Part shown: positions 1-64,000 of the stretch, piece by piece
How the letters are laid out: every line of letters starts with the position of its first letter
How positions within the stretch are numbered: position 1 is the first letter of the stretch
Assembly: GCF_003334355.1 (NCBI RefSeq)
Contig: NZ_QOWP01000023.1
Length of the DNA: 64,000 nt
Direction: 5' to 3' (one strand)
From: Escherichia coli
GTDB taxonomy: Bacteria > Pseudomonadota > Gammaproteobacteria > Enterobacterales > Enterobacteriaceae
Made by a program: the position numbers and the translations under genes
The notes under the pieces: model-generated
Seen by the model: the letters and a program-made list of their open reading frames with translations, nothing else
Databases searched by the model: none
Told to the model about the DNA's origin: nothing

Positions 1-10514: not shown

Positions 10515-11801
10515 TTACTGATGATTCATCATCAATTTACGCAACGCAGCAAAATCGGCGGGCAGATTATGTGAAAGCAAGGGTAAATCAGCACGTTCTG
10601 CCAGCTCTTTTGGCAGATCCAACGTTTCACCGAGAATCGCTTCCACGCTCTCTTTAAATTTCGCCGGATGCGCGGTGCCGAGGAACAAGCCATATTCGCC
10701 TGGATTCAACTGGTCACGCAGCGCACGATACGCTACGGCAGCGTGCGGCTCCGAGGTGTAGCCCAGTTCTTTTAACTCACGCATTGTCTGTTGCGTGGTT
10801 TCATCATCCACGGCTGCATAACCCAGCTCTTTCAGTTGCCAGATTTTGCGGCGGAACAACTCTTCCACACGCGGCCAGTTGTTCGGCTGACTCACGTCCA
10901 TCGCGTTGGATAACGTCGCCTGAGTCGCTTTGGGTGACCACTGACCGTCGTGCAGGAAACGTGGCACGGTATCGTTCACGTTGGTCGCAGCAATAAAACG
11001 TTTCACCGGCAGACCGAGTGACTTCGCCAGCAGACCCGCCGTCAAATCGCCGAAGTTTCCGCTTGGCACCGAGACAACCAGCTGGTTGCGCGCTTCCTGC
11101 GGCAGCTGCGCAACTGCTTCAAAGTAGTAGCAAATCTGCGCCAGCAAACGGCTGATGTTAATCGAGTTAGCTGAGTTTAACCCCAGCGCCACTTTCAGCT
11201 CTTCATCATCAAACGCCTGCTTCACCAGCGCCTGACAGGCATCGAAATCGCCGTCGATGGCAACAGTTTCGATATTGCCGCCCAATGTACAGAACAGTTT
11301 TTCTTGCAGTGGACTGATTTTGCCTCGTGGATAGAGGATAACCACTTTCACATTCGGTAAACCGTAGAAAGCATGAGCCACTGCCGCTCCGGTATCACCG
11401 GAGGTCGCGGTCAGAATGGTCACTGGCTTATCGCCCGCAATATGGGTCAGCATTTGTGCCATAAAGCGACCGCCGAAATCTTTAAATGCCAGCGTTGGCC
11501 CGTGGAACAATTCCAGACAACCGACATCGCTTTCAACATTGGCGACCGGAGCCGGGAAGGCAAACGCCGCGCGCACGCGCTCTTCCAGGATTTCCTGCGG
11601 GATTTCATCACCAATAAACGCCGAGAGGATCTTCGCACTGCGGGTGACAAAATCCAGCTTCAGCATCTCATCAATTTCAGTCAGGCTGAATTCCGGCAGG
11701 TCGTGCGGAAAAAACAGCCCCTGATTTTTGCCCAACCCCTGGGTTACGGCTTGCGCAAAGCTGACCTGCTCATTGTGATCTTTCAGATTGTAGAGTTTCA
11801 T
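10515..11801 (-). CDS. thrC: Threonine synthase
   Basis: 428-aa ORF starting MKLYNLKDHNEQVSFAQAVTQGLG. Confidence 0.98.
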   Translation of the reverse strand: MKLYNLKDHNEQVSFAQAVTQGLGKNQGLFFPHDLPEFSLTEIDEMLKLDFVTRSAKILSAFIGDEIPQEILEERVRAAFAFPAPVANVESDVGCLELFHGPTLAFKDFGGRFMAQMLTHIAGDKPVTILTATSGDTGAAVAHAFYGLPNVKVVILYPRGKISPLQEKLFCTLGGNIETVAIDGDFDACQALVKQAFDDEELKVALGLNSANSINISRLLAQICYYFEAVAQLPQEARNQLVVSVPSGNFGDLTAGLLAKSLGLPVKRFIAATNVNDTVPRFLHDGQWSPKATQATLSNAMDVSQPNNWPRVEELFRRKIWQLKELGYAAVDDETTQQTMRELKELGYTSEPHAAVAYRALRDQLNPGEYGLFLGTAHPAKFKESVEAILGETLDLPKELAERADLPLLSHNLPADFAALRKLMMNHQ

Positions 11802-12734
11802 TTAGTTTTCCAGTACTCGTGCGCCCGCCGTATCCAGCCGGCAAATATGAACAAAACCTTCCTGATTTTGCAGGTAGTTCTTACCCAACCAGTCGGCAAC
11901 GCGCTGGGCGGTATCCGGCTTGTCACACAGAGCGAACAAGGTCGGGCCGGAGCCGGAGATACCGCTCGCTACCGCGCCGATTTCCGCAACCGCCTGCCGC
12001 GCCTGCCGGAAGCCAGGCAGTAACCGTTCACGGTAGGGTTCAGCGATAACATCTTTCATCAGCTTCGCGGCAAGCTCAGGCTGACGGGAATAGCAGGCGT
12101 GAATGAAGCCAGCCAGATGTCGCCCGTGCGCAATGCAATCCTGGCGGCGATACTGCGCCGGTAAAATAGCCCTGGCTTCTGCCGTCGAGACTTTAATCCC
12201 CGGATACGCCAGCACCCACAGCCACTCATCAAACCCTGGCACTTGCTGGCTGATGATGTCGTTTTCTTCGATCATCAACTGCATACCACCAAGAAAACAC
12301 GGTGCCACGTTGTCGTAATGAATGCTGCCGGAGATTCGTCCTTCCAGCTCGCCCATCAAAGCCAGCAAACGAGTGTCATTAAGCGGCTTGCCACAGTGTT
12401 CATTCATCGCCATCAGCGCCGCGACCACCGAACAGGCGCTGGAGCCTAAGCCCGAACCGATTGGCATATTCTTTTCCAGAGTCATCGCCACTGGAATTTG
12501 CTTGCCAAGCTCCTGGCAAAAACGCTCCCAGCACTGATAAACGATATTTTCCCGTGGTTCTGACGGCAGCTTATCGGCAAAGCGTCCGAGGTTGTTGAGA
12601 CTGAATGTCTCTGCCGCCTCAACCGTGACTACATCTCCGAGCAATGCACCATCAACAGGTGTCACCGCCGCCCCGAGCACATCAAACCCGACGCTCATAT
12701 TGGCACTGGAAGCCGGGGCATAAACTTTAACCAT
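11802..12734 (-). CDS. thrB: Homoserine kinase
   Basis: 310-aa ORF starting [21 protein letters not shown] (GHMP kinase). Confidence 0.98.
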
Positions 12735-12735
12735 G

Positions 12736-15198
12736 TCAGACTCCTAACTTCCATGAGAGGGTACGTAGCAGATCGGCAAAGACACCGGCAGCTGTAACGT
12801 CATTGCCCGCACCATATCCGCGCAGCACCAACGGCAGCGGCTGATAATAGTGGCTATAAAAGGCCAGGGCGTTTTCGCCATTTTTCACTTTGAACAGCGG
12901 ATCATTACCATCCACTTCGGCAATCTTCACGCGGCAGGCACCATCTTCATCAATATTGCCAACATAGCGCAAAACTTTTCCTTCATCACGGGCCTTCGCC
13001 ACGCGCGCGGCAAAGAGATCGTCGAGCTGTGACAGATTCGCCATAAAAGCGGCAACATCACCCTCAGCGTTAAACTCTGCGGGCAGCACAGGTTCAATTT
13101 CAATATCCGCCAGCTCCAGTTCACGTCCCGTTTCACGAGCGAGAATCAATAGCTTACGCGCTACATCCATACCAGAAAGATCATCTCGCGGATCCGGTTC
13201 GGTATAACCCATTTCCCGCGCCAGAGTAGTCGCCTCGGAGAAACTCATGCCTTCGTCTAACTTGCCGAAGATATAAGAAAGCGAACCTGAAAGAATGCCG
13301 GAGAACTTCATCAATTCATCACCAGCATTGAGCAGATTTTGCAGGTTCTCAATAACCGGTAATCCAGCCCCAACGTTGGTGTCATAGAGGAATTTACGCC
13401 GCGATTTTTCCGCCGCATGACGCAACAGATGGTAGTAATCCATCGACGAGGTGTTGGCCTTTTTGTTCGGCGTGACAACGTGGAAACCTTCGCGCAAGAA
13501 GTCGGCATATTGATCCGCCACTGCCTGGCTGGAAGTGCAGTCAACAATGACCGGGTTCAGCAGATGATATTCTTTCACGAGGCGAATTAAGCGCCCGAGA
13601 TTAAACGGCTCTTTGGCTTGCGCCAGTTCTTCCTGCCAGTTTTCCAGATTTAGGCCATGCACATTGGTGAGCAGTGCCTTCGAGTTGGCAACACCGCAGA
13701 CACGTAAGTCGATATGTTTATTCTTCAGCCAGCTTTGTTGACGCTTCAGTTGCTCCAGCAGCGCACCGCCAACGCCACCGACGCCAATCACAAACACTTC
13801 GATAACCTGATCGGTATTGAACAGCATCTGATGAGTAACGCGCACGCCAGTGGTCGCATCATCGTTATTTACCACGACAGAGATTGAGCGTTCAGAAGAT
13901 CCCTGAGCAATCGCGACAATGTTGATATTGGCGCGGGCCAGCGCGGCAAAGAATTTCGCCGAGATCCCACGCAAGGTGCGCATACCATCACCTACCACCG
14001 AGATAATGGCCAGCCGTTCCGTCACCGCCAGCGGCTCCAGTAAGCCTTCTTTCAGTTCCAGGTAGAACTCTTCCTGCATTGCCCGTTCAGCCCGCACACA
14101 GTCGCTTTGCGGAACGCAGAAACTGATACTGTATTCGGAAGATGATTGCGTAATCAGCACCACGGAAATACGGGCGCGTGACATCGCGGCAAAGACGCGC
14201 GCCGCCATGCCGACCATTCCTTTCATCCCCGGGCCGGAAACGCTGAACATTGCCATGTTATTCAGATTGGAAATGCCCTTGACCGGTAATTCGTCTTCAT
14301 CACGACTGGCACCAATGAGCGTACCTGGTGCTTGAGGATTTCCGGTATTTTTAATCAGGCAAGGGATCTGGAACTGGGCGATGGGGGTAATGGTGCGGGG
14401 GTGAAGAACTTTAGCGCCGAAGTAGGAAAGCTCCATCGCTTCCTGGTAGGACATCGACTTCAACAACCTCGCATCGGGCACCTGACGCGGGTCGCAGGTA
14501 TAGACCCCGTCAACGTCCGTCCAAATCTCGCAACAATCGGCGCGTAAACAGGCAGCCAGCACCGCCGCGGAGTAGTCGGAACCGTTGCGTCCAAGTACCA
14601 CCAGTTCGCCTTTTTCATTACCGGCGGTGAAGCCTGCCATCAGCACCATGTGATCAGCCGGAATACGACTTGCCGCAATACGGCGGGTGGACTCAGCAAT
14701 ATCGACGGTAGATTCGAGGTAATGCCCCACTGCCAGTAGTTTTTCGACCGGATCGATAACGGTAACGTTGTGACCACGCGCTTCTAACACGCCGGCCATA
14801 ATGGCGATCGACATTTTCTCGCCACGGCAAATCAGCGCAGCGTTAATGCTATCCGGGCACTGCCCTAACAAACTAATGCCATGCAGGACATGTTTTATTT
14901 GGGCAAATTCCTGGTCGACGAAAGTTTTCAATTGCGCCAGCGGGAATCCCGGCTGGGCGGCGGCGAGTCCCGTCAAAAGTTCGGCAAAAATACGTTCGGC
15001 ATCGCTGATATTGGGTAAAGCATCCTGGCCGCTAATGGTTTTTTCAATCATCGCCACCAGGTGGTTGGTGATTTTGGCGGGGGCAGAGAGGACGGTGGCC
15101 ACCTGCCCCTGCCTGGCATTGCTTTCCAGAATATCGGCAACCCGCAGAAAACGTTCTGCATTTGCCACTGATGTACCGCCGAACTTCAACACTCGCAT
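12736..15198 (-). CDS. thrA: Bifunctional aspartokinase I / homoserine dehydrogenase I
   Basis: 820-aa ORF starting [30 protein letters not shown]. Confidence 0.99.
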
Positions 15199-15224
15199 GG
15201 TTGTTACCTCGTTACCTTTGGTCG

Positions 15225-15261
15225 AAAAAAAAAGCCCGCACTGTCAGGTGCGGGCTTTTTT
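15225..15261 (-). terminator. thr operon attenuator (leader terminator)
   Basis: Minus strand gcccgcacctgacagtgcgggc hairpin followed by a run of 9 T; located between thrL and thrA. Confidence 0.8.
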
Positions 15262-15279
15262 CTGTGTTTCCTGTACGCG

Positions 15280-15348
<69 letters not shown>

Positions 15349-15558
15349 TGTTGTGTACTCTGTAATTTTTATCTGTCTGTGCGCTATGCCTATATTGGTT
15401 AAAGTATTTAGTGACCTAAGTCAATAAAATTTTAATTTACTCACGGCAGGTAACCAGTTCAGAAGCTGCTGTCAGAGACTCTTTTTTTAATCCACACAGA
15501 GACATATTGCCCATTGCAGTCAGAATGAAAAGCTGAAAAATACTTACTAAGGCGTTTT

Positions 15559-16245
15559 TTATTTGGTGATATTTTTTTCAATATCATGCAGCAAACGGTG
15601 CAACATTGCCGTGTCTCGTTGCTCTAAAAGCCCCAGGCGTTGCTGTAACCAGTCGACCAGTTTTATGTCATCTGCCACTGCCAGAGTCGTCAGCAATGCC
15701 ATGACTCGTTCGCGTAAAGCTTGCAGTTGATGTTGGTCTGCCGTTGTGTCACTTTTCGTCGGTTGTTGTATTAATGTTGCTAATTGATAGCAATAGACCA
15801 TCACTGCCTGCCCCAGATTGAGCGAAGGATAATCCGCCACCATCGGCACACCAGTAAGAACGTCAGCCAACGCTAACTCTTCGTTAGTCAACCCGGAATC
15901 TTCGCGACCAAACACCAGCGCGGCATGGCTCATCCATGAAGATTTTTCCTCTAACAGCGGCACCAGTTCAACTGGCGTGGCGTAGTAATGATATTTCGCC
16001 CGACTGCGCGCAGTGGTGGCGACAGTGAAATCGACATCGTGTAACGATTCAACCAGTGTCGGGAAAACTTTAATATTATCAATAATATCACCAGATCCAT
16101 GTGCGACCCAGCGAGTGGCTGGCTCCAGATGTGCCTGACTATCGACAATCCGCAGTTCGCTAAACCCCATCGTTTTCATTGCCCGCGCCGCTGCCCCAAT
16201 ATTTTCTGCTCTGGCGGGTGCGACCAGAATAATCGTTATACGCAT
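15559..16245 (-). CDS. lasT: SpoU-family tRNA/rRNA methyltransferase LasT (YjtD)
   Basis: Start trimmed to MRITIILVAPARAENIGAAARAMKTMGF (228 aa); SpoU/TrmH fold. Confidence 0.85.
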   Translation of the reverse strand: MRITIILVAPARAENIGAAARAMKTMGFSELRIVDSQAHLEPATRWVAHGSGDIIDNIKVFPTLVESLHDVDFTVATTARSRAKYHYYATPVELVPLLEEKSSWMSHAALVFGREDSGLTNEELALADVLTGVPMVADYPSLNLGQAVMVYCYQLATLIQQPTKSDTTADQHQLQALRERVMALLTTLAVADDIKLVDWLQQRLGLLEQRDTAMLHRLLHDIEKNITK

Positions 16246-16589
16246 ATTGCCACTCTTCTTGACCAAATGACCGCGAACAGGGTGATCACTGTCAACTTAT
16301 TACGCGGTGCGAATTTACAAATCCTTAACGTAAGTCGCAGAAAAAGCCCTTTACTTAGCTTAAAAAAGGCTAAACTATTTCCTGACTGTACTAACGGTTG
16401 AATTGTTAAAAAATGCTACATATCCTTCTGTTTACTTAGGATAATTTTATAAAAAATAAATCTCGACAATTGGATTCACCACGTTTATTAGTTGTATGAT
16501 GCAACTAGTTGGATTATTAAAATAATGTGACGAAAGCTAGCATTTAGATACGATGATTTCATCAAACTGTTAACGTGCTACAATTGAAC

Positions 16590-16603
16590 TTGATATATGT
16601 CAA
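16590..16603. promoter_or_regulatory. FNR-like site in arcA upstream region
   Basis: TTGATatatGTCAA, near match to the FNR consensus TTGAT-N4-ATCAA, about 280 bp upstream of the arcA start. Confidence 0.45.
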
Positions 16604-16880
16604 CGAAGCGTAGTTTTATTGGGTGTCCGGCCCCTCTTAGCCTGTTATGTTGCTGTTAAAATGGTTAGGATGACAGCCGTTTTTGACACTGTCGGGTCCT
16701 GAGGGAAAGTACCCACGACCAAGCTAATGATGTTGTTGACGTTGATGGAAAGTGCATCAAGAACGCAATTACGTACTTTAGTCATGTTACGCCGATCATG
16801 TTAATTTGCAGCATGCATCAGGCAGGTCAGGGACTTTTGTACTTCCTGTTTCGATTTAGTTGGCAATTTAGGTAGCAAAC

Positions 16881-17597
16881 ATGCAGACCCCGCACATTCT
16901 TATCGTTGAAGACGAGTTGGTAACACGCAACACGTTGAAAAGTATTTTCGAAGCGGAAGGCTATGATGTTTTCGAAGCGACAGATGGCGCGGAAATGCAT
17001 CAGATCCTCTCTGAATATGACATCAACCTGGTGATCATGGATATCAATCTGCCGGGTAAGAACGGTCTTCTGTTAGCGCGTGAACTGCGCGAGCAGGCGA
17101 ATGTTGCGTTGATGTTCCTGACTGGCCGTGACAACGAAGTCGATAAAATTCTCGGCCTCGAAATCGGTGCAGATGACTACATCACCAAACCGTTCAACCC
17201 GCGTGAACTGACGATTCGTGCACGCAACCTGCTGTCCCGTACCATGAATCTGGGTACTGTCAGCGAAGAACGTCGTAGCGTTGAAAGCTACAAGTTCAAT
17301 GGTTGGGAACTGGACATCAACAGCCGTTCGTTGATCGGCCCTGATGGCGAGCAGTACAAGCTGCCGCGCAGCGAGTTCCGCGCCATGCTTCACTTCTGTG
17401 AAAACCCAGGCAAAATTCAGTCCCGTGCTGAACTGCTGAAGAAAATGACCGGCCGTGAGCTGAAACCACACGACCGTACTGTAGACGTGACGATCCGCCG
17501 TATTCGTAAACATTTCGAATCTACGCCGGATACGCCGGAAATCATCGCCACCATCCACGGTGAAGGTTATCGCTTCTGCGGTGATCTGGAAGATTAA
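16881..17597 (+). CDS. arcA: Aerobic respiration control response regulator ArcA
   Basis: 238-aa ORF starting [30 protein letters not shown]; OmpR-family receiver plus winged helix. Confidence 0.98.
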
Positions 17598-17613
17598 TCG
17601 GCGTTACCACCGT

Positions 17614-17652
17614 CAAAAAAAATGGCGCTTTTTAGCGCCGTTTTTATTTTTC
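17614..17652. terminator. Bidirectional terminator between convergent arcA and creD
   Basis: A-run, ggcgc-loop-gcgcc hairpin, T-run. Confidence 0.7.
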
Positions 17653-17656
17653 AACC

Positions 17657-19009
17657 TTATTTCCAGATACGTAATTGATCGTCCATTGTAACTTCTTTAC
17701 TGGCTTTCATTTTCGGCAGTGAAAACGCATACCAGTCGATATTACGAGTCACAAACATCATGCCGGCCAGCGCCACCACCAGCACACTGGTTCCCAACAA
17801 CAGCGCGCTATCGGCAGAGTTGAGCAGTCCCCACATCACACCATCCAGCAACAACAGCGCGAGGGTAAACAACATGCTGTTGCGCCAGCCTTTCAATACC
17901 GCCTGCAAATAAATACCGTTCATTAACGCCCCAATCAGACTGGCGATTATCCATGCCACGGTAAAACCGATATGTTCAGAAAGCGCCAGCAAGAGCAAAT
18001 AAAACATCACCAATGAAAGCCCCACCAGCAAATATTGCATTGGGTGTAAACGTTGCGCGGTGAGCGTTTCAAAAACAAAGAACGCCATAAAAGTCAGTGC
18101 AATCAGCAGAATGGCGTACTTAGTCGCCCGGTCCGTTAATTGGTATTGATCGGCTGGCGTCGTCACTGCGACGCTAAACGCGGGGAAGTTTTCCCAGCCG
18201 GTATCATTGCCTGAAGCAAAACGCTCACCGAGATTATTAGCAAACCAGCTGCTTTGCCATTGCGCCTGAAAACCTGACTCGCTAACTTCCCGTTTGGCTG
18301 GCAAAAAATCACCTAAAAAACTGGGATGCGGCCAGTTGCTGGTTAAGGTCATTTCGCTATTACGCCCGGCAGGCACCACAGAAAGATCGCCGGTACCGCT
18401 TAAATTCAGGGCCATATTCAGCTTCAGGTTCTGCTTCCGCCAGCCCCCTTCGGGTAAAGGGATATGCACGCCCTGCCCGCCTTGCTCTAACCCGGTGCCG
18501 GGTTCAATGGTCAGCGCCGTTCCGTTAACTTCAGGCGCTTTCACCACACCAATACCACGCGCATCCCCGACGCTAATCACAATAAAGGGCTTGCCTAAGA
18601 TGATATTTGGCGCGTTGAGCTCGCTAAGACGCGAAACATCGAAATCGGCTTTTAGCGTTAAATCACTGTGCCAGACCTGACCGGTATAAATCCCTATCTT
18701 GCGTTCTTCCACGTTCTGATTGCCATCAACCATCAATGACTCAGGTAACCAAAAATGGATAAAACTTCGTTTCCGCTCCACGGTTTTATCCTCTTCCTGC
18801 ACCGTATAAAGCTCGGTCACAGGAATAGCGATAAGCGGCCCAACGAGTTTTTGCGGCCCGCTGGTACTTTGGCGAATCGCATCTTCCACATCGCTACGGT
18901 AATCGGCACGTTCGACAATCACTTGCCGAATCAGCATTATCGGAATCAACAACAGCAATACTGCACCAAACAAGGTGGTCATTTTCCAGAACAGGGGGGA
19001 TTTCAACAT
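17657..19009 (-). CDS. creD: Inner membrane protein CreD
   Basis: 450-aa ORF; last gene of the creABCD cluster. Confidence 0.93.
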   Translation of the reverse strand: MLKSPLFWKMTTLFGAVLLLLIPIMLIRQVIVERADYRSDVEDAIRQSTSGPQKLVGPLIAIPVTELYTVQEEDKTVERKRSFIHFWLPESLMVDGNQNVEERKIGIYTGQVWHSDLTLKADFDVSRLSELNAPNIILGKPFIVISVGDARGIGVVKAPEVNGTALTIEPGTGLEQGGQGVHIPLPEGGWRKQNLKLNMALNLSGTGDLSVVPAGRNSEMTLTSNWPHPSFLGDFLPAKREVSESGFQAQWQSSWFANNLGERFASGNDTGWENFPAFSVAVTTPADQYQLTDRATKYAILLIALTFMAFFVFETLTAQRLHPMQYLLVGLSLVMFYLLLLALSEHIGFTVAWIIASLIGALMNGIYLQAVLKGWRNSMLFTLALLLLDGVMWGLLNSADSALLLGTSVLVVALAGMMFVTRNIDWYAFSLPKMKASKEVTMDDQLRIWK

Positions 19010-19066
19010 AGTCTTCTCCTTTGCAATGGCAGCAGGATACGAAGGCTATGTGGGAAGAATTTGAAG

Positions 19067-20491
19067 CTATGTGAAGTGACGGTGAAGTCGAAGCGAGGCC
19101 AGCACGCCACCTTCCTGCACGTTGCGCAGCGTGACTTCGCCGTTAAACAAACGGGCGACCTCACTGACGAACGCCAACCCCAGACCGCTGCTTTTTTGCC
19201 CATTTGCACGCGGCAAAGAGTAAAAGCGTTCAAAAATACGTGACAGCGCGTAGTCAGGAATACCACTACCGGTATCCAGCACCTTAAGGGCGACGTGTTC
19301 CTGATCCACTTCGGCGCTTAGCGTTATGCGACCGCTCTCGGGGGTAAAATCGATGGCGTTATCCAGTAAATTCCCCAGCGCCTGCTCCAGTAACGCCGGT
19401 TCAGCAGCAACATTAACCTCAGTGGGCATAACATGTAGAGTGATGTTTTTTTCTGCCAACTGCACGGTGCGCGCTTCGCTGACGCGGCGAAATAATGCCG
19501 CCACATCAACAACAGTCAGAACGACTTCCTGACGATTCTCCAGTCTTGCCTGGCGTAGTAACGTTTCTACCAATGCCTGCATACGCGCATTTTGCGTCAG
19601 AATGTTGTCGGTAAAACGAGCCACCACTTCCGGTGGCGGACCTTCGCGTAAAATTTCCGCCGCGCCACGAATCGCCGCCAGTGGGCTTTTTAGCTCATGG
19701 GTTAACGCATAAACATACTGCTCAATATAGTTTTTCCCTTCCAGCTTCACGCGCATACTTTCCAGCGCCTGCGCAAGCTTACGCAACTCGCTACTGCCGA
19801 GTTCAGGAAGAGGAACGGGCTTATTGTCAGTGACGGAATCGGCATAGCGAGTGAGCCGGGCAATGGAGCGGTTGATCCACCAAACCATGCCTGCGCCAAT
19901 CACCAGTGCAATCCCCAGCAAAATGGCGCTGGCCCATAAAATTCGCCGCTCGCTACGCTTAATGACCGGAGCCATCGCCGCGTTCGGTTTGCCTACGCTC
20001 AAAACGCCAATAAGCCGCGAGCCGTCCATAATCAGCGCGGCAACATACATCACCGAACTTTCGGGATCGGCAGGATTTTGCAACGTGCTGCGCGCACCAT
20101 ACTGACCACGCAACGTTAGCCAGACGTCATTCCAGCGCGAATAATCCTGCCCAACGGCTTTATTTGCCGAATCGAACAATACTTTACCCTGCGAATCGGT
20201 CATATAGACATGATATTCATTGCGCACTTTGTTAATGCCACCGATATTGGCGCGAAACGGGCGATGTTGTAGCTGATTAAACGCCTGCGCCAGTTGCCCA
20301 TGCGTTGGGTCCCCAGAGAGCAAATCGGGACGCGCCAGCTCCGCCAGCAACGTTGCGGTATCGATTAACGTCCCCTCCGTTGCTCTTCGCACGCCCGGTT
20401 TAACTTCTTTGACAAAAATAGCCAGTACGAACCAGGCCGCCACCGCCACCAGTAAAAAATAGCCCAGCAGCAACCGCATGCCGATACGCAT
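19067..20491 (-). CDS. creC: Sensor histidine kinase CreC
   Basis: 474-aa ORF with an H-box (LTHELKSPLAAIRGAAE) and ATPase region. Confidence 0.95.
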   Translation of the reverse strand: MRIGMRLLLGYFLLVAVAAWFVLAIFVKEVKPGVRRATEGTLIDTATLLAELARPDLLSGDPTHGQLAQAFNQLQHRPFRANIGGINKVRNEYHVYMTDSQGKVLFDSANKAVGQDYSRWNDVWLTLRGQYGARSTLQNPADPESSVMYVAALIMDGSRLIGVLSVGKPNAAMAPVIKRSERRILWASAILLGIALVIGAGMVWWINRSIARLTRYADSVTDNKPVPLPELGSSELRKLAQALESMRVKLEGKNYIEQYVYALTHELKSPLAAIRGAAEILREGPPPEVVARFTDNILTQNARMQALVETLLRQARLENRQEVVLTVVDVAALFRRVSEARTVQLAEKNITLHVMPTEVNVAAEPALLEQALGNLLDNAIDFTPESGRITLSAEVDQEHVALKVLDTGSGIPDYALSRIFERFYSLPRANGQKSSGLGLAFVSEVARLFNGEVTLRNVQEGGVLASLRLHRHFT

Positions 20492-21180
20492 TACAGGCCC
20501 CTCAGGCTATATCCCATGCCGCGATGAGTATTAATCGGTGAAAGATCGGGGTTGATGGCGCGCAGCTTGGCACGCAACGTTTTAATGTGGGTATCAATGG
20601 TGCGATCGTAGGTGTCCTGCGCATCTTCCCACACGCTATCCATTAGTTGCTGGCGGGACCAGACGCGGCCTGGCGACTTGAGTAACGTCTTCAGCAATAA
20701 AAACTCATACCGCGTCAGCGTTAATGGCGTGTCAAACCAGCTGATCTGCGCCGCGGGTTCATTCAATTCAAAATGACCAATACGGATGACGGGAGACGGC
20801 GACGAGAACTTCTTCACCCGACGCAGTAAGGTGCGCACCCTGGCGCACACTTCGCGGGGTGAAAACGGTTTAGCCACATAGTCGTCAGCGCCAATTTCCA
20901 GCCCAAGCAGGCGATCGACCTCTTCACTTCGGGCCGTCAGGAACAGTACAGGTAACGCCGGATGGAGCGCCAGTAACTGGCGGCATAATTCAAAGCCGCT
21001 GATATCAGGCAAACCAACATCGAGAATCATGACGTCGGGAGCCTGCTGGCGAGCTTTATCCAGCACCGGCAAGCCTCGCTCAAAGACCTCGACGGCAAAA
21101 CCTTCCTGCTGCAACATGTAGACCAGCGTGTCGGCTATCCCTTGCTCATCTTCCACTAACCAGACCGTTTCCCGTTGCAT
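20491..21180 (-). CDS. creB: Response regulator CreB
   Basis: 229-aa OmpR-family ORF; stop overlaps the creC start. Confidence 0.95.
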   Translation of the reverse strand: MQRETVWLVEDEQGIADTLVYMLQQEGFAVEVFERGLPVLDKARQQAPDVMILDVGLPDISGFELCRQLLALHPALPVLFLTARSEEVDRLLGLEIGADDYVAKPFSPREVCARVRTLLRRVKKFSSPSPVIRIGHFELNEPAAQISWFDTPLTLTRYEFLLLKTLLKSPGRVWSRQQLMDSVWEDAQDTYDRTIDTHIKTLRAKLRAINPDLSPINTHRGMGYSLRGL

Positions 21181-21192
21181 AAATCGCCTCTG

Positions 21193-21666
21193 TTATTGCC
21201 GCCACGGCATGACAGGAACCGCGCTAATCGCGTTTTTCGGCGAACCTTCTACAACTTTGTCGGAGTAAGCCAGATAAGCGAGCGCGTTGCGTTTGGCGTC
21301 ATAAAAGCGCACGACCTGTAACGACTTAAAGACCAGGGACGTGCGTTTTTTGAATACTACCTCGCCCTGAGCTTTGCCGTTTTTAATACGATCCGACAGT
21401 TCAATCGGCCCGACTTGCTGACAAGAAATAGCCGCATCGGAGGTATCTTCCGCCAGACCCAATCCCCCTTTAATACCACCTGTTTTCGCCCGGCTCACAT
21501 AACAGGTGACATTTTTCACATCGGGATCGTCAAAGGCTTCCACAACAATTTTGTGATCCGGGCCGATCATTTTAAATACGGTGTCGACCGAACCAATCTC
21601 TTCTGCATGAGCCAATGGCCCCAGCATTATCAGGCTTAAAGACAGGATCAAATGCTTGTATTTCAT
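21193..21666 (-). CDS. creA: Periplasmic protein CreA
   Basis: 157-aa ORF with signal peptide. Confidence 0.9.
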
Positions 21667-21876
21667 ATTGTTACCATTTTTATCTATTACACGAGCAATT
21701 AGTTCGTCACGGTAAATAACATATTGATTAAGAACAAAATCTCAATACTTTTATTTCCGTCAAGACCTAAAACATACTCTACTAAGAAAAAAACACTGAA
21801 TGCTAAAACAGCAAAAAATGCTATTATCCAATTACCTGATGTCAGGTGCTCGTTGTTGAAAGGATGAGGATATTTT

Positions 21877-33074: not shown

Positions 33075-34091
33075 ATGTCCACATTACGCCTGCTCATCTC
33101 TGACTCTTACGACCCGTGGTTTAACCTGGCGGTGGAGGAGTGTATTTTTCGCCAGATGCCCGCCACGCAGCGCGTTCTGTTTCTCTGGCGCAATGCCGAC
33201 ACGGTAGTGATTGGTCGCGCGCAGAACCCGTGGAAAGAGTGTAATACCCGGCGGATGGAAGAAGATAACGTCCGCCTGGCACGGCGCAGTAGCGGTGGCG
33301 GCGCGGTGTTCCACGATCTCGGCAATACCTGCTTTACCTTTATGGCTGGCAAGCCGGAGTACGATAAAACCATCTCCACGTCGATTGTGCTCAATGCGCT
33401 GAACGCGCTTGGCGTCAGCGCCGAAGCGTCCGGGCGTAACGATCTGGTGGTGAAAACCGCCGAAGGCGACCGCAAAGTCTCAGGATCGGCCTATCGCGAA
33501 ACCAAAGATCGTGGCTTCCACCACGGCACCTTGCTGCTCAATGCCGACCTTAGCCGCCTGGCAAACTATCTCAATCCGGATAAAAAGAAACTGGCGGCGA
33601 AAGGCATTACCTCAGTGCGTTCCCGCGTGACCAACCTCACCGAGCTGCTGCCGGGGATCACCCATGAGCAGGTTTGCGAGGCCATAACCAAGGCCTTTTT
33701 CGCCCATTATGGCGAGCGTGTAGAAGCGGAAATCATCTCCCCGGACAAAACGCCAGACTTGCCAAACTTCGCCGAAACCTTTGCCCGTCAGAGTAGCTGG
33801 GAATGGAACTTCGGTCAGGCTCCGGCATTCTCGCATCTGCTGGATGAACGCTTTAGCTGGGGCGGCGTGGAACTGCATTTCGACGTTGAAAAAGGCCATA
33901 TCACCCGCGCCCAGGTGTTTACCGACAGCCTCAACCCCGCGCCGCTGGAAGCCCTCGCCGGGCGACTGCAAGGCTGCCTGTACCGCGCGGATATGCTGCA
34001 ACAAGAGTGCGAAGCGCTGTTGGTTGACTTCCCGGACCAGGAAAAAGAGCTACGGAAGTTGTCGACGTGGATAGCGGGGGCGGTAAGGTAA
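33075..34091 (+). CDS. lplA: Lipoate-protein ligase A
   Basis: 338-aa ORF starting [25 protein letters not shown]. Confidence 0.97.
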
Positions 34092-34122
34092 CTCGCTGAT
34101 TAAAATATCCAGGGAAGGAAAT

Positions 34123-34386
34123 ATGATCGATCTGGAAAACCAGGAACGGGAGATTATCAATTTAATGTTCAGCCAGCGTATTTCCTGGCTAGCCGCCGTG
34201 CGTATCAGGCATAAATTATCGCTTGCTGAAGTAAGTAAAATGTTAGGTATCTCGATTAATTCTCTAAAACAGATCGAAAAGACGGAACGGCTTAGCTCAA
34301 ACATCAAAAGCAAAATGGCAGAAATTTATGGTTGTCCACCAGAGTTGCTGATATGCCCTTCCTGGATGACGGCTGAACATAAATGA
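34123..34386 (+). CDS. Small HTH-domain protein (possibly an N-terminal remnant of the HipA-like kinase YjjJ/HipH)
   Basis: 87-aa ORF with GGAAGGA Shine-Dalgarno 6 nt upstream; helix-turn-helix-like segment LSLAEVSKMLGISINSLKQIE; sits where K-12 carries yjjJ as I recall. Confidence 0.55.
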   Translation: MIDLENQEREIINLMFSQRISWLAAVRIRHKLSLAEVSKMLGISINSLKQIEKTERLSSNIKSKMAEIYGCPPELLICPSWMTAEHK

Positions 34387-34484
34387 ATAGATTCGTGAAT
34401 AGATACTTGAATGTATTTTATTTTTTATCTATATGAAAAATAATAGTAAATCTATAAATCAGTTGCTATTGATGAATAGATACT
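34385..34484. repeat. AT-rich motif cluster (GAATAGATACT direct repeats and ATCTATA inverted copies)
   Basis: GAATAGAT at 34385, TGAATAGATACT at 34396 and 34473, ATCTATA at 34427 and 34450. Confidence 0.4.
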
Positions 34485-34514
34485 AAAAGCCGGAGCAGTC
34501 TCCCACTCCGGCTT
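34485..34514 (-). terminator. Rho-independent terminator downstream of deoD
   Basis: gccggag-loop-ctccggc hairpin with a T-run on the minus strand. Confidence 0.65.
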
Positions 34515-34545
34515 AACACGACAATCGCCTTTCAGCGAAACACAA

Positions 34546-35265
34546 TTACTCTTTATCGCCCAGCAGAACGGATTCCAGTGCGATTTTGATCATGTCGTTG
34601 AAGGTGGTCTGACGCTCAGCGGCAGTGGTCTGCTCGTGAGTGCGGATGTGGTCAGACACGGTGCAGATGGTCAGGGCTTTCGCGCCAAATTCTGCAGCGA
34701 CGCCGTAGATACCAGCCGCTTCCATTTCCACGCCGAGGATGCCGTATTTTTCCATCACGTCGAACATTTCGCCGTCCGGAGAGTAGAACAGGTCAGCGGA
34801 GAACAGGTTACCAACGCGAGCATCAACGCCCAGTGCTTTAGCCGCGTCTACCGCGTTACGCACCATGTCAAAGTCAGCGATAGCGGCAAAGTCATGGTCT
34901 TTAAAACGGATACGGTTAACTTTGGAATCGGTGCAGGCACCCATACCGATAACGACGTCGCGCAGTTTTACGTGCGGCAGAACAGCGCCACAGGAGCCTA
35001 CGCGGATAATTTTCTTTACGCCGAAATCGGTGATCAGTTCTTTGGTGTAGATGGAGCAGGACGGGATACCCATACCGTGACCCATTACGGAAATTTTGCG
35101 GCCTTTGTAAGTACCGGTGAAGCCCAGCATACCGCGAACGTTGTTCACTTCACGGGCATCTTCAAGGAAAGTTTCAGCAATATACTTCGCACGCAGCGGG
35201 TCGCCTGGCATCAAAACTACGTCAGCGAAATCGCCCATTTCTGCATTAATGTGTGGGGTAGCCAT
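34546..35265 (-). CDS. deoD: Purine nucleoside phosphorylase
   Basis: 239-aa ORF starting [34 protein letters not shown]. Confidence 0.98.
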
Positions 35266-35344
35266 TGTTTTATCCTTATCAACATGTTTTCACCCTCTCC
35301 CTGTGGGAGAGGGCCGGGGTGAGGGCATCAAGCCGCACCCATTA

Positions 35345-36589
<1,245 letters not shown>

Positions 36590-36619
36590 TCAAATTTAAA
36601 TGATCAGATCAGTATACCG

Positions 36620-37942
36620 TTATTCGCTGATACGGCGATAGACAGTTGGTGTGCTTTCCGGTGCTTTATCGGCAAGTTTAATTGCCGCTTTCACCGCTTT
36701 CGCCGCTTCCTGCCAGCTGTTTTCGTCTTTCGCGTGGATAACCGCCAGCGGACGCTGACCGTCTACCTGGTCGCCCAAACGCGCCATATCAGTAAAGCCG
36801 ACGCTGTAATCAATGGTGTCAGATGCCTGACGACGACCGCCGCCCATTGCAACCACTGCCATCCCCAGCGCGCGGGTATCCATTTCACTGACAAAACCTT
36901 CGGTATCAGCATAGACTGCTTTCGTCAGCATCGCTGTCGGCAGATACTTCGCGTAGTTCTCAACGAAGTCGGTCGGGCCTTTTTGTGCCGCTACCATACG
37001 ACCAAAGACTTCTGCCGCTTTACCGTTGTCCAGCACCGCCTGCAATTTCGCGCGCGCTTCGGCGTCATCTTTCGCCAGTTTGCCGGAGATCAGCATCTCC
37101 ACGCACAGCGCCATCGTGACATCAAACAGACGCGGGTTACGATATTCACCCGTCAGGAACTGCACCGCTTCACGAACTTCAACCGCGTTACCTGCACTGG
37201 AGGCCAGTACCTGATTCATGTCGGTGAGCAGCGCGGTGGTGCGCACGCCAGCGCCGTTAGCCACGCCAACAATCGCTTCGGCAAGGGCTTCAGAGAGTTC
37301 GTAGGTCGGCATAAACGCGCCGCTACCCACTTTCACGTCCATCACCAGCGCGTCCAGACCTTCCGCCAGTTTCTTCGCCAGAATAGAGGCGGTGATCAGC
37401 GGGATGGAGTCCACGGTTGCGGTAATATCACGGGTCGCGTAGAAACGTTTATCCGCCGGAGCCAGTGAGCTGGTCTGACCGATAATCGCCACGCCGACGT
37501 CTTTAATAATTTCGCGGAAACGGTTGTCATCCGGGAAAATGTCGAAGCCAGGGATGGATTCCAGTTTGTCGAGCGTACCGCCAGTATGACCGAGGCCGCG
37601 ACCGGAGATCATCGGAATATAGCCGCCGCAGGCTGCGACCATCGGCCCCAACATCAGCGAAGTCACATCGCCGACGCCGCCGGTGGAGTGTTTATCAACA
37701 ATCGGGCCATTCAGATGCAGGCTTTTCCAGTCGAGAACGGTTCCTGAATCTCGCATCGCCATGGTCAGCGAGACACGCTCAGGCATTGTCATATCGTGGA
37801 AGAAAATGGTCATCGCGAGGGCGGCAATCTGCCCTTCGGAGATAGTGTTGTCGCGAATACCGTTGATAAAGAAACGAATTTCTTCATCGCTTAGCGCATG
37901 ACCATCACGTTTTTTACGAATAATTTCTTGTGCGAGAAACAA
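36620..37942 (-). CDS. deoA: Thymidine phosphorylase
   Basis: 440-aa ORF starting [31 protein letters not shown]. Confidence 0.98.
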
Positions 37943-37978
37943 GGTAACCTCCCGAGGAAAAGAGTATGAGGCGGCTTT

Positions 37979-38056
37979 TGCCGGATGCGTCTACGCCTTA
38001 TCCGGCCTACGGGTAGATACGTCTCGTAGGCCTGATAAGCGCAGCGCATCAGGCGT
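37979..38056. repeat. REP/BIME element in the deoC-deoA spacer
   Basis: gccggatgcgtctacgccttatccggcctac ... gtaggcctgataagcgcagcgcatcaggcg. Confidence 0.65.
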
Positions 38057-38068
38057 AAAGCATCTTAC

Positions 38069-38848
38069 TTAGTAGCTGCTGGCGCTCTTACCGTCGCCGT
38101 GGCCCAGCGCTTTCAGCAGGCTTGCCAGCAGGCTGGAAGCACCAAAGCGGTAGTGACGCGCATCAGCCCAGTCAGCACCGAACAGTTCATCTGCGATGGC
38201 GAGATATTTCTGCGCATCTTCCGCAGTACGCACGCCGCCCGCCGGTTTGAAACCAACGGTTTTTTCTACGCCCATATCACGGATCACTTCCATCATGATG
38301 CGCGCGCTTTCCGGCGTCGCGTTCACAGCCACTTTACCGGTAGAGGTTTTGATGAAGTCCGCACCCGCTTTGATGGAGATTTCAGACGCTTTACGGATCA
38401 GCGCTTCGTCTTTCAGTTCGCCGGTTTCGATGATCACTTTCAGCAGTACATTCGCTGCCGCGCAAGCCTCTTTACAGGCTTTCACCAGGTCAAAACCAAC
38501 CTGCTCGTTACCCGCCATCAGCGCGCGGTACGGGAACACAACGTCAACTTCATCTGCACCGTAGGCGATTGCCGCACGGGTTTCTGCCAGCGCGATTTCG
38601 ATGTCATCGTTACCGTGTGGGAAGTTGGTTACCGTAGCGATTCGGATTTCCGGGGTGCCCTGCTCTTTCAGCGTTTTGCGAGCAATCGGGATAAAGCGAG
38701 GATAGATACAGATAGCGGCGGTATTGCCGACCGGAGTTTTGGCCTGATGACACAGAGCAATTACTTTCTCGTCGGTGTCGTCGTCATTCAGGGTGGTCAG
38801 GTCCATCAATTTCAGTGCACGCAGGCTGCTTGCTTTCAGATCAGTCAT
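38069..38848 (-). CDS. deoC: Deoxyribose-phosphate aldolase
   Basis: Start trimmed to [26 protein letters not shown] (259 aa). Confidence 0.97.
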
Positions 38849-38892
38849 TTCATTCTCCTGGCTTGTCGCCAATAAAATTCACCTTGCGAGTT

Positions 38893-38908
38893 TGTTAGTA
38901 TTCTAACA
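38893..38908. promoter_or_regulatory. DeoR operator (deoP2, O2)
   Basis: TGTTAGTATTCTAACA, a 16-bp palindrome matching the DeoR operator TGTTAGAA-N-TTCTAACA, about 45 bp upstream of deoC. Confidence 0.65.
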
Positions 38909-39105
38909 TCTACTCCGCAACACACTTCGATATACATCACAATTAAGGAAATCTACTTACAAGTTTGCATCACTGTAATGCGATCTGGTTCAAATAATTC
39001 ACTTTCAAATGAATGCGTCAGTGGTGGCAAACGCATCAGGATCAAAGTGAACATCACGAAACTTCTTACAATGGCGCATCACCTTCGGCATAAAAGGAAA
39101 AGAAG

Positions 39106-40656
39106 ATGCCCACTTCTGATGAAAATGCACTGCAACAACGTTGCCAGCAAATTGTCACCAGCCCAGTGCTTAGCCCGGAGCAGAAGCGCCATTTTCTGGC
39201 ACTTGAAGCAGAAAACAATCTGCCTTATCCGCAGCTGCCTGCCGAAGCCCGCCGTGCGCTGGATGAGGGTGTAATCTGCGATATGTTTGAAGGTCATGCG
39301 CCGTACAAACCGCGCTATGTCTTACCCGATTACGCCCGTTTTCTGGCGAACGGTTCCGAATGGCTGGAGCTGGAAGGCGCGAAAGATCTTGATGACGCAC
39401 TCTCTCTGCTGACCATTCTTTACCACCACGTACCGTCGGTCACATCGATGCCGGTCTACCTGGGGCAACTGGATGCGTTGTTGCAACCGTATGTTAGAAT
39501 TCTAACACAAGACGAGATCGATATTCGAATAAAACGTTTCTGGCGTTACCTCGACAGAACCCTGCCAGACGCCTTTATGCACGCCAATATCGGCCCGTCT
39601 GATTCGCCCATTACCCGTGCAATCTTACGTGCAGACGCAGAGTTGAAGCAGGTTTCACCGAACCTGACCTTTATCTACGATCCTGAAATCACCCCTGATG
39701 ACCTACTGCTGGAAGTGGCGAAGAACATCTGTGAATGTAGCAAACCGCACATCGCCAACGGTCCGGTGCATGATAAAATTTTCACAAAAGGGGGCTACGG
39801 GATTGTGAGCTGTTACAACTCACTGCCGCTGGCGGGTGGTGGCAGCACGCTGGTACGCCTTAACCTGAAAGCCATTGCCGAGCGCAGCGAATCGCTGGAT
39901 GACTTCTTTACGCGCACTCTACCGCACTACTGCCAGCAGCAGATCGCCATCATTGATGCGCGGTGTGAATTCCTCTATCAACAATCACACTTCTTTGAGA
40001 ATAGCTTCCTGGTGAAAGAAGGGCTGATTAACCCTGAACGTTTTGTGCCAATGTTTGGCATGTATGGGCTGGCGGAAGCGGTTAACTTGCTGTGTGAGAA
40101 AGAAGGGATTGCCGCGCGCTACGGTAAAGAAGCCGCCGCAAATGAAGTGGGTTATCGCATCAGCGCGCAACTGGCGGAGTTTGTCGCCAATACCCCCGTG
40201 AAATATGGCTGGCAAAAACGCGCCATGTTACACGCACAGTCGGGGATCAGTTCCGATATCGGCACCACGCCGGGCGCGCGTTTACCCTATGGCGATGAGC
40301 CAGATCCGATCACCCATCTGCAAACTGTCGCCCCGCATCATGCTTATTATTATTCCGGCATCAGCGACATTCTGACGCTCGACGAAACCATCAAACGTAA
40401 TCCGCAGGCGCTGGTACAGCTTTGCCTCGGTGCCTTTAAAGCCGGAATGCGTGAATTTACCGCCAATGTCAGCGGTAACGATCTGGTTCGCGTTACCGGT
40501 TATATGGTGCGTTTGTCGGATTTAGAAAAATATCGCGCCGAAGGTTCACGCACCAACACCACCTGGCTGGGCGAAGAAGCCGCACGCAACACTCGTATTC
40601 TGGAACGCCAGCCGCGCGTGATAAGCCATGAACAGCAGATGCGCTTTAGTCAGTAA
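39106..40656 (+). CDS. yjjI: Glycyl-radical-enzyme-like protein YjjI
   Basis: 516-aa ORF; C-terminal RVTGY motif (variant of the glycyl-radical fingerprint RVSGY). Confidence 0.9.
39492..39507. promoter_or_regulatory. DeoR operator (deoP1, O1) inside the yjjI coding sequence
   Basis: Perfect palindrome TGTTAGAATTCTAACA; centre is 599 bp from the O2 centre, matching the known O1-O2 spacing. Confidence 0.65.
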
Positions 40657-41491
40657 GATTATCCCCTTCTCCTGCGTTGACGGGCCAGGCAGTCGTCTGG
40701 CTCTGTTTTTGCAGGGCTGCAATCTGCGCTGCAAAAACTGTCACAATCCGTGGACGATGGGGCGCTGTAATCATTGCGGAGAGTGCGTGCCACAGTGTCC
40801 GCATCAGGCGTTGCAGATTGTTGACGGCAAAGTGGTGTGGAACGCTGCGGTCTGCGAGCAGTGTGATACCTGCCTGAAGAGGTGTCCGCAACATGCCACG
40901 CCGATGGCGCAATCCATGAGCGTGGACGAAGTGCTTAGCCATGTCCGCAAAGCGGTGCTGTTTATTGAAGGGATAACGGTAAGCGGCGGCGAAGCCACGA
41001 CCCAACTGCCGTTTGTAGTGGCGCTGTTTACTGCTATCAAAAACGATCCGCAACTGCGCCATCTCACCTGTCTGGTGGACAGTAACGGCATGTTGAGCGA
41101 AACCGGCTGGGAAAAATTACTCCCGGTGTGTGACGGCGCAATGCTCGATCTCAAAGCATGGGGTAGCGAATGTCATCAACAATTAACCGGACGCGATAAT
41201 CAGCAGATTAAGCGCAGCATCTGTTTGCTGGCAGAGCGCGGCAAGCTGGCGGAACTGCGTTTGCTGGTAATCCCTGGCCAGGTGGATTATTTGCAACACA
41301 TCGAAGAACTGGCGGCGTTTATCAAGGGACTTGGCGATGTTCCGGTACGCCTGAACGCGTTTCATGCCCACGGCGTGTATGGCGAGGCGCAAAGCTGGGC
41401 GAGCGCCACGCCGGAAGACGTTGAGCCGTTGGCTGATGCATTAAAGGTGCGCGGGGGGGGCCGGTTGATATTTCCGGCGCTGTATTTGTGA
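40628..41491 (+). CDS. yjjW: Radical SAM glycyl-radical activating enzyme YjjW
   Basis: 287-aa ORF with CNLRCKNC (CX3CX2C) radical-SAM motif plus two ferredoxin-like Cys clusters ([24 protein letters not shown]); overlaps the yjjI 3' end. Confidence 0.9.
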
Positions 41492-41493
41492 CA

Positions 41494-41998
<505 letters not shown>

Positions 41999-42007
41999 AA
42001 GGGTAAA

Positions 42008-42790
42008 CTACCCACTAACGCTAAACAACGCATACGTATTATTAAGCAACACTTCGGCAATCTCATCTTCTGGTTCCGGGCGCAACTCGCAAAGCACGTC
42101 AAACACCCGCACAGCCTGTTCCGGTCGGTTAGGCTGCCCCTGAAAGCCGTTGAGCGGCATATCCGGCGCGTCGGTTTCCAGCAACAACGATGCCAGCGGT
42201 AATTTTGCGATGACATCGCGGGTTTTACTGGCGCGTGGATAGGTGATAGTACCGCCTACGCCGATTTTGTAGCCCAGCTGTACAAACCGCTCGGCCTGTT
42301 GCAGGCTGCCGGAAAAACCGTGAACCACGCCAGTGCACGGTAAATCGTGACGTTTAAGATGCATCGCCAGTTTGTCGTGTGTACGCCGGGAATGAAGGAT
42401 CACCGGCAGATCGTAGCGTTTCGCCAGTTTCAGCTGTTCGTCGAGTAACCACTGCTGCCTCTCAAATTGCGGATCGTCGCCGAAGAGATCCAGACCGATC
42501 TCCCCCACCGCCACCACCTTCGCCGGACGCCTTTCCAGCGCCTGCTGTAGCTGATCAAGAGACACATCGCTATGTTTTTCCAACATCCCCGGATGCAACC
42601 CCAATGCGGCATACAGCGGTTGATATTTTTCCGCTAACGCCTGCACGCGGGCAAAATTTTCCGCCTCTGTCGCCGGAACAATGATCTTGCCTACGCCCGC
42701 TTGTGCCGCGCGTTGCAGGCTGGCCTCTTCATCGCCACTAAACGGCGGGAAATCAAAATGGCAGTGGGTATCGATAAAACGGCAAATCAA
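42008..42790 (-). CDS. yjjV: TatD-family metal-dependent hydrolase YjjV
   Basis: 260-aa ORF with IDTHCHFDF metal-binding motif. Confidence 0.9.
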   Translation of the reverse strand: MICRFIDTHCHFDFPPFSGDEEASLQRAAQAGVGKIIVPATEAENFARVQALAEKYQPLYAALGLHPGMLEKHSDVSLDQLQQALERRPAKVVAVGEIGLDLFGDDPQFERQQWLLDEQLKLAKRYDLPVILHSRRTHDKLAMHLKRHDLPCTGVVHGFSGSLQQAERFVQLGYKIGVGGTITYPRASKTRDVIAKLPLASLLLETDAPDMPLNGFQGQPNRPEQAVRVFDVLCELRPEPEDEIAEVLLNNTYALFSVSG

Positions 42791-43860
42791 GCCAGATCCT
42801 CATTGTTAAATGTCGGGTCGTTCGCCTGCGGAGCATCGCTCACTTCGGCAACCAGCGTATCGTTGGCGACTGGCGCAGGCGGAATAACGATCGATTCCGG
42901 CGTCACCACTGGCACCAGATGGCGGGTAAGCGGCGCTTTTTCAGTTAATAGCTTGCCAACCGTGGCGAGGAAATAACGACCGCATAAACGCCCAAGTTTA
43001 TAGTCTTCACGCAGCGCCGGAATCCGACTGCCAAGCGCGATACTATGTAATGGTTTCGGTGGATAAATTTCGAATATCCGCAGCTTGCCCGGTGGTTTCT
43101 CAATAAATTGCTGAATGTCACGATAGCTGGTTTCATGATGCTGCACCAGATTGACCAGCGGCTGCAGGCTACTGTCACCCAGCCAGCGTTCCATGCGTTT
43201 GAACCACTGCGGCGTGTAGTACATTTGTGACGGCACAGTGCGGATGACGACCAACGTTTTAGCGCCCTGCCTTGCCGCCTCTTTAACCGGAATCGCATCA
43301 CTGATCCCGCCATCCAGGTAGTTAATGCCTTCCAGCGACACTCCGCTACGATAAAAGCCAGGTATCGCACTGGAGGCGCGAATCACATCCAGCCAGTTTT
43401 GTTTGGTTGGTAAAAAGTAATTAGGCGCGTAGTCATCCTGACGACAGGCGCACATATAAAACGATTTGCCGCTGTCAAACAACCGCGCGGCGGTATCCAT
43501 TTGCAACGGCATCTGGCTTGCGGTGGCCTCCACCAGCCAGTCGAGATCGATAAGATTTCCTCCACGGACAAAGCGCAATGGATCGAAAAATTCGCGTTTT
43601 GTGGTATAGCACATGATGACTTTGCGCGCGTAACCGGGCTGATTGCAGATAAACGCCGAGAGGTTCTGCGCCCCGGCAGATGTGCCGAGATAAAGATCGA
43701 AAGGATTAAACTGCGCGCGCATAAACTCATCCAGCACGCCAGCCGTGAAAATTCCACGCTGTCCGCCGCCTTCGCACACCAGAGCTATTCGTCCAGGCTG
43801 GAACGGCCTTAGCGACAACGGCGCAATATTACCAAGCGTTACAGGTATTCGCTGCCCCAC
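42787..43860 (-). CDS. yjjU: Patatin-like phospholipase YjjU
   Basis: GGGQRG oxyanion motif and GTSAG nucleophile elbow; probable GTG start (357 aa); 4-bp overlap with yjjV. Confidence 0.85.
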   Translation of the reverse strand: MGQRIPVTLGNIAPLSLRPFQPGRIALVCEGGGQRGIFTAGVLDEFMRAQFNPFDLYLGTSAGAQNLSAFICNQPGYARKVIMCYTTKREFFDPLRFVRGGNLIDLDWLVEATASQMPLQMDTAARLFDSGKSFYMCACRQDDYAPNYFLPTKQNWLDVIRASSAIPGFYRSGVSLEGINYLDGGISDAIPVKEAARQGAKTLVVIRTVPSQMYYTPQWFKRMERWLGDSSLQPLVNLVQHHETSYRDIQQFIEKPPGKLRIFEIYPPKPLHSIALGSRIPALREDYKLGRLCGRYFLATVGKLLTEKAPLTRHLVPVVTPESIVIPPAPVANDTLVAEVSDAPQANDPTFNNEDLA

Positions 43861-43981
43861 CTCTGCCTTCCTGTTTTTGTTGTGAAAGAATGACAAAGTA
43901 ACGCAATTTATTATTCGCTAAAACCGCAAAAGCCAGTCCGCTGGACTGGCTTTGGATAAAATTTTCTTAATGGTCTGAAAT

Positions 43982-44143
43982 CTAGGGTCGTTTTCGGCCC
44001 ATGAACAAACTCACCAGGAACAGAATAATCCCGACGACAAAGACAATTTTAGCTGCGCCTGCAGCGGTACCGGCCAGACCACCAAACCCAAGTGCGGCGG
44101 CGATTAACGCGATAACCAGAAATATGATGCCCCAACGAAACAT
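43982..44143 (-). CDS. ytjA: Small membrane protein YtjA
   Basis: 53-aa [25 protein letters not shown]... (trimmed from the 63-aa ORF-track call). Confidence 0.75.
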
Positions 44144-44269
44144 AAGCGTCTCCTTTACCATAGTTAATGTCACCGCTTGATATGAGCGTGAAAATCACTC
44201 AATGCGATATTTTTAGTGTGGTGCACATCGCGCCTCCCGACAAAGTTCGGGAGGACGAATTACGACGAA

Positions 44270-44875
44270 TTACTTAGTTTTCAGATCATTTTTAACGCTT
44301 TTCACACCATCTACCGCTTTGGCGATACTTTCAGCACGGTCGCTCTGTGCCTGGGAATCGACGGTACCGGAGAGCTGAACCACGCCGTCGGTGGTTTCAA
44401 CTTTCACATGACGGGAAGGGACGATATCGTCCGCCAGCAGTTTGGCTTTGATTTCACTGGTGGTGGCGGTGTCACCCGCGTAGCCCTTCACAGAGCCTTC
44501 TTTAGCGTCGCGAACGTGCAGTTTGTCGCTGACAGAGGTCACCCCTTCAACGCCTTTCGCCACTTTCACTGCCTCTTCGGCCTGAGCCTGGCTTTCAACG
44601 AAACCGCTCAGGGTCACGACTTTTTGATCGGTTTTGACAGAGATATCGGTGCTCTTGATGTTGTCATGATCCACCAGGGCCGCCTTCACTTTCGCGGTGA
44701 TGGCGCTGTCATCCATGAAATTACCGACTTTATTCATAGAGCTATCGACTTTTTGCCCTGCGCTTTCATTGGTAGTCTGCGCGTTGTTTTCCGCGTAGGC
44801 AGAGCCTGTCGCGACGGCAGAGGTCAACATTACAGCCAGCAGAGTTTTCGAAATCTTCAGTCTTGTCATAGTCAT
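44270..44875 (-). CDS. osmY: Osmotically inducible periplasmic protein OsmY
   Basis: Start trimmed to [28 protein letters not shown] (201 aa); two BON domains. Confidence 0.95.
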
Positions 44876-45231
44876 CGATTTATTCCTGTAAGTTTGCTCG
44901 TAATTTGAGCCTGGCAACACGAGGTTGCATTGCTGAATAGGGAGAGACTTCACCCTCTACAGAAGTCAATGGTCGCCATCACAAAAGCGATGGGTGATGA
45001 ATAACGACCATTACAGCCTCTGAATCAGTTATTAATATCGGTAGAATGACAATCTACGGCTTTAGATACTGATATCTACGCATTGAACGGTATTTAACGC
45101 CGTCAGAAATGTCATTACTTTGTTAAATATAGATCACAATTTTGAAACCGCTCGGGATATCATCGAAAACATAAGCAAAAGTGAATGTTTTAAGAACATT
45201 CCGTAAGCGGCTAATAAGGAAGGGAAATTGA

Positions 45232-45257
45232 CAGGGCGCAGCGGCTACCGCGCCCTG
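45232..45257 (-). terminator. GC-rich hairpin downstream of prfC (putative terminator)
   Basis: cagggcgc-loop-gcgccctg inverted repeat immediately 3' of the prfC stop. Confidence 0.4.
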
Positions 45258-45267
45258 GAGGCAAGAA

Positions 45268-46857
45268 TTAATGCTCGCGGGTCTGGTGGAACTGAACGTC
45301 CGGATAACGTTCCTGCGCCAGGCGCAGGTTGACCATGCTGGTAGCGATGTAAGCGAGGTTATCGCCGCCATCAAGCGCCAGTTGGCTTTCGTTCTTACGC
45401 TTGAACTCTTCGAATTTCTTCGCGTCTGCACATTCTACCCAGCGGGCGGTGGCAACGTTGACTGATTCATATACTGCTTCAACGTTGTATTCGCTCTTCA
45501 GGCGCGATACCACCACATCAAACTGCAGCACACCAACCGCACCAACGATCAGATCGTTGTTGGAGATTGGACGGAACACCTGCACCGCGCCCTCTTCGGA
45601 AAGCTGTACCAGCCCTTTGAGCAGCTGTTTTTGCTTCAGCGGATCTTTCAGGCGGATGCGACGGAACAGTTCTGGCGCGAAGTTCGGAATACCGGTGAAC
45701 TTCATCATCTCACCCTGGGTAAAGGTGTCGCCAATCTGAATGGTGCCGTGGTTGTGCAGGCCGAGGATATCGCCCGGATATGCTTCTTCAACGTGCGAAC
45801 GGTCACCTGCCATAAAGGTCAGCGCGTCGGAGATCACCACATCTTTCGCAGTGCGCACCTGGCGCAGCTTCATGCCTTTTTCATATTTACCGGATACCAC
45901 GCGCATAAACGCCACGCGGTCGCGGTGTTTCGGGTCCATGTTGGCCTGAATTTTAAATACGAAGCCGGTAAATTTGTCTTCGCTCGCCTCTACGGTACGG
46001 GTATCAGTCTGACGCGGCATCGGCGCAGGAGCCCACTCCACCAGGCCATCCAGCATATGATCGACACCGAAGTTACCCAGCGCAGTACCGAAGAATACCG
46101 GAGTGATTTCGCCCGCAAGGAACAGCTCTTTGTCGAACTCATTAGACGCGCCTTTCACCAGTTCCAGTTCGTCACGCAGCTGCTGTGCCAGATCTTCACC
46201 GACCGCTGCATCGAGATCCGGGTTATTCAGCCCTTTAACAATGCGGACTTCCTGAATGGTGTGGCCTTTACCGCTCTGATAGAGATAGGTTTCGTCTTTA
46301 TAAAGGTGGTAAACGCCTTTAAACAGCTTGCCGCAGCCGATCGGCCAGGTGATCGGTGCGCAGCCGATTTTCAGCTCGTTCTCAACTTCATCGAGCAGTT
46401 CCATCGGGTCGCGGATATCACGGTCAAGTTTGTTCATAAAGGTGAGGATCGGCGTGTCGCGCAGACGGGTAACTTCCATCAGCTTGCGGGTACGATCTTC
46501 AACACCTTTTGCGGCGTCGATAACCATCAGACAGCAGTCCACCGCCGTCAGGGTACGATAGGTATCTTCCGAGAAGTCTTCGTGCCCCGGGGTGTCGAGC
46601 AGATTAACCAGGCAATCGTGATACGGAAACTGCATCACAGACGTAGTAATGGAGATCCCACGCTGCTTTTCCATCTCCATCCAGTCCGACTTAGCGTGCT
46701 GGTTAGAGCCACGGCCTTTTACTGTACCGGCGGTCTGAATGGCCTGTCCGAACAGCAGCACCTTCTCGGTGATGGTAGTCTTACCGGCGTCCGGGTGAGA
46801 AATAATGGCAAAAGTGCGGCGCTTCGCCACCTCTTGCAAATAAGGAGACAACGTCAT
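45268..46857 (-). CDS. prfC: Peptide chain release factor RF3
   Basis: Start trimmed to [28 protein letters not shown] (529 aa). Confidence 0.97.
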
Positions 46858-46947
46858 AATTCTTTCTTCTTGAGTAAGCGGCATCGCGCCGCGCTTGTTG
46901 AAAACGAAAAATTGCGGCTATTTTACCCATCAACGGGGGGGAGGCAA

Positions 46948-47625
46948 TCAGTGTTTACACAGGAGCTGCTCCAGTTCGTGCAACGAAGAAACGGTCCAGG
47001 TGGGCGCGATGCCTTCTGGTTGCTCGCGATTGTGCGCATTCAGCCAGCAGGTCGCAAGCCCGGCGTTGATGCCACCGAGAATATCGGACTCGGCAGTGTC
47101 GCCAACCATCAGCACGCGTGAACGGTCAGGATTGCCCGCCTGTTCCAGCGCATAATCGAAAATTTTCTTATTCGGTTTGGCAACGCCAACTTCTTCGGAA
47201 ATCACCAGCAAATCGAAGTAATCACGCAGGCCCGTGCGTTCCAGACGCACCTGTTGCAAGGCACTAAAGCCGTTGGTGATGATGCCGATTTTGGCGTTGC
47301 CACGAATGGCGTTAAGCAGAGAAACCGCGCCCGGCAGCGGCGTGCAGATTTCCGCCATCGCATTAATAAAGGCTTCGTTGAGTTTACCCGGCTCGACGTT
47401 CAGCCGTTCGGCCCAGCTCTCGAAACGCCCGTGCTGAAGCTGTAATGAAGTGATCGCGCCGTTTTGATAATCCACCCACAGAGGCTTGTTAACGGCCTGA
47501 TAGTCCTGAAAATCTTCAGCGGTAAAGGTGACGCTGTAATCAAGAAACATCCGCTGCAGGCCGGTGAATGAGTCAAAGGTAAACAGCGTTTCATCGGCAT
47601 CAAAGAAAATCCAGTCCCACTTCAT
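46948..47625 (-). CDS. yjjG: HAD-family pyrimidine 5'-nucleotidase YjjG
   Basis: 225-aa ORF with FDADETLF (DxDxT) motif. Confidence 0.9.
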
Positions 47626-47639
47626 TATTCCACCTTGTC

Positions 47640-48086
47640 TTACATACTGATTGGCAACGCCATGATGATGGCGTCTTCGCGACCGTCCGTGGTGGGGTAG
47701 TAATTGCGGCGAATCGTCGCCTCGTTAAAGCCTAAACTTTCGTACAGGGCAATGGCGGCAGCGTTTGAGGCACGGACTTCCAGCCAGAGCGTCGCCACGC
47801 CGCGTTTTTCCAGTTCATCGATCAGATGTTCCAGCAGCGCCCTTCCCAATCCCTGACGCTGATAGTCAGGATCGACCGCAATATTGAACAATGTAGCTTC
47901 ATCCAGCACCACTTGCGTAATCGCAAACGCCGCCATTTTGCCGTTTTGCGTTAACTGAAAGTTGAGATAACGCTCGCCCTGGTTGCTGGCAAAGGTTTTT
48001 TCACTCCACGGAAAGGCGTGGGCGCGTTGTTCAATGTGGTAAGCCGCTGGTAAATCAGTCGTTTCGAGGGAAGAAATCGTGTTCAT
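47640..48086 (-). CDS. rimI: Ribosomal protein S18 alanine N-acetyltransferase
   Basis: 148-aa GNAT ORF ([13 protein letters not shown]). Confidence 0.93.
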
Positions 48087-48468
48087 ATGTGCAAATTTGT
48101 TGCCATAACGCGGCGCGTGCCGTTGGGTTTGCCCGTAATTCGGTGAGCGCCGGTGATGCCACCTGAGCGCCTTCCAGTGATAGCGGTTCGTCAGTACCCA
48201 ACCGCCAGCTGTTGCAGCGACTGCCTTGCGGCAGCATCGCGATTTTTTCTGGCGTCAGTTGCAGCACTTGATCGGGGCTGACGGTTAATGCGCGCAGAAC
48301 ATCGCTCACTAAAGGATCAGTCAGGGCGGGAAGATCGTTTGCCACCATCACCAGACGGACGTGTGCCGGGATCGCAATGGCAATCTCCCCCTGCAACGCG
48401 CCAGGGCGACGCAGCGACCACTGGGTAATGCCCAGTTGCTGTAACTGCCAGTCTCGTCGGGATGTCAT
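48055..48468 (-). CDS. holD: DNA polymerase III psi subunit
   Basis: 137-aa ORF starting MTSRRDWQLQQLGITQWSLRRP; 32-bp overlap with rimI. Confidence 0.93.
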   Translation of the reverse strand: MTSRRDWQLQQLGITQWSLRRPGALQGEIAIAIPAHVRLVMVANDLPALTDPLVSDVLRALTVSPDQVLQLTPEKIAMLPQGSRCNSWRLGTDEPLSLEGAQVASPALTELRANPTARAALWQQICTYEHDFFPRND

Positions 48469-48570
48469 AGCGAATCGCTCCTGTTGTCAGGGGCGCAAAT
48501 ATAGCAAATTCGTCGATACCGCGCCAACATATGGCTATAATCGCCGCCAGTATCAATTGAGGAGCATTCC

Positions 48571-49602
48571 ATGTCTGCATTTACCCCGGCAAGTGAAGTC
48601 TTGCTGCGTCACAGTGATGATTTCGAACAAAGCCGTATTCTGTTTGCCGGAGACTTACAGGATGACCTGCCCGCGCGTTTAGATACCGCGGCCAGCCGTG
48701 CTCATACCCAGCAATTCCACCACTGGCAGGTATTAAGCCGCCAGATGGGGGATAACGCCCGTTTCAGTCTGGTCGCCACGGCGGATGACGTCGCAGATTG
48801 CGATACGCTGATTTACTACTGGCCGAAGAACAAACCGGAAGCCCAGTTCCAGTTGATGAATTTACTTTCTCTGCTGCCAGTGGGGACAGATATTTTTGTC
48901 GTTGGCGAGAACCGCAGCGGCGTGCGCAGCGCCGAGCAGATGCTGGCAGATTATGCGCCGTTGAATAAAGTCGACAGCGCTCGTCGCTGTGGCCTCTATT
49001 TTGGTCGTCTGGAAAAACAGCCGGTATTTGATGCCGATAAATTCTGGGGCGAATACAGCGTCGATGGCCTGACGGTCAAAACGCTGCCTGGCGTGTTTAG
49101 CCGCGACGGTCTGGATGTCGGTAGCCAGTTGCTGCTCTCGACGTTAACCCCGCACACGAAAGGTAAAGTGCTGGATGTCGGCTGTGGCGCGGGTGTGCTT
49201 TCAGTTGCCTTTGCGCGCCATTCGCCGAAAATTCGTCTCACCTTGTGCGATGTCTCTGCGCCAGCGGTAGAAGCCAGCCGCGCAACACTTGCGGCCAACG
49301 GTGTTGAAGGTGAAGTCTTTGCCAGCAACGTCTTTTCCGAGGTGAAAGGTCGTTTTGATATGATCATCTCCAACCCGCCGTTCCACGATGGGATGCAAAC
49401 CAGCCTGGATGCGGCGCAAACGCTGATTCGCGGCGCGGTGCGTCATCTTAATAGCGGCGGCGAGCTGCGAATTGTAGCGAACGCCTTCCTGCCTTACCCG
49501 GACGTGCTGGATGAGACATTTGGCTTCCATGAAGTGATTGCGCAAACCGGGCGTTTCAAGGTGTATCGCGCCATTATGACCCGCCAGGCGAAGAAAGGTT
49601 AA
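48571..49602 (+). CDS. rsmC: 16S rRNA m2G1207 methyltransferase RsmC
   Basis: 343-aa ORF with SAM-binding [11 protein letters not shown] and NPPFH motifs. Confidence 0.95.
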
Positions 49603-49614
49603 TTATCTCGCCGA

Positions 49615-49772
<158 letters not shown>

Positions 49773-49841
49773 ACCAAACCTGCACGTTAGTTTCCTGATG
49801 GACATTTTTCCAGCAATTACACCTCCGGCGATAATTAACTA

Positions 49842-49869
49842 TTGACGAAAAGCTGAAAACCACTAGAAT
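49842..49869 (+). promoter_or_regulatory. sigma70 promoter of the tRNA-Leu operon (leuV promoter)
   Basis: TTGACG (-35), 16-bp spacer, TAGAAT (-10), then GC-rich discriminator gcgcc; about 40 bp upstream of the tRNA. Confidence 0.7.
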
Positions 49870-49910
49870 GCGCCTCCGTGGTAGCAATTCTTTTTAAGAA
49901 TTGATGGTAT

Positions 49911-49997
49911 GCGAAGGTGGCGGAATTGGTAGACGCGCTAGCTTCAGGTGTTAGTGTCCTTACGGACGTGGGGGTTCAAGTCCCCCCCCTCGCACCA
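49911..49997 (+). tRNA. leuV: tRNA-Leu (anticodon CAG)
   Basis: 87-nt sequence GCGAAGGTGGCGGAATTGGTAGACGCGCTAGCTTCAGGTGTTAGTGTCCTTACGGACGTGGGGGTTCAAGTCCCCCCCCTCGCACCA; cloverleaf with long variable arm, anticodon loop UUCAGGU, encoded CCA. Confidence 0.97.
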
Positions 49998-50035
49998 ATT
50001 ATCTTTACTTCCTTTCTTGTTTCTTCCTTGATTTT

Positions 50036-50272
50036 TCATCCCTGATTCAAATTCATTATCATCAGCATGATGGCAGCAATAAGCGCCAGGCACGATGGTA
50101 GCAAAACGTAATGCCGTAACTGTTTGTGATACAGCATCACCGGCGTCAATACTAATCCCATCAGAATGACAATCCGCCACTGATCCGGCGATAAATCCGC
50201 ATACATCAGCCCTGCAATCAGCAATCCCGGCAGCAACACTCCCCAGCCACTGCCCAGCGTACGTTGCAACAT
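50036..50272 (-). CDS. yjjZ: Small inner-membrane protein YjjZ (DUF1435)
   Basis: 78-aa ORF MLQRTLGSGWGVLLPGLLIAGLMYADL... (trimmed from 115-aa ORF-track call); Fur box just upstream. Confidence 0.75.
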   Translation of the reverse strand: MLQRTLGSGWGVLLPGLLIAGLMYADLSPDQWRIVILMGLVLTPVMLYHKQLRHYVLLPSCLALIAAIMLMIMNLNQG

Positions 50273-50287
50273 GGTTTCATCTCTTTC

Positions 50288-50306
50288 ATTGATAATGATA
50301 ACCAAT
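50288..50306. promoter_or_regulatory. Fur box upstream of yjjZ
   Basis: GATAATGATAACCAATATC versus Fur consensus GATAATGATAATCATTATC (16/19). Confidence 0.6.
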
Positions 50307-50374
50307 ATCATATGATAATTTTTATCATTTGCAAGCCAGAGAAATCCCTTGCTATCGGGTAAACCTATCGCTAG

Positions 50375-50400
50375 GATTAGCAATCATTATCATTTAGATT
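50375..50400. promoter_or_regulatory. Fur-box-like site upstream of fhuF
   Basis: gattagcAATCATTATCatttagatt, about 15-40 bp upstream of the fhuF ATG. Confidence 0.5.
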
Positions 50401-50412
50401 ACTATCCCGATT

Positions 50413-51201
50413 ATGGCCTATCGTTCCGCACCGCTCTATGAAGATATCATCTGGCGAACGCATCTCCAGCCGCAGGATGCTGGGCTTGCACAAGCCGTAC
50501 GTGCGACGATCGCCAAACATCGTGAACATTTGCTCGAGTTTATCCGCCTGGATGAACCCGCTCCGCTTAACGCCATGACGCTGGCGCAATGGTCATCACC
50601 GAATGCGCTAAGTTCTCTACTCGCGGTCTATTCCGATCATATCTATCGCAACCAACCAACGATGATCCGCGAGAACAAACCGCTGATCTCACTATGGGCA
50701 CAATGGTATATCGGCCTGATGGTGCCACCATTAATGCTGGCGCTACTGACGCAGGAAAAGGCATTAGATGTGTCGCCGGAACATTTCCATGCTGAGTTTC
50801 ACGAAACCGGACGCGTCGCCTGTTTCTGGGTCGATGTGTGTGAAGATAAAAACGCAACACCACATTCGCCGCAGCAGCGAATGGAAACGTTAATCAGCCA
50901 GGCGCTGGTTCCGGTTGTGCAGGCACTAGAAGCGACCGGAGAGATCAACGGCAAACTTATCTGGAGTAATACCGGTTATTTGATCAACTGGTATCTCACT
51001 GAGATGAAGCAGCTGCTCGGCGAGGCGACGGTTGAATCGCTGCGCCATGCCCTCTTTTTTGAGAAAACGCTCACGAACGGTGAAGATAATCCACTCTGGC
51101 GTACCGTGGTACTGCGCGATGGCCTGCTGGTGCGCCGCACTTGCTGCCAGCGTTATCGCTTACCGGATGTGCAGCAATGTGGCGATTGTACGCTGAAATG
51201 A
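50413..51201 (+). CDS. fhuF: Ferric-siderophore reductase FhuF
   Basis: 262-aa ORF with C-terminal Cys cluster RRTCCQRYRLPDVQQCGDC (2Fe-2S site). Confidence 0.95.
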   Translation: MAYRSAPLYEDIIWRTHLQPQDAGLAQAVRATIAKHREHLLEFIRLDEPAPLNAMTLAQWSSPNALSSLLAVYSDHIYRNQPTMIRENKPLISLWAQWYIGLMVPPLMLALLTQEKALDVSPEHFHAEFHETGRVACFWVDVCEDKNATPHSPQQRMETLISQALVPVVQALEATGEINGKLIWSNTGYLINWYLTEMKQLLGEATVESLRHALFFEKTLTNGEDNPLWRTVVLRDGLLVRRTCCQRYRLPDVQQCGDCTLK

Positions 51202-51238
51202 AAGCACTGCCGGGGAAGTAAACCCGGCATCATGCGGA

Positions 51239-51916
51239 TTAATAGGGATGCAACACATTACTTGCTTCGCAATGCCGCATACATAACAGAATATCTGCGG
51301 CCTCCAACAACCCTGCATCAGAACTGACGCCCAGTTTCGACATCACATTAAATTTATGTGCACGGATCGTTTTGATATTGCGTTTAAGCTGCTCGGCAAT
51401 TTGTGTCATTGAGTAGCCACGCGACATAAAGCGCAATATTTCTCTCTCCGTGGGGCTTAGCGTCCGGCTTTGGTTAATGTACCACTGATTGTTCAGTCGG
51501 TCGGTCGCCTGACGTACACCATTTAATGACAAAAAGAGTTCCTGATGAAAAATCTCCAGCGTTGACGCTTTACTTAATACACCGTCCAGCGGTGATGGCG
51601 ACAATGAACCAATCAGCCGAGCTTCAATATCATCATCCGCAATAACTAAACGCCGGGTACGCGGAAACTTAATCGCCAGTTCAGTCAGGCAAGATAATCC
51701 CTCTCTGCGCTCACTTCTCATGGCAGAAAAAGAAAAAATGACCGCCGCAAACGAGATCCGCGACATGGCATCCTGAAATGACTCCTGACTGGTATAGGTA
51801 TGGAGCTTATAAGGGTTACCCGCAAACTTTCTGAATAAACTCTCAATACCGATACTACTCATGACGCATTTTTCTATGAGTGCGACATTTCTCTTCTTAA
51901 TTCGGCTGTGTTCCAT
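51239..51916 (-). CDS. bglJ: LuxR-family transcriptional regulator BglJ
   Basis: 225-aa ORF with C-terminal LuxR-type HTH ([25 protein letters not shown]). Confidence 0.9.
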
Positions 51917-52599
51917 TCTGCGGCATCTCCATAAACAGAAGGCAAGTTAAGTTCTCTTGCACCCTGCGCGCTATTTATCCATGCATACATTTCAGCGTTG
52001 CTGTGAATTGCCAGTCGACGCATCGCACTGTTTTTTTGGGCGCTGATAGTTTTATTACTTTTCTTAAGCAACGAAGCTATCTGGTTGATGCCCCATCCTT
52101 TACCTAATAGCCGCAGTACCTTGCGCTCTGAAAGAGTGAGAATGACGGAGCGATAGCTAAAATCATGAGTTTCAGTCATTGCCGGAGAGGTCAGCATGGC
52201 GCTGATACGCTCTGCGTGCGTATTGCCGGAACGTACGGTCTTGACCAGATTCTCAATGGGTTCAACATCAGACAATAACGTCGCCGTAGGGCACATGAGC
52301 AATTCTACTGCCTGGGAATACCAGGAGCGTGACACCATGAAAACCCAGTGAATTTCCCGATATTGTGAGATTAAAGAATAATAATGTTCACAAACAGAAC
52401 GTGGATCTTCACTTTCACCGGCTAAATCAGCAATGACTAATCCGGAACGACGTAATTGTAATAAGGTAAGGTCCTCCGCAGAGGCGCTGGATATTATTTC
52501 ATATTCAGGGAAGTGAGTCCTCATGACCTCTTTTAACCCTGCTTGCATAACAGGTATTTTACTGATAACAATTCCATTTTTGCAGCATCCTGGCAACAT
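51874..52599 (-). CDS. yjjQ: LuxR-family transcriptional regulator YjjQ
   Basis: 241-aa ORF with LuxR-type HTH ([23 protein letters not shown]); overlaps bglJ by 43 bp. Confidence 0.88.
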
Positions 52600-53217
52600 A
52601 TTTCCTCCACATCCACTGTCTAAAAATCATGATGGTTTATTCAGGATATTCATTCCTTAAATGTTTCCAGCAAATTAATAGATTAAGCGAATAAATTATC
52701 CTTAGCATTCACTTTCATATCAGCATACTCCTGCTGCACAACAACTCCACTGCATGTGTCAGAAGGTTAGCATCAAATGATAACCTGGTGAAATAGCCTG
52801 GAGACATTTAAAATATCTACATTAAGTTGTTAGAAATACTTAATGAAAAACAGAAATATCATTCATTTAATTTATAATTCAATGATACCTCTTCCCGCAA
52901 AATGCAAAATCACACAACCAATATTTATTCAATAAAATCTGATTGTTTTAACTTGTTGGCATTAAAAAACGCGCCCAGTTATCTATTATCCTGATTCGTA
53001 AAGGCCAAACAATAAATTCATTATGGTGATAATATTCATGTGATAATTTGTTTGCGGCGAGAGATAATTCGCTTTTTATCACCGAGCTTCTCCCGATAAC
53101 CAGGATTAATCAGCGCAATTTTGATCTTAACCTACCGCAAAACAACCGTGCTTCATGATACAAATGAATTCTCATTATCTGAACAATACGCAGCACGTCT
53201 ATGACAAAGGGCGAGTT

Positions 53218-53988
53218 ATGCAAACTGAGCAACAGCGAGCCGTAACACGGCTTTGTATCCAGTGTGGATTATTTCTTTTGCAACATGGTGCGGAAAGCGC
53301 GTTGGTTGATGAGCTTTCCTCACGACTGGGTCGGGCGCTGGGAATGGACAGCGTCGAAAGTTCTATCTCTTCGAACGCCATAGTGCTGACAACCATTAAA
53401 GATGGGCAATGCCTGACATCGACACGTAAAAATCACGATCGCGGCATTAATATGCATGTGGTGACTGAAGTCCAGCACATTGTGATTCTGGCGGAGCACC
53501 ATCTGCTGGATTACAAAGGCGTAGAGAAACGATTTAGCCAAATTCAGCCATTACGTTACCCAAGATGGCTGGTAGCCTTAATGGTTGGCCTTTCTTGCGC
53601 CTGTTTCTGTAAACTCAATAACGGTGGCTGGGATGGTGCCGTCATCACCTTCTTTGCCAGTACGGCCGCGATGTATATCCGCCAGCTACTGGCACAACGT
53701 CATCTTCATCCACAGATCAACTTTTGCCTCACCGCTTTCGCCGCCACCACTATTTCCGGTTTGCTTTTGCAACTTCCCACCTTCAGCAATACACCCACCA
53801 TTGCAATGGCCGCCAGCGTTCTGCTGCTGGTGCCGGGCTTTCCGTTGATTAATGCCGTCGCCGATATGTTTAAAGGCCACATCAATACCGGACTGGCACG
53901 CTGGGCGATCGCCAGTCTGCTGACACTGGCTACCTGCGTCGGCGTGGTGATGGCACTGACGATTTGGGGGCTACGCGGATGGGTGTGA
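53218..53988 (+). CDS. yjjP: ThrE-family membrane protein YjjP
   Basis: Start trimmed to [17 protein letters not shown] (256 aa); multi-pass. Confidence 0.85.
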
Positions 53989-54452
53989 TCGAGTTTCTGT
54001 TTGCATTGGCGCAGGATATGATCCTCGCCGCCATTCCAGCGGTCGGCTTTGCGATGGTGTTCAACGTTCCCGTTCGGGCATTACGCTGGTGTGCGCTGCT
54101 TGGCGCGATTGGTCATGGTTCCCGAATGATCTTAATGACCAGCGGGCTGAATATTGAGTGGTCAACCTTTATGGCTTCTATGCTGGTCGGCACCATTGGT
54201 ATTCAATGGTCGCGCTGGTATCTGGCGCATCCGAAAGTGTTTACCGTGGCGGCTGTTATCCCTATGTTTCCTGGCATATCAGCTTATACTGCAATGATTT
54301 CGGCGGTAAAAATCAGTCAGCTAGGCTACAGCGAACCGTTGATGATTACCCTGTTAACCAACTTTCTTACAGCTTCATCAATTGTTGGTGCGTTATCCAT
54401 CGGTCTTTCCATTCCTGGATTATGGTTGTACCGCAAGCGCCCTCGCGTATAA
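53979..54452 (+). CDS. yjjB: Membrane protein YjjB (partner of YjjP)
   Basis: Start trimmed to [14 protein letters not shown] (157 aa); overlaps yjjP by 10 bp. Confidence 0.85.
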
Positions 54453-54559
54453 AATTGCCTCACTTAAAGCACGCGGATGAGAGACAGCCTCCTCTCCTCC
54501 GTGTGTTACTATAAAAGTTATCTCCCTTCTCGTTCATCGTTCCATATTTGAGAAACAGT

Positions 54560-55099
54560 ATGTCTTCCAGAGTTTTGACCCCGGACGTCGTTGGTATTGA
54601 CGCCCTGGTACAGGATCACCAAACCGTTCTGGCAAAAGCTGAAGGCGGTGTGGTTGCCGTATTTGCTAACAATGCCCCGGCGTTTTATGCCGTCACGCCT
54701 GCACGCCTGGCTGAACTGCTGGCGCTGGAAGAAAAGCTGGCGCGTCCGGGAAGCGATGTCGCTCTGGACGATCAACTCTATCAGGAACCGCAAGCCGCTC
54801 CCGTTGCTGTACCCATGGGGAAATTCGCCATGTATCCGGACTGGCAACCCGATGCCGACTTTATCCGCCTGGCGGCGCTATGGGGCGTGGCGCTAAGAGA
54901 GCCGGTGACCACCGAAGAACTGGCCTCATTCATTGCCTACTGGCAGGCGGAAGGTAAAGTCTTTCACCATGTGCAGTGGCAACAAAAACTGGCGCGCAGC
55001 CTGCAAATCGGTCGTGCCAGCAACGGCGGACTGCCGAAACGAGATGTGAATACGGTCAGCGAACCTGACAGCCAAATTCCACCAGGATTCAGAGGGTAA
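54560..55099 (+). CDS. dnaT: Primosomal protein DnaT
   Basis: Start trimmed to [18 protein letters not shown] (179 aa). Confidence 0.93.
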
Positions 55100-55101
55100 C
55101 G

Positions 55102-55839
55102 ATGAAAAACGTTGGCGACCTGATGCAACGCCTGCAAAAAATGATGCCTGCCCATATCAAACCTGCATTCAAAACGGGTGAAGAGCTACTGGCCTGGCAG
55201 AAAGAACAAGGGGCGATCCGCTCCGCCGCTCTCGAACGTGAAAATCGGGCGATGAAAATGCAGCGCACCTTTAACCGCTCCGGTATTCGTCCACTGCATC
55301 AGAACTGCTCCTTTGAGAACTATCGCGTTGAGTGTGAAGGGCAGATGAATGCGTTAAGCAAAGCGCGCCAGTATGTCGAAGAGTTTGACGGCAACATCGC
55401 CAGCTTCATCTTTTCTGGTAAGCCAGGAACCGGCAAAAACCATCTGGCGGCGGCAATCTGCAACGAGCTGCTGCTACGCGGTAAATCCGTATTGATCATC
55501 ACCGTGGCCGATATTATGTCGGCGATGAAAGATACCTTCAGGAATAGCGGTACCAGCGAAGAACAACTGCTTAACGATCTGAGCAACGTTGATCTGCTGG
55601 TGATCGATGAGATCGGCGTGCAGACCGAATCGAAATACGAAAAAGTGATCATCAACCAGATCGTCGATCGCCGCTCTTCTTCCAAACGCCCAACCGGGAT
55701 GCTGACCAACAGTAATATGGAAGAGATGACCAAGTTGCTGGGCGAACGCGTGATGGACCGTATGCGCCTGGGTAACAGTTTGTGGGTGATCTTCAACTGG
55801 GATAGCTACCGTAGCCGGGTAACAGGTAAAGAGTATTAA
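55102..55839 (+). CDS. dnaC: DNA replication helicase loader DnaC
   Basis: 245-aa ORF with Walker A GKPGTGKNHL and Walker B LLVIDEIG. Confidence 0.97.
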   Translation: MKNVGDLMQRLQKMMPAHIKPAFKTGEELLAWQKEQGAIRSAALERENRAMKMQRTFNRSGIRPLHQNCSFENYRVECEGQMNALSKARQYVEEFDGNIASFIFSGKPGTGKNHLAAAICNELLLRGKSVLIITVADIMSAMKDTFRNSGTSEEQLLNDLSNVDLLVIDEIGVQTESKYEKVIINQIVDRRSSSKRPTGMLTNSNMEEMTKLLGERVMDRMRLGNSLWVIFNWDSYRSRVTGKEY

Positions 55840-55884
55840 TCCCCGTTTCTGGCGGTATACTGCGACACAATTCCACCTTGAGTA

Positions 55885-56382
55885 ATGATGATGAAAACTG
55901 TTAAACATCTTCTGTGCTGTGCCATTGCCGCCAGCGCATTAATTTCCACTGGGGTGCATGCTGCGTCCTGGAAAGATGCGCTCTCCAGCGCCGCCAGCGA
56001 ACTTGGCAACCAAAACAGCACGACACAGGAAGGCGGTTGGTCGCTCGCGTCATTAACTAACTTGCTTAGCAGCGGGAACCAGGCCTTAAGCGCAGATAAC
56101 ATGAACAACGCCGCAGGCATTCTGCAATACTGCGCGAAGCAAAAGCTGGCGTCGGTAACCGATGCCGAAAACATCAAGAACCAGGTGCTGGAAAAACTGG
56201 GCCTGAACAGTGAAGAGCAAAAAGAAGACACCAACTATCTGGATGGCATTCAGGGTTTGCTGAAAACCAAAGATGGTCAGCAACTCAATCTGGATAATAT
56301 CGGAACGACTCCGCTGGCAGAAAAGGTGAAAACCAAAGCCTGCGATCTGGTGTTAAAGCAGGGGCTGAACTTCATTTCCTGA
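55885..56382 (+). CDS. yjjA: Exported protein YjjA (DUF2501)
   Basis: About 164-aa ORF with signal peptide; exact start among three consecutive Met is uncertain. Confidence 0.8.
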   Translation: MMMKTVKHLLCCAIAASALISTGVHAASWKDALSSAASELGNQNSTTQEGGWSLASLTNLLSSGNQALSADNMNNAAGILQYCAKQKLASVTDAENIKNQVLEKLGLNSEEQKEDTNYLDGIQGLLKTKDGQQLNLDNIGTTPLAEKVKTKACDLVLKQGLNFIS

Positions 56383-56635
56383 ACCGCGAAACGCCGCGTT
56401 TTAGCTGTTACCCGGCTGACGCGGCTCTCTCCTGCCCTTTTCCCTGCTCCTGGACGGTTTTCCCCCTGTTACACGGGAAGCGACCGTAATCAAAAAAGTC
56501 TGTTTATAAACTAATTCCTAACAACATCGCATTTTTTTGACACTAGAATTGCAGCAATATGGCGACGCCATTACATTGTGCTTCTCAAAAAGCTTAAACG
56601 TTGGCTAAACGGCCCGGTTTAGTGAGGATCGCCCG

Positions 56636-64000: not shown

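Follow-up and report, generated by a model that had tools for sequence, protein, structure and literature searches.

The arcA upstream region of Escherichia coli: an FNR site, a conserved promoter module, and the antisense yjjY open reading frame

The yjtD-arcA intergenic region and its conservation

At the locus described here, the gene encoding ArcA, the response regulator of the ArcBA redox system and a global regulator of respiratory metabolism, stands divergently from yjtD (lasT), with a long intergenic region between the two start codons. The whole stretch of DNA that was analyzed (64 kb, hereafter the window) is part of an E. coli chromosome and runs in the orientation opposite to that of K-12. 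The two genes, as annotated in RefSeq, and the region between them are as follows.

15559-16245, minus strand: yjtD/lasT
16246-16880, no strand assigned: yjtD(lasT)-arcA intergenic region, 635 bp, from the yjtD/lasT start codon (ending at 16245) to the arcA ATG (16881)
16881-17597, plus strand: arcA

The original prediction of a 635-bp, AT-rich noncoding region ahead of arcA holds at exactly these limits, with a GC content of 38.6%, against 51.9% for the window, and the region is shared divergently by arcA and yjtD/lasT. RefSeq places creD downstream of arcA and thrL and thrA beyond lasT. An Rfam scan of 15000 to 18000 (E ≤ 1) returned only the threonine operon leader (RF00506, 122 bits), at 15225 to 15344 on the minus strand, and no match in 16246 to 16880; this leader and thrL lie just past lasT, which means that the point where K-12 numbering conventionally begins falls within the window.

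The sequence from 16100 to 17000 is 100% identical to that of strain E2865 and is present in 5424 of 5426 complete E. coli genomes, about 14 of those 5424 lacking a contiguous match over the arcA upstream region. Relative to K-12, it carries five single-nucleotide polymorphisms (SNPs), at 16263, 16269, 16279, 16323, and 16402, all of them in the arcA-distal part of the intergenic region; the FNR module described below is free of SNPs, and the two strains do not differ anywhere between 16403 and 17000, a stretch that contains every element of the promoter module. Because no indels separate K-12 from the window over 16100 to 17000, coordinates are converted in a straightforward manner (K-12 U00096.3 = 4657187 - x and U00096.2 = 4655210 - x, x being the window position), and the conversion returns what we take to be the K-12 coordinates of the gene ends. 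Independent support for it comes from a published Reg-Seq footprint that falls exactly on the FNR half-sites.

Upstream regions of arcA were compared in 14 taxa (E. coli and 13 others, ranging from Escherichia to Vibrio), the loci having been retrieved by exact-protein look-ups; the set drew on Salmonella, Citrobacter, Klebsiella, three Enterobacter-like species, and Siccibacter, as well as on Yersinia, Serratia, Tatumella, Rosenbergiella, Photorhabdus, Plesiomonas, and two Vibrio species. Identity to E. coli among the other Enterobacteriaceae divides the intergenic region in two, as given here together with the values for both flanking genes.

16567-16880, no strand assigned: ultra-conserved arcA-proximal block, 314 bp, comprising promoter module, leader, and yjjY open reading frame (ORF); 89-98% identity (Citrobacter, Klebsiella, three Enterobacter-like species, Siccibacter, Salmonella)
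16246-16566: distal half of the intergenic region; 49-70% identity
arcA coding sequence: 85-91% identity (52-70% at 4-fold sites)
lasT coding sequence: 66-77% identity

Across the Enterobacteriaceae, the arcA-proximal 314 bp exceed the arcA coding sequence itself in identity. SNPs within E. coli avoid this block as well, with between 0 and 2 of them found among four divergent strains. The only variable island within the block is a GC-rich stretch at 16626 to 16640 (GGCCCCTCTTAG). As for the surroundings, creD or creA lies downstream of arcA in the Enterobacteriaceae, with arcB located elsewhere, and in Plesiomonas and Vibrio cholerae arcB is found directly downstream of arcA in convergent orientation. 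In Yersinia mollaretii, about 700 bp with neither a called gene nor lasT separate thrL from arcA, and the FNR module and a 46-codon yjjY-like ORF are kept.

FNR, the TGTTA repeat, and the arcA promoter

The elements in the upstream part of the conserved block are listed in order of position, numbered where appropriate from the published transcription start site (TSS) at 16679.

16576-16584, plus strand: extended -10-like element TGcTACAAT, a candidate additional arcA promoter with a putative start near 16591
16590-16603, no strand assigned: FNR box TTGATATATGTCAA, 291 bp before the arcA ATG
16615-16623, plus strand: repressor-type footprint attributed to CpxR (Reg-Seq, -64 to -56; CpxR by mass spectrometry)
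16643-16658, plus strand: direct repeat TGTTA-N6-TGTTA (TGTTATGTTGCTGTTA) with 11-bp spacing and an ArcA-box core, at -36 to -21, over the -35/spacer
16666-16671, plus strand: -10 hexamer TAGGAT of the FNR-dependent arcA promoter, ending 8 nucleotides before the published TSS

The FNR box departs from TTGAT-N4-ATCAA at a single position (9 of the 10 specified bases). Judged from sequence alone, it would not be significant, the window containing six one-mismatch matches against 2.4 expected; it is significant because it is conserved, a like site being present in all 14 taxa, 262 to 302 bp ahead of the arcA start codon. Myers 2013 predicted an FNR site, TTGACATATATCAA, at 4638607 (U00096.2; 14.83 bits, Table S6), which maps exactly onto the same 14 bp of the window, and reported FNR ChIP-chip/ChIP-seq peaks at 4638594 and 4638600 (U00096.2), 13 to 19 bp from the center of that site; in Reg-Seq (PMC7567609), FNR was recovered at arcA by DNA-affinity mass spectrometry. 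The FNR-like site that had been predicted upstream of arcA is thereby borne out, with ChIP peak, predicted site, and Reg-Seq footprint all coinciding with TTGATATATGTCAA, and the FNR occupancy on which that prediction had been made to hinge is a matter of published record. The site is genuine and already known, and an arcA control region containing it is, as such, ordinary. A chance occurrence in AT-rich DNA, a reading to which the match counts given above lend themselves, has practically no probability left and can be called refuted already: ChIP occupancy, the mutational footprint, and conservation in every taxon all stand against it, and a chance FNR-like match in 360 shuffled bp has a P value of about 0.006.

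The FNR-dependent arcA TSS at 16679 is given in the Reg-Seq supplement (PMC7567609) with reference to Compan & Touati 1994, which, as relayed by later literature, is the source for FNR activation of arcA. Around this TSS (4640508 in U00096.3), 160 bp were mutagenized in Reg-Seq, on a plasmid-borne fragment that differs from the chromosomal context with all its promoters, and an FNR activator region was delimited at -99 to -63, with a footprint only under low oxygen. The strongest signals of the anaerobic per-base footprint, at -88 to -86 and -79 to -77, are the TGA and TCA half-site cores of the box. Smaller peaks were found at -37 to -34 (16642-16645; positive, at the TGTTA repeat) and at -14 to -11, on the TA of TAGGAT, and it is because of the latter that we take this hexamer to be the -10 element. 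In addition, there was a negative signal at -65 to -63, at the CpxR-attributed region, and a small positive signal at -100 to -98, at the extended -10-like element. Another candidate -10 element, TGTTAAAAT (16654-16662), was rejected, since its T6 is not conserved and both footprint and published TSS favor TAGGAT. A generic promoter and terminator scan returned one minus-strand consensus match and zero terminators, with fewer matches than in shuffled sequences.

Activation by CRP and FNR proceeds from class II positions (-41.5) or from class I positions near -61.5, -71.5, -82.5, and -92.5. With its center at 16596.5, the FNR box lies at -82.5 from the TSS, an activating position, from which it appears to act as a class I site. 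All 14 taxa share the order of elements and their fixed spacing, with the FNR box followed by TGTTA-N6-TGTTA and this in turn by a -10 hexamer reading TAGGAT, TAGAAT, or TAACAT. In Vibrio, the distance from FNR box to promoter is about 11 bp shorter, which moves the box from about -82.5 to about -71.5, both of them class I positions, and keeps the helical face. That the module formed by FNR box, TGTTA repeat, and -10 element is so deeply conserved and keeps its helical phase is new here. A class II FNR promoter reading toward arcA (start near 16638) was considered and rejected, because its would-be -10, TCCGGC, lies in the island at 16626 to 16640, the block's one variable stretch.

Five promoters reportedly lie within about 530 nucleotides upstream of arcA, and anaerobic induction of the gene is said to be about fourfold and to depend on Fnr and partly on ArcA. 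The prediction that the region is an arcA control region with multiple promoters agrees with the Reg-Seq supplement, where the start used is described as "one of many." Under low oxygen, [4Fe-4S]-FNR would bind TTGATATATGTCAA and, from its class I position at -82.5, aid RNA polymerase at a weak promoter (-10 TAGGAT at 16666 to 16671, start at 16679), whose arcA transcript would begin with a leader of about 200 nucleotides; basal arcA expression would come from other, constitutive promoters in the region. Published results differ on the dependence of arcA expression on FNR: the anaerobic Reg-Seq footprint and Compan & Touati 1994, as cited by others, favor activation, and Myers 2013 reported no FNR-dependent change in glucose minimal medium.

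Other uses of the same FNR site deserve consideration. A start directed by the extended -10-like element would fall inside the FNR box, so that FNR might repress one arcA promoter as well. FNR would then serve as a promoter switch that, bound at about +6, shuts the TGcTACAAT promoter and activates the downstream one, leaving net arcA output little changed; this would reconcile strong FNR occupancy with the observation in Myers 2013 that, in glucose minimal medium, no FNR-dependent expression change was seen. The element lies directly 5' of the FNR box, coincides with the small positive Reg-Seq signal mentioned above, and is kept from E. coli to Vibrio (TGcTACAAT in all Enterobacterales examined and TGtTACATT in Vibrio). 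However, that signal is weak, the literature consulted contains no start near 16591, and the promoter was called by consensus matching only; on balance, we consider such a switch rather unlikely. The site might also serve the divergent yjtD/lasT and not arcA, by way of a leftward, class II-type promoter starting near 16557: Myers 2013 files both peak and site under lasT/yjtD, sigma-70 ChIP occupancy near 4638650 (window ~16560) is anaerobically 3.3-fold above its aerobic level, and a weak leftward -10 candidate, CAGTTT (16569-16564), would put FNR near -40. Yet the peak is among those without FNR-dependent expression change, yjtD itself included (Myers 2013, Table S9), the Reg-Seq reporter reads toward arcA and depends on the FNR box, and CAGTTT is not conserved in Siccibacter or Photorhabdus. 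Since, moreover, the box keeps its distance from arcA even in taxa without lasT as upstream neighbor (Yersinia, Plesiomonas, and Vibrio), the assignment to lasT is disfavored, and we hold it to be very unlikely. Activation of arcA from a class I position remains the preferred reading, and the anaerobic rise in sigma-70 occupancy counts in favor of the arcA FNR site as well.

The TGTTA repeat is the sole exact match to TGTTA-N6-TGTTA in the window (0.12 expected) and is invariant in 14 of 14 taxa, 46.5 or 45.5 bp from the FNR box and, in Vibrio, 36.5 bp from it. It may be a -35/spacer determinant or an autoregulatory site for phosphorylated ArcA (ArcA-P). The supplements of Park 2013 (PMC3798270), which cover one growth condition, list nothing for ArcA at the repeat (U00096.2 4638552-4638567), and the single ArcA peak and box that they place in the intergenic region lie 320 bp from it.

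16289-16331, minus strand: published ArcA-P box comprising three direct repeats, upstream of lasT (45-85 bp from its ATG; Park 2013 supplement)

In Park 2013, the corresponding ChIP-seq peak (4638845/52) and box (4638879-4638921; U00096.2) are labeled yjtD. The repeat cores of this box stand out as conserved islands in an alignment of eight genera, and the SNP at 16323 lies inside it, reading AAATCC in the window strain and AAATTC in K-12. Should ArcA indeed act at the TGTTA repeat, the arrangement would represent a module with FNR-to-ArcA feed-forward and positive feedback that is conserved from Vibrio to Escherichia.

The antisense yjjY frame and the arcA leader

The downstream part of the conserved block is occupied by the arcA leader and, on the opposite strand, by yjjY.

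16645-16785, minus strand: yjjY ORF, 46 codons (MTKVRNCVLDALSINVNNIISLVVGTFPQDPTVSKTAVILTILTAT), annotated in RefSeq; antisense to the arcA -35/-10 and leader
16679-16880, plus strand: arcA leader, about 202 nucleotides, from the published FNR-dependent TSS to the ATG
16870-16883, plus strand: arcA ribosome-binding region AGGTAGCAAAC plus ATG; anti-Shine-Dalgarno pairing of -3.7 kcal/mol

A yjjY ORF of about 46 amino acids had been anticipated in this region, and a search of the minus strand located it, identical to YjjY and matching the NCBIfam model YjjY (NF052365) over its full length with 96.5 bits (cut-off, 70). The ORF of 46 codons was thus found as expected, but the Shine-Dalgarno sequence expected with it is essentially absent (-1.7 kcal/mol against the anti-Shine-Dalgarno). 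The sole minus-strand sigma-70-like match would start transcription downstream of the yjjY ATG. Similarly, a conserved small ORF does exist where the original prediction had counted on one, although it is conserved as DNA and not as a protein.

The latter distinction rests on how the frame evolves. A genuine small-protein gene, with the conservation of 16645 to 16785 resulting partly from selection on YjjY, would agree with an ORF that is intact, and a protein that is 81 to 96% identical, across the Enterobacteriaceae; with the intact 46-codon counterpart in Yersinia, despite 19% nucleotide divergence; with the match to NF052365, an equivalog model; with a 6-bp insertion in Salmonella that is in frame; and with transcription of the antisense strand, a published double-stranded RNA cluster (4638370-4638791, window 16419-16840) showing both strands to be transcribed. 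Against it, the excess of third-position changes typical of the controls is absent: variable columns in eight genera are distributed 9:5:4 over the codon positions (arcA, 3:0:73; lasT, 33:16:113), and the 27 differences between E. coli and Yersinia are distributed 8:10:9, with 2 synonymous versus 16 nonsynonymous changed codons (dN/dS of about 1). Compared with a lasT-like third-position share of 70%, the yjjY counts have P values of about 4e-5 and 9e-5. Conservation outside the ORF equals that inside and runs past both ORF ends, the Shine-Dalgarno sequence is missing, and the ORF is lost in six groups that keep the promoter module (Serratia, Tatumella, Rosenbergiella, Photorhabdus, Plesiomonas, and Vibrio). 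Its survival under random substitution has a probability of 0.20 to 0.48, and a control for passive retention is provided by a second antisense ORF (16665-16760, minus strand; 30 amino acids from the ATG at 16757, MHFPSTSTTSLAWSW...), which overlaps yjjY in another frame and is open in the same taxa, including Yersinia. Finally, published phenotypes of yjjY insertions and scars were ascribed to altered arcA regulation. We therefore regard a protein-coding yjjY as unlikely, with the reservation that overlapping constraints could mask a coding signature. The likeliest source of its conservation is the arcA promoter and leader rather than a protein, and constraint on the control sequences of arcA, acting at the nucleotide level, would preserve the ORF incidentally; from these comparisons, we infer that yjjY is noncoding.

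The leader measures 196 to 226 nucleotides in 14 of 14 taxa; the TAGGTA of its ribosome-binding region is invariant in all of them, and leader modules at 16727 to 16790 and 16833 to 16880 are conserved as far as Yersinia and Serratia. No unusual fold stability was detected (z scores of 0.07 from 16668, 0.34 from 16591, and -0.51 on the antisense strand), and RNAalifold, applied to nine Enterobacterales leaders, yielded no covariation-supported structure, only a 6-pair invariant hairpin around the Shine-Dalgarno sequence and AUG. This hairpin (16871-16889; GGU/ACC and GCA/UGC), which shows no covariation, is predicted to pair the arcA Shine-Dalgarno sequence and AUG with codons 2 and 3. A perfect inverted repeat in the leader, TTGATG-N7-CATCAA at 16742 to 16760, is kept in the Enterobacteriaceae, Yersinia, and Serratia and gives the predicted folds their most stable local hairpin. 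Two plus-strand leader ORFs (16727-16804 and 16798-16875) were rejected as conserved coding sequences, since stop codons break them in Siccibacter and one of the Enterobacter-like species, a result that bears on a published Salmonella small ORF. In Erwinia, an interaction between ArcZ and the arcA leader has been proposed from prediction and reporter data.

Taken together, we are confident that the region is a composite arcA promoter and leader with a genuine FNR site, in which class I activation, ArcA at the repeat, and a noncoding yjjY are the interpretive parts. The narrower combination, in which yjjY is noncoding and passively open in the conserved block and the TGTTA repeat is an ancient ArcA-P autoregulatory site working with class I FNR, is put forward tentatively, as a possibility somewhat short of even.

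Insertions upstream of arcA and comparison with known systems

The base-level map also bears on mutations that arise at this locus, several of which lie in the following zone.

16405-16548, no strand assigned: poorly conserved distal zone receiving insertion sequence (IS) insertions; 49-70% identity between genera

In gut-evolved K-12 (U00096.2), IS1 was reported at 4638805, IS5 at 4638771 and 4638673, and an added TTAT at 4638684, corresponding to window positions 16405, 16439, 16537, and 16526, respectively, and arcA expression was raised anaerobically in lines with such insertions. A long-term evolution line was reported to carry IS186 at K-12 4640557 (window 16630), inside the variable island at 16626 to 16640. 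In the human fecal isolate IAL7255, an IS is present at about 16548, just upstream of the conserved block, with an integrase-core transposase gene reading toward arcA; it resembles the adaptive IS insertions of mouse-gut evolution. The arcA upstream region is thus a recurrent adaptive IS target, both in the mouse gut and in laboratory evolution, and a map of promoter, FNR site, and leader in window coordinates helps to interpret such mutations. Likewise, phenotypes assigned to "yjjY" are best taken as arcA regulatory effects. What is added here is this base-level map, the conservation and phasing of the module, and evidence against protein-coding evolution of yjjY; neither the map nor the yjjY evidence changes the current understanding of the arcA system.

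The closest known counterpart is the K-12 arcA promoter region (Compan & Touati 1994, PMID 8022271; arcA promoters in EcoCyc/RegulonDB; Reg-Seq, PMC7567609), which is the same locus with the same FNR box, TSS, and activator role, and from which the window differs by the five distal SNPs, one of them inside the published ArcA box. In mechanism, the arcA promoter resembles class I CRP- or FNR-dependent promoters, in which the activator binds upstream of a promoter whose -35 element is poor; the alignment of the arcA site at -82.5 in Enterobacterales and at about -71.5 in Vibrio, on the same helical face, fits this class, whereas most of the well-studied FNR-activated promoters are class II (-41.5). 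The two TGTTA repeats, 11 bp apart at -36 to -21, recall the Pho-box-like layout of the OmpR/PhoB family of response regulators, where 11-bp direct repeats take the place of the -35 element, and the repeat matches the ArcA-P box of Park 2013 (PMC3798270) in core and spacing; unlike the Park 2013 box at 16289 to 16331, it has no reported ArcA ChIP peak. With regard to yjjY, the NCBIfam family NF052365 is defined by sequence similarity only, and the likeness of the ORF to this family, although above the curated cut-off, is attributed here to what is probably noncoding constraint.

Follow-up and report, generated by a model that had tools for sequence, protein, structure and literature searches.

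An XRE-family gene in place of the hipH (yjjJ) coding sequence, beside a conserved repeat module, between lplA and deoD of Escherichia coli

We analyzed the interval between lplA and deoD in a 64-kb stretch of E. coli DNA (64,000 nucleotides in full, hereafter the window). In our reading, to which we assign a probability of roughly 0.72, the interval represents the majority haplotype of a two-state locus, in which the coding sequence of hipH (yjjJ) was swapped for an unrelated gene and the hipH control module was left behind as an orphan. The gene now in the slot, which we call orf87, lies on the opposite strand and encodes an 87-aa protein predicted to carry a helix-turn-helix (HTH) of the Cro/C1 (XRE) type. 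The event itself is an ordinary accessory-gene replacement. It resembles the alternative-cassette polymorphisms ("replacement islands") of Enterobacteriaceae hotspots, where two mutually exclusive inserts likewise lie between conserved core genes; as in those islands, the lplA-deoD polymorphism spans species, and the junction holds other cargo in other genera. Unlike them, this locus has kept the candidate promoter-operator of the lost gene intact, with the breakpoint at the start codon.

The lplA-deoD interval and its two haplotypes

The interval spans 34092-34545 (454 bp), in agreement with a preliminary description of the locus, made from the letters alone, which had put the lplA stop at 34091, the deoD stop at 34546, and about 455 bp between them. 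That description had also reported an 87-aa plus-strand ORF preceded by GGAAGGA, and we recovered both at 34123-34386 and 34113-34119, respectively. The ORF is already annotated in RefSeq/PGAP, as WP_000566150.1, "helix-turn-helix domain-containing protein." The window matches E. coli ATCC 8739 at 100% identity. The features of the region are the following.

33075-34091, plus strand: lplA (lipoate-protein ligase), left flank; gene call
34091-34377, plus strand: haplotype-specific segment of 287 bp, replaced in K-12-type genomes by 1330 bp with the yjjJ/hipH CDS
34113-34119, plus strand: Shine-Dalgarno-like GGAAGGA, 3 nt 5' of the orf87 ATG
34123-34386, plus strand: orf87, predicted 87-aa Cro/C1 (XRE) HTH protein; Pfam, AF2, and Foldseek
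34378-34380, minus strand: CAT (a minus-strand ATG), aligned with the K-12 yjjJ start codon; right breakpoint of the replacement
34384-34392, 34396-34404, and 34408-34416, minus strand: three tandem proximal repeats with a 12-bp period, at hipH-module positions -15, -27, and -39
34410-34439, minus strand: promoter-like core of the candidate orphan hipH module, with TTTTCA (34439-34434), an 18-nt spacer, and TACATT (34415-34410); sequence and alignment
34473-34481, minus strand: distal repeat ATCTATTCA at position -104, 65 bp start-to-start from the outermost proximal repeat
34486-34515, minus strand: deoD intrinsic terminator hairpin with a 12-bp stem (-22.8 kcal/mol), then UUUU; direct folding
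34546-35265, minus strand: deoD (purine nucleoside phosphorylase), right flank; gene call

In a K-12 derivative, the same slot is filled by a 443-aa yjjJ. In the orientation used here, that gene is on the minus strand and takes up all the space between the lplA stop and a 166-bp spacer that separates it from deoD. Comparison with K-12 bore out the gene order deoD - yjjJ - lplA, with a 443-aa HipA-like protein, that the preliminary description had given. In pairwise blastn, the two haplotypes are homologous up to 34090, within the stop codon of lplA, and again from 34378, at the yjjJ ATG; the CAT at 34378-34380 is possibly what remains of the hipH start codon. Between these breakpoints, blastn of 34091-34377 against yjjJ gave no match on either strand, and BLASTP of orf87 against YjjJ gave nothing meaningful, its best alignment covering 6 residues (E = 0.21). 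The two genes lie on opposite strands (orf87 plus, yjjJ minus): orf87 is transcribed convergently with the repeat module described below, and yjjJ lies downstream of that module and is read away from deoD.

Profile searches found HipA_C in YjjJ and not in orf87, and they detected only a weak MarR_2 signal at the N-terminus of YjjJ, which looks winged-helix or MarR-like. The HTH of YjjJ has been placed at residues 15-34 (PMC8262856). The GC content of orf87 is 41.7%, against 53.8% for yjjJ and 53-58% for lplA, deoD, and yjjJ, and this low GC makes orf87 look foreign. The preliminary description had left two options for the locus, and the one in which this lineage carries a different small regulator is supported: orf87 is an unrelated XRE HTH gene. 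In summary, the window shares with the YjjJ/HipH locus of E. coli K-12 (a monocistronic HipA-family kinase toxin with an N-terminal HTH; PMC8262856) the deoD-lplA slot, the upstream spacer with its 1+3 ATCTATTCA repeats, and the deoD terminator. Unlike the K-12 locus, it is without any hipH CDS and carries an unrelated opposite-strand gene instead.

The terminator of deoD was overlooked by a consensus terminator scan, because its T run has just four bases, and the hairpin was therefore folded directly. Read on the plus strand, the same hairpin is weaker (-15 kcal/mol) and lacks a U tract. A consensus promoter scan returned a single weak plus-strand promoter-like site, which overlaps the orf87 ATG, and an Rfam scan of 33900-34700 at permissive E-values returned no RNA family. 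From the lplA stop to orf87 there are 31 nt in the window, and in Superficieibacter (L019) the gap shrinks to 6 nt; no terminator lies between the two genes. This arrangement makes it likely that orf87 is co-transcribed with lplA. Our literature search found no expression data for orf87. XRE proteins usually autoregulate through an upstream operator, and none is evident for orf87 at this locus.

The repeat module and its candidate readers

The spacer between orf87 and deoD contains a direct repeat, TGAATAGATACT, at 34396-34407 and 34473-34484. The preliminary description had noticed this pair, as well as two inverted copies of ATCTATA; the inverted copies are present (34426-34432 and 34449-34455) but are not conserved outside E. 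coli. The spacer contains the 9-mer core of the direct repeat, TGAATAGAT, at 34384, 34396, and 34473, together with a degenerate fourth copy, TGAATGTAT, at 34408. In the 64-kb window as a whole, the exact 9-mer occurs four times against 0.4 expected, a count that none of 100 shuffles reached. Described in the frame of hipH, the window copies of ATCTATTCA sit at -104 (0 mismatches), -39 (2), -27 (0), and -15 (0) and together span 34384-34481, the third proximal copy being the degenerate one, which reads ATACATTCA on the minus strand.

Upstream of yjjJ, and on the yjjJ strand, ATCTATTCA is found at about -104, -39, -27, and -15 in 11 of 11 genera. The proximal trio has an exact 12-bp period throughout, the distal-to-proximal spacing is 65-66 bp in the eleven genera, and the layout of the module in the window is identical to that of the 11 hipH loci. 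In Pantoea, where the upstream neighbor is a gene other than deoD, the whole array is shifted by 11 nt. A central element, TGAAAWGTAWAG (plus strand), which lies within the promoter-like core at 34410-34439, is conserved as well. Neither empty sites nor sites with other cargo have the module, and the idea that other inserts at the junction share it was rejected for lack of the motif in such inserts.

Based on the recurrence of the same 1+3 layout upstream of yjjJ across genera, we interpret the AT-rich patch as a candidate hipH promoter-operator that has been orphaned, with no hipH downstream of it in this haplotype, and that faces the 3' end of orf87. The preliminary description had suggested that the repeats could be an operator of the small ORF or a deletion junction. 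They do abut the replacement junction exactly, but they are not specific to orf87, given that the yjjJ module occurs in eleven genera.

In genomic SELEX, both RpoD holoenzyme and H-NS were found to bind the spacer of K-12, and a promoter, TTTTCA-18-TCTATT, has been predicted in it (PMC3946193). This prediction would place the -35 box in the central element and the -10 box inside a repeat; the counterpart in the window is TTTTCA-18-TACATT. The arrangement recalls the operator array of hipBA, which has four promoter operators (PMC8262856), in that the hipH module likewise comprises four spaced sites straddling a promoter. However, the hipBA operators are palindromic, whereas those of hipH are 9-mer direct repeats that have a 12-bp period. 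Since the ATCTATTCA module travels with hipH, the simplest candidate for its binder would be HipH itself, through its N-terminal HTH.

The repeats may instead be bound by a conserved host factor, such as a MarA/Rob-type protein, a c-di-GMP-responsive regulator, or H-NS. We consider this possible but doubtful. ChIP-exo of tagged YjjJ yielded no binding sites (PMC8464067), Reg-Seq reported two repressor sites in the yjjJ promoter and attributed one of them to MarA (PMC7567609), c-di-GMP induces hipH by acting at its promoter (PMC11452175), and H-NS is one of the proteins that bind the spacer (PMC3946193). A host factor would also explain why the repeats persist in both haplotypes, since the motif is also conserved in the orf87 haplotype, which has no HipH. 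Against these points, the module follows hipH even where the neighbor has changed, as in Pantoea, and neither empty sites nor those with other inserts have it; furthermore, the negative ChIP-exo result came from a toxic protein at low expression. To our knowledge, the ATCTATTCA 9-mer is also unlike the marbox consensus.

The fate of the module beside orf87 bears on whether it is still read. One 12-bp unit is gone in three orf87 lineages (L004, L019, and L091), the window and L088 have a degenerate third copy, and in L085 the module is nearly gone, with one degenerate copy left and orf87 intact. All hipH loci examined keep the three proximal units. Copies with 8-9 of 9 matches nevertheless persist in E. 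coli, Superficieibacter, and UBA3516, despite saturated synonymous divergence of orf87. A relic in simple decay would be expected to be less well preserved than the module beside orf87 is, and the module may therefore still be in use. Its persistence could reflect a residual function, through binding by Orf87 or by a host factor or through use of the antisense promoter, or it could reflect occasional refreshment by recombination with hipH-type alleles. Recombinants exist in E. coli: 18 genomes combine orf87 with a K-12-type spacer, as against 4027 with the usual one.

We regard it as unlikely that orf87 and the repeats form a functional unit, in which Orf87 would bind ATCTATTCA and, for instance, silence a convergent orphan hipH promoter antisense to orf87 and lplA. 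In all five orf87 lineages, the TGA stop of orf87 provides the first three bases of the first repeat. This overlap fits a functional unit, but its occurrence in every orf87 lineage also argues for a single junction origin. The survival of repeats next to orf87 over saturated divergence would suit the same idea, as would the tight linkage of orf87 to its own spacer in E. coli (4027 genomes against the 18 recombinants) and the lack of room for an upstream operator of orf87, most evident in the 6-nt gap of L019. On the other hand, the motif serves hipH at identical positions in genomes without orf87, and direct repeats are atypical targets, as Cro/C1 dimers normally bind inverted ones. Proximal units have been lost three times in orf87 lineages, L085 retains an intact orf87 with one degenerate module copy, and the recombinants with a K-12 spacer are viable.

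A broader proposal treats hipH and orf87 as interchangeable cargoes of one control module that is still active beside orf87, with Orf87 or a shared host factor reading the 1+3 ATCTATTCA array and the two states, toxin and small regulator, forming a long-lived, cross-species balanced polymorphism in Escherichia. We find this improbable and prefer to read the module as a hipH promoter-operator left behind by replacement.

The orf87 gene and its product

The HTH-like segment that the preliminary description had seen in the 87-aa ORF was borne out by a Pfam match to PF01381 (HTH_3) over residues 23-76 (i-E = 1.2e-6), and HTH_19, HTH_31, and HTH_25 also match. An AF2 model (mean pLDDT 90.1, pTM 0.81) shows a compact five-helix fold. 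The top Foldseek matches of this model are CylR2, SinR-N, C.BclI, P22 c2, and 434 Cro, with an rmsd of 1.5-2 A over 53-60 residues, a probability of 1.0, and a TM-score on the target of 0.67-0.77. We therefore assign orf87 with confidence to the predicted Cro/C1 (XRE) HTH proteins, as an uncharacterized new member of the XRE family. It is like the small Cro/C1 repressors (CylR2, the N-terminal domain of SinR, the restriction-modification controller C-proteins, and P22 c2/434 Cro) in its five-helix HTH fold and in size. It differs from them in an extra N-terminal helix (residues 4-18), in a conserved C-terminal tail (YGC..LL.CP), and in the restriction of the family to one chromosomal site in a few Enterobacteriaceae.

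Sequence relatives of orf87 are scarce. At the family level, the best match is a phage transcriptional-regulator PHROG (E = 3e-10); a scan of viral contigs, however, returned no relatives of orf87. An exhaustive HMMER scan of 1.84 billion representatives returned about three full-length orf87 clusters, with the rest being generic HTH_3 matches. The PDB sequence search gave no relative at E < 0.4, and in PADLOC the sole match was a generic HTH model. The closest outlier, P0081 (43% identity, 129 aa), lies in an unrelated context, where it adjoins a DUF2357/PDDEXK_7 gene, and was set aside as not informative. We identified no partner gene or palindromic operator for orf87, and neither a repeat search nor a cross-lineage alignment revealed a conserved palindrome nearby.

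In five lineages, orf87 is 86-87 aa long and always lies between lplA and deoD, and its dN/dS ranges from 0.15 to 0.32 across the eight comparisons between genera in which dS reaches 0.74 or more. The closest pair (L023 and L085) gives a dS of 0.41 and a dN/dS of 0.60. Two alleles from E. coli are separated by 8 synonymous and 6 nonsynonymous codon changes. Together, these observations point to a real gene under purifying selection. In places the constraint seems weaker: comparison with the Escherichia lineage L004 gives a dN/dS of about 0.7, the gene is frameshifted in HSP60 and split by an IS in MB22, and the protein database contains many truncated variants. The disruptions in some strains, together with the dN/dS of about 0.7 against L004, suggest that the importance of orf87 in E. 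coli may be modest. A second 87-aa ORF lies antisense to orf87 (34313-34050); it is closed in other genera, and we judged it spurious.

In size and general fold class, orf87 resembles HipB (88 aa, XRE HTH), and it sits at the hipH locus in a state mutually exclusive with hipH. It could on these grounds be taken for an orphan antitoxin or immunity protein that acts in trans on HipH or on HipA-type kinases, with toxin and antidote alleles alternating at the site; that HipB overexpression rescues YjjJ toxicity (PMC9948734) would fit. Several observations make this very unlikely. BLASTP failed to align orf87 with HipB at E <= 100, the closest solved structures are those of generic repressors and not of HipB, and NCBIfam antitoxin models score far below their cut-offs. 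There is no adjacent co-oriented toxin gene, as the neighbors are lplA and deoD in all five orf87 lineages, and orf87 is never found in an operon with a kinase gene. In vitro, moreover, HipH retained its DNase activity in the presence of HipB (PMC11452175), and mutual exclusivity follows trivially from one shared site. The lack of similarity to HipB and of a neighboring toxin gene speaks against an antitoxin role.

Distribution, age, and origin of the two states

Among 5426 complete E. coli genomes, the orf87 segment is present in 4074 and yjjJ in 1348. These counts add up to 5422 of the 5426, which identifies the two genes as alternatives at one site and is consistent with their never occurring together in E. 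coli. K-12, with its yjjJ, represents the minority state, and orf87 marks the majority haplotype, whose carriers include BL21-derived, O157:H7, and O121 genomes. The framing of the locus as "reduced" in the preliminary description is accordingly misleading. Elsewhere in the genus, E. albertii carries yjjJ at 95% identity, E. marmotae, Escherichia sp. E1130, and the divergent lineage L004 carry orf87, and E. whittamii has neither gene, with 76 bp between lplA and deoD.

To place these states in a wider context, we classified the region downstream of lplA in 80 species representatives. In most Enterobacteriaceae of this set, lplA and deoD are merely 50-100 bp apart. Six genera (E. albertii, Citrobacter, Kosakonia, Pseudocitrobacter, Leclercia, and Silvania) carry yjjJ in the slot at 60-95% identity, and decayed fragments of the gene are left in two more. 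Three of the 80 carry orf87, at 87%, 54%, and 51% identity; a fourth divergent copy (44%) lies on a metagenome contig, again between lplA and deoD. Other species have unrelated cargo at the junction. In Erwinia, Salmonella, Cedecea, and Pantoea, more distant YjjJ homologs with 47-58% identity are likewise encoded in this slot, with ytjB/lplA as neighbor. This presence of yjjJ across Enterobacteriaceae and in distant genera argues for hipH as the ancient resident of the site and for orf87 as a derived, rare, and foreign-looking replacement. The empty lplA-deoD sites are probably losses.

The frequencies matter for how work on HipH (YjjJ) is read. Studies of its role in persistence and genotoxicity use K-12 and a few UPEC strains, yet hipH is missing from about 75% of the sequenced E. 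coli genomes, among them B/BL21-type strains, O157:H7, and ATCC 8739, which carry an uncharacterized small regulator instead; what has been concluded about HipH therefore does not apply to most strains. According to the literature, it is not known which DNA the HipH HTH recognizes or how the toxin is controlled. The four ATCTATTCA direct repeats, at fixed positions from Erwinia to Escherichia, represent the first concrete candidate cis-element for hipH control, and as a candidate operator they make this question directly testable. Our searches of the literature (locus tags, the motif, and yjjJ with phylogroup) yielded no description of orf87, the repeats, or the dimorphism.

We propose the following history. 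The native hipH would be transcribed from the deoD side towards lplA, from a promoter with one distal and three proximal ATCTATTCA direct repeats, and in strains that carry hipH this module would most likely serve as an autoregulatory operator for the N-terminal HTH of HipH. In an ancestor, a single illegitimate recombination would have swapped the hipH CDS, over the stretch from its start codon to the lplA stop, for a foreign low-GC gene in the opposite orientation. The orf87 haplotype would then have spread, and its coexistence with the hipH haplotype would be maintained by homologous recombination in the conserved lplA and deoD flanks. Today, orf87 would most likely be transcribed by read-through from lplA, and its product is probably a small dimeric DNA-binding repressor, to judge by its structural relatives. 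In the window strain, the module would be a slowly eroding relic, followed by the deoD terminator.

The order of events could in principle be reversed, with orf87 ancestral and yjjJ inserted later in the K-12 and B2 lineages, as orf87 is the majority E. coli allele and also occurs in E. marmotae and another Escherichia lineage. We consider this highly improbable: yjjJ holds the slot across Enterobacteriaceae and Erwiniaceae accompanied by a conserved upstream module of its own, the orientation of this module is intelligible only if it is the promoter of a minus-strand gene, and orf87 combines a foreign-like GC content with the mere three or so full-length clusters of the exhaustive search.

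Lastly, the preliminary description had proposed that an internal deletion removed the kinase domain of yjjJ and left its own N-terminal HTH as the 87-aa ORF, to which we give next to no credence: although an HTH protein does occupy the K-12 position of yjjJ, orf87 lies on the opposite strand, has no DNA or protein similarity to YjjJ or its N-terminus (an outcome that the preliminary description itself had named as a refutation), belongs to another HTH class, and differs in GC (41.7% against 53.8%). Real deletion remnants do occur elsewhere. In WB61, a genuine remnant of yjjJ lies on the minus strand with its N-terminal HTH left, 78% identical to YjjJ residues 1-64 and unlike orf87, and decayed yjjJ fragments are also present in Phytobacter (L025) and Kosakonia (L040).

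Cargo at the lplA-deoD junction

Across Enterobacteriaceae, the stretch between lplA and deoD forms a multi-state hotspot. In the region downstream of lplA, surveyed in loci L003-L082 from species representatives, the junction is empty in most species; in others it carries the following.

Occupants of the lplA-deoD junction, by locus
L029, L058: fimbrial-subunit-like ORFs
L032, L080: RAYT-like transposases with REP arrays
L027: a lipoprotein
L054: a membrane protein
L070: a 406-aa secreted protein
L011, L050, L056, L060: inserts of 5-6 kb

The ATCTATTCA motif is absent from all of this other cargo, in each of the loci listed.

Deletion, decay and disruption of the locus

The preliminary description had proposed, as one of two alternatives, that yjjJ (hipH), the HipA-family kinase toxin gene, is cut down in the window to its own N-terminal HTH. 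Such a state belongs to a different strain, E. coli WB61 (NZ_CP020025.1), in which a true internal deletion of yjjJ has left only a pseudogene of that domain. The WB61 remnant is listed with lesions caused by mobile elements and a frameshift, including two in orf87, the gene for the 87-aa Cro/C1 (XRE) HTH protein.

Lesions of yjjJ, its spacer and orf87
L083 (E. coli WB61), 2949-3140, minus strand: yjjJ N-terminal HTH pseudogene, 64 codons
L084 (PK8241), 3398-3856: IS200C insertion in the deoD-yjjJ spacer
L092 (MB22), 2533-3996: ISKpn26 insertion splitting orf87 in two
L091 (HSP60), 433-695: orf87 frameshift by a 1-bp deletion

The frameshifted orf87 of HSP60 is accompanied by loss of one 12-bp repeat. 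L003 (Escherichia whittamii), L022, L025 and L040 are decay stages of the locus. Of the 9-mer direct repeats upstream of hipH, E. whittamii (9015-9100) has just part of the distal one, adjoining the deoD terminator; two survive in Kosakonia quasisacchari (L022), which has neither yjjJ nor orf87; and Phytobacter (L025) and Kosakonia sp. (L040) retain yjjJ fragments.

Recombination and the flanks

In E. coli 23CRST031 (L089, 424-850), a K-12-type (hipH-type) spacer is joined to an orf87 identical with that of the window, with the crossover inside the first two repeats. This recombinant is rare (18/5426 genomes). The lplA 3' end (window 33900-34091) differs from that of L088/L090 at 19 of 192 bp (10%); orf87 is present in both of the E. 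coli strains compared. Because this divergence far exceeds the typical core-genome level, the sequence comparison suggests that segments around the junction were imported.

A boxC-like GC-rich repeat (CCCTCTCCCTGTGGGAGAGGGCCGGGGTGAGGGC) lies in the deoD-deoB gap at window 35290-35330; the block at 35277-35375 has only 54% identity to K-12, whose spacer is shorter there. In the E. coli genome collection, plasmid records are reported to contain the orf87 segment in three copies, and one more exact TGAATAGAT copy lies away from the locus, at window 10505-10513.

Follow-up and report, generated by a model that had tools for sequence, protein, structure and literature searches.

The yjjI-yjjW locus

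The stretch of Escherichia coli DNA analysed here (64,000 nucleotides, hereafter the window) carries yjjI and yjjW, which probably form a functional two-gene operon (Table 1). An initial annotation, made from the sequence alone, had placed the pair at exactly these positions; it had also described a C-terminal RVTGY motif in YjjI, which occupies residues 462-466 with its glycine at position 465, and a CX3CX2C motif followed by two ferredoxin-like clusters in YjjW, which correspond to C31/C35/C38, C47-C57, and C76-C86. The overlap between the two reading frames makes translational coupling likely, and in distant lineages the genes likewise overlap or are separated by very short gaps.

Table 1. 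Features of the yjjI-yjjW locus, numbered by position in the window
Feature	Position	Strand	Remarks
DeoR operator O2 of deoP2, TGTTAGTATTCTAACA	38893..38908	.	5' of the yjjI promoter; 1 mismatch to the 16-bp DeoR palindrome
FNR-type site, CGCATCAGGATCAA	39032..39045	+	right half GGATCAA invariant in 15 genera
Predicted yjjI -10 hexamer, TACAAT	39067..39072	+	T, A, A, and T invariant across 15 genera
Shine-Dalgarno-like AAGGAA	39094..39099	+	6 nt 5' of the yjjI ATG; AGGA conserved in the alignment
yjjI CDS	39106..40656	+	516 aa; minimal glycyl radical enzyme, YjjI family
DeoR operator O1 of deoP1, TGTTAGAATTCTAACA	39492..39507	.	perfect; inside the yjjI CDS, 599 bp from O2
Cys loop S235-C236-Y237-N238	39808..39819	+	C236, predicted thiyl-radical cysteine, invariant; S235 and N238 invariant
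Glycyl-radical motif R462-V-T-G465-Y466	40489..40503	+	R462 and G465 invariant; aligns with PflB RVSGY
yjjI 3' end/yjjW 5' end overlap	40628..40656	+	29 nt
yjjW CDS	40628..41491	+	287 aa; radical-SAM activase; TIGR04041, Radical_SAM, and Fer4 domains
YjjW C31-X3-C35-X2-C38, radical-SAM [4Fe-4S] cluster motif	40718..40741	+	Cys positions; Radical_SAM and Fer4_12 matches
YjjW ferredoxin-like insert, two CX2CX2CX3C motifs	40766..40885	+	C47/C50/C53/C57 and C76/C79/C82/C86

The pair, a probable oxygen-sensitive radical enzyme and its activator, is already known from E. coli, with an uncharacterised reaction. The DNA of the locus is 99.9% identical to E. coli chromosomes with RefSeq-annotated yjjI and yjjW, where the products are named a YjjI-family glycine radical enzyme and its activase. 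Both are core genes, found in 5424 of 5426 complete E. coli genomes. Relative to K-12, YjjI has two residue changes against 19 nucleotide differences and YjjW five against 30, the pattern expected of purifying selection. Some E. coli assemblies carry truncated YjjI variants (P0011, P0083, P0111). The family is small, with approximately 540 clusters at 50% identity among 1.8 billion proteins; roughly 600 or more species carry it, and it is common in gut genomes of the Lachnospiraceae type. The initial annotation had called the reaction of YjjI undefined, in agreement with our literature searches on yjjI/yjjW, on the family, and on glycyl radicals combined with nucleosides or deoxyribose, which returned no functional study and no assigned reaction; YjjI is also missing from the E. 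coli glycyl radical enzymes listed in a 2025 preprint (bioRxiv 10.1101/2025.02.23.639758).

YjjI and YjjW as a glycyl radical enzyme and its activase

YjjI matched the family model TIGR04040 over residues 11-504 with 788.2 bits (cut-off 498.3) and PF11230 with 732 bits, and YjjW matched TIGR04041 with 397.1 bits (cut-off 250.2) as well as the Pfam families Radical_SAM, Fer4, and Fer4_12. The motif and family matches of the two proteins are not due to chance. Apart from PF11230, the Pfam search with E. coli YjjI gave NRDD (PF13597) at E 0.61 and neither PF02901 nor PF01228; matches to PF02901 and PF13597 do occur in some YjjI relatives. A phmmer search with YjjI through the whole set of PDB sequences retrieved no glycyl radical enzyme (GRE), so the relationship is visible only through profiles or structure. 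At the profile level the YjjI family matched PflB at E 3.7e-4, in an alignment that pairs C236 with PflB C419, VVSC with IAC418C419, and RVTGY with RVSGY (G734), so that the radical glycine is kept on alignment with bona fide GREs.

Residues C236, R462, and G465 were invariant across a 26-sequence alignment of the family; this alignment was too diverse for scanning genomes for loci, for which narrower ones were used. Among 78 YjjI sequences from 28 lineages, 33 residues were invariant, a set that also includes S235, N238, E305, H159, N186, R251, H376, Q378, and R392. In these 78 sequences C236 is the sole invariant cysteine, C58 is a cysteine in 73, and the conserved basic residues are R70, K213, R251, and R392. 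The ten-stranded alpha/beta barrel shared with PFL and ribonucleotide reductase (RNR) is present in YjjI, with the full barrel predicted at high confidence. Comparison with PflB- and GrcA-type folds, as envisaged in the initial annotation, bore out the GRE fold but not PflB or GrcA as the nearest relative: the predicted structure is closest to class III ribonucleotide reductase, and hhalign aligned YjjI with E. coli NrdD at E 6.8e-5 over 406 columns. Judged by its sequence, YjjI forms a separate, minimal branch of the glycyl radical enzymes.

The activase is larger than the NrdG type. YjjW carries near its N-terminus the VDGPGSR motif typical of glycyl-radical activases, and its ferredoxin-like insert is present in most lineages and missing from some. 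With both CX2CX2CX3C motifs in place, it scored 136.1 bits against the PflC/PflE-type model TIGR02494 (cut-off 174.35), and it stayed far under the cut-offs of the NrdG models, with 46.8 and 62.9 bits against 126 and 131. A YjjW-type gene adjoins yjjI and is co-directional with it in 24 of the 28 lineages, on the same strand in 70 of 70 cases. We hold it highly probable that the two proteins are a real GRE and its dedicated activase, as the initial annotation had proposed; the fold, the invariant glycine and cysteine, and the conservation, over 28 lineages, of a neighbouring radical-SAM activase all agree with that proposal.

Gene neighbourhoods suggest a role in nucleoside breakdown

The initial annotation had recommended comparing the genomic context of the pair across Enterobacteria, and a comparison over a wider range of bacteria brought out nucleoside genes beside it in many unrelated lineages. 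The genome scan gave mainly close enterobacterial relatives; more distant neighbourhoods were reached through look-ups of exact proteins and a single metagenome scan. The genes that recur encode a BMP-type ABC transporter, Udp, DeoD, Cdd, Add, DeoB, DeoC, ribokinase, and nucleoside hydrolase. One case is a lineage of Clostridia (lineage 1, 18 loci), in which all genes lie on one strand in the order Udp, DeoD, BMP-family binding protein, YjjI, YjjW, ABC ATPase, two permeases, Cdd, DeoC, and DeoB, with Add or PunA in some loci. Here the pair sits between the binding-protein and ATPase genes of a nucleoside transporter, a position kept through several rearrangements of the operon.

Other lineages show different arrangements. 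A BMP-type ABC transporter lies beside the pair in lineages 6, 14, and 17; L092 has RihC, a ribokinase-like kinase, DeoD, the pair, and then BMP; and L089 has a nucleoside hydrolase, a PfkB kinase, and the pair. Directly upstream of the pair in lineage 3 is either an equivalog-level ribokinase or a LacI-family regulator whose best matches, all below cut-off, were CcpA, UriR, RbsR, and CytR. In Gilliamella, Add, CpdB, Cdd, and Pdp accompany the pair. In L172, the BMP protein beside YjjI shares approximately 90% identity with Clostridium thermocellum Lbp (PDB 7x0r), which crystallised together with endogenous guanosine (PMC9601137). The C. thermocellum genes named hp and rsam, presumed counterparts of the pair, would lie beside lbp. 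In Enterobacteriaceae and Hafnia, deoCABD is divergent from yjjI, an adjacency that represents one inherited arrangement rather than several independent ones.

Of the 22 lineages with flanks of 6 kb or more, 10 carried one or more nucleoside markers within 6 kb of the pair, and 7 did so by a strict count; with an assumed background of 5%, and with lineages that are not fully independent, the binomial p values are 4e-8 and 7e-5, respectively. The comparison across bacteria thus suggests a newly proposed place for yjjI-yjjW in anaerobic nucleoside breakdown, and a link of the pair to nucleoside or pentose catabolism is reasonably probable.

The alternative that best withstands these data is a real GRE whose substrate is unrelated to nucleosides (for example, a sugar acid, the product of a glycerophosphodiester, or another small anionic metabolite), so that the neighbourhood signal would reflect hitch-hiking or clade-specific substrates. 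In its favour, 12 of the 22 long-flank lineages have no nucleoside marker within 6 kb, and the contexts are heterogeneous. Lineages without nucleoside genes include Proteus, Providencia, Aliivibrio (where the pair adjoins gnt/edd/eda), Ferrimonas, an actinobacterial clade, an archaeon (an AdoMet decarboxylase neighbourhood), and L096 (MFS and GDPD); the actinobacterial and Ferrimonas loci have no suggestive neighbours. R70, K213, R251, and R392 would also fit any anionic substrate. We nevertheless consider this alternative unlikely, as nucleoside genes accompany the pair in at least seven differently arranged lineages that span Firmicutes-like and proteobacterial sequences, the pair of lineage 1 stays inside the nucleoside transporter genes despite the rearrangements, and any other functional theme is confined to one or two lineages at most. 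The ORFs directly 3' of the pair in lineages without nucleoside genes (among them membrane proteins, a PHP-type phosphatase, RuvAB/QueA/Tgt, and regulators) showed no recurring family, nor did microcompartment genes turn up in the neighbourhood of the pair.

Comparison with known glycyl radical enzymes

Given the nearness of YjjI to class III ribonucleotide reductase, it might be a cryptic NrdD-like reductase that uses formate to make a 2-deoxy product from a ribonucleoside, ribonucleotide, or ribose phosphate, for cleavage by DeoC. The 406-column alignment includes GDIH-x-HD-like and G-x-x-x-L-x-x-LNL segments, NRDD matches occur among the relatives, and DeoC and DeoB are co-operonic with the pair in lineage 1 and adjacent to it in enterobacteria. 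NrdD, however, has a second catalytic cysteine (E. coli C175), an ATP cone at its N-terminus, and, in its C-terminal part, a Zn ribbon of four cysteines that precedes the glycyl loop. The hhalign alignment places C175 in a gap of YjjI (PRY--VLPDY), where C236 remains the sole invariant cysteine, and aligns YjjI C58 with a histidine of NrdD. The Zn ribbon is missing, with a single cysteine (C440) in the last 186 residues, as is the ATP cone, for which no Pfam domain was found; the protein has 516 residues compared with 712 in NrdD. YjjI matched none of the NrdD NCBIfam models and did not reach the NRDD model thresholds. Its activase resembles the PflC/E type, with two ferredoxin-like clusters, in contrast to the NrdG type used by NrdD, and its neighbours are catabolic rather than dNTP-synthesis genes. 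In addition, E. coli without nrdAB, nrdEF, and nrdDG still requires external deoxynucleosides, under conditions that may not suit YjjI activity (PMC10121223). A reductase of this kind is therefore quite unlikely.

The PFL-like enzymes differ from YjjI in other ways. PflB needs the adjacent pair C418-C419, whereas YjjI has S235-C236 with an invariant serine, and PflA does not have the ferredoxin insert present in YjjW. The activases of PflD and YbiW are PflC and YbiY. The two enzymes themselves cleave 1,5-anhydromannitol-6-phosphate and 1,5-anhydroglucitol-6-phosphate, the E. coli assignments being credited to Ma et al. in PMC12441222. YjjI is approximately 250-300 residues shorter than PflD and YbiW, has the Cys loop S-C-Y-N, and lies among nucleoside genes rather than the PTS and anhydro-hexitol genes that surround those two.

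In GRE eliminases and dehydratases (the glycerol and propanediol dehydratases, HypD, CutC, and IslA), a glutamate stands two residues past the catalytic cysteine (C-x-E). YjjI instead has C236-Y237-N238, with an invariant asparagine in place of the glutamate, and has an invariant acidic residue elsewhere, E305. An assignment of YjjI as an eliminase thus comes by exclusion: a single conserved cysteine and the lack of reductase features make a redox-neutral radical elimination the most likely chemistry. We favour an eliminase over a reductase tentatively, at somewhat short of an even chance.

The yjjI promoter, FNR, and the DeoR loop

The FNR-type site is centred approximately 41.5 bp upstream of the yjjI transcription start, as placed from the -10 hexamer, and the 21-bp gap in GGATCAA-N21-TACAAT is fixed across 15 genera. 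A search of the promoter for the full FNR palindrome found a half-site only, and a generic promoter and terminator scan gave nothing over shuffle expectation. The conserved half-site agrees with published data, in which yjjI falls in FNR Category 1, with a ChIP peak and FNR-dependent anaerobic induction (PMC3688515); yjjI of Yersinia intermedia is likewise anaerobically induced (PMC3792023). Rfam scans of nine distant loci and the window found no ligand-naming riboswitch or leader 5' of yjjI.

Operator O2 is conserved in enterobacterial genera. O1 recurs within yjjI (+368 to +386) in each of the 15 deoC-adjacent genera and is absent where deoC is not adjacent. Because O2 and O1 bracket the yjjI promoter, the promoter lies inside the O2-O1 loop of deoCABD, a geometry that suggests that DeoR or CytR may control yjjI. 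The FNR/DeoR promoter architecture and the nucleoside-catabolism context are both additions to the initial annotation.

Anaerobic control also bears on the proposal, made from narG-type co-expression, of a role for YjjI in the metabolism of nitrate, nitrite, or nitric oxide. In E. coli and Salmonella, yjjI falls with nitrate/nitrite genes in a multi-species bicluster, with FNR- and Nar-like motifs detected for the bicluster as a whole (PMC3228777), and the direct activation of yjjI by FNR (PMC3688515) would fit such a role. FNR control is, however, generic among anaerobic genes; the yjjI promoter region lacks an exact NarL heptamer, its NsrR matches have at least two mismatches, and in none of the 28 lineages does the pair adjoin nar, nir, nrf, hcp, or a gene related to these. 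We know of no glycyl radical enzyme that handles nitrogen oxides. Nitric oxide is instead reported as an inhibitor of GREs and their activases in a 2025 preprint (bioRxiv 10.1101/2025.02.23.639758), and a nitrogen-oxide role is very unlikely.

GrcA-type spare parts are C-terminal modules of approximately 127 aa rather than whole barrels, and the idea that YjjI is a decayed, non-catalytic relic or such a spare-part protein, with no enzymatic role in E. coli, is extremely improbable: it would fit the lack of a published phenotype or activity, a length approximately 250 residues below that of typical PFL-like enzymes, and the truncated variants noted above, but is at odds with the confidently predicted full barrel, the 33 residues invariant across 28 lineages, the co-conserved activase, and a gene that is intact in >99.9% of E. 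coli genomes under purifying selection. The RNR-type reductase, the nitrogen-oxide enzyme, and the relic or spare part all rank low.

A proposed radical elimination on nucleosides or their pentose

The best explanation of these data, to which we give roughly an even chance, is an FNR-switched operon for a minimal GRE and its activase that acts as a radical eliminase on a nucleoside or its pentose. FNR would turn on the operon anaerobically. From what is known of the family, YjjW would bind SAM on its CX3CX2C [4Fe-4S] cluster and cleave it reductively, and the 5'-deoxyadenosyl radical so formed would abstract a hydrogen at YjjI Gly465. Once per turnover the radical would move from this glycine to Cys236 at the centre of the barrel, where the thiyl radical would abstract a hydrogen atom from the substrate. 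The gene neighbourhoods suggest that this substrate may be a nucleoside, with the pentose or pentose phosphate that its breakdown sets free as the likelier candidate. A redox-neutral elimination would then begin with hydrogen abstraction at a ribose carbinol carbon and continue as an adjacent leaving group departs (OH, base, phosphate, or ring oxygen), and the product would enter a Deo-type lower pathway in anaerobic nucleoside fermentation. The proposed chemistry has parallels in the opening half of the reaction of ribonucleotide reductase and in the sugar-phosphate cleavage of PflD and YbiW. Against it counts that E. coli has complete pentose phosphate and Deo pathways, hence no obvious metabolic gap for YjjI to fill.

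Gut bacterial GREs carry out difficult anaerobic chemistry, including the conversion of choline to TMA, hydroxyproline dehydration, sulfonate cleavage, and anhydro-sugar cleavage. It is conceivable, with the balance leaning against it, that YjjI adds an undescribed radical reaction on the ribose of nucleosides, as an O2-sensitive fermentation route. Candidates are the dehydration of a pentose phosphate and a break in the glycosidic C-N or C-O bond. If this holds, nucleosides would be fermented by a route that is independent of the pentose phosphate pathway or supplements it. Many Enterobacteriaceae and gut Clostridia, the latter comprising Lachnospiraceae and relatives of C. thermocellum, would then share this route, and the DeoR loop would couple its regulation to that of deoCABD in E. 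coli. The link to nucleosides or pentoses narrows a substrate screen to roughly a dozen commercial compounds. If this link is confirmed, gut nucleoside fermentation would gain a new reaction, and the superfamily a new minimal scaffold that stands between its RNR and PFL-like branches.

Identification of a glycyl radical enzyme and its activase

The window is E. coli chromosome. Within it, yjjI and yjjW overlap by 29 nt and are flanked upstream by the divergent deoCABD genes and downstream by a REP array, followed by the convergent yjjV, yjjU and osmY. The two ORFs coincide exactly with those of the initial annotation, which had read them as a glycyl radical enzyme (GRE) and its activase from an RVTGY motif in YjjI and a CX3CX2C motif plus two ferredoxin-like cysteine clusters in YjjW; all of these motifs were recovered. 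RefSeq labels the products "YjjI family glycine radical enzyme" and "YjjW family glycine radical enzyme activase." The 2386-bp stretch that they span has matches in 5424 of 5426 complete E. coli genomes at 95-99.9% identity, as a rule with one copy each. The region is absent from two complete genomes, and three of the 5427 matches are to records typed as plasmids.

Features of the yjjI-yjjW region (window coordinates, unless residues are given)
Feature	Position	Description
DeoR operator O2 (deoP2)	38893-38908	one mismatch to palindrome
CRP-like sites	38926-38941; 38979-38994	deoC-yjjI intergenic
FNR-type site	39032-39045	centre near -41.5 if start is ~7 nt past hexamer
GGATCAA	39039-39045	invariant
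TAcAaT hexamer	39067-39072	
yjjI	39106-40656	516 aa
RVTGY motif	YjjI residues 462-466	
DeoR operator O1 (deoP1)	39492-39507	perfect palindrome, inside yjjI
yjjW	40628-41491	287 aa
VDGPGSR motif	YjjW N-terminus	
CX3CX2C motif	YjjW C31-X3-C35-X2-C38	
Two CX2CX2CX3C motifs	YjjW C47-C57; C76-C86	follow CX3CX2C motif
Eight-G run	41453-41460	close to yjjW 3' end
REP/BIME-type units	41495-41999	between yjjW and yjjV

Direct sequence searches were of little help. The only families that YjjI hits are its own (TIGR04040, 788 bits; PF11230, 732 bits). A phmmer search of YjjI against every PDB sequence found no GRE, and the only Pfam match beyond PF11230 was a sub-threshold one to NRDD (E 0.61). The family is small: a scan of 1.84 billion representative proteins gave 542 clusters at E<=0.001, of which many are fragmentary and ~25 are full-length, at 30-57% identity. 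G83, G120, D123, L174, C236, E305, G418, R462 and G465 are invariant in a 26-sequence alignment (30-90% identity); residues without variation among 78 distinct sequences (28 lineages) include S235-C236-x-N238, R462, G465 and E305, together with H159, N186, R251, H376, Q378 and R392. The family profile matches solved GREs: PflB at E 3.7e-4, with YGVVSC236 aligned to YAIAC418C419 and RVTGY to RVSGY, and YbiW, HPAD and an NrdD at E 6e-4 to 4e-3. The lack of a conserved radical glycine relative to bona fide GREs had been proposed as grounds for rejecting the assignment; this is not the case, as G465 is invariant and lies within the aligned RVTGY/RVSGY motif. YjjW scores 397 bits on TIGR04041, the next-best models being the activases of HypD, sulfopropanediol dehydratase, PFL, indoleacetate decarboxylase and CutC. 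Supported by the predicted barrel fold, this conservation, the profile matches and the TIGR04041 score, we are highly confident that yjjI-yjjW encodes a real GRE and its activase. As the initial annotation held, the pair is not new: the genes and both families are already catalogued, and the searchable literature contains no functional study of either gene.

YjjI differs from the defined branches of GREs

Three known branches were considered and rejected. YjjI is not a classical eliminase, as C-Y-N, with Asn238 invariant, replaces the Cys-x-Glu of those enzymes, nor is it a PFL, whose Cys-Cys pair is replaced by S235-C236. Nor is it an NrdD: hhalign of the family against E. coli NrdD spans 406 columns (E 6.8e-5), but the second catalytic cysteine of NrdD (C175) falls opposite a gap, C236 is the only invariant cysteine among the 78 sequences, the Zn ribbon is absent because the last 186 residues hold a single cysteine, and Pfam detected no ATP cone. 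Since none of these branches fits, YjjI is a minimal barrel that falls short of other GREs by ~200-300 residues and carries a distinct active-site signature. A role as a back-up ribonucleotide reductase (RNR) is argued against by the finding that E. coli without all three RNR operons still requires deoxynucleosides (PMC10121223), although air would keep YjjI inactive.

The pair is associated with nucleoside genes across lineages

We gathered 180 loci from exact-protein look-ups (for distant representatives), a species-level genome scan, a metagenome scan seeded with a distant clade, and annotated E. coli records. ORFs were clustered for the 88 loci carrying a YjjI gene, and the YjjI genes were grouped into 28 lineages (single linkage, 65% identity). 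The activase is co-conserved: a YjjW-type gene adjoins YjjI in 24 of the 28 lineages, on the same strand in 70 of 70 cases. The only other families that recur near the pair are those of nucleoside uptake and catabolism, a context that is new. Of the 22 lineages whose flanks extend to 6 kb or more, 10 have one or more nucleoside markers within 6 kb, and 7 do so when a kinase or permease on its own does not count; binomial p values are 4e-8 and 7e-5, respectively, for an assumed 5% background, and 2e-5 and 4e-3 for an assumed 10%. The enterobacterial deo arrangement is scored as a single event. This context gives no support to the sole proposal in the searchable literature, a co-expression-based guess at "nitrogen metabolism" (PMC3228777).

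Gene neighbourhoods of the YjjI-YjjW pair
Lineage or locus	Genes
L172 (lineage 1)	Udp, DeoD, BMP-family binding protein, YjjI, YjjW, ABC ATPase, two permeases, Cdd, DeoC, DeoB; single strand
L134 (lineage 1)	Add and PunA in addition (NCBIfam)
Lineages 6, 14, 17	pair adjoins BMP-type ABC transporter
L092	RihC-like hydrolase, ADP-ribosylglycohydrolase-like protein, ribokinase-like kinase, DeoD, sulfatase-like protein, YjjI, YjjW, MFS, BMP, ABC
L089	nucleoside hydrolase fragment, PfkB kinase, YjjW, YjjI
Lineage 3, directly upstream	equivalog-level ribokinase (335 bits; cut-off 299.65) or LacI-family regulator
Lineage 3, downstream	nucleoside hydrolase
Gilliamella	Add, CpdB, Cdd, Pdp, YjjI, YjjW
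Enterobacteriaceae and Hafnia	deoCABD divergent from pair

Lineage 1 comprises 18 loci, whose relatives are named Lachnospiraceae, Clostridiales and Eubacteriales; operon order varies between members, with the pair remaining beside transporter and Deo genes. Independent experimental support comes from the BMP protein beside YjjI in L172, which shares ~90% identity with Clostridium thermocellum Lbp (PDB 7x0r). The 1.5 Å crystal structure of Lbp contained endogenous guanosine; a strain without the transporter could still grow on laminaribiose, and the legend to the Lbp gene-cluster figure names "hp" and "rsam" genes (PMC9601137). From the synteny of L172, we infer that these are YjjI and YjjW homologues. 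The best matches of the lineage 3 LacI-family regulator are CcpA, UriR, RbsR and CytR, all below cut-off.

As evidence against the association, nucleoside genes were not found near the pair in Proteus, Providencia, Aliivibrio (where gnt/edd/eda adjoin), Ferrimonas, an Ilumatobacteraceae-type actinobacterial clade, the archaeal contig or locus L096 (which has MFS and GDPD genes). Proteus retains the serB-radA-nadR side of the region, with no deo genes near the pair.

On the archaeal-looking contig Ga0314843_0000058 (L097/L098), the pair is next to an AdoMet decarboxylase gene, with eIF-1A, eIF-2B, NMD3 and RIO1 among the neighbours; the YjjI family is thus not confined to bacteria. At the lineage 6 locus L121 (11-1588 and 2600-3247), the BMP transporter-YjjI-YjjW block is immediately preceded by an NrdG-like second radical-SAM gene and by genes resembling endonucleases IV and III by sequence. 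YjjW-clade activases have two architectures: most carry two CX2CX2CX3C ferredoxin-like motifs and are ~280-306 aa long, whereas others, of ~229-251 aa, lack these motifs (L082, L090, L097, L121, L153 and part of lineage 3), the archaeal and actinobacterial members among them.

The yjjI promoter

The window contains two copies of the 16-bp DeoR palindrome at a spacing of exactly 599 bp, which is that of O2 and O1 of deoP2/deoP1. Because this operator pair brackets it, the yjjI promoter lies inside the DeoR loop. Given the position of O1 within yjjI, 599 bp from O2, deoP1 transcription must run antisense over the first ~390 nt of yjjI and over its promoter. O1 falls on a variable YjjI loop (residues ~129-134). 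The internal operator (yjjI +368 to +386) is kept in every genus with an adjacent deoC (15 genera) and missing in Proteus, Providencia and Gilliamella, the genera without one. DeoR, CytR or CRP may control yjjI. Both intergenic CRP-like sites are conserved across genera. In ETEC, CRP ChIP sites lie within and beside yjjI, and the one between yjjI and deoC coincides with one of these two sites (PMC4287617). Most likely, the intergenic sites and the CRP peak in yjjI are the CRP/CytR elements of deoP2 and deoP1.

The yjjI gene has an FNR-type promoter. Alignment of the deoC-yjjI intergenic region from 15 genera, Escherichia through Hafnia, revealed outside the known deoP2 elements an invariant GGATCAA and a TAcAaT hexamer, with 21 bp between them. 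The FNR-type site matches the consensus in its right half-site only, and its predicted centre would be at the classical class II FNR position. With a difference of 1,977 bp in length between the genome versions, the FNR peak centre at 4,615,181 in U00096.2 converts to approximately window 39013, ~25 bp off the conserved site. This peak belongs to yjjI as a Category 1 gene, having both an FNR ChIP peak and FNR-dependent anaerobic induction (Myers et al., PMC3688515). Anaerobic induction of yjjI and yjjW is also reported in Yersinia intermedia (PMC3792023).

A proposed reaction

By analogy with the family, YjjW would use SAM to generate a radical on Gly465, which would move to Cys236, and the resulting thiyl radical would take hydrogen from the substrate. 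The gene context suggests that the substrate is a nucleoside itself or, with higher probability, the pentose or pentose phosphate derived from one, because (deoxy)ribose phosphate is common to ribokinase, the phosphorylases with DeoB, and the nucleoside hydrolases; the many invariant basic residues of YjjI would suit a phosphate ester. Overall, we regard a link to nucleosides or pentoses as reasonably probable. By exclusion, redox-neutral radical elimination on the sugar would be the most likely chemistry, because YjjI has one conserved cysteine and no reductase features; its assignment as an eliminase is put forward tentatively. Such a reaction would resemble the first RNR half-reaction or, alternatively, the ring-opening C-O cleavage of anhydro-hexitol phosphates by YbiW and PflD (PMC12441222). 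The nucleoside context, NrdD-like single-cysteine anatomy and FNR/DeoR promoter layout make the reaction testable with a short substrate list.

Additional sequence observations

The eight-G run in yjjW encodes R-G-G-G and is strain-specific, because residues 277-278 are V-S in K-12 and G-G here; it could be slippage-prone. The REP array consists of ~5 tandem 101-bp units that recur as direct repeats every 101 bp. On the minus strand, four of them exceed the gathering score of Rfam naRNA4 (RF02564), which the fifth, partial copy does not reach. A 574-aa database protein on a 2.9-kb contig (P0004) joins a YjjI-like domain, which aligns to 91% of the query at 100% identity, to a DeoC/LacD aldolase domain (PF01791); it probably arose as an artefact of assembly or gene calling at the junction where deoC and yjjI diverge.

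Follow-up and report, generated by a model that had tools for sequence, protein, structure and literature searches.

The question raised by this locus is whether a palindrome lying within the coding sequence of yjjI serves as an operator of the divergent deoCABD operon, and what such a second role has done to the codons that carry it. The window, the 64,000-nucleotide stretch of DNA analysed here, is Escherichia coli chromosome. The region matched many E. coli chromosomes at 100% identity; deoC, yjjI and yjjW are annotated in these, with yjjI and deoC divergent. In an E. coli-wide 61-mer search, which is a coarse measure, at least 4977 of 5426 genomes carried the segment at ≥95% identity. We consider, with a probability of about 95%, that the palindrome is O1 of deoP1, that it overlaps the -10 of this promoter and that it is part of a DeoR-looped O1/O2/O_E system. 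The element is the known deoP1/O1/O_E region and is not new. The positions of the features are given in Table 1, including those of the three sites in K-12 MG1655, where all of them are also present.

Table 1. Genes, operators and promoter elements of the yjjI-deoC region, with positions in the window and, for the three DeoR sites, in K-12 MG1655.
Feature	Position in window	Strand	Sequence or description	Position in K-12 MG1655
deoC CDS	38069..38848	-	First gene of deoCABD (annotation); ATG is the reverse complement of 38846-38848	
DeoR operator O2	38893..38908	-	TGTTAGTATTCTAACA; deo strand TGTTAGAATACTAACA; overlaps putative deoP2 -10; 45 bp upstream of deoC ATG	4617263-4617278
CRP site of deoP2	38924..38939	-	deo strand TGTGATGTATATCGAA; within a conserved stretch of the intergenic alignment	
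yjjI CDS	39106..40656	+	YjjI family glycyl radical enzyme; hosts deoP1, O1 and the O_E candidate	
DeoR operator O1	39492..39507	-	TGTTAGAATTCTAACA; perfect 16-bp palindrome, 0 mismatches; overlaps putative deoP1 -10	4616664-4616679
Putative deoP1 -10 hexamer	39499..39504	-	TAGAAT, read from the sequence	
Conserved block upstream of deoP1 -10	39526..39545	-	CGCCAGAAACGTTTTATTCG on the deo strand; yjjI codons 141-147	
Distal DeoR operator, O_E candidate	39771..39786	.	TGATAAAATTTTCACA; 4 mismatches to O1	4616385-4616400

The whole window was scanned directly for palindromes and for matches to O1 carrying up to 5 mismatches. Only two perfect 16-bp palindromes were identified, and O1, described as such in an earlier sequence-only reading of this DNA, was one of them. 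The other lies within an 18-bp perfect palindrome, CGCTGATGCGCATCAGCG, at 9218-9235. At up to 3 mismatches to O1, the 64 kb contained two matches, O1 itself and O2, where 0.13 were expected; two matches were obtained in one of 100 shuffles. O2 differs from the perfect palindrome form by one mismatch, and the two sites are 599 bp apart from start to start (39492 - 38893), in agreement with the earlier description of a near-identical palindrome at this distance, just upstream of deoC. In the yjjI reading frame, O1 comprises the third base of TAT (Y129) followed by GTT AGA ATT CTA ACA (V130, R131, I132, L133 and T134). The codons had been given as those for VRILTQ, of which V130 to T134 stand; a trivial correction applies at the edges, where Q135 falls outside the palindrome and the third base of Y129 falls inside.

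The looping of DeoR among O_E, O1 and O2 is textbook material from 1985-89 and counts among the founding cases of long-range repression in bacteria. The control region was reportedly described by Dandanell and Hammer in 1985, Valentin-Hansen et al. in 1986, Dandanell et al. in 1987 and Amouyal et al. in 1989. The two principal operators can be compared directly with published sequences. In PMC5326754, which cites Valentin-Hansen 1986, Dandanell 1987 and Amouyal 1989, the DeoR palindromes are given as TGTTAGAA-TTCTAACA and TGTTAGAA-TACTAACA; the first is an exact match to O1, and the second is an exact match to O2 on the deo strand. That source also describes looping at deo, with DeoR bound to the operators and induction by deoxyribose-5-phosphate. 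The distance between deoP1 and deoP2 has been given as 599 bp, with a single DeoR loop locking the two promoters (PMC3334521). The deo operators have been described as three in number (PMC2222622) and natural deo looping as extending up to ~900 bp (PMC4217526), and a deoCABD promoter was placed 'in an upstream gene, yjjI' in 2019 (PMC6389913). The match between the 599 bp of the window and the known O1-O2 spacing of the looped promoters, proposed in the sequence-only reading, is supported by both the published sequences and the published spacing. Given the published operators, the 599-bp spacing and the statement that deoP1 lies in yjjI, the finding had been published before, as regards both the regulatory system and its overlap with yjjI. 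Set beside the descriptions of the E. coli deoCABD control region (DeoR O_E/O1/O2, deoP1/deoP2), the system, the operators, the 599 bp, the third distal site and the position are the same and nothing differs; what is added here is the measured constraint on yjjI and its dependence on deoC linkage.

In the sequence-only reading, an operator alone was proposed to be embedded in yjjI. The operator stands, but the embedded element is larger, as the whole deoP1 promoter region lies within the gene. The putative -10 hexamer is preceded by TG at 39506-39507, which would give an extended -10, TGnTAGAAT, on the deo strand. The extended -10-like sequence TGTTAGAAT is present on the deo strand within both O1 and O2, and the consensus scan called neither promoter. 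For the deo strand, this sigma-70 consensus promoter and terminator scan gave nothing at either O1 or O2, a result that is uninformative because the established CRP-dependent P2 was also missed; there is no good -35 at P1 or P2, which is probably why a simple scan found neither. The conserved block upstream of the hexamer would lie at approximately -34 to -53 if transcription started near 39492, and this position suggests that it represents the -35 edge or a UP-like upstream part of deoP1. The codons CGA ATA AAA CGT TTC TGG within this block (39526-39543) are nearly invariant, third positions included. Rare codons cluster at O1 and at the adjoining promoter block (AGA131, CTA133, CGA141 and ATA142). 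Across yjjI, AGA is used for 2 of 33 arginines and CTA for 3 of 56 leucines; CGA141 is the only CGA, and ATA occurs twice, once as ATA142.

In ETEC H10407, a CRP ChIP-seq peak has been reported within yjjI, with the motif CGTACCGTCGGTCACA (PMC4287617). This motif (39430-39445, ~55 bp from O1) was considered as a selected CRP site and is probably not one, as it showed only ordinary codon-periodic conservation across genera. The intragenic peak might reflect a DeoR/CRP loop, cross-linking to the P2 CRP sites, or P1 itself.

Of the yjjI relatives found in species-representative genomes, 80 listed loci, ranging from Escherichia to Proteus, were compared, with 215 further relatives outside this set. 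By tblastn, deoC was the divergent upstream neighbour in 76 loci among those listed, from Escherichia to Edwardsiella; two further loci end upstream of yjjI, with the linkage not visible, and both carry a perfect O1. All 78 of these loci, the 76 linked to deoC and the two that are cut off, had a DeoR-like site at nucleotide 386 of yjjI, an unchanged codon offset. All 76 linked loci had O1 with 0-2 mismatches, and in most it was perfect. One or two mismatches were seen in some Citrobacter, Enterobacter, Kosakonia, Pluralibacter, Atlantibacter, Hafnia and Edwardsiella.

Synonymous change was counted in a codon alignment of 78 non-Proteus sequences (77 loci and the window) as Fitch parsimony steps on a neighbour-joining tree. 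Third codon positions averaged 15.6 steps per site across the gene, and the median for six consecutive codons was 96 third-position steps. O1 (codons 129-134) showed 3 such steps, the lowest of 511 six-codon segments, and the O_E candidate (codons 222-227) showed 4, the second lowest of the 511; these counts are not independent, because the 76 linked genomes are related, and the use of tree parsimony lessens this dependence and does not remove it. The conservation of synonymous sites across species, which had been suggested as a check on the palindrome, was therefore strongly positive. Codons 141-146, in the block upstream of the deoP1 -10, had 15 third-position steps. When all 16 nucleotides of each site were counted, O1 had 19 steps, most of them at the second base of codon 131, and the O_E candidate had 6, the lowest in the gene, against a median of 106. 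O1 was the only run of at least 4 consecutive codons in yjjI with third-position conservation of ≥0.95. Synonymous conservation over the motif was thus in excess of that in the rest of yjjI. Together with the identity of O1 to the published operator, this conservation supports the earlier proposal that the palindrome serves both as codons and as a repressor operator.

The sequence-only reading had mentioned a third, distal operator, O_E, lying further upstream, and had not found it by eye. The existence of such a site is supported, and a candidate copy was identified by the mismatch scan. This copy occupies the third base of yjjI codon 222 through to codon 227. It is located 279 bp past O1, at a distance of 878 bp from O2, and we take these distances to be those of O_E as reportedly mapped by Valentin-Hansen in 1986 and Dandanell in 1987. 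The reported map position and the conservation result together point to this copy as O_E. The codons AAT/CAT GAT AAA ATT TTC ACA AAA at the site are nearly invariant, and the codons flanking them on both sides are highly variable. The spacing between O1 and the candidate was fixed at 279 bp across the aligned loci, as the coding sequence between them is free of insertions and deletions. At a distance of 93 codons, the two sites share a reading-frame phase, and the peptides that they encode are alike (V-R-I-L-T and D-K-I-F-T); this likeness is probably a by-product of similar DNA read in the same frame.

O2 was present in all of the deoC-linked genera, with 1-5 mismatches, and was less conserved than O1. 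The promoter-side half of the site (TAGAAT, within TGTTAGAAT on the deo strand) was kept, and the other half was variable. The O1-O2 spacing ranged from 567 to 626 bp across the genera and was mostly 600-603 bp, so that the value of 599 bp is not itself conserved and a strict need for helical phasing is not apparent in a loop of this size. A deoP2 CRP motif has been reported at a CRP ChIP-seq peak in the yjjI/deoC intergenic region (PMC4287617), and the blocks neighbouring the deoP2 CRP site were also conserved in the intergenic alignment. When the deo-strand RNA was folded, O2 and its flanks (38881-38920; UUGCGGAGUAG...AAACUCGCAA) formed an extended hairpin of -12.4 kcal/mol (z -4.24), and none of 200 shuffles was equally stable. 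The flanks are weakly conserved across genera. The hairpin stretch lies within the P1 leader and spans the putative start of the P2 transcript.

Proteus served as a natural control. In the four Proteus loci (L078-L081), yjjI is preceded immediately by ytjB and then by serB and radA, which are encoded on the other strand; deoC was not found within 4 kb. The neighbourhood is thus that of the E. coli chromosome minus the deo segment. No DeoR-like site with 3 or fewer mismatches was identified in these four loci, and the O1 and O_E motifs were absent. The codons at the position of O1 were GTG GGT GAG CTC ACC and variants of these, those at the position of O_E were GAT GCN GTN TTT GGN, and the third positions varied among the four Proteus species at both sites. 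The constraint is therefore gone where deoC is not adjacent, in a single clade that represents one evolutionary event and to which no polarity is assigned. The encoded residues also differ, being G-E/N/S in Proteus versus R-I at residues 131-132, and A-V-F-G versus K-I-F-T at residues 224-227; on the basis of these differences, the operator load appears to have shaped the YjjI protein. Hafnia and Edwardsiella were intermediate, with V-G-I-L-T and an operator containing 1-2 mismatches. The ytjB-yjjI segment of E. coli, including deoCABD, is missing at the Proteus position, which points to the gain or loss of the deo block beside yjjI.

The mechanism proposed for the region takes DeoR binding, looping, the inducer and the P1 start from the literature. 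DeoR, reported as a multimer of dimers, would bind O1 together with O2, 599 bp away, and with O_E, 279 bp further, a weaker site that would enhance repression through looping. The intervening DNA would loop out, so that deoP1 and deoP2 would be shut at once, and deoxyribose-5-phosphate would release DeoR. The bases of deoP1, O1 and O_E would act both as codons of the divergent yjjI and as promoter or operator, and regulatory selection on such dual-use bases would freeze synonymous sites and force the use of rare codons.

The operators in yjjI could instead also, or mainly, regulate yjjI-yjjW. DeoR at O1 and O_E would then act as a roadblock to RNA polymerase within yjjI, antisense transcription from derepressed deoP1 would cross yjjI codons 1-129 and enter the yjjI promoter, and expression of the YjjI enzyme would be coupled to deoxynucleoside availability. 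The geometry is suited to such a role, as O1 lies 386 nt and O_E 665 nt into yjjI and P1 is head-on to the yjjI promoter. Furthermore, yjjI is activated by FNR, with its transcription start listed as unknown (PMC3688515), and the divergent linkage of yjjI and deoC is kept across many genera. However, the literature searched gave no expression data tying DeoR to yjjI, and deo regulation alone fully explains the conservation; control of yjjI would be an added function and not a replacement. We therefore regard this role as unlikely. Just as tentative is a joint or reciprocal control of the orphan YjjI and deoxynucleoside catabolism, with the YjjI sequence reshaped to carry the operators (relative to Proteus, G131 to R/K, N/E/S132 to I, A224 to K and G227 to T).

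Between the two genes, a strongly conserved block is present at ~39038-39048, where it precedes the yjjI ATG by 60-70 bp and reads CTTTGATCC along the deo strand and GGATCAAAG along that of yjjI. It contains an ATCAA/TTGAT half-site that could be part of the FNR site activating yjjI.

It is very improbable that the palindrome is conserved for the yjjI mRNA or its translation, as a hairpin or as a pause at the rare codons AGA and CTA, rather than as a DNA operator. While rare codons do cluster at O1, and the site could pair as a 6-bp stem around a 4-nt loop, the fold of O1 on the yjjI strand (-5.4 kcal/mol, z -0.76) was no more stable than that of shuffled sequences, and O_E, although equally conserved, forms no hairpin (z -0.70). 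The RNA-hairpin reading was rejected for both sites on these scores. In addition, the common O1 variants (G6 to A and T4 to G) lack compensating changes, neither the motif nor the rare codons are present in Proteus yjjI although V, L and T are kept there, and the O1 sequence is that of the published DeoR operator. An Rfam search of 38000-41000 gave no match. Although AT-rich palindromes do occur, a functionless pair arising by chance can be dismissed for practical purposes, given the 0.13 matches expected in 64 kb at up to 3 mismatches, the status of O1 as one of two perfect 16-bp palindromes in the window, and its (near-)invariance across genera that share ~85% protein identity and whose third positions otherwise average 15.6 substitutions.

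The assignment of the palindrome to O1 of deoP1 places it among other operators that act through DNA looping. The lac O2 operator, in lacZ and 401 bp downstream of O1, is likewise an auxiliary operator in coding sequence that loops to a promoter-proximal operator. However, lac O2 lies in the regulated gene itself and is without a promoter, whereas at deo a full promoter and two operators lie in a divergent, unrelated neighbour. The deo repressor, unlike that of lac, is a higher-order multimer able to hold three sites. Distant operators also cooperate by looping at gal, where O_I lies in the coding sequence of galE, and at ara, where araO2 lies upstream of araBAD; gal looping is mentioned in a review of the subject (PMC4217526). 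These loops (~114 bp at gal and ~210 bp at ara) are much shorter than that of deo, the repressors are LacI/GalR and AraC, and neither system has a promoter embedded in the coding sequence of a neighbour, unlike deo.

As a discovery, the locus matters little, and the comparative count is a tidy illustration that adds detail to a known case. The third operator that had been missing is supplied here as a candidate with coordinates. The case illustrates that a promoter and two operators can be the dominant influence on the synonymous sites of a host gene, with effects on its rare codons and even its choice of residues, and that the constraint tracks gene adjacency. It may be used as a positive control for scans seeking regulatory elements hidden in coding sequence, and it raises the modest, testable question of whether DeoR and deoP1 affect yjjI-yjjW expression.

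Two further stretches of yjjI showed low synonymous variation. At the 3' end, 29 nt of the gene (40628-40656, yjjI codons 507-516) are shared with the start of yjjW, and these codons were under strong synonymous constraint, with 13-23 third-position steps versus the median of 96. This is expected because the overlapping start and ribosome-binding site are encoded there, and it provides an internal positive control for the method. The second stretch, at 39991-40008 (codons 296-301, TTC TTT GAG AAT AGC TTC), had 24 third-position steps versus the same median and was approximately the 13th lowest segment. It is unlike a DeoR operator and is less conserved in Atlantibacter, Hafnia, Edwardsiella and Proteus.

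One locus among those collected, L064 (CACSKA010000015.1), is titled Chryseobacterium sp. 18061 and carries a yjjI-deoC pair of the Enterobacteriaceae type, whose proteins are 84% and 93% identical to those of E. coli. The locus hardly differs from L070, from Citrobacter sp. 18056, and the assembly is probably contaminated or mislabelled.

Follow-up and report, generated by a model that had tools for sequence, protein, structure and literature searches.

Introduction

The closest described counterpart of the locus considered here is the yjjUV unit of Escherichia coli K-12, which comprises yjjU (b4377) and yjjV (b4378), is listed as an operon in RegulonDB, and has osmY-ytjA upstream and the BIME, yjjW, and yjjI downstream. 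The pair is already known, consisting of annotated genes in an ordinary layout, and the crystal structure and nuclease activities of YjjV, as well as membership of the GadE regulon, have been published. In array experiments, yjjUV is listed as one transcription unit, and expression of YdeO induces both genes approximately 4-fold (log10 induction of 0.58/0.63 for yjjU and 0.58/0.62 for yjjV), a response that is lost in a gadE mutant (PMC4222967). It has further been reported that yjjU is regulated by GadE and GadX, and that its knockout is implicated in general acid resistance, weakening it (PMC4918353). A literature search combining patatin, TatD, and operon returned nothing on yjjUV.

With respect to YjjV, the relevant relatives are TatD (ExoXI), YcfH, and human TATDN3, which, like YjjV, are TIM-barrel, metal-dependent nucleases of the TatD family with 3'-exonuclease and AP-endonuclease activity; group II of this family is defined by an HxH motif and is common to YjjV, YcfH, and TATDN3 (PMC10085689). 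E. coli YjjV displays weak 3'-exonuclease activity on ssDNA and weak AP-endonuclease activity on dsDNA and is the least active and least soluble in vitro of TatD, YcfH, and YjjV, and a tatD/ycfH/yjjV triple mutant behaves as does the tatD single mutant (PMC10085689). Among these genes, yjjV is the one whose neighborhood was analyzed here, and it appears to be coupled to a lipase gene.

With respect to YjjU, the described systems are more distant. CapV and CapE, effectors of CBASS, have the same fold and the same Ser-Asp/oxyanion-hole chemistry; they differ, however, in that YjjU lacks a cyclase partner and is encoded by a core rather than an accessory gene. Pseudomonas aeruginosa PlpD and RssA (YchK), the second patatin-like protein of E. 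coli, are bacterial members of the group with the same conserved motif blocks. PlpD, the passenger of a type Vd autotransporter, is secreted, whereas YjjU has neither a signal nor a transmembrane segment and carries in addition a DUF6363 region and a tail predicted to be disordered. In the searchable literature, no biochemical assay of YjjU came to light, and a search on DUF6363 returned nothing.

The gene pair

The window, by which is meant the whole stretch of 64,000 nucleotides analyzed from E. coli contig NZ_QOWP01000023.1, matches E. coli ATCC 8739 at 100% identity and carries the RefSeq annotation of both yjjU and yjjV, with positions 42787-43860 corresponding to the RefSeq yjjU CDS of that genome. 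The genes and elements concerned are the following.

42787-43860, minus strand: yjjU coding sequence, 357 aa, GTG start, TGA stop; patatin-like phospholipase family protein (RefSeq annotation)
42008-42790, minus strand: yjjV coding sequence, starting at TTG and encoding 260 aa; metal-dependent hydrolase of the TatD family, group II (HxH)
41503-41990, strand not assigned: BIME/REP array, a 101-bp unit repeated 4.8 times, in the interval where yjjV and yjjW converge with their 3' ends
39106-41491, plus strand: glycyl-radical pair yjjI/yjjW, beyond the BIME array from yjjV

Genes, order, junction, and neighbors are all identical to those of K-12, from which the pair departs by allelic substitutions only, YjjU being 98% identical to its top protein cluster and YjjV 97% identical to a major E. 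coli cluster. The first-pass annotation had described a patatin-like YjjU bearing both patatin motifs, the stop codon of which overlaps by 4 bp the start of a TatD-like yjjV, the two genes lying across the BIME array from the glycyl-radical pair. This description is correct throughout, as the RefSeq assignment, the Pfam matches of YjjU to Patatin (PF01734, E 4.2e-23) and of YjjV to TatD_DNase (PF01026, E 3.7e-75), and the positions of the motifs, overlap, and array attest.

The two proteins

The translation of yjjU begins V/M-GQRIPV and ends NNEDLA*, and the position of its start codon (GTG or ATG) is kept in 79/79 loci. The match to Patatin aligns residues 27-195 with model positions 1-190 of 191, and its E-value implies that the match did not arise by chance. 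The features of the protein, from the amino terminus, are listed below.

43753-43770, minus strand: oxyanion-hole motif GGGQRG, YjjU residues 31-36, fitting G-G-G-x-[KR]-G
43672-43686, minus strand: nucleophile elbow GTSAG, residues 59-63, with the catalytic Ser61, fitting G-x-S-x-G
43306-43314, minus strand: DGG motif, residues 183-185, with the catalytic Asp183 of the Ser-Asp dyad, fitting D-G-[AG]
42946-43161, minus strand: DUF6363 region, residues 234-305 (Pfam PF19890, E 3.6e-22)
42790-42945, minus strand: C-terminal tail, residues 306-357, poorly conserved and predicted to be disordered

Within these motifs, G31 and G32, then G59, S61, and G63, and finally D183 and G184 show no variation across 71 homologues, the range of which extends down to 27% identity. 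The AlphaFold2 (AF2) model of YjjU (pLDDT 88.9, pTM 0.87) adopts a patatin alpha/beta fold, for which Foldseek returned a probability of 1.0 to CapV, CapE, PlpD, patatin, and iPLA2-beta; the TM-scores of the best PDB matches (CapV, CapE, PlpD, and patatin) are about 0.5-0.6. CapV and CapE are the best of these, aligning over 342 columns, or nearly the whole chain, at TM 0.59, although at 15-17% sequence identity, while PlpD, also a top fold match, is the only PDB match by sequence (E 0.0028). In the same model the DUF6363 region forms a helix, a strand, and a long helix that round off the folded core, with pLDDT climbing from 75-89 at its start to 94-97, whereas in the tail the block-mean pLDDT drops from 86 to 45-63 and column conservation is 0.65-0.76, as against approximately 0.9 in the core. 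Transmembrane-like segments are absent from both YjjU and YjjV (maximum KD 1.12 and 0.84, respectively). Sequence and model together predict YjjU to be a patatin-type acyl hydrolase that is soluble and cytoplasmic, and its substrate may be a lipid.

For YjjV, the Pfam match covers model positions 1-253 of 253 and the score against its own NCBIfam equivalog (NF008522) is 575.3 bits, above the cut-off of 481, in contrast to 109 bits for the equivalog of TatD and 105 bits for that of YcfH. It is also near-identical over residues 1-258 to the TIM-barrel chain 1zzm_A of the K-12 crystal structure PDB 1ZZM, “putative deoxyribonuclease yjjV” (E 2.5e-165). The TTG start is the sole in-frame ATG, GTG, or TTG upstream of the essential HxH (residues 9-11), and the alignments to both the NCBIfam YjjV model and 1ZZM begin at residue 1. 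The HxH is present as follows.

42758-42766, minus strand: H-C-H metal-binding motif, YjjV residues 9-11

Residues H9, H11, E97, H133, H157, E205, and D207 are invariant among 24 orthologues.

Such likenesses admit a reading of yjjUV as a module for anti-phage defense or abortive infection, with YjjU as a CapV-like phospholipase effector and YjjV as a QatD-like nuclease effector. The PADLOC phospholipase effector and NCBIfam CBASS_lipase models do match YjjU, if weakly, the QatD models match YjjV, and the solved structures nearest to the YjjU model are those of CBASS effectors. However, the CBASS_lipase model (NF041079) scores YjjU at 25.3 bits against a cut-off of 200, and over residues 27-64 only, and YjjV reaches 104 bits with the QatD model (NF041926), the cut-off of which is 230. 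The neighbors of yjjU are ytjA and yjjV, neither a cyclase gene nor QatABC nor any other sensor gene lies next to the pair, and no evidence was found for activation of YjjU by cyclic nucleotides, in contrast to the CBASS effectors. Further, the pair is core (present in 5416/5426 complete E. coli genomes), its position is fixed in 80 species, its GC content is that of the neighboring genes, and high-identity matches in phage and plasmid collections are mislabelled chromosomal records. In a published screen, Tat operons appeared as false positives through the same TatD/QatD homology (PMC13069673). With scores far below cut-offs, partner genes absent, and the pair both core and syntenic, membership of a defense system was rejected as scarcely credible.

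A second reading is that YjjU and YjjV assemble into a stoichiometric heteromeric complex, with coupled translation setting a 1:1 ratio and YjjU, perhaps via its disordered tail, stabilizing or regulating YjjV. Genes that overlap and are coupled frequently code for partners in a single complex, and adjacency of the pair is strictly conserved within Enterobacterales. Recombinant YjjV expressed by itself is, moreover, poorly soluble and barely active in vitro (PMC10085689). However, YjjV crystallized alone (1ZZM), relatives of each protein are found alone in other lineages, and the tail is the least conserved part of YjjU. In addition, when a YjjU-(G4S)4-YjjV fusion was modeled as a monomer with AF2 (pTM 0.49, pLDDT 72), no confident mutual placement of the two proteins was obtained, although with a shallow alignment of 24 paired orthologues, a linker, and no PAE, this is a crude test. 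A complex of the two proteins is considered improbable. A Rosetta-stone fusion of a YjjU-like protein to a TatD protein was not found, the one long homologue (P0135, 638 aa) being fused instead to an alpha/beta hydrolase.

Conservation and co-occurrence

The first-pass annotation had proposed examining co-occurrence across genomes, and the pair proved to be co-conserved within a defined range. In 80/80 sampled Enterobacteriaceae species yjjV directly follows yjjU, as it does in Yersinia and Proteus, and the block prfC-osmY-ytjA-yjjU-yjjV-...-deoC is conserved backbone synteny; the yjjU-yjjV operon belongs to the Enterobacterales core genome. Independent transcription without co-conservation, which had been named as the outcome that would speak against the pairing, is not what was found, given this adjacency and the listing of yjjUV as a unit in arrays (PMC4222967).

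Outside of the order, the association disappears. Distant YjjU-like genes (38-45% identity) have a TatD neighbor in 0/5 cases, and YjjV-like genes have a patatin neighbor in 0/3, the three latter loci coming from PLSDB records that are entered as plasmids but represent chromosomes or fragments of chromosomes. A search for distant YjjV orthologues among homologous proteins yielded close Enterobacteriaceae relatives only, so the reciprocal context consists of these three loci. In Aeromonas, the yjjV orthologue retains the nupC/deoC side of the synteny but is without yjjU. As relatives of each gene thus occur elsewhere without the partner, co-conservation is limited to Enterobacterales.

These observations may also be accommodated by a pairing without functional meaning, in which two unrelated housekeeping hydrolases have been neighbors since the Enterobacterales ancestor, their overlap reflecting genome compaction and their co-expression being a by-product of position, and in which the role of each is independent of the other enzyme and of any common stress. 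The lack of partners outside the order, the Aeromonas arrangement, and the fact that the surrounding block is backbone synteny all favor such a reading, which is weighed below against the detail of the junction.

A mobile-element origin was considered separately and rejected, as the high-identity matches that YjjU gave by tblastn in collections of phages and plasmids were confined to mislabelled chromosomal records or unannotated 3-kb fragments.

The junction between yjjU and yjjV

Two features define the junction.

42787-42790, minus strand: TTGA junction, 4 nt common to both genes, with the TTG at 42790-42788 starting yjjV and the TGA at 42789-42787 ending yjjU
42797-42801, minus strand: yjjV Shine-Dalgarno (SD) sequence GAGGA, within yjjU, 6 nt upstream of the TTG

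With both genes on the same strand, a stop/start overlap, and the SD of yjjV embedded in yjjU, the pair has the layout of a coupled bicistronic operon, and this layout suggests that translation of yjjV is coupled to that of yjjU. An NTGA overlap is found in 77/80 Enterobacteriaceae species (GTGA in 67, TTGA in 5, and ATGA in 5), and Proteus has an ATGA overlap. A GAGG-type motif for yjjV, carried by the last codons of the YjjU tail, is likewise found in 77/80 species, with the wobble G of the GAG codon invariant (2.00 bits). This detail is kept across roughly 60-100% protein identity.

Stop/start overlaps of 4 nt are among the commonest junctions between bacterial genes lying on one strand; taken by itself, the overlap is therefore unremarkable and fits a positional association. 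One orthologous Enterobacterales locus (L085) has a 238-nt gap between yjjU and yjjV, from which it follows that coupling is dispensable. In addition, a folding test detected no SD-masking RNA structure at the junction (z +0.8), so GAGGA could also permit independent initiation. However, the junction is conserved in its details, and an invariant synonymous SD position within the otherwise fast-evolving YjjU tail argues for selection on a signal of co-expression. Further, GadE induces yjjU and yjjV together (PMC4222967). A pairing devoid of functional meaning, while a serious contender, is consequently regarded as unlikely.

Transcription unit and boundaries

The ytjA-yjjU spacer measures 121 bp and contains the following elements.

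43930-43952, minus strand: 10-bp GC-rich hairpin with a U-rich tract, just after ytjA; likely osmY/ytjA terminator
43895-43924, minus strand: conserved promoter-like block, GTTTTAG (43924-43918) followed by TTGCGT-TACTTT (43905-43895), from an alignment of 79 spacers
43866-43872, minus strand: yjjU SD sequence AGGAAGG, 5 nt before the GTG; 71/79 loci have an SD-like motif

The 81-nt segment of the spacer that contains the hairpin folds at -19.5 kcal/mol (z -2.8). A hairpin follows ytjA in 74/79 species loci, and hairpin plus T-run in 63/79; in Leclercia and Silvania the sequence of the hairpin is altered, yet a hairpin is retained. As this is likely the ytjA terminator, yjjUV would be isolated from upstream transcription. 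The candidate -10 element, TACTTT, precedes the yjjU GTG by about 40 nt, and in 59/79 loci a TAC[TC][TG]T sequence is found at a distance of 25-60 nt before the yjjU start (modal distance 40 nt). Both the candidate spacer promoter and the hairpin were detected by folding and cross-species alignment, simple consensus scans for sigma-70 promoters and terminators having called neither. A SELEX site for RpoD holoenzyme has been reported in the ytjA-yjjU spacer (PMC3946193), and this peak together with the conservation points to a yjjUV promoter within the spacer. Between yjjU and yjjV, there is zero intergenic room for a promoter. At the other end, the BIME/REP array, in which four Rfam naRNA4 matches were found, marks the downstream boundary of the operon.

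Discussion

Taken together, these observations are best explained, at a probability of roughly 0.6, by a bicistronic, stress-induced yjjUV operon encoding two soluble hydrolases that act separately on different substrates. Under this explanation, the ytjA terminator hairpin would shield yjjUV from upstream transcription, and the operon would be transcribed from its own weak promoter in the ytjA-yjjU spacer, with induction proceeding through the EvgAS > YdeO > GadE acid-stress cascade. Ribosomes completing yjjU would stop at the TGA within TTGA, 6 nt past GAGGA, and could restart at the weak TTG, and a restart at this junction would tie the output of YjjV to the translation of YjjU. The YjjU so produced would employ the Ser61-Asp183 dyad and the GGGQRG oxyanion hole within a core of residues 1-305 that includes DUF6363, followed by the disordered tail, while YjjV would act as a divalent-metal nuclease of TatD group II (HxH), weakly active as a 3'-5' exonuclease and as an AP endonuclease. 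The identities of the genes, their motifs, overlap, and conservation, the GadE-dependent co-induction, the nuclease activities of YjjV, and the acid sensitivity of the yjjU knockout are established here or in published work. Coupling by re-initiation, the lipid substrate of YjjU, and a role of the two proteins in the clean-up of damage are all three inferred, the last having regulon membership as its sole basis.

It could also be imagined that YjjU and YjjV constitute a true two-enzyme stress module of Enterobacterales rather than chance neighbors, although this is a long shot. In one version, the two might form a physical complex in which an otherwise insoluble YjjV is stabilized or regulated by YjjU. 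In another, the two might be a dedicated pair for repairing acid damage, an AP endonuclease dealing with acid depurination being produced in constant proportion to a lipase for remodeling membrane lipids damaged by acid. By analogy with its nearest structural relatives, the ligand-activated CapV and CapE, there is also the possibility that YjjU is switched on by a small molecule.

Returning to the preferred explanation of two separately acting hydrolases in one operon, what is added here to the published record is that the overlap and the internal SD appear to be under purifying selection across Enterobacteriaceae, with the overlapping junction reaching Proteus, that the link between yjjU and yjjV is lineage-specific, and that the reading as a defense system can be dropped. 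For a y-gene pair that was already known, these refinements are modest and add little beyond annotation. The two core enzymes would not work as one machine: in acid stress or stationary phase, YjjU would act on damaged membrane glycerolipids and YjjV, separately, on DNA that is depurinated or 3'-damaged.

Gene content and encoded proteins

Positions 41400-44300 of the window match E. coli ATCC 8739 at 100% identity, and by the annotation of RefSeq NC_010468.1 the window's minus strand carries osmY, ytjA, yjjU and yjjV in that order, with yjjW and yjjI convergent on the plus strand. The features on which the analysis turns are as follows.

42787-43860, minus strand: yjjU, exactly as annotated in RefSeq; GTG start, 357 aa
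42008-42790, minus strand: yjjV, TatD-family hydrolase gene; 260 aa
42787-42790, minus strand: TTGA, the four bases common to both coding sequences
43930-43952: 10-bp GC-rich hairpin followed by a U-rich tract, in the ytjA-yjjU spacer
41503-41990: BIME/REP array, 4.8 copies of 101 bp

The GC content of yjjU and yjjV is like that of the neighboring genes, and neither product contains a transmembrane-like hydrophobic segment. Mechanical open reading frames extend upstream of the annotated starts of ytjA (43982-44173, minus strand; 63 aa versus 53 aa in RefSeq) and osmY (44270-44953, minus strand; 227 aa versus 201 aa), and that of yjjU reaches a TTG at 43896, a start to which conservation gives no support.

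The first-pass annotation had described yjjU and yjjV as a translationally coupled, lipase/nuclease-like pair. Both patatin motifs that it read in yjjU are present, the oxyanion motif GGGQRG (residues 31-36) and GTSAG (residues 59-63), and a third, DGG at residues 183-185, completes the Ser-Asp dyad; 71 aligned homologs, with identity down to 27%, show no variation at G31, G32, G59, S61, G63, D183 or G184. Pfam places a Patatin domain at residues 27-195 (E 4.2e-23) and DUF6363 at residues 234-305 (E 3.6e-22). The AlphaFold2 model (mean pLDDT 88.9, pTM 0.87) is confident over residues 1-305 and predicts a disordered tail for residues 306-357; among solved structures it most resembles those of the CBASS effectors CapV and CapE, PlpD, potato patatin and iPLA2-beta, with a probability of 1.0, a TM of about 0.5-0.6 and 15-20% identity. 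Literature searches returned nothing on DUF6363 and no biochemical characterization of YjjU.

The TatD-like assignment of yjjV likewise stands, as its product matches PF01026 (E 3.7e-75), scores 575 bits against the NCBIfam YjjV equivalog (cut-off 481) and is essentially the crystallized protein 1ZZM. Purified YjjV is poorly soluble and acts weakly as a 3'-exonuclease on ssDNA and as an AP-endonuclease on dsDNA; Tat export does not need YjjV, TatD or YcfH, and in H2O2 sensitivity the triple mutant is like the single tatD mutant (PMC10085689). A physical complex between YjjU and YjjV received no support from structure prediction, which is a weak test (pTM 0.49).

The yjjU-yjjV junction

On the minus strand yjjU ends in AAT GAG GAT CTG GCT TGA and yjjV begins TTG ATT TGC CGT, so that the 4-bp overlap of stop and start is as first described. 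A Shine-Dalgarno sequence, GAGGA, precedes the TTG by 6 nt, and no other start is possible ahead of YjjV's essential HxH motif (residues 9-11). When the orthologous locus was compared across 80 Enterobacteriaceae species, the junction was NTGA in 77 (GTGA 67, ATGA 5, TTGA 5), a 1-nt overlap (TGATG or TAATG) in two and a start 2 nt past the stop in one. The TTG start (42788-42790) is restricted to Escherichia (5/5 loci, L002-L006), which thus has the weakest yjjV start codon at this junction; the same overlapping position in other genera (L007-L081) holds GTG in 67 loci and ATG in 5. Outside Enterobacteriaceae, an ATGA overlap recurs in Proteus mirabilis, at protein identities of 60% and 58%, and the Yersinia junction is either TAATG or an ATG placed 20 nt downstream. 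One Enterobacterales locus (L085, assembly GCA_002632765.1) has a 238-nt spacer; there, a roughly 240-nt insert of palindromic, GC-rich, repeat-like sequence (5150-5393) abolishes the overlap.

A GAGG-type motif precedes the yjjV start in 77/80 species, and the synonymous third position of its GAG codon is invariant (2.00 bits). Because this base is fixed inside the least conserved part of YjjU (column conservation 0.65-0.76 versus about 0.9 in the core), the comparison points to selection acting on the ribosome-binding signal of yjjV itself. No stable RNA structure masking the Shine-Dalgarno sequence was predicted (z +0.8); any coupling would therefore proceed by termination/re-initiation or local ribosome delivery rather than by unmasking.

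Operon boundaries and regulation

Published data bear out co-expression: yjjUV is a single RegulonDB transcription unit, YdeO overexpression induced both genes equally (log10 ratios 0.58 and 0.63 for yjjU, 0.58 and 0.62 for yjjV), and this induction was gone in a gadE mutant (-0.39/-0.41 and -0.11/-0.28, respectively) (PMC4222967). A genome-wide GadEWX study found yjjU to be regulated by GadE and GadX, and implicated its knockout in general, not glutamate-dependent, acid resistance (PMC4918353). Evolution experiments have yielded yjjU point mutations, and yjjU deletion shifted the growth rate of PTS-minus strains by about 23% (PMC3469383).

Upstream, the ytjA-yjjU spacer is 121 bp long, and an 81-nt segment containing the hairpin folds at -19.5 kcal/mol (z -2.8). 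The hairpin occurs in 74/79 species loci, together with a T-run in 63, and has a different sequence in Leclercia and Silvania. Past it lie a conserved block, GTTTnAG ... TTGCGTTACTTTGT, and then an AGGAAGG Shine-Dalgarno sequence; the TACTTT-like hexamer of the block stands 25-60 nt (modal 40 nt) upstream of the start codon in 59/79 loci. RNA polymerase-RpoD is reported to bind exactly this spacer in genomic SELEX (PMC3946193). The yjjU promoter placed here is a candidate, because a simple consensus scan of the spacer called neither promoter nor terminator.

Downstream, 17 nt separate the end of yjjV from the BIME/REP array, which sits between yjjV and convergent yjjW and so places the glycyl-radical pair across the array, as proposed. 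Four tandem units at 41530-41911 match Rfam naRNA4 (nucleoid-associated ncRNA 4, RF02564; 74-84 bits, gathering threshold 59.5), all on the minus strand, which is that of yjjV, and one also on the plus strand.

Conservation of the pair and its limits

Co-conservation, the other half of the proposed test, holds within Enterobacterales: yjjV directly follows yjjU in 80/80 Enterobacteriaceae species, the pair recurs in Yersinia and Proteus, and it is present in 5416/5426 complete E. coli genomes. The observation is confirmed and its interpretation supported. A defence-system reading is excluded: model scores for both proteins are sub-threshold, partner genes are absent from the neighborhood, the pair is near-universal in E. 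coli, its synteny is fixed across the 80 species, and the collections searched hold no true phage or plasmid copies. Two short, unannotated INPHARED "phage" records (OR845353.1 and OR850981.1, H11 and H12; 3.1 and 3.8 kb) and PLSDB "plasmid" records of 0.4-5.4 Mb (H19-H30) contain yjjU-yjjV of chromosomal origin; to all appearances these are chromosomes, whole or in fragments, under a wrong label, and they could misdirect analyses of mobility.

Across the genomes compared, the link is lineage-specific. No TatD neighbor accompanies five distant Patatin+DUF6363 homologs (38-45% identity), one of which, P0135, is a fusion with an alpha/beta-hydrolase (Hydrolase_4) domain, and no patatin neighbor accompanies three YjjV-like genes outside Enterobacterales, of which that of Pseudomonas veronii follows cra. 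Loci beyond the order are listed here.

4001-5917 of L091 and L092 (assemblies GCA_007989845.1 and GCA_009727845.1): gene for P0135, a YjjU-like Patatin+DUF6363 protein (638 aa, 38% identity) with a C-terminal alpha/beta-hydrolase domain (Abhydrolase_1 / Hydrolase_4)
3995-7726 of L095 (NZ_AP026896.1, a 4.9-Mb record filed as plasmid): Aeromonas caviae yjjV region
4007-5399 of L097 (NZ_CP011515.1): Mitsuaria sp. 7 YjjV-like locus

The natural fusion in P0135 points to a role of its patatin subfamily in lipid or ester metabolism. The Mitsuaria TatD gene (41% identity) shares 8 nt with the beginning of a gene for DNA-deoxyinosine glycosylase, an arrangement that fits a base-excision or AP-site-processing role for the YjjV-like clade; the glycosylase generates AP sites in base-excision repair. 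The Aeromonas ortholog (48% identity) adjoins deoC and a nupC-like gene, the arrangement also seen in Yersinia and Proteus, with no yjjU in the 4 kb upstream; the synteny of yjjV with deo must therefore predate, or reach further than, its link to yjjU.

The glycyl-radical pair was not found in the fetched flank downstream of yjjV in at least 14/80 Enterobacteriaceae species (L015, L018, L029, L034, L037, L039, L041, L052, L055, L065, L066, L068, L069 and L073), for two of which the locus is shorter, and Yersinia and Proteus have a nupC-like gene in its place; yjjI/yjjW varies from genome to genome as an insert that separates yjjV from deoC, outside the conserved yjjUV unit. Among E. coli, 34 records match window positions 41400-44300 at 80-90% DNA identity and 436 at 90-95%, and a pan-genome study flagged yjjU, at 80% DNA identity in ECOR53, as a "high divergence orthologue" (PMC12595684), which together suggest that some strains carry recombinant or deeply diverged alleles of the region.

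Everything essential on yjjU-yjjV is already annotated or published. On the most economical view, the ancestor of Enterobacterales brought two independently functioning hydrolases together in a small stress-induced operon, and they have been coupled since.

Follow-up and report, generated by a model that had tools for sequence, protein, structure and literature searches.

As many as one in three prokaryotic genes overlaps an adjacent one, mostly in the −4 and −1 arrangements (Brown and Wade 2025), and among the 2,987 same-strand gene pairs of Escherichia coli K-12 there are 707 (24%) that lie at distances of −8 to +6 nt (Huber et al. 2023). Termination–reinitiation has been described at NTGA (−4) and at TAATG or TGATG (−1) junctions (Huber et al. 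2019, 2023; Brown and Wade 2025). According to the spacing studies reviewed by Brown and Wade (2025), translational coupling is efficient from −4 to +3 nt and is hurt more by overlap than by spacing, and in the Tian and Salis series, as summarized in that review, coupling is absent at −25 nt; Huber et al. (2023) take a similar view of spacing for native pairs and regard ribosome scanning as rare if it occurs at all. Longer overlaps were considered by Palleja et al. (2008), whose criteria for a genuine case are orthologue length, cross-species conservation, and selection in two frames, and who credit a 32-bp holD/rimI overlap to Carter et al. (1993) and give 56 bp for Salmonella and Yersinia. 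The same paper discusses convergent genes that share stop codons and cites work on overlapping response regulator and kinase genes (Cock and Whitworth 2007).

The window analyzed here (the whole stretch of DNA, 64,000 nt) corresponds to approximately 99–100 min of the E. coli chromosome. It spans the thr operon region, creABCD, the deo operon, prfC, holD, and dnaTC and continues past yjjA, and it is collinear with K-12 MG1655 in reverse-complement orientation, with about 98% identity. Using BLAST, we transferred to the window the RefSeq annotation of NZ_CP195164.1, a strain 99.8% identical to it, and checked each CDS for an intact frame, which reproduced the gene names, coordinates, and lengths of all seven overlaps in the original prediction:

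holD 48055–48468 and rimI 47640–48086, minus strand; shared 48055–48086, 32 nt
yjjI 39106–40656 and yjjW 40628–41491, plus strand; shared 40628–40656, 29 nt
yjjQ 51874–52599 and bglJ 51239–51916, minus strand; shared 51874–51916, 43 nt
yjjP 53218–53988 and yjjB 53979–54452, plus strand; shared 53979–53988, 10 nt
yjjU 42787–43860 and yjjV 42008–42790, minus strand; shared 42787–42790, 4 nt, TTGA
creB 20491–21180 and creC 19067–20491, minus strand; shared base 20491, 1 nt, TAATG
rob 21877–22746, plus strand, and gpmB 22743–23390, minus strand; convergent, shared 22743–22746, TTAA

All seven overlaps are genuine, and none results from a mis-called start codon. We consider them ordinary junctions between adjacent genes, of which the short ones would permit reinitiation and the long ones are dual-coding segments whose downstream genes would initiate independently and weakly (probability about 0.8). 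Most of the junctions are internal to operons that belong to the core genome of E. coli, and their genes are presumably co-transcribed. The overlaps were already known: the identical seven are present in the RefSeq record of K-12 MG1655, entries of Table S2 of Huber et al. (2023) give distances of −10 for yjjP/yjjB, −43 for yjjQ/bglJ, −32 for holD/rimI, −4 for yjjU/yjjV, and −29 for yjjI/yjjW, and holD/rimI has been in the literature since 1993. They hold no novelty, and the analysis has little importance beyond confirming the annotation. Their number is also no greater than expected. The portion of the window with annotation contains 30 same-strand pairs, of which 6 overlap; in a K-12 sample, the first 71 pairs in Table S2 of Huber et al. 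(2023), 18 do (p=0.62, Fisher test); overlaps of at least 10 nt make up 4 of 30 and 5 of 71, respectively (p=0.44), and overlaps of at least 25 nt do not differ in frequency either (Fisher p=0.36). Tight junctions without overlap also occur in the window, at thrB/thrC (gap 0), thrA/thrB (gap 1), and dnaT/dnaC (gap 2). The six same-strand pairs are all co-directional. The convergent pair rob/gpmB, in which both TAA stop codons share the palindrome TTAA, is a common and trivial case of the class discussed by Palleja et al. (2008) and has no bearing on translational coupling or start choice.

Dual coding at holD/rimI

The main overlap lies in a 2.5-kb region (rsmC, holD, rimI, and yjjG) that is matched in 5,425 of 5,426 complete E. 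coli genomes. Its features are as follows:

holD, 48055–48468, minus strand: DNA polymerase III psi subunit, 137 aa; NCBIfam NF005339 matches residues 1–137 of 137
rimI, 47640–48086, minus strand: ribosomal protein S18-alanine N-acetyltransferase, 148 aa; NF007025 matches residues 2–146
overlap, 48055–48086, minus strand: last 10 codons of holD and its TGA; codons 1–10 of rimI and two bases of codon 11
region upstream of rimI, 48087–48105, minus strand: 19 nt within holD, UGG CAA CAA AUU UGC ACA U, A/U-rich

The rimI frame is +1 relative to that of holD (one base downstream). In a scan of one genome per species, in which the 80 closest species listed were all Enterobacteriaceae, RimI is full-length (146–148 aa) in all 80, and all of the 78 with sufficient upstream sequence keep the rimI ATG. 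Of these 78 species, 75 have an overlap of 32 nt; the other three, Salmonella enterica subsp. arizonae and two members of Pseudocitrobacter (L012, L021, and L034; positions 1501–1556), have one of 56 nt. In the 56-nt cases, a synonymous T-to-C substitution in rimI codon 10 abolishes the holD TGA, and psi gains eight residues (RSPRSLAD or similar). Given that the stop codon of holD is lost and the gene is extended at its 3′ end, the published 56-bp variant does not reflect an earlier rimI start. Across the 78 species, the third codon positions of holD have an entropy of 1.35 bit upstream of the overlap and 0.42 bit within it (p=2e-4), and those of rimI have 0.45 bit within it versus 1.12 bit downstream (p=1.6e-3). 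Purifying selection thus acts on both frames within the overlap, and RimI residues 1–7 hardly vary among the Enterobacteriaceae compared. The broad family profiles end short of the overlap, with TIGR00664 stopping at psi residue 125 and TIGR01575 starting at RimI residue 11, so that neither of these broader profiles reaches the shared segment, which is covered by the two enterobacterial-level profiles, NF005339 and NF007025. This locus does not differ in essentials from the one already described (Carter et al. 1993; Palleja et al. 2008), being the same 32-nt overlap, conserved among enterobacteria and not a misannotation. To that description we add the geometry in 78 species, the explanation of the 56-nt form as a 3′ extension of holD, and the drop in synonymous-site variation in two frames.

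Conservation extends beyond the overlap itself. The 19 nt 5′ of the rimI ATG have a mean column entropy of 0.36 bit, compared with 1.02 bit at −75 to −20, and the two Gln codons in this stretch are retained as CAA, synonymous A included, in 91% and 84% of species. This A/U-rich stretch hints at a possible region for initiation independent of a Shine–Dalgarno (SD) sequence, a hint that derives from few synonymous sites (five codons) in related species. A rimI start farther upstream was considered and rejected: an ATG at −57 occurs in about half of the species and is absent in 20, the interval from −57 to −20 is unconstrained, and across the 78 species no in-frame upstream start is conserved, 20 of them having none at all. 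A consensus scan identified a promoter-like site upstream of holD and, on the coding strand, neither a promoter-like nor a terminator-like site between the holD and rimI starts. This arrangement agrees with, and does not prove, transcription of the two genes as one unit; a leaderless rimI mRNA initiated within holD was rejected, as the scan found no promoter-like site there. A weak hairpin adjoins the rimI ATG and is not conserved among the species compared.

Initiation signals and coupling

We scored the anti-SD duplex energy and the minimum free energy (MFE) of the start region for 49 genes. The motifs and the overlap that concern the next comparisons are the following:

creC SD motif, 20498–20503, minus strand: GAGGGG at −12 to −7
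yjjV SD motif, 42797–42801, minus strand: GAGGA at −11 to −7
yjjB SD-like motif, 53966–53970, plus strand: GGGGG at −13 to −9, within yjjP, conserved in four genera
yjjP/yjjB overlap, 53979–53988, plus strand: 10 nt, ATGGGTGTGA
bglJ SD-like motif, 51926–51930, minus strand: GGAGA at −14 to −10, from yjjQ Gly-Asp/Glu codons, in all four genera compared

Duplex energies are −7.5 kcal/mol for creC, −6.1 for yjjV, −8.4 for yjjB (rank 7 of 49), and −6.4 for bglJ, the last being average among the genes scored. Among the same 49 genes there is essentially no SD site for rimI (−1.5 kcal/mol, rank 47, the third-weakest) or yjjW (+0.5 kcal/mol, rank 49, the weakest). The original prediction described the junctions collectively as translationally coupled, which is plausible for the 1- and 4-nt overlaps and perhaps for the 10-nt overlap. 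The spacings of creB/creC (−1) and yjjU/yjjV (−4) fall within the −4 to +3 nt range of efficient coupling. Both pairs are identical in layout to described termination–reinitiation junctions, and both represent the commonest bacterial start/stop layouts, each with an SD inside the upstream gene; this combination suggests that a ribosome ending the upstream gene can restart on the downstream one. The creB and creC genes encode the response regulator and kinase of a two-component system in the creABCD gene cluster and are typical of the overlapping regulator/kinase genes reported by Cock and Whitworth (2007, cited in Palleja et al. 2008), from which we see no difference. At yjjU/yjjV, the TTGA (42787–42790, minus strand) is the canonical NTGA arrangement; the yjjV start is TTG in E. 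coli (42788–42790) and GTG in Salmonella, Kluyvera, and Scandinavium, and the 4-nt NTGA overlap is kept throughout. The yjjP/yjjB pair (−10), whose products are the two parts of a ThrE-family exporter, is borderline in spacing, close to the described reinitiation pairs, and scored as complex-forming at distance −10 by Huber et al. (2023). The conserved SD together with the encoding of two parts of one transporter indicates that it probably behaves similarly. An NTG 15 nt upstream of yjjB is imposed by a yjjP Trp codon and is uninformative.

The holD/rimI (−32), yjjI/yjjW (−29), and yjjQ/bglJ (−43) junctions fall outside the spacing of efficient termination–reinitiation, and rimI and yjjW also lack the SD whose role Huber et al. 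tested. Coupling in the sense of the original prediction is therefore unlikely at these three junctions on the published spacing data, and it cannot operate at the convergent rob/gpmB. The three long overlaps are short dual-coding segments, the first two lying mostly beyond the broader family profiles; in our reading they were fixed before the compared genera diverged and are now held in place because almost any change alters two proteins. For rimI, yjjW, and bglJ, the most probable mode of starting is weak initiation, independent of the upstream gene, on the mRNA they share with it, which we consider likelier than efficient reinitiation: bglJ from its conserved GGAGA motif, rimI from its conserved A/U-rich region, and yjjW from a GC-rich region, the latter two with no SD. 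Independent initiation at rimI and yjjW may be very inefficient, and some dependence on upstream translation is possible for these two genes. Should these SD-less starts prove to hinge on translation of the upstream gene, rimI and yjjW would offer natural material for deciding between ribosome scanning and RNA unfolding, a matter still debated. Given the published spacing data against efficient reinitiation at 29–43 nt, these long overlaps should not be counted as evidence of translational coupling.

One alternative is that the long overlaps are themselves coupling devices, in which ribosomes ending holD, yjjI, or yjjQ step back 26–40 nt and restart at the ATG they have passed, so that the downstream protein would be made at a constant low level relative to the upstream one. 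Such backward restarting would account for rimI and yjjW managing without an SD, and it could draw on the exactness of the geometry (32 nt in nearly all species compared for holD/rimI and 29 nt in four genera for yjjI/yjjW) and on proposals of bidirectional scanning by post-termination ribosomes in phage and synthetic constructs. We nevertheless regard it as unlikely. Coupling drops steeply with overlap in reporter series and is gone at −25 nt, scanning is held to be rare at best (Huber et al. 2023), the exact length is already explained by dual coding, with the TGA lying within the conserved RimI codons Thr10–Asp11, and loss of the holD TGA is tolerated in Salmonella and Pseudocitrobacter.

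Coupling through RNA unfolding, in which the downstream start is locked in structure and opened only by ribosomes translating the upstream gene, is about equally improbable. Downstream genes at tight junctions do have somewhat more structured start regions than other genes (mean MFE −10.7 versus −7.9 kcal/mol, p=0.04), a difference confounded by the higher G+C content of coding sequence relative to intergenic leaders; creC, yjjB, thrB, and yjjW rank 49, 48, 47, and 45 for structure among the 49 genes. However, none of five junction RNAs folds more stably than its dinucleotide shuffles (z −0.9 to +1.0), and the region around the rimI start is A/U-rich with only average structure.

We are similarly doubtful that holD/rimI and yjjI/yjjW form a distinct regulatory arrangement, in which upstream ribosomes would either occlude the embedded SD-less start or feed it backward and thereby keep RimI low and constant relative to psi, or the activase relative to the glycyl-radical enzyme. 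If this were true, the conserved A-rich synonymous sites 5′ of the rimI ATG would be part of the signal.

Start codons of the long overlaps

The yjjI/yjjW overlap joins genes for a glycyl-radical enzyme (yjjI) and its activase (yjjW):

yjjI/yjjW overlap, 40628–40656, plus strand: 29 nt, ATGAACAGCAGATGCGCTTTAGTCAGTAA

The same 29-nt overlap, with near-invariant sequence, is found in Salmonella, Kluyvera, and Scandinavium (four sequences compared, counting E. coli), and almost all YjjW orthologues share a length of 287 aa. The family profile matches YjjW from residue 5 onward, and the YjjI profile stops 12 residues before the stop codon. At yjjQ/bglJ, a BglJ shorter by one codon reduces the overlap to 40 nt in Salmonella, Citrobacter, and a third genus; most BglJ orthologues are 223–225 aa long. 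In standard culture yjjQ-bglJ is silent, and yjjIW probably is as well. For each pair other than holD/rimI four sequences were compared, and these are near-invariant in the overlap. The long overlaps thus show the orthologue length and cross-species conservation by which Palleja et al. (2008) recognize genuine cases, and holD/rimI additionally shows, by entropy, selection in two frames.

These comparisons bear on the possibility that the long overlaps are annotation artefacts, with true starts at bglJ Met19, the GTG at yjjB codon 3, rimI Met51, and the TTG at yjjW codon 28, which would reduce the overlaps to 0 or 4 nt. Most long co-directional overlaps were indeed attributed to mispredicted starts by Palleja et al. 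(2008), the GTG of yjjB would produce a canonical GTGA overlap, an SD is missing at rimI and yjjW, and Met19 is used both by the NCBIfam BglJ model (NF008548, PRK11475), which covers residues 19–225 only, and by the 2006 K-12 annotation, in which bglJ started 12 nt beyond the yjjQ stop. We consider this explanation very unlikely at every junction. No start codon precedes the annotated ATG within the open reading frames of rimI (ATG at 48086–48084), yjjW, and bglJ, and the next in-frame candidates are codon 51, the TTG at codon 28, and codon 19, respectively. On the K-12 chromosome the annotated starts lie at 4608185 for rimI, 4615543 (minus strand) for yjjW, 4602097 (minus strand) for yjjB, 4613481 for yjjV, and 4636696 for creC. 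A rimI start at codon 51 would delete the segment from strand beta1 to helix alpha2 of the GNAT fold, and a yjjW start at codon 28, only three residues short of the CxxxCxxC motif, would remove the conserved N-terminus just ahead of it, each with the loss of conserved parts of the profile. The invariance of the rimI ATG and the constraint on both frames of its overlap also argue against the artefact, as do crystal constructs of active RimI that begin at the annotated Met with MNTIS (PDB 5ISV from E. coli and 2CNM from Salmonella). The ATG, SD, and 10-nt overlap of yjjB are retained in all four genera (E. coli and three others), whereas two of the four have ATA or GTA in place of the GTG at codon 3. 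The proposal that the overlaps constrain the choice of start codon therefore stands for rimI, yjjW, and bglJ, in which later starts lose conserved protein, and the long overlaps call for no re-annotation.

The bglJ start is the one with a mapped position. Conservation of BglJ residues 1–18 holds among orthologues with as little as 48% identity, and M1, A12, E15, and C17 hardly vary; the annotated start was shifted 54 nt upstream by 2014, and Nakahigashi et al. (2016) report a tetracycline ribosome-profiling (TetRP) signal "at the 2014 initiation site" of bglJ. Orthologue conservation and TetRP thus support the overlapping upstream start. The outcome named at the outset as contrary to the overlaps, mapped starts lying downstream of them, is contradicted where data exist, by the bglJ TetRP signal and by the MNTIS constructs of RimI. 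In the TetRP supplements bglJ is the only one of these downstream genes listed, and mapped initiation sites or N-termini for rimI, yjjW, yjjB, yjjV, and creC are absent from the TRAINSPOTTER, Salmonella riboproteogenomics, and TetRP supplements. A BLASTP comparison of BglJ with its paralogue YjjQ aligned only the C-terminal helix–turn–helix domain and is uninformative on the N-terminus, and two papers from the Schnetz laboratory on yjjQ-bglJ do not discuss the bglJ start. As a separate observation, the NCBIfam equivalog model for BglJ (NF008548) still begins at the superseded Met19.

Finally, a programmed +1 frameshift yielding a psi–RimI fusion, with which the +1 frame of rimI relative to holD and the nearly invariant overlap sequence would agree, can be dismissed as highly improbable, given that no recognizable +1 motif (a slippery codon before the stop with an upstream SD, as in prfB) is seen in the overlap, that dual coding explains the invariance, that psi is a full-length chain of 137 aa in all solved clamp-loader structures (PDB 8GIY and others), and that our literature search found no report of such a fusion.

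Other features of the region

Several features of the window differ from K-12 or other strains. The gap between yjjW and yjjV contains 4.8 tandem copies of a 101-nt unit with 94% identity (41503–41990), four of which match the Rfam family naRNA4 (RF02564) of nucleoid-associated sRNAs; the gap is 516 nt in the window and 419 nt in K-12, a difference of about one unit. Kluyvera and Scandinavium have a gene for a NupC-family transporter at the yjjW–yjjV position, of which there is no remnant in the window. Another naRNA4 (RF02564) match, at 49681–49763, lies just upstream of a single tRNA-Leu(CAG) gene (49911–49997) between rsmC and yjjZ, where K-12 and two other E. coli strains have three such genes in tandem (leuQPV in K-12). 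Between lplA and deoD (34123–34386), the window contains an 87-aa helix–turn–helix open reading frame with only weak similarity to NadS-type and other HTH models; at this position K-12 has the 1.3-kb hipH (yjjJ) kinase-toxin gene on the opposite strand, and no hipH remnant was detected in the window. In the near-identical strain G47-1, RefSeq lists as a pseudogene a short internal piece of a NadS-family gene between ettA and nadR, a position that corresponds to 28499–28606 of the window. In strain WP4-S18-ESBL-08 (L001 and L002; NZ_AP022095.1, 4151440–4198300), a large conjugative element carrying traD, mobH, an integrase gene, floR, sul2, aph(3'')-Ib, and aph(6)-Id is inserted beside yjjG at the position of prfC in the window, in which prfC is intact (45268–46857) and free of such an insertion.

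Follow-up and report, generated by a model that had tools for sequence, protein, structure and literature searches.

Two separate Fur operators in the divergent yjjZ-fhuF promoter region of Escherichia coli and their arrangement in other Enterobacteriaceae

The genes yjjZ and fhuF of Escherichia coli lie back to back and are transcribed away from each other, and the short stretch of DNA between them raises the question of whether both genes are placed under the control of Fur from this region and, if so, whether this is achieved by one shared operator or by two. That Fur controls fhuF was already recognised in the 1990s. The locus was analysed in a window of 64,000 nucleotides (the whole stretch of E. 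coli DNA under study), for which the original prediction had described a divergent yjjZ/fhuF pair separated by a 140-bp spacer. The coordinates of the open reading frames confirm this layout. The start codon of yjjZ occupies positions 50272-50270 on the minus strand and the ATG of fhuF begins at 50413 on the plus strand, so that the intergenic region (50273-50412) measures exactly 140 bp. As argued below, this is almost certainly a known Fur-controlled divergent promoter region in which two separate operators act by promoter occlusion and from which transcription proceeds outward when iron is scarce. The coordinates of the features are collected in Table 1.

The identity of the two genes is supported by their surroundings and by their protein families. 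The RefSeq annotation of the best-matching genomes gives the order rsmC, tRNA-Leu, yjjZ (DUF1435), fhuF and bglJ. The 1.7-kb stretch around the spacer matches all 5426 complete E. coli genomes, and the yjjZ-fhuF region is found at 90% identity or more in 5425 of them. FhuF is a full-length equivalog match to NF007932 (478.5 bits for a cut-off of 300, residues 1-262) and also scores 230.6 bits against TIGR03951 (cut-off 63.85). For YjjZ, the NCBIfam search found no family model. The protein agrees with the description of DUF1435 (PF07256), the motifs LGSGWG and MLYHKxLRH being invariant in the YjjZ alignment, and PF07256 is present in all 120 YjjZ homologues among the matches listed, of 622. 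Three hydrophobic stretches were detected in YjjZ by a hydropathy scan, and the protein appears under '3TM fragments' in the literature (PMC5437024). Many database entries list YjjZ as 91, 98 or 133 aa (e.g. P0004, P0034, P0001), and the 91-aa entries carry added N-terminal residues (MILVIII...) that are translated through the Fur box (50273-50311, minus strand). Because the yjjZ transcription start at 50299 lies downstream of the start codons of these longer forms, their N-termini probably reflect annotation errors, and YjjZ is probably the 78-aa form.

The DNA on the rsmC side of yjjZ shows some strain-level variation. A single tRNA-Leu(CAG) gene lies between rsmC and yjjZ (49911-49997), where K-12 MG1655 has three in tandem (leuQ, leuP, leuV). 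The closest complete genomes likewise have a single copy, so the difference reflects natural variation in the number of copies in the leuQPV operon. Two REP-type palindromes that match Rfam naRNA4 (RF02564) are located between rsmC and the tRNA-Leu promoter (49613-49763), and the copy at 49681-49763 reaches 70 bits, above the gathering threshold. A small-RNA explanation of the spacer was rejected because an Rfam scan of 49500-50700 with permissive E-values gave no match there, the only matches being the tRNA and the REP/naRNA4 elements upstream.

Table 1. Features of the yjjZ-fhuF locus, in window coordinates
Feature	Position	Strand	Details
yjjZ coding sequence, 78 codons	50036-50272	-	ORF and translation; RefSeq names in near-identical E. 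coli genomes
fhuF1, high-affinity Fur footprint	50284-50336		-37 to +16 of yjjZ; -98 to -46 of fhuF
Promoter-like element TTGATA-16-TATGAT facing fhuF	50289-50316	+	10/12; inside the strong array; without a mapped start
Overlapping 7-1-7 Fur sites TGATAATGATAACCA and TGATAACCAATATCA	50290-50304 and 50296-50310		12/14 each; 6-bp offset
19-bp Fur box GATAATGATAACCAATATC	50291-50309	+	17/19 against GATAATGATAATCATTATC
yjjZ sigma-70 promoter	50299-50334	-	-35 TTGCAA 50334..50329; 16-bp spacer; -10 TATGAT 50312..50307; start A 50299
Strongest Fur site TGATAATTTTTATCA	50313-50327		13/14 to the 7-1-7 motif; absent from the original prediction
Putative ancestral deletion junction (approximate)	50337-50339		Meeting point of two homology blocks
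fhuF promoter (putative hexamers)	50349-50383	+	-35 TTGCTA 50349-50354; 17-bp spacer; -10 TAGGAT 50372-50377
fhuF2, low-affinity Fur footprint	50366-50419		-16 to +38 of fhuF
Conserved core of the fhuF-proximal operator	50378-50399		Includes AATCATTATCATT
fhuF-proximal Fur-like motif AATCATTATCATT	50382-50394		Weak: 12/19 to the 19-mer
fhuF (siderophore-iron reductase, 262 aa), coding sequence	50413-51201	+	ORF; NCBIfam equivalog NF007932

Candidate Fur sites were scored in two ways, against the 19-bp consensus GATAATGATAATCATTATC and against the 7-1-7 motif TGATAATnATTATCA. The box near yjjZ, GATAATGATAACCAATATC, had been predicted with 16 of 19 matching positions. The site itself holds and its count does not, since two mismatches make 17/19; the value of 16/19 is the score of its reverse-complement reading. 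This box is the sole position in the 64 kb with three mismatches or fewer, for an expectation of 0.00 from shuffles, and 100 dinucleotide shuffles of the 64-kb window contained no such 19-mer. Shuffling of the 140-bp spacer, which is 67% A+T, never produced 17/19 in 5000 dinucleotide shuffles, and the maximum reached was 16. The centre of the strongest site, TGATAATTTTTATCA, lies at 50320 and coincides, by coordinate mapping, with the 22.3-bit site that Chen et al. place at 4603779. Together with TGATAATGATAACCA and TGATAACCAATATCA it forms an array of about 40 bp (50290-50327), and the 6-bp offset between these two is what Fur dimers usually show when they overlap (Chen et al., PMC2189734). 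Across the 64 kb, the 7-1-7 motif is matched with at most three mismatches at six positions, and four of the six fall within the 140 bp, where 0.09 would be expected; none of the 5000 local shuffles gave four. Agreement with the Fur consensus goes beyond chance for the sites at 50291-50309 and 50313-50327 and for the two 12/14 sites. Outside the spacer, an 11/14 match to the 7-1-7 motif, TCAAATTCATTATCA, was observed at 50047-50061, within yjjZ at the 3′ end of its reading frame and close to where the tRNA-Leu gene ends, and is probably due to chance.

The second Fur-like site of the original prediction, AATCATTATCATT, was placed just before fhuF, where TAGCAATCATTATCA (50378-50392) agrees with the 7-1-7 motif at 11 of 14 positions. 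One match of this quality arises in 8.5% of the local shuffles, which is not significant by sequence alone. The site is credible because it is conserved and footprinted, and not because of sequence statistics; it is on the conservation and on the published footprint that the prediction finds its backing. Further, the invariant core AATCATTATCATTT of the fhuF-proximal block has the pattern of a Fur half-site. Chance resemblance to Fur boxes in AT-rich intergenic DNA is another explanation to consider for a spacer of this base composition, and the frequency with which a box of the second kind turns up in shuffled DNA speaks in its favour. The absence of any 17/19 box or of any set of four 7-1-7 matches from the local shuffles, the absence of a 19-mer with three mismatches or fewer from the window shuffles, the deep conservation of the sites and the published binding and expression data exclude this explanation, whose probability is negligible.

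Direct evidence of binding at this locus comes from Chen et al. 2007 (NAR), who predicted and then footprinted with DNase I two regions that Fur protects within the spacer of K-12, and also performed a gel shift (PMC2189734). The high-affinity region, fhuF1 (4603763-4603815), contains sites of 16.1, 20.8 and 22.3 bits; the low-affinity region, fhuF2 (4603680-4603733), contains sites of 14.6 and 9.3 bits (PMC2189734). K-12 coordinates were converted to those of the window by using the yjjZ and fhuF start codons of Chen et al. as anchors, and these anchors were confirmed against the K-12 record. Both footprinted regions correspond to the two predicted boxes. The window differs from K-12 at three of the 140 spacer positions (50274, 50341 and 50374), none of them in a Fur-site core. 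The fhuF1 stretch is identical in both, and the difference at 50374 falls inside the fhuF -10 hexamer and the low-affinity footprint.

Expression data point in the same direction. In the ROSE study, no transcription from the yjjZ start at 4,605,777 was seen in the wild type; a fur knockout did use this start, and in vitro it was a strong one (PMC10301672). ChIP-exo and RNA-seq in nine E. coli strains place yjjZ in their core Fur regulon (PMC10164565), and it is also part of the direct Fur regulon of the UPEC strain CFT073 (PMC7157518). In Salmonella, iron repressed a PyjjZ-gfp reporter, which showed 23-fold induction in the host cytosol, where iron is poor (PMC8432900), and a yjjZ-lacZ fusion was controlled by Fur, with sigma-S counteracting (PMC8970401). 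As for fhuF, the fusion fhuF::lacZ is the reporter of the Fur titration assay (PMC2189734). The proposed iron- and Fur-dependent co-regulation of yjjZ with fhuF matches these published footprints, ChIP-exo, fur-mutant and iron-reporter data. The checks suggested along with it, namely Fur footprinting or ChIP and expression in a fur mutant, had already been published with positive results (PMC2189734; PMC10164565; PMC10301672). Nothing in the evidence contradicts Fur control, which is already known for both genes, and the prediction was a correct and ordinary observation.

How Fur binding translates into repression can be seen from the position of the promoters. The published yjjZ start (4,605,777) maps to 50299 and leaves a leader of 27 nt. 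The same yjjZ hexamers with a 16-bp spacer are given in PMC3946193; PMC10301672 writes the promoter as TTGCAA-18-TATGAT, against the 16 bp counted in the sequence and in PMC3946193. The fhuF start sites quoted in Chen et al., 4603717/4603716 (PMC2189734), map to 50382/50383, with a leader of 30-31 nt, and the putative -35 and -10 hexamers of fhuF were assigned from their spacing to these starts. The -35 hexamers of the two promoters are 14 bp apart and their start sites 83 bp apart. The strong footprint lies over the -35, the -10 and the start of yjjZ, and the weak one over the -10, the start and the leader of fhuF.

Two further features of the promoters deserve mention. The fhuF -10 hexamer reads TAGGAT in the window and TATGAT in K-12 (a G/T SNP at 50374), and the TAGGAT form is conserved across other genera (97% at the SNP position). 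Because of this conservation, the K-12 hexamer, which is closer to consensus, is taken as the derived one, and it could make a stronger fhuF promoter. The promoter-like element that faces fhuF within the strong array (Table 1) resembles a published prediction in the same direction, TTGATA-19-GATAAT (PMC3946193). Other genera do not conserve its TTGATA hexamer, and the element is probably a side effect of the sequence of the Fur boxes.

With this arrangement, Fe2+-Fur dimers sit on two separate operators when iron is sufficient. The high-affinity array, in which three 7-1-7 sites overlap or adjoin one another (50290-50327), covers the -35, -10 and +1 of yjjZ, and the lower-affinity site (core 50378-50399) covers the fhuF -10 and +1 together with its leader. 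Occupancy of each promoter by Fur excludes sigma-70 RNA polymerase. When iron becomes scarce, Fur leaves the DNA and yjjZ and fhuF are transcribed outward. Published work on this sequence documents the binding, the transcription starts and the dependence on fur and iron. Because the Fur site of fhuF is the weaker, this gene would be expected to be released at milder iron limitation than yjjZ, which fits both the use of fhuF::lacZ as a sensitive reporter (PMC2189734) and the complete silence of yjjZ in the wild type (PMC10301672).

The original prediction spoke of the two genes as sharing one region. This is correct for the location of the sites and not for the control that they exert, as there are two operators, each over its own promoter. 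A single shared operator of the fepA-fes type is contradicted by the presence of two footprints with an unprotected gap between them (50337-50365), and also by the distance of about 1.4 kb that separates the operators in 69 other species. From this it is inferred that the two operators act largely independently. The strong array may also influence fhuF, because no more than 14 bp separate it from the fhuF -35. The same short distance can be taken further, to a situation in which the strong array (50290-50327) represses both promoters, either through Fur polymerising along the DNA or through an upstream fhuF promoter, and the weak site (50378-50399) is dispensable. The extension of Fur protection at higher concentration (PMC2189734) agrees with this possibility, and so does the fhuF-facing promoter-like element in the array, for which a similar prediction exists (PMC3946193). 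However, the mapped fhuF starts (50382/3) are at least 46 bp downstream of the strong footprint, and the two footprints are separate, with the gap between them left unprotected. The TTGATA hexamer on which an upstream promoter would depend lacks conservation. The weak site, for its part, is 92% conserved and is the sole Fur-like site beside fhuF in the 69 species, where the yjjZ operator is located 1.4 kb away from it. Repression of both genes from the strong array is improbable in view of these data, and the reading with two operators, each serving its own gene, is preferred.

A different function has to be considered for the fhuF-proximal block (50354-50399), which could be mainly an OxyR operator whose conservation reflects peroxide control of fhuF. 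Repression of fhuF by oxidised OxyR has been reported (PMC8115020), and a motif that scores 13/20 for OxyR at 50354-50390 belongs to the seven highest-scoring positions of the 64 kb. This weak OxyR-like motif overlaps the spacer, the -10 and the +1 of fhuF. The score of 13/20 is equalled, however, at unrelated places of the window without a known OxyR role, Fur protects 50366-50419 in vitro (PMC2189734), and the half-site pattern of the invariant core is that of Fur. Functions of Fur and OxyR at this site are not mutually exclusive. That OxyR binding is the main reason for the conservation of the block is very unlikely, and the block is best regarded as the Fur operator of fhuF. The primary work on the fhuF start site and on OxyR binding is said to be that of Zheng et al. 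2001.

The comparison with other bacteria revealed that the two operators are not always found side by side. A scan with the YjjZ alignment, using one genome per species, yielded 80 loci, all of them from Enterobacteriaceae. The genes yjjZ and fhuF are linked in 78 of the 80, the other two loci being too short to include fhuF. The distance between the start codons is 140 bp in Escherichia, 156-158 bp in Silvania and 1396-1561 bp in 69 other species, and the tight divergent layout occurs only in Escherichia and Silvania among the 80 loci. The linkage of yjjZ and fhuF was not accepted as a sign of functional partnership, since gene order is generally conserved and a third gene usually lies between them. 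In Salmonella arizonae this gap codes for a membrane GGDEF protein of 354 aa, whose gene shares its strand with fhuF and points away from yjjZ. A membrane GGDEF diguanylate-cyclase gene of the STM4551 type, of about 1.3 kb, is present between yjjZ and fhuF in the 69 other species (loci L008-L082, e.g. L080, 1686-2750). The 354-aa protein matches the diguanylate-cyclase domain model and has GGEEF at residues 265-269, the first E being residue 267. It shares this numbering with STM4551, for which GGEEF with E267 has been described.

Both operators are conserved in the orthologous promoters. In nearly all 80 loci the sequence GATATTGGTTATCATTATC precedes the yjjZ ATG by 17-19 nt (typically 18), and across genera AGGATTGGCAATCATTATC precedes the fhuF ATG by about 20-28 nt. 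Over 73 non-Escherichia species, the yjjZ Fur array shows 88.5% identity to E. coli, compared with 30% further upstream. Over the 69 species, the core of the fhuF Fur site reaches 92% identity, compared with 27% upstream of 50345, and the fhuF promoter hexamers are 98% (-10) and 87% (-35) identical. The homology to other genera upstream of yjjZ stops near 50336 and that upstream of fhuF begins near 50340. Because the two homology blocks meet in this way, at about 50337-50339, and because each operator keeps to its own gene elsewhere, the interpretation of the compact Escherichia spacer as a fusion of two Fur-controlled promoters, both left intact and brought together by deletion of the GGDEF gene, is well supported by the sequence comparison. 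A search of the available literature found no paper on fhuF together with STM4551, nor on the deletion fusion.

Variation of the gap was also observed outside Escherichia. Silvania confinis (L061) and S. hatchlandensis (L064) are without the GGDEF gene (positions ~1000-1157 and ~2845-3000), and their junction sequence differs from that of Escherichia, which suggests a second, independent loss of the gene. In Citrobacter sp. Res13-Sevr-PEB04-36 (L040), the fhuF-yjjZ gap of 1561 bp is about 120 bp longer than in other Citrobacter, which suggests that a short stretch was inserted into the GGDEF gene or close to it. Any functional consequence of the deletion fusion is pure conjecture. One idea, which is rather unlikely, is that the loss of the GGDEF gene, which brought the strong yjjZ operator to 14 bp upstream of the fhuF -35, rewired the control of fhuF in E. 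coli and turned the strong array into an auxiliary operator, by cooperative spreading of Fur or by promoter interference. If this were true, the iron response of E. coli fhuF would differ from that of Salmonella or Citrobacter fhuF. The only new element of the analysis is evolutionary, that is, the fusion that a deletion appears to have made, and it represents a modest footnote rather than a new mechanism. Such a fusion would amount to a small natural experiment on operator context versus Fur sensitivity, and the locus illustrates that a real operator can be recognised from raw sequence.

The enterobactin promoters fepA-fes, fepB-entC and fepD-entS drive divergent iron-uptake genes from short spacers with Fur sites, and are repressed by promoter occlusion. 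The yjjZ-fhuF region resembles them in its divergent genes, its short spacer with Fur sites and its occlusion. Unlike these promoters, those of yjjZ and fhuF stand back to back under separate operators of different affinity instead of one operator over both, only fhuF has a known role in iron metabolism, and the arrangement would be a recent fusion. Studies of the enterobactin bidirectional promoters are included in the reference list of PMC2189734. A second relative is the aerobactin promoter iucA, which, like the yjjZ array, has overlapping Fur sites with a 6-bp phase over the -35 and the -10; Table 3 of Chen et al. lists 13 walkers for iucA and 4 for fhuF1 (PMC2189734). In contrast to iucA, the yjjZ array is shorter (~40 bp), and the gene under it codes for a small membrane protein. 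The Fur clusters of fhuF-yjjZ in K-12 (PMC2189734) represent the same locus, with identical Fur-site cores, identical -35 hexamers in both promoters and an identical yjjZ -10; the differences are only at the level of the strain (TAGGAT versus TATGAT in the fhuF -10 and one versus three copies of tRNA-Leu(CAG)). Finally, in the Salmonella yjjZ/STM4551/fhuF locus, yjjZ and fhuF are orthologous to those of E. coli and have the same Fur boxes, with unchanged distances to the start codons, and Salmonella yjjZ is regulated by Fur and iron as is E. coli yjjZ. The Salmonella locus differs in having a 354-aa GGDEF gene between the two, which points away from yjjZ, is located upstream of fhuF and places the two operators about 1.4 kb apart.

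Follow-up and report, generated by a model that had tools for sequence, protein, structure and literature searches.

In E. coli K-12, H-NS represses the yjjQ-bglJ operon and LeuO activates it, as three papers (PMC5025477, PMC3950696 and PMC4264507) state with reference to Stratmann 2008. The title of the cited work (Stratmann, Madhusudan & Schnetz 2008, J Bacteriol 190:926) names the divergent yjjP as regulated by H-NS and LeuO too. In a genomic SELEX study (PMC3946193) the yjjP<>yjjQ spacer bound the RpoD holoenzyme in vitro and was marked for H-NS sites. A preliminary description of the DNA investigated here had put forward the silencing of yjjQ-bglJ by H-NS and its activation by LeuO, in agreement with these three papers and with the H-NS mark in the SELEX study. 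BglJ together with RcsB activates leuO, according to papers from the laboratory of the 2008 study and from others, and the locus feeds the BglJ-RcsB/LeuO circuit (bgl, leuO and other loci) as well as the control of motility by YjjQ.

Two other elements of the regulatory circuit to which yjjQ/yjjP belongs, the upstream silencer of bgl and the leuO promoter region, are likewise AT-rich DNA under H-NS silencing that LeuO or the insertion of an IS element can lift. Unlike these two, the yjjQ/yjjP spacer has a single AT-rich centre that serves two divergent operons. For a region of 555 bp in K-12, H-NS binding is reported at the centre and LeuO sites both there and across the yjjP promoter. The spacer also resembles the silent or weak promoters that are activated by IS elements, e.g. 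bgl and other IS targets in the mouse gut, in that IS1, IS2 and IS5 insert repeatedly upstream of yjjP and raise its expression; unlike at bgl-type promoters, yjjP gains only modestly, by about 2-fold under aerobic conditions. With the promoters of the mar/sox/rob regulon it shares the exact 15-mer of a strong MarA ChIP-seq peak.

The window, that is the whole 64-kb stretch of DNA analysed, corresponds to the E. coli chromosome from dnaJ to tsr and is the reverse complement of the K-12 sequence around the K-12 coordinate origin. Gene names were taken from a 100% identical match in E. coli CUVM53 together with the RefSeq and K-12 annotation, mapped gene by gene onto the window. The 3.7 kb surrounding the spacer are 100% identical to CUVM53, and the same 3.7 kb were found at a coverage of at least 80% in 5,412 of 5,426 complete E. 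coli genomes. Locus, orientation, neighbours and the 618-bp length of the spacer are those of the K-12 region described in 2008; this is an already known system, correctly identified, and not a new instance. Anatomy, composition, conservation and the presence of published sites were determined here, and the effects and binding of H-NS and LeuO, the binding of MarA and the effects of IS insertions are taken from the literature.

The divergent region between yjjQ-bglJ and yjjPB had been delimited exactly in the preliminary description, the start codon of yjjQ ending at 52599 and the annotated ATG of yjjP lying at 53218 (Table 1). The flanks had been read as two LuxR-type regulator genes on one side and a two-gene membrane-protein operon on the other, and domain and family matches of YjjQ, BglJ, YjjP and YjjB agree. 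Residues 153-206 of YjjQ match the GerE/LuxR HTH domain PF00196 in Pfam (E = 1e-7), BglJ matches its own NCBIfam equivalog (383 bits, cut-off 176), and YjjB matches the threonine/serine-exporter equivalog NF007391 (326 bits, cut-off 249). On the ThrE model YjjP corresponds weakly to the N-terminal half and YjjB to the C-terminal half, both below the ThrE cut-off. Judged by these curated models, YjjP and YjjB would form a ThrE-type two-part exporter; the K-12 label is putative succinate exporter.

The start of yjjP has been annotated in two ways. The upstream in-frame ATG was used in older annotation, and the 2008 work on K-12 is said to have used the upstream start as well, the length of 555 bp fitting the ATG at 53155. 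The N-terminal peptide MQTEQQRA and an AGGG at 53208-53211 are kept across genera, so that the start at 53218 is favoured and the conservation speaks against the ATG at 53155.

Table 1. Coordinates of the genes, sites and segments of the yjjQ/yjjP locus in the window.
Feature	Position	Strand	Basis and remarks
bglJ, LuxR-type regulator	51239..51916	-	GC 0.454; overlaps yjjQ by 43 nt
yjjQ, LuxR/GerE-type regulator, operon gene 1	51874..52599	-	GC 0.449, GC3 0.434
yjjQ/yjjP divergent intergenic control region	52600..53217		618 bp, GC 0.34; in 5,424/5,426 complete E. coli genomes
yjjQ Shine-Dalgarno GGAGG	52604..52608	-	kept in at least 80-90% of the 71 species
Promoter-like site CTGATA-17-GATAAT toward yjjQ (predicted)	52695..52723	-	consensus scan; same hexamers listed for yjjQ-bglJ in PMC3946193
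MarA site (marbox) GCATCAAATGATAAC	52770..52784	+	exact 15-mer from the MarA ChIP-seq study PMC5684230
AT-richest core	52800..52999		25-30% GC, 100-bp GC profile
Upstream module ATTTAAAAT..15 nt..GTTAG	52806..52833		cross-genus alignment of 71 loci
Promoter-like site ATGAAA-17-TTTAAT toward yjjP (published prediction)	52843..52871	+	hexamers for yjjP in PMC3946193, placed by reading the sequence
Hypervariable central segment, 179 bp	52845..53023		13/18 differences to K-12
Three independent adaptive IS insertions (K-12, mouse gut)	52962..53107		supplementary tables of PMC5094792
yjjP-proximal block	53103..53133	+	identical in all six Escherichia sequences; core TTGATCT (53121-53127) at least 90% conserved in 80 species
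Upstream in-frame ATG for yjjP	53155..53157	+	gives 277-aa YjjP and 555-bp spacer; older annotation
yjjP, ThrE-family membrane protein	53218..53988	+	GC 0.521 (normal); K-12 annotation: putative succinate exporter subunit
yjjB, second exporter subunit	53979..54452	+	GC 0.500 (normal); overlaps yjjP by 10 nt

No intergenic region of the window is longer than the spacer, as had been claimed; the runner-up has 516 bp against its 618 bp. The claim that it is also the most AT-rich held for extended stretches and failed for percentages. The lowest-GC 600 bp in all 64 kb (52491-53090) have a GC content of 0.33, the next lowest 0.378, and 100-bp windows below 40% GC form their longest run from 52731 to 53135, whereas GC contents of 0.31-0.333 occur in five shorter spacers (51-210 bp), which thus lie below the 0.340 of the yjjQ/yjjP spacer. 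All other spacers pooled have 0.443, and against the 0.519 of the window the spacer is markedly more AT-rich than the genome average. The final 120 bp before yjjP are near normal in GC.

Many A/T tracts had also been noticed in the spacer. They are numerous, 29 against a window median of 10, but not in excess over composition: the 29 AnTm tracts of at least 4 bases compare with 27.7 +/- 2.9 predicted from the dinucleotide composition of the spacer itself (p = 0.39), so that the tracts follow from AT-richness and carry no extra signal. Nor was the high-affinity H-NS motif TCGATAAATT clearly enriched in the spacer, where 3 matches with at most 2 mismatches were found against 1.9 +/- 1.4 in shuffled sequences. 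TpA steps occur at twice the window average.

The spacer and its K-12 counterpart are both 618 bp long and align without gaps at 97.1% identity. Among the 18 substitutions, 13 fall in the central segment, where the divergence is 7.3% as compared with 0.8% and 1.5% in the two flanks, and the spacer of this strain departs from K-12 mainly in an AT-rich core that is unconstrained in sequence. Within Escherichia, represented by the window, K-12 and four further species or clades, 245 bp next to yjjQ and 190 bp next to yjjP are well conserved, and the central segment of the window diverges by 47-50% from the other Escherichia species with its GC content unchanged. Across genera the alignable sequence consists of the two ribosome-binding sites, the TTGATCT core of the yjjP-proximal block and the upstream module, and almost nothing else.

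The upstream module has the consensus (A/T)TTA(A/G)AA(A/T), about 15 nt, (A/G)TTAG and in most genera is located upstream of yjjQ at a distance of 160-250 nt. Apart from it and the ribosome-binding site, no non-coding element on the side of yjjQ is strongly conserved in the window and at the homologous positions of 70 further loci. Loci with pobR-pobA between yjjQ and yjjP have retained the module too, which assigns it to the control of yjjQ, where it may act as a promoter or as a LeuO site.

Identity to K-12 was uneven among the neighbouring genes. It was 99.6% for yjjQ, 99.4% for bglJ and 99.6% for dnaT, and 95.8% for yjjB (53979-54452) and 97.0% for fhuF (50413-51201). Such differences point to a mosaic of recombined segments around the locus.

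The two promoter-like sites, one toward each operon, score 9 of 12. Sites of this kind were barely commoner in the scan (n = 7) than in shuffled sequences (4.4 +/- 2.0). The MarA 15-mer occurs once in the window, where 0 occurrences are expected by chance, and was found to be conserved within Escherichia only in the cross-genus alignment of 71 loci. A '+++' MarA peak is listed for yjjP<>yjjQ in the ChIP-seq study of ETEC H10407 (PMC5684230), and the site predicted under it is gcatcaaatgataac. The presence of the published site sequence, matched by sequence, would make the spacer a putative target of the mar/sox/rob regulators with a marbox bound by MarA. Unlike classical class I and class II marboxes, the site would lie about 90-100 bp from either predicted promoter, and in those parts of PMC5684230 that concern the peak no regulatory effect of MarA on yjjQ or yjjP was found. 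A Fur box at GATAATATTCATGTGATAAT (53028-53047) had been considered on account of the nearby fhuF and was rejected, a serum study listing yjjQ-bglJ under H-NS/LeuO and not under Fur. A terminator-like hairpin at 53056-53073 was likewise discarded as one weak match at chance level.

When K-12 evolved in the mouse gut, IS insertions in the spacer were selected repeatedly, and the expression of yjjP rose about 2-fold aerobically. The insertions are located at -256 (IS5), -185 (IS2) and -111 (IS1) relative to yjjP (PMC5094792). Their positions may be transferred to the window because the two spacers align without gaps, and they correspond to about 52962, 53033 and 53107, respectively, all between the AT-rich core and yjjP. 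Natural variants of the spacer also occur, as about 13 complete E. coli genomes were without an intact spacer, the number with a split or deleted one being put at roughly 13-19. In one of these, E. coli 203740 from human stool in Mali, an IS1 is located 60 bp upstream of yjjP (locus L085, 3030-4045); a deletion in this strain has removed the remaining spacer together with the 5′ portion of yjjQ, and bglJ is left without its promoter.

The spacer is, with high probability, an H-NS-silenced and LeuO-opened divergent switch region of yjjQ-bglJ and yjjPB. Its action may be depicted as follows: The AT-rich centre with 25-30% GC would recruit the nucleoid protein H-NS, and the repressive nucleoprotein complex formed there would leave the promoters on both sides almost inactive in laboratory culture. 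The core is probably the main zone of H-NS nucleation, in line with the central H-NS binding that the 2008 study reportedly describes. The LysR-type regulator LeuO would bind the same region and remodel or displace the H-NS complex, by which yjjQ-bglJ would be de-repressed, and the activation of leuO by BglJ and RcsB would then close a feedback loop. The MarA site would represent a further input. An IS element that lands between the AT-rich core and yjjP would raise the expression of this gene, presumably because yjjP is then no longer coupled to the silencing complex, and such insertions are selected in the mouse gut; a promoter directed outward from the IS element is the alternative. The locus is described as textbook-style H-NS silencing with LeuO anti-silencing, none of which is new. 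Modest additions are that the compositional anomaly does not reach beyond the spacer and the regulator operon, that it is conserved over the sampled Enterobacteriaceae, which speaks against a plain old transfer, and that the AT-rich core is free in sequence and constant in composition.

The preliminary description had also suggested an older horizontal acquisition from the lower GC content and the silencing. Of the 54 window genes with a length of at least 300 nt, yjjQ and bglJ rank lowest in GC (z = -2.7 and -2.5), with GC3 z-scores of -3.25 and -2.2, respectively, and the GC z-scores of yjjP (-0.25) and yjjB (-0.98) are ordinary. Base composition and codon usage set apart yjjQ, bglJ and the spacer but not the two genes on the other side.

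A search anchored on YjjP, with one genome per bacterial species, yielded 80 loci, all from Enterobacteriaceae, and 76 of these had enough upstream sequence. Homologues of YjjQ and BglJ were found upstream of yjjP in the same orientation in 75 of the 76 informative species, representing 17 named genera that include Escherichia, Salmonella, Citrobacter, Klebsiella, Enterobacter, Kosakonia and Kluyvera. The GC contents of yjjQ and bglJ were below those of the flanks in all 75 species (means -0.084 and -0.068, respectively). The two operons are directly adjacent in 53 species, with spacers of 347-709 bp and GC contents of 0.30-0.44 (mean 0.365), as compared with 0.467 in the control spacer yjjA-opgB. 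Outside Escherichia the protein identity was 47-74% for YjjQ and 35-69% for BglJ, against 83-91% for YjjP and 87-95% for DnaC.

In 22 species an insert of 2.6 kb separates yjjQ from yjjP; these are K. pneumoniae (locus L062, 3493-6000) and 21 others from Klebsiella, Raoultella, Kluyvera, C. amalonaticus/sedlakii and Intestinirhabdus. The two ORFs of the K. pneumoniae insert are read as an AraC-type regulator and a 4-hydroxybenzoate hydroxylase, putatively pobR-pobA. The divergent arrangement of E. coli is hence not universal, and the junction has a history of insertion and deletion. Enterobacter sp. Bisph1 (L038) was the sole informative locus with a BglJ-like match but no YjjQ match upstream of yjjP. 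In this genome dnaT and dnaC were also absent downstream, which suggests a local rearrangement or loss.

Synteny in 75 of 76 species and a GC deficit in every species with the pair imply that any transfer predates the sampled genera, which excludes a recent acquisition. The suggestion of horizontal acquisition therefore found little support, the anomaly being partial and the deficit present in all 75 species. The distribution was not patchy, neither among species nor among the complete E. coli genomes (Table 1). No integrase or transposase is annotated from the tRNA-Leu gene to dnaT, and no flanking direct repeats of at least 14 nt were found in 50900-53400. Repeats in the spacer itself are short inverted and direct ones only, as is typical of AT-rich DNA.

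With the deficit uniform across genera, the low GC content looks maintained, be it by silenceability, low expression or mutational bias, and not like a relic. Tentatively, and with rather more doubt than confidence, we read the GC deficit of yjjQ-bglJ and the spacer as a selectively maintained silenceability. The core would then be a landing pad for H-NS that is coded in composition and free in sequence, and its disruption by IS elements would be a ready evolutionary switch. This reading is based on the core keeping its composition over at least 17 genera while its sequence turns over, with about 50% divergence even within Escherichia, and on the conservation of only short promoter-proximal modules, among them the one upstream of yjjQ.

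A gain of yjjQ-bglJ, and of these genes only, may have taken place before the sampled genera of Enterobacteriaceae diverged. As a fuller account, the pair would have been gained by an ancestor of the Enterobacteriaceae and inherited vertically since, with amelioration of its low GC blocked by H-NS silencing, by low expression or by a selective advantage of silenceability. Universal synteny, a GC deficit that is shared by all 75 species and amounts to 2-14 points, the fast evolution of both proteins and the indel-prone junction, with pobR-pobA between yjjQ and yjjP in 22 species, are in keeping with such a history. However, the sample consists of Enterobacteriaceae, and an ancestral, never-transferred and weakly expressed pair of regulators drifting AT-ward would give the same pattern. 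We consider the gain by an ancestor less likely than not, though worth keeping in mind.

The four genes and the spacer might instead form a fairly recent horizontally acquired island, the AT-richness being the composition of the donor and seen by H-NS as foreign. To this would fit the position of yjjQ and bglJ as the lowest-GC genes of the window and the much faster divergence of YjjQ and BglJ between genera than of YjjP. A tRNA-Leu gene lies 1.2 kb beyond bglJ, and tRNA genes are a common type of integration site. But fhuF, of normal GC, is situated between that tRNA gene and bglJ, yjjP and yjjB are ordinary in composition, and no integrase, transposase or flanking direct repeat was found at the locus. 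The same arrangement in 75 of 76 species of 17 genera, the near-universal presence of the spacer in E. coli and a deficit in all 75 species, unlike a decaying relic, make a recent island highly improbable. An unannotated small RNA, riboswitch-like leader or small protein is likewise a highly improbable explanation of the unusual length of 618 bp, for although the published yjjP promoter prediction implies a leader of about 340 nt and several ORFs of 21-44 codons are present, no match was obtained in an Rfam scan of 52000-53800 (E <= 1), the putative leaders of yjjQ and yjjP did not fold significantly better than shuffles (z = -0.94 and -0.12), the ORFs, some of which lie in the hypervariable core, are hit by single-base indels or by the 47-50% divergence within Escherichia and were rejected as genes, and nothing in the spacer is annotated in K-12 or RefSeq.

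Outside the locus the window and CUVM53 are not collinear: offsets of +66 and +126 were observed, the window has one tRNA-Leu gene where CUVM53 has three, and it has no IS5 in lgo. In the segment 49603-49997 there is one tRNA-Leu(CAG) gene (49911-49997), as against three tandem copies in K-12 (leuQPV) and in CUVM53, and the spacer between rsmC and the tRNA gene contains duplicated REP-like units instead of further tRNA-Leu copies. The single tRNA-Leu gene could be a real difference in copy number or an assembly collapse of the tandem array. The second-longest spacer of the window (yjjW/yjjV, 516 bp, GC 0.59) holds at 41503-41990 4.8 tandem copies of a 101-bp GC-rich unit of REP/BIME type with 94% matches. 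The alignment with CUVM53 is interrupted at 23952-24016, where the window carries about 60 additional bp between yjjX and trpR; the sequence 23957-24104 is about 82% identical to the 101-bp REP-type unit of the yjjW/yjjV spacer.

The yjtD-yjjY spacer beside arcA (16246-16644) holds the second-longest AT-rich run of the window (16275-16634). The mouse-gut studies that describe the yjjP IS insertions also report an adaptive yjjY/yjtD +TTAT change and IS insertions in the regulatory region of arcA. Finally, lgoD-lgoR-lgoT (59067-62717) is intact in the window and is disrupted by an IS5-family element in CUVM53, otherwise the closest strain; the lgoD/lgoR spacer (60105-60227) has a GC content of 0.325, and that of lgoR is low as well (0.468).
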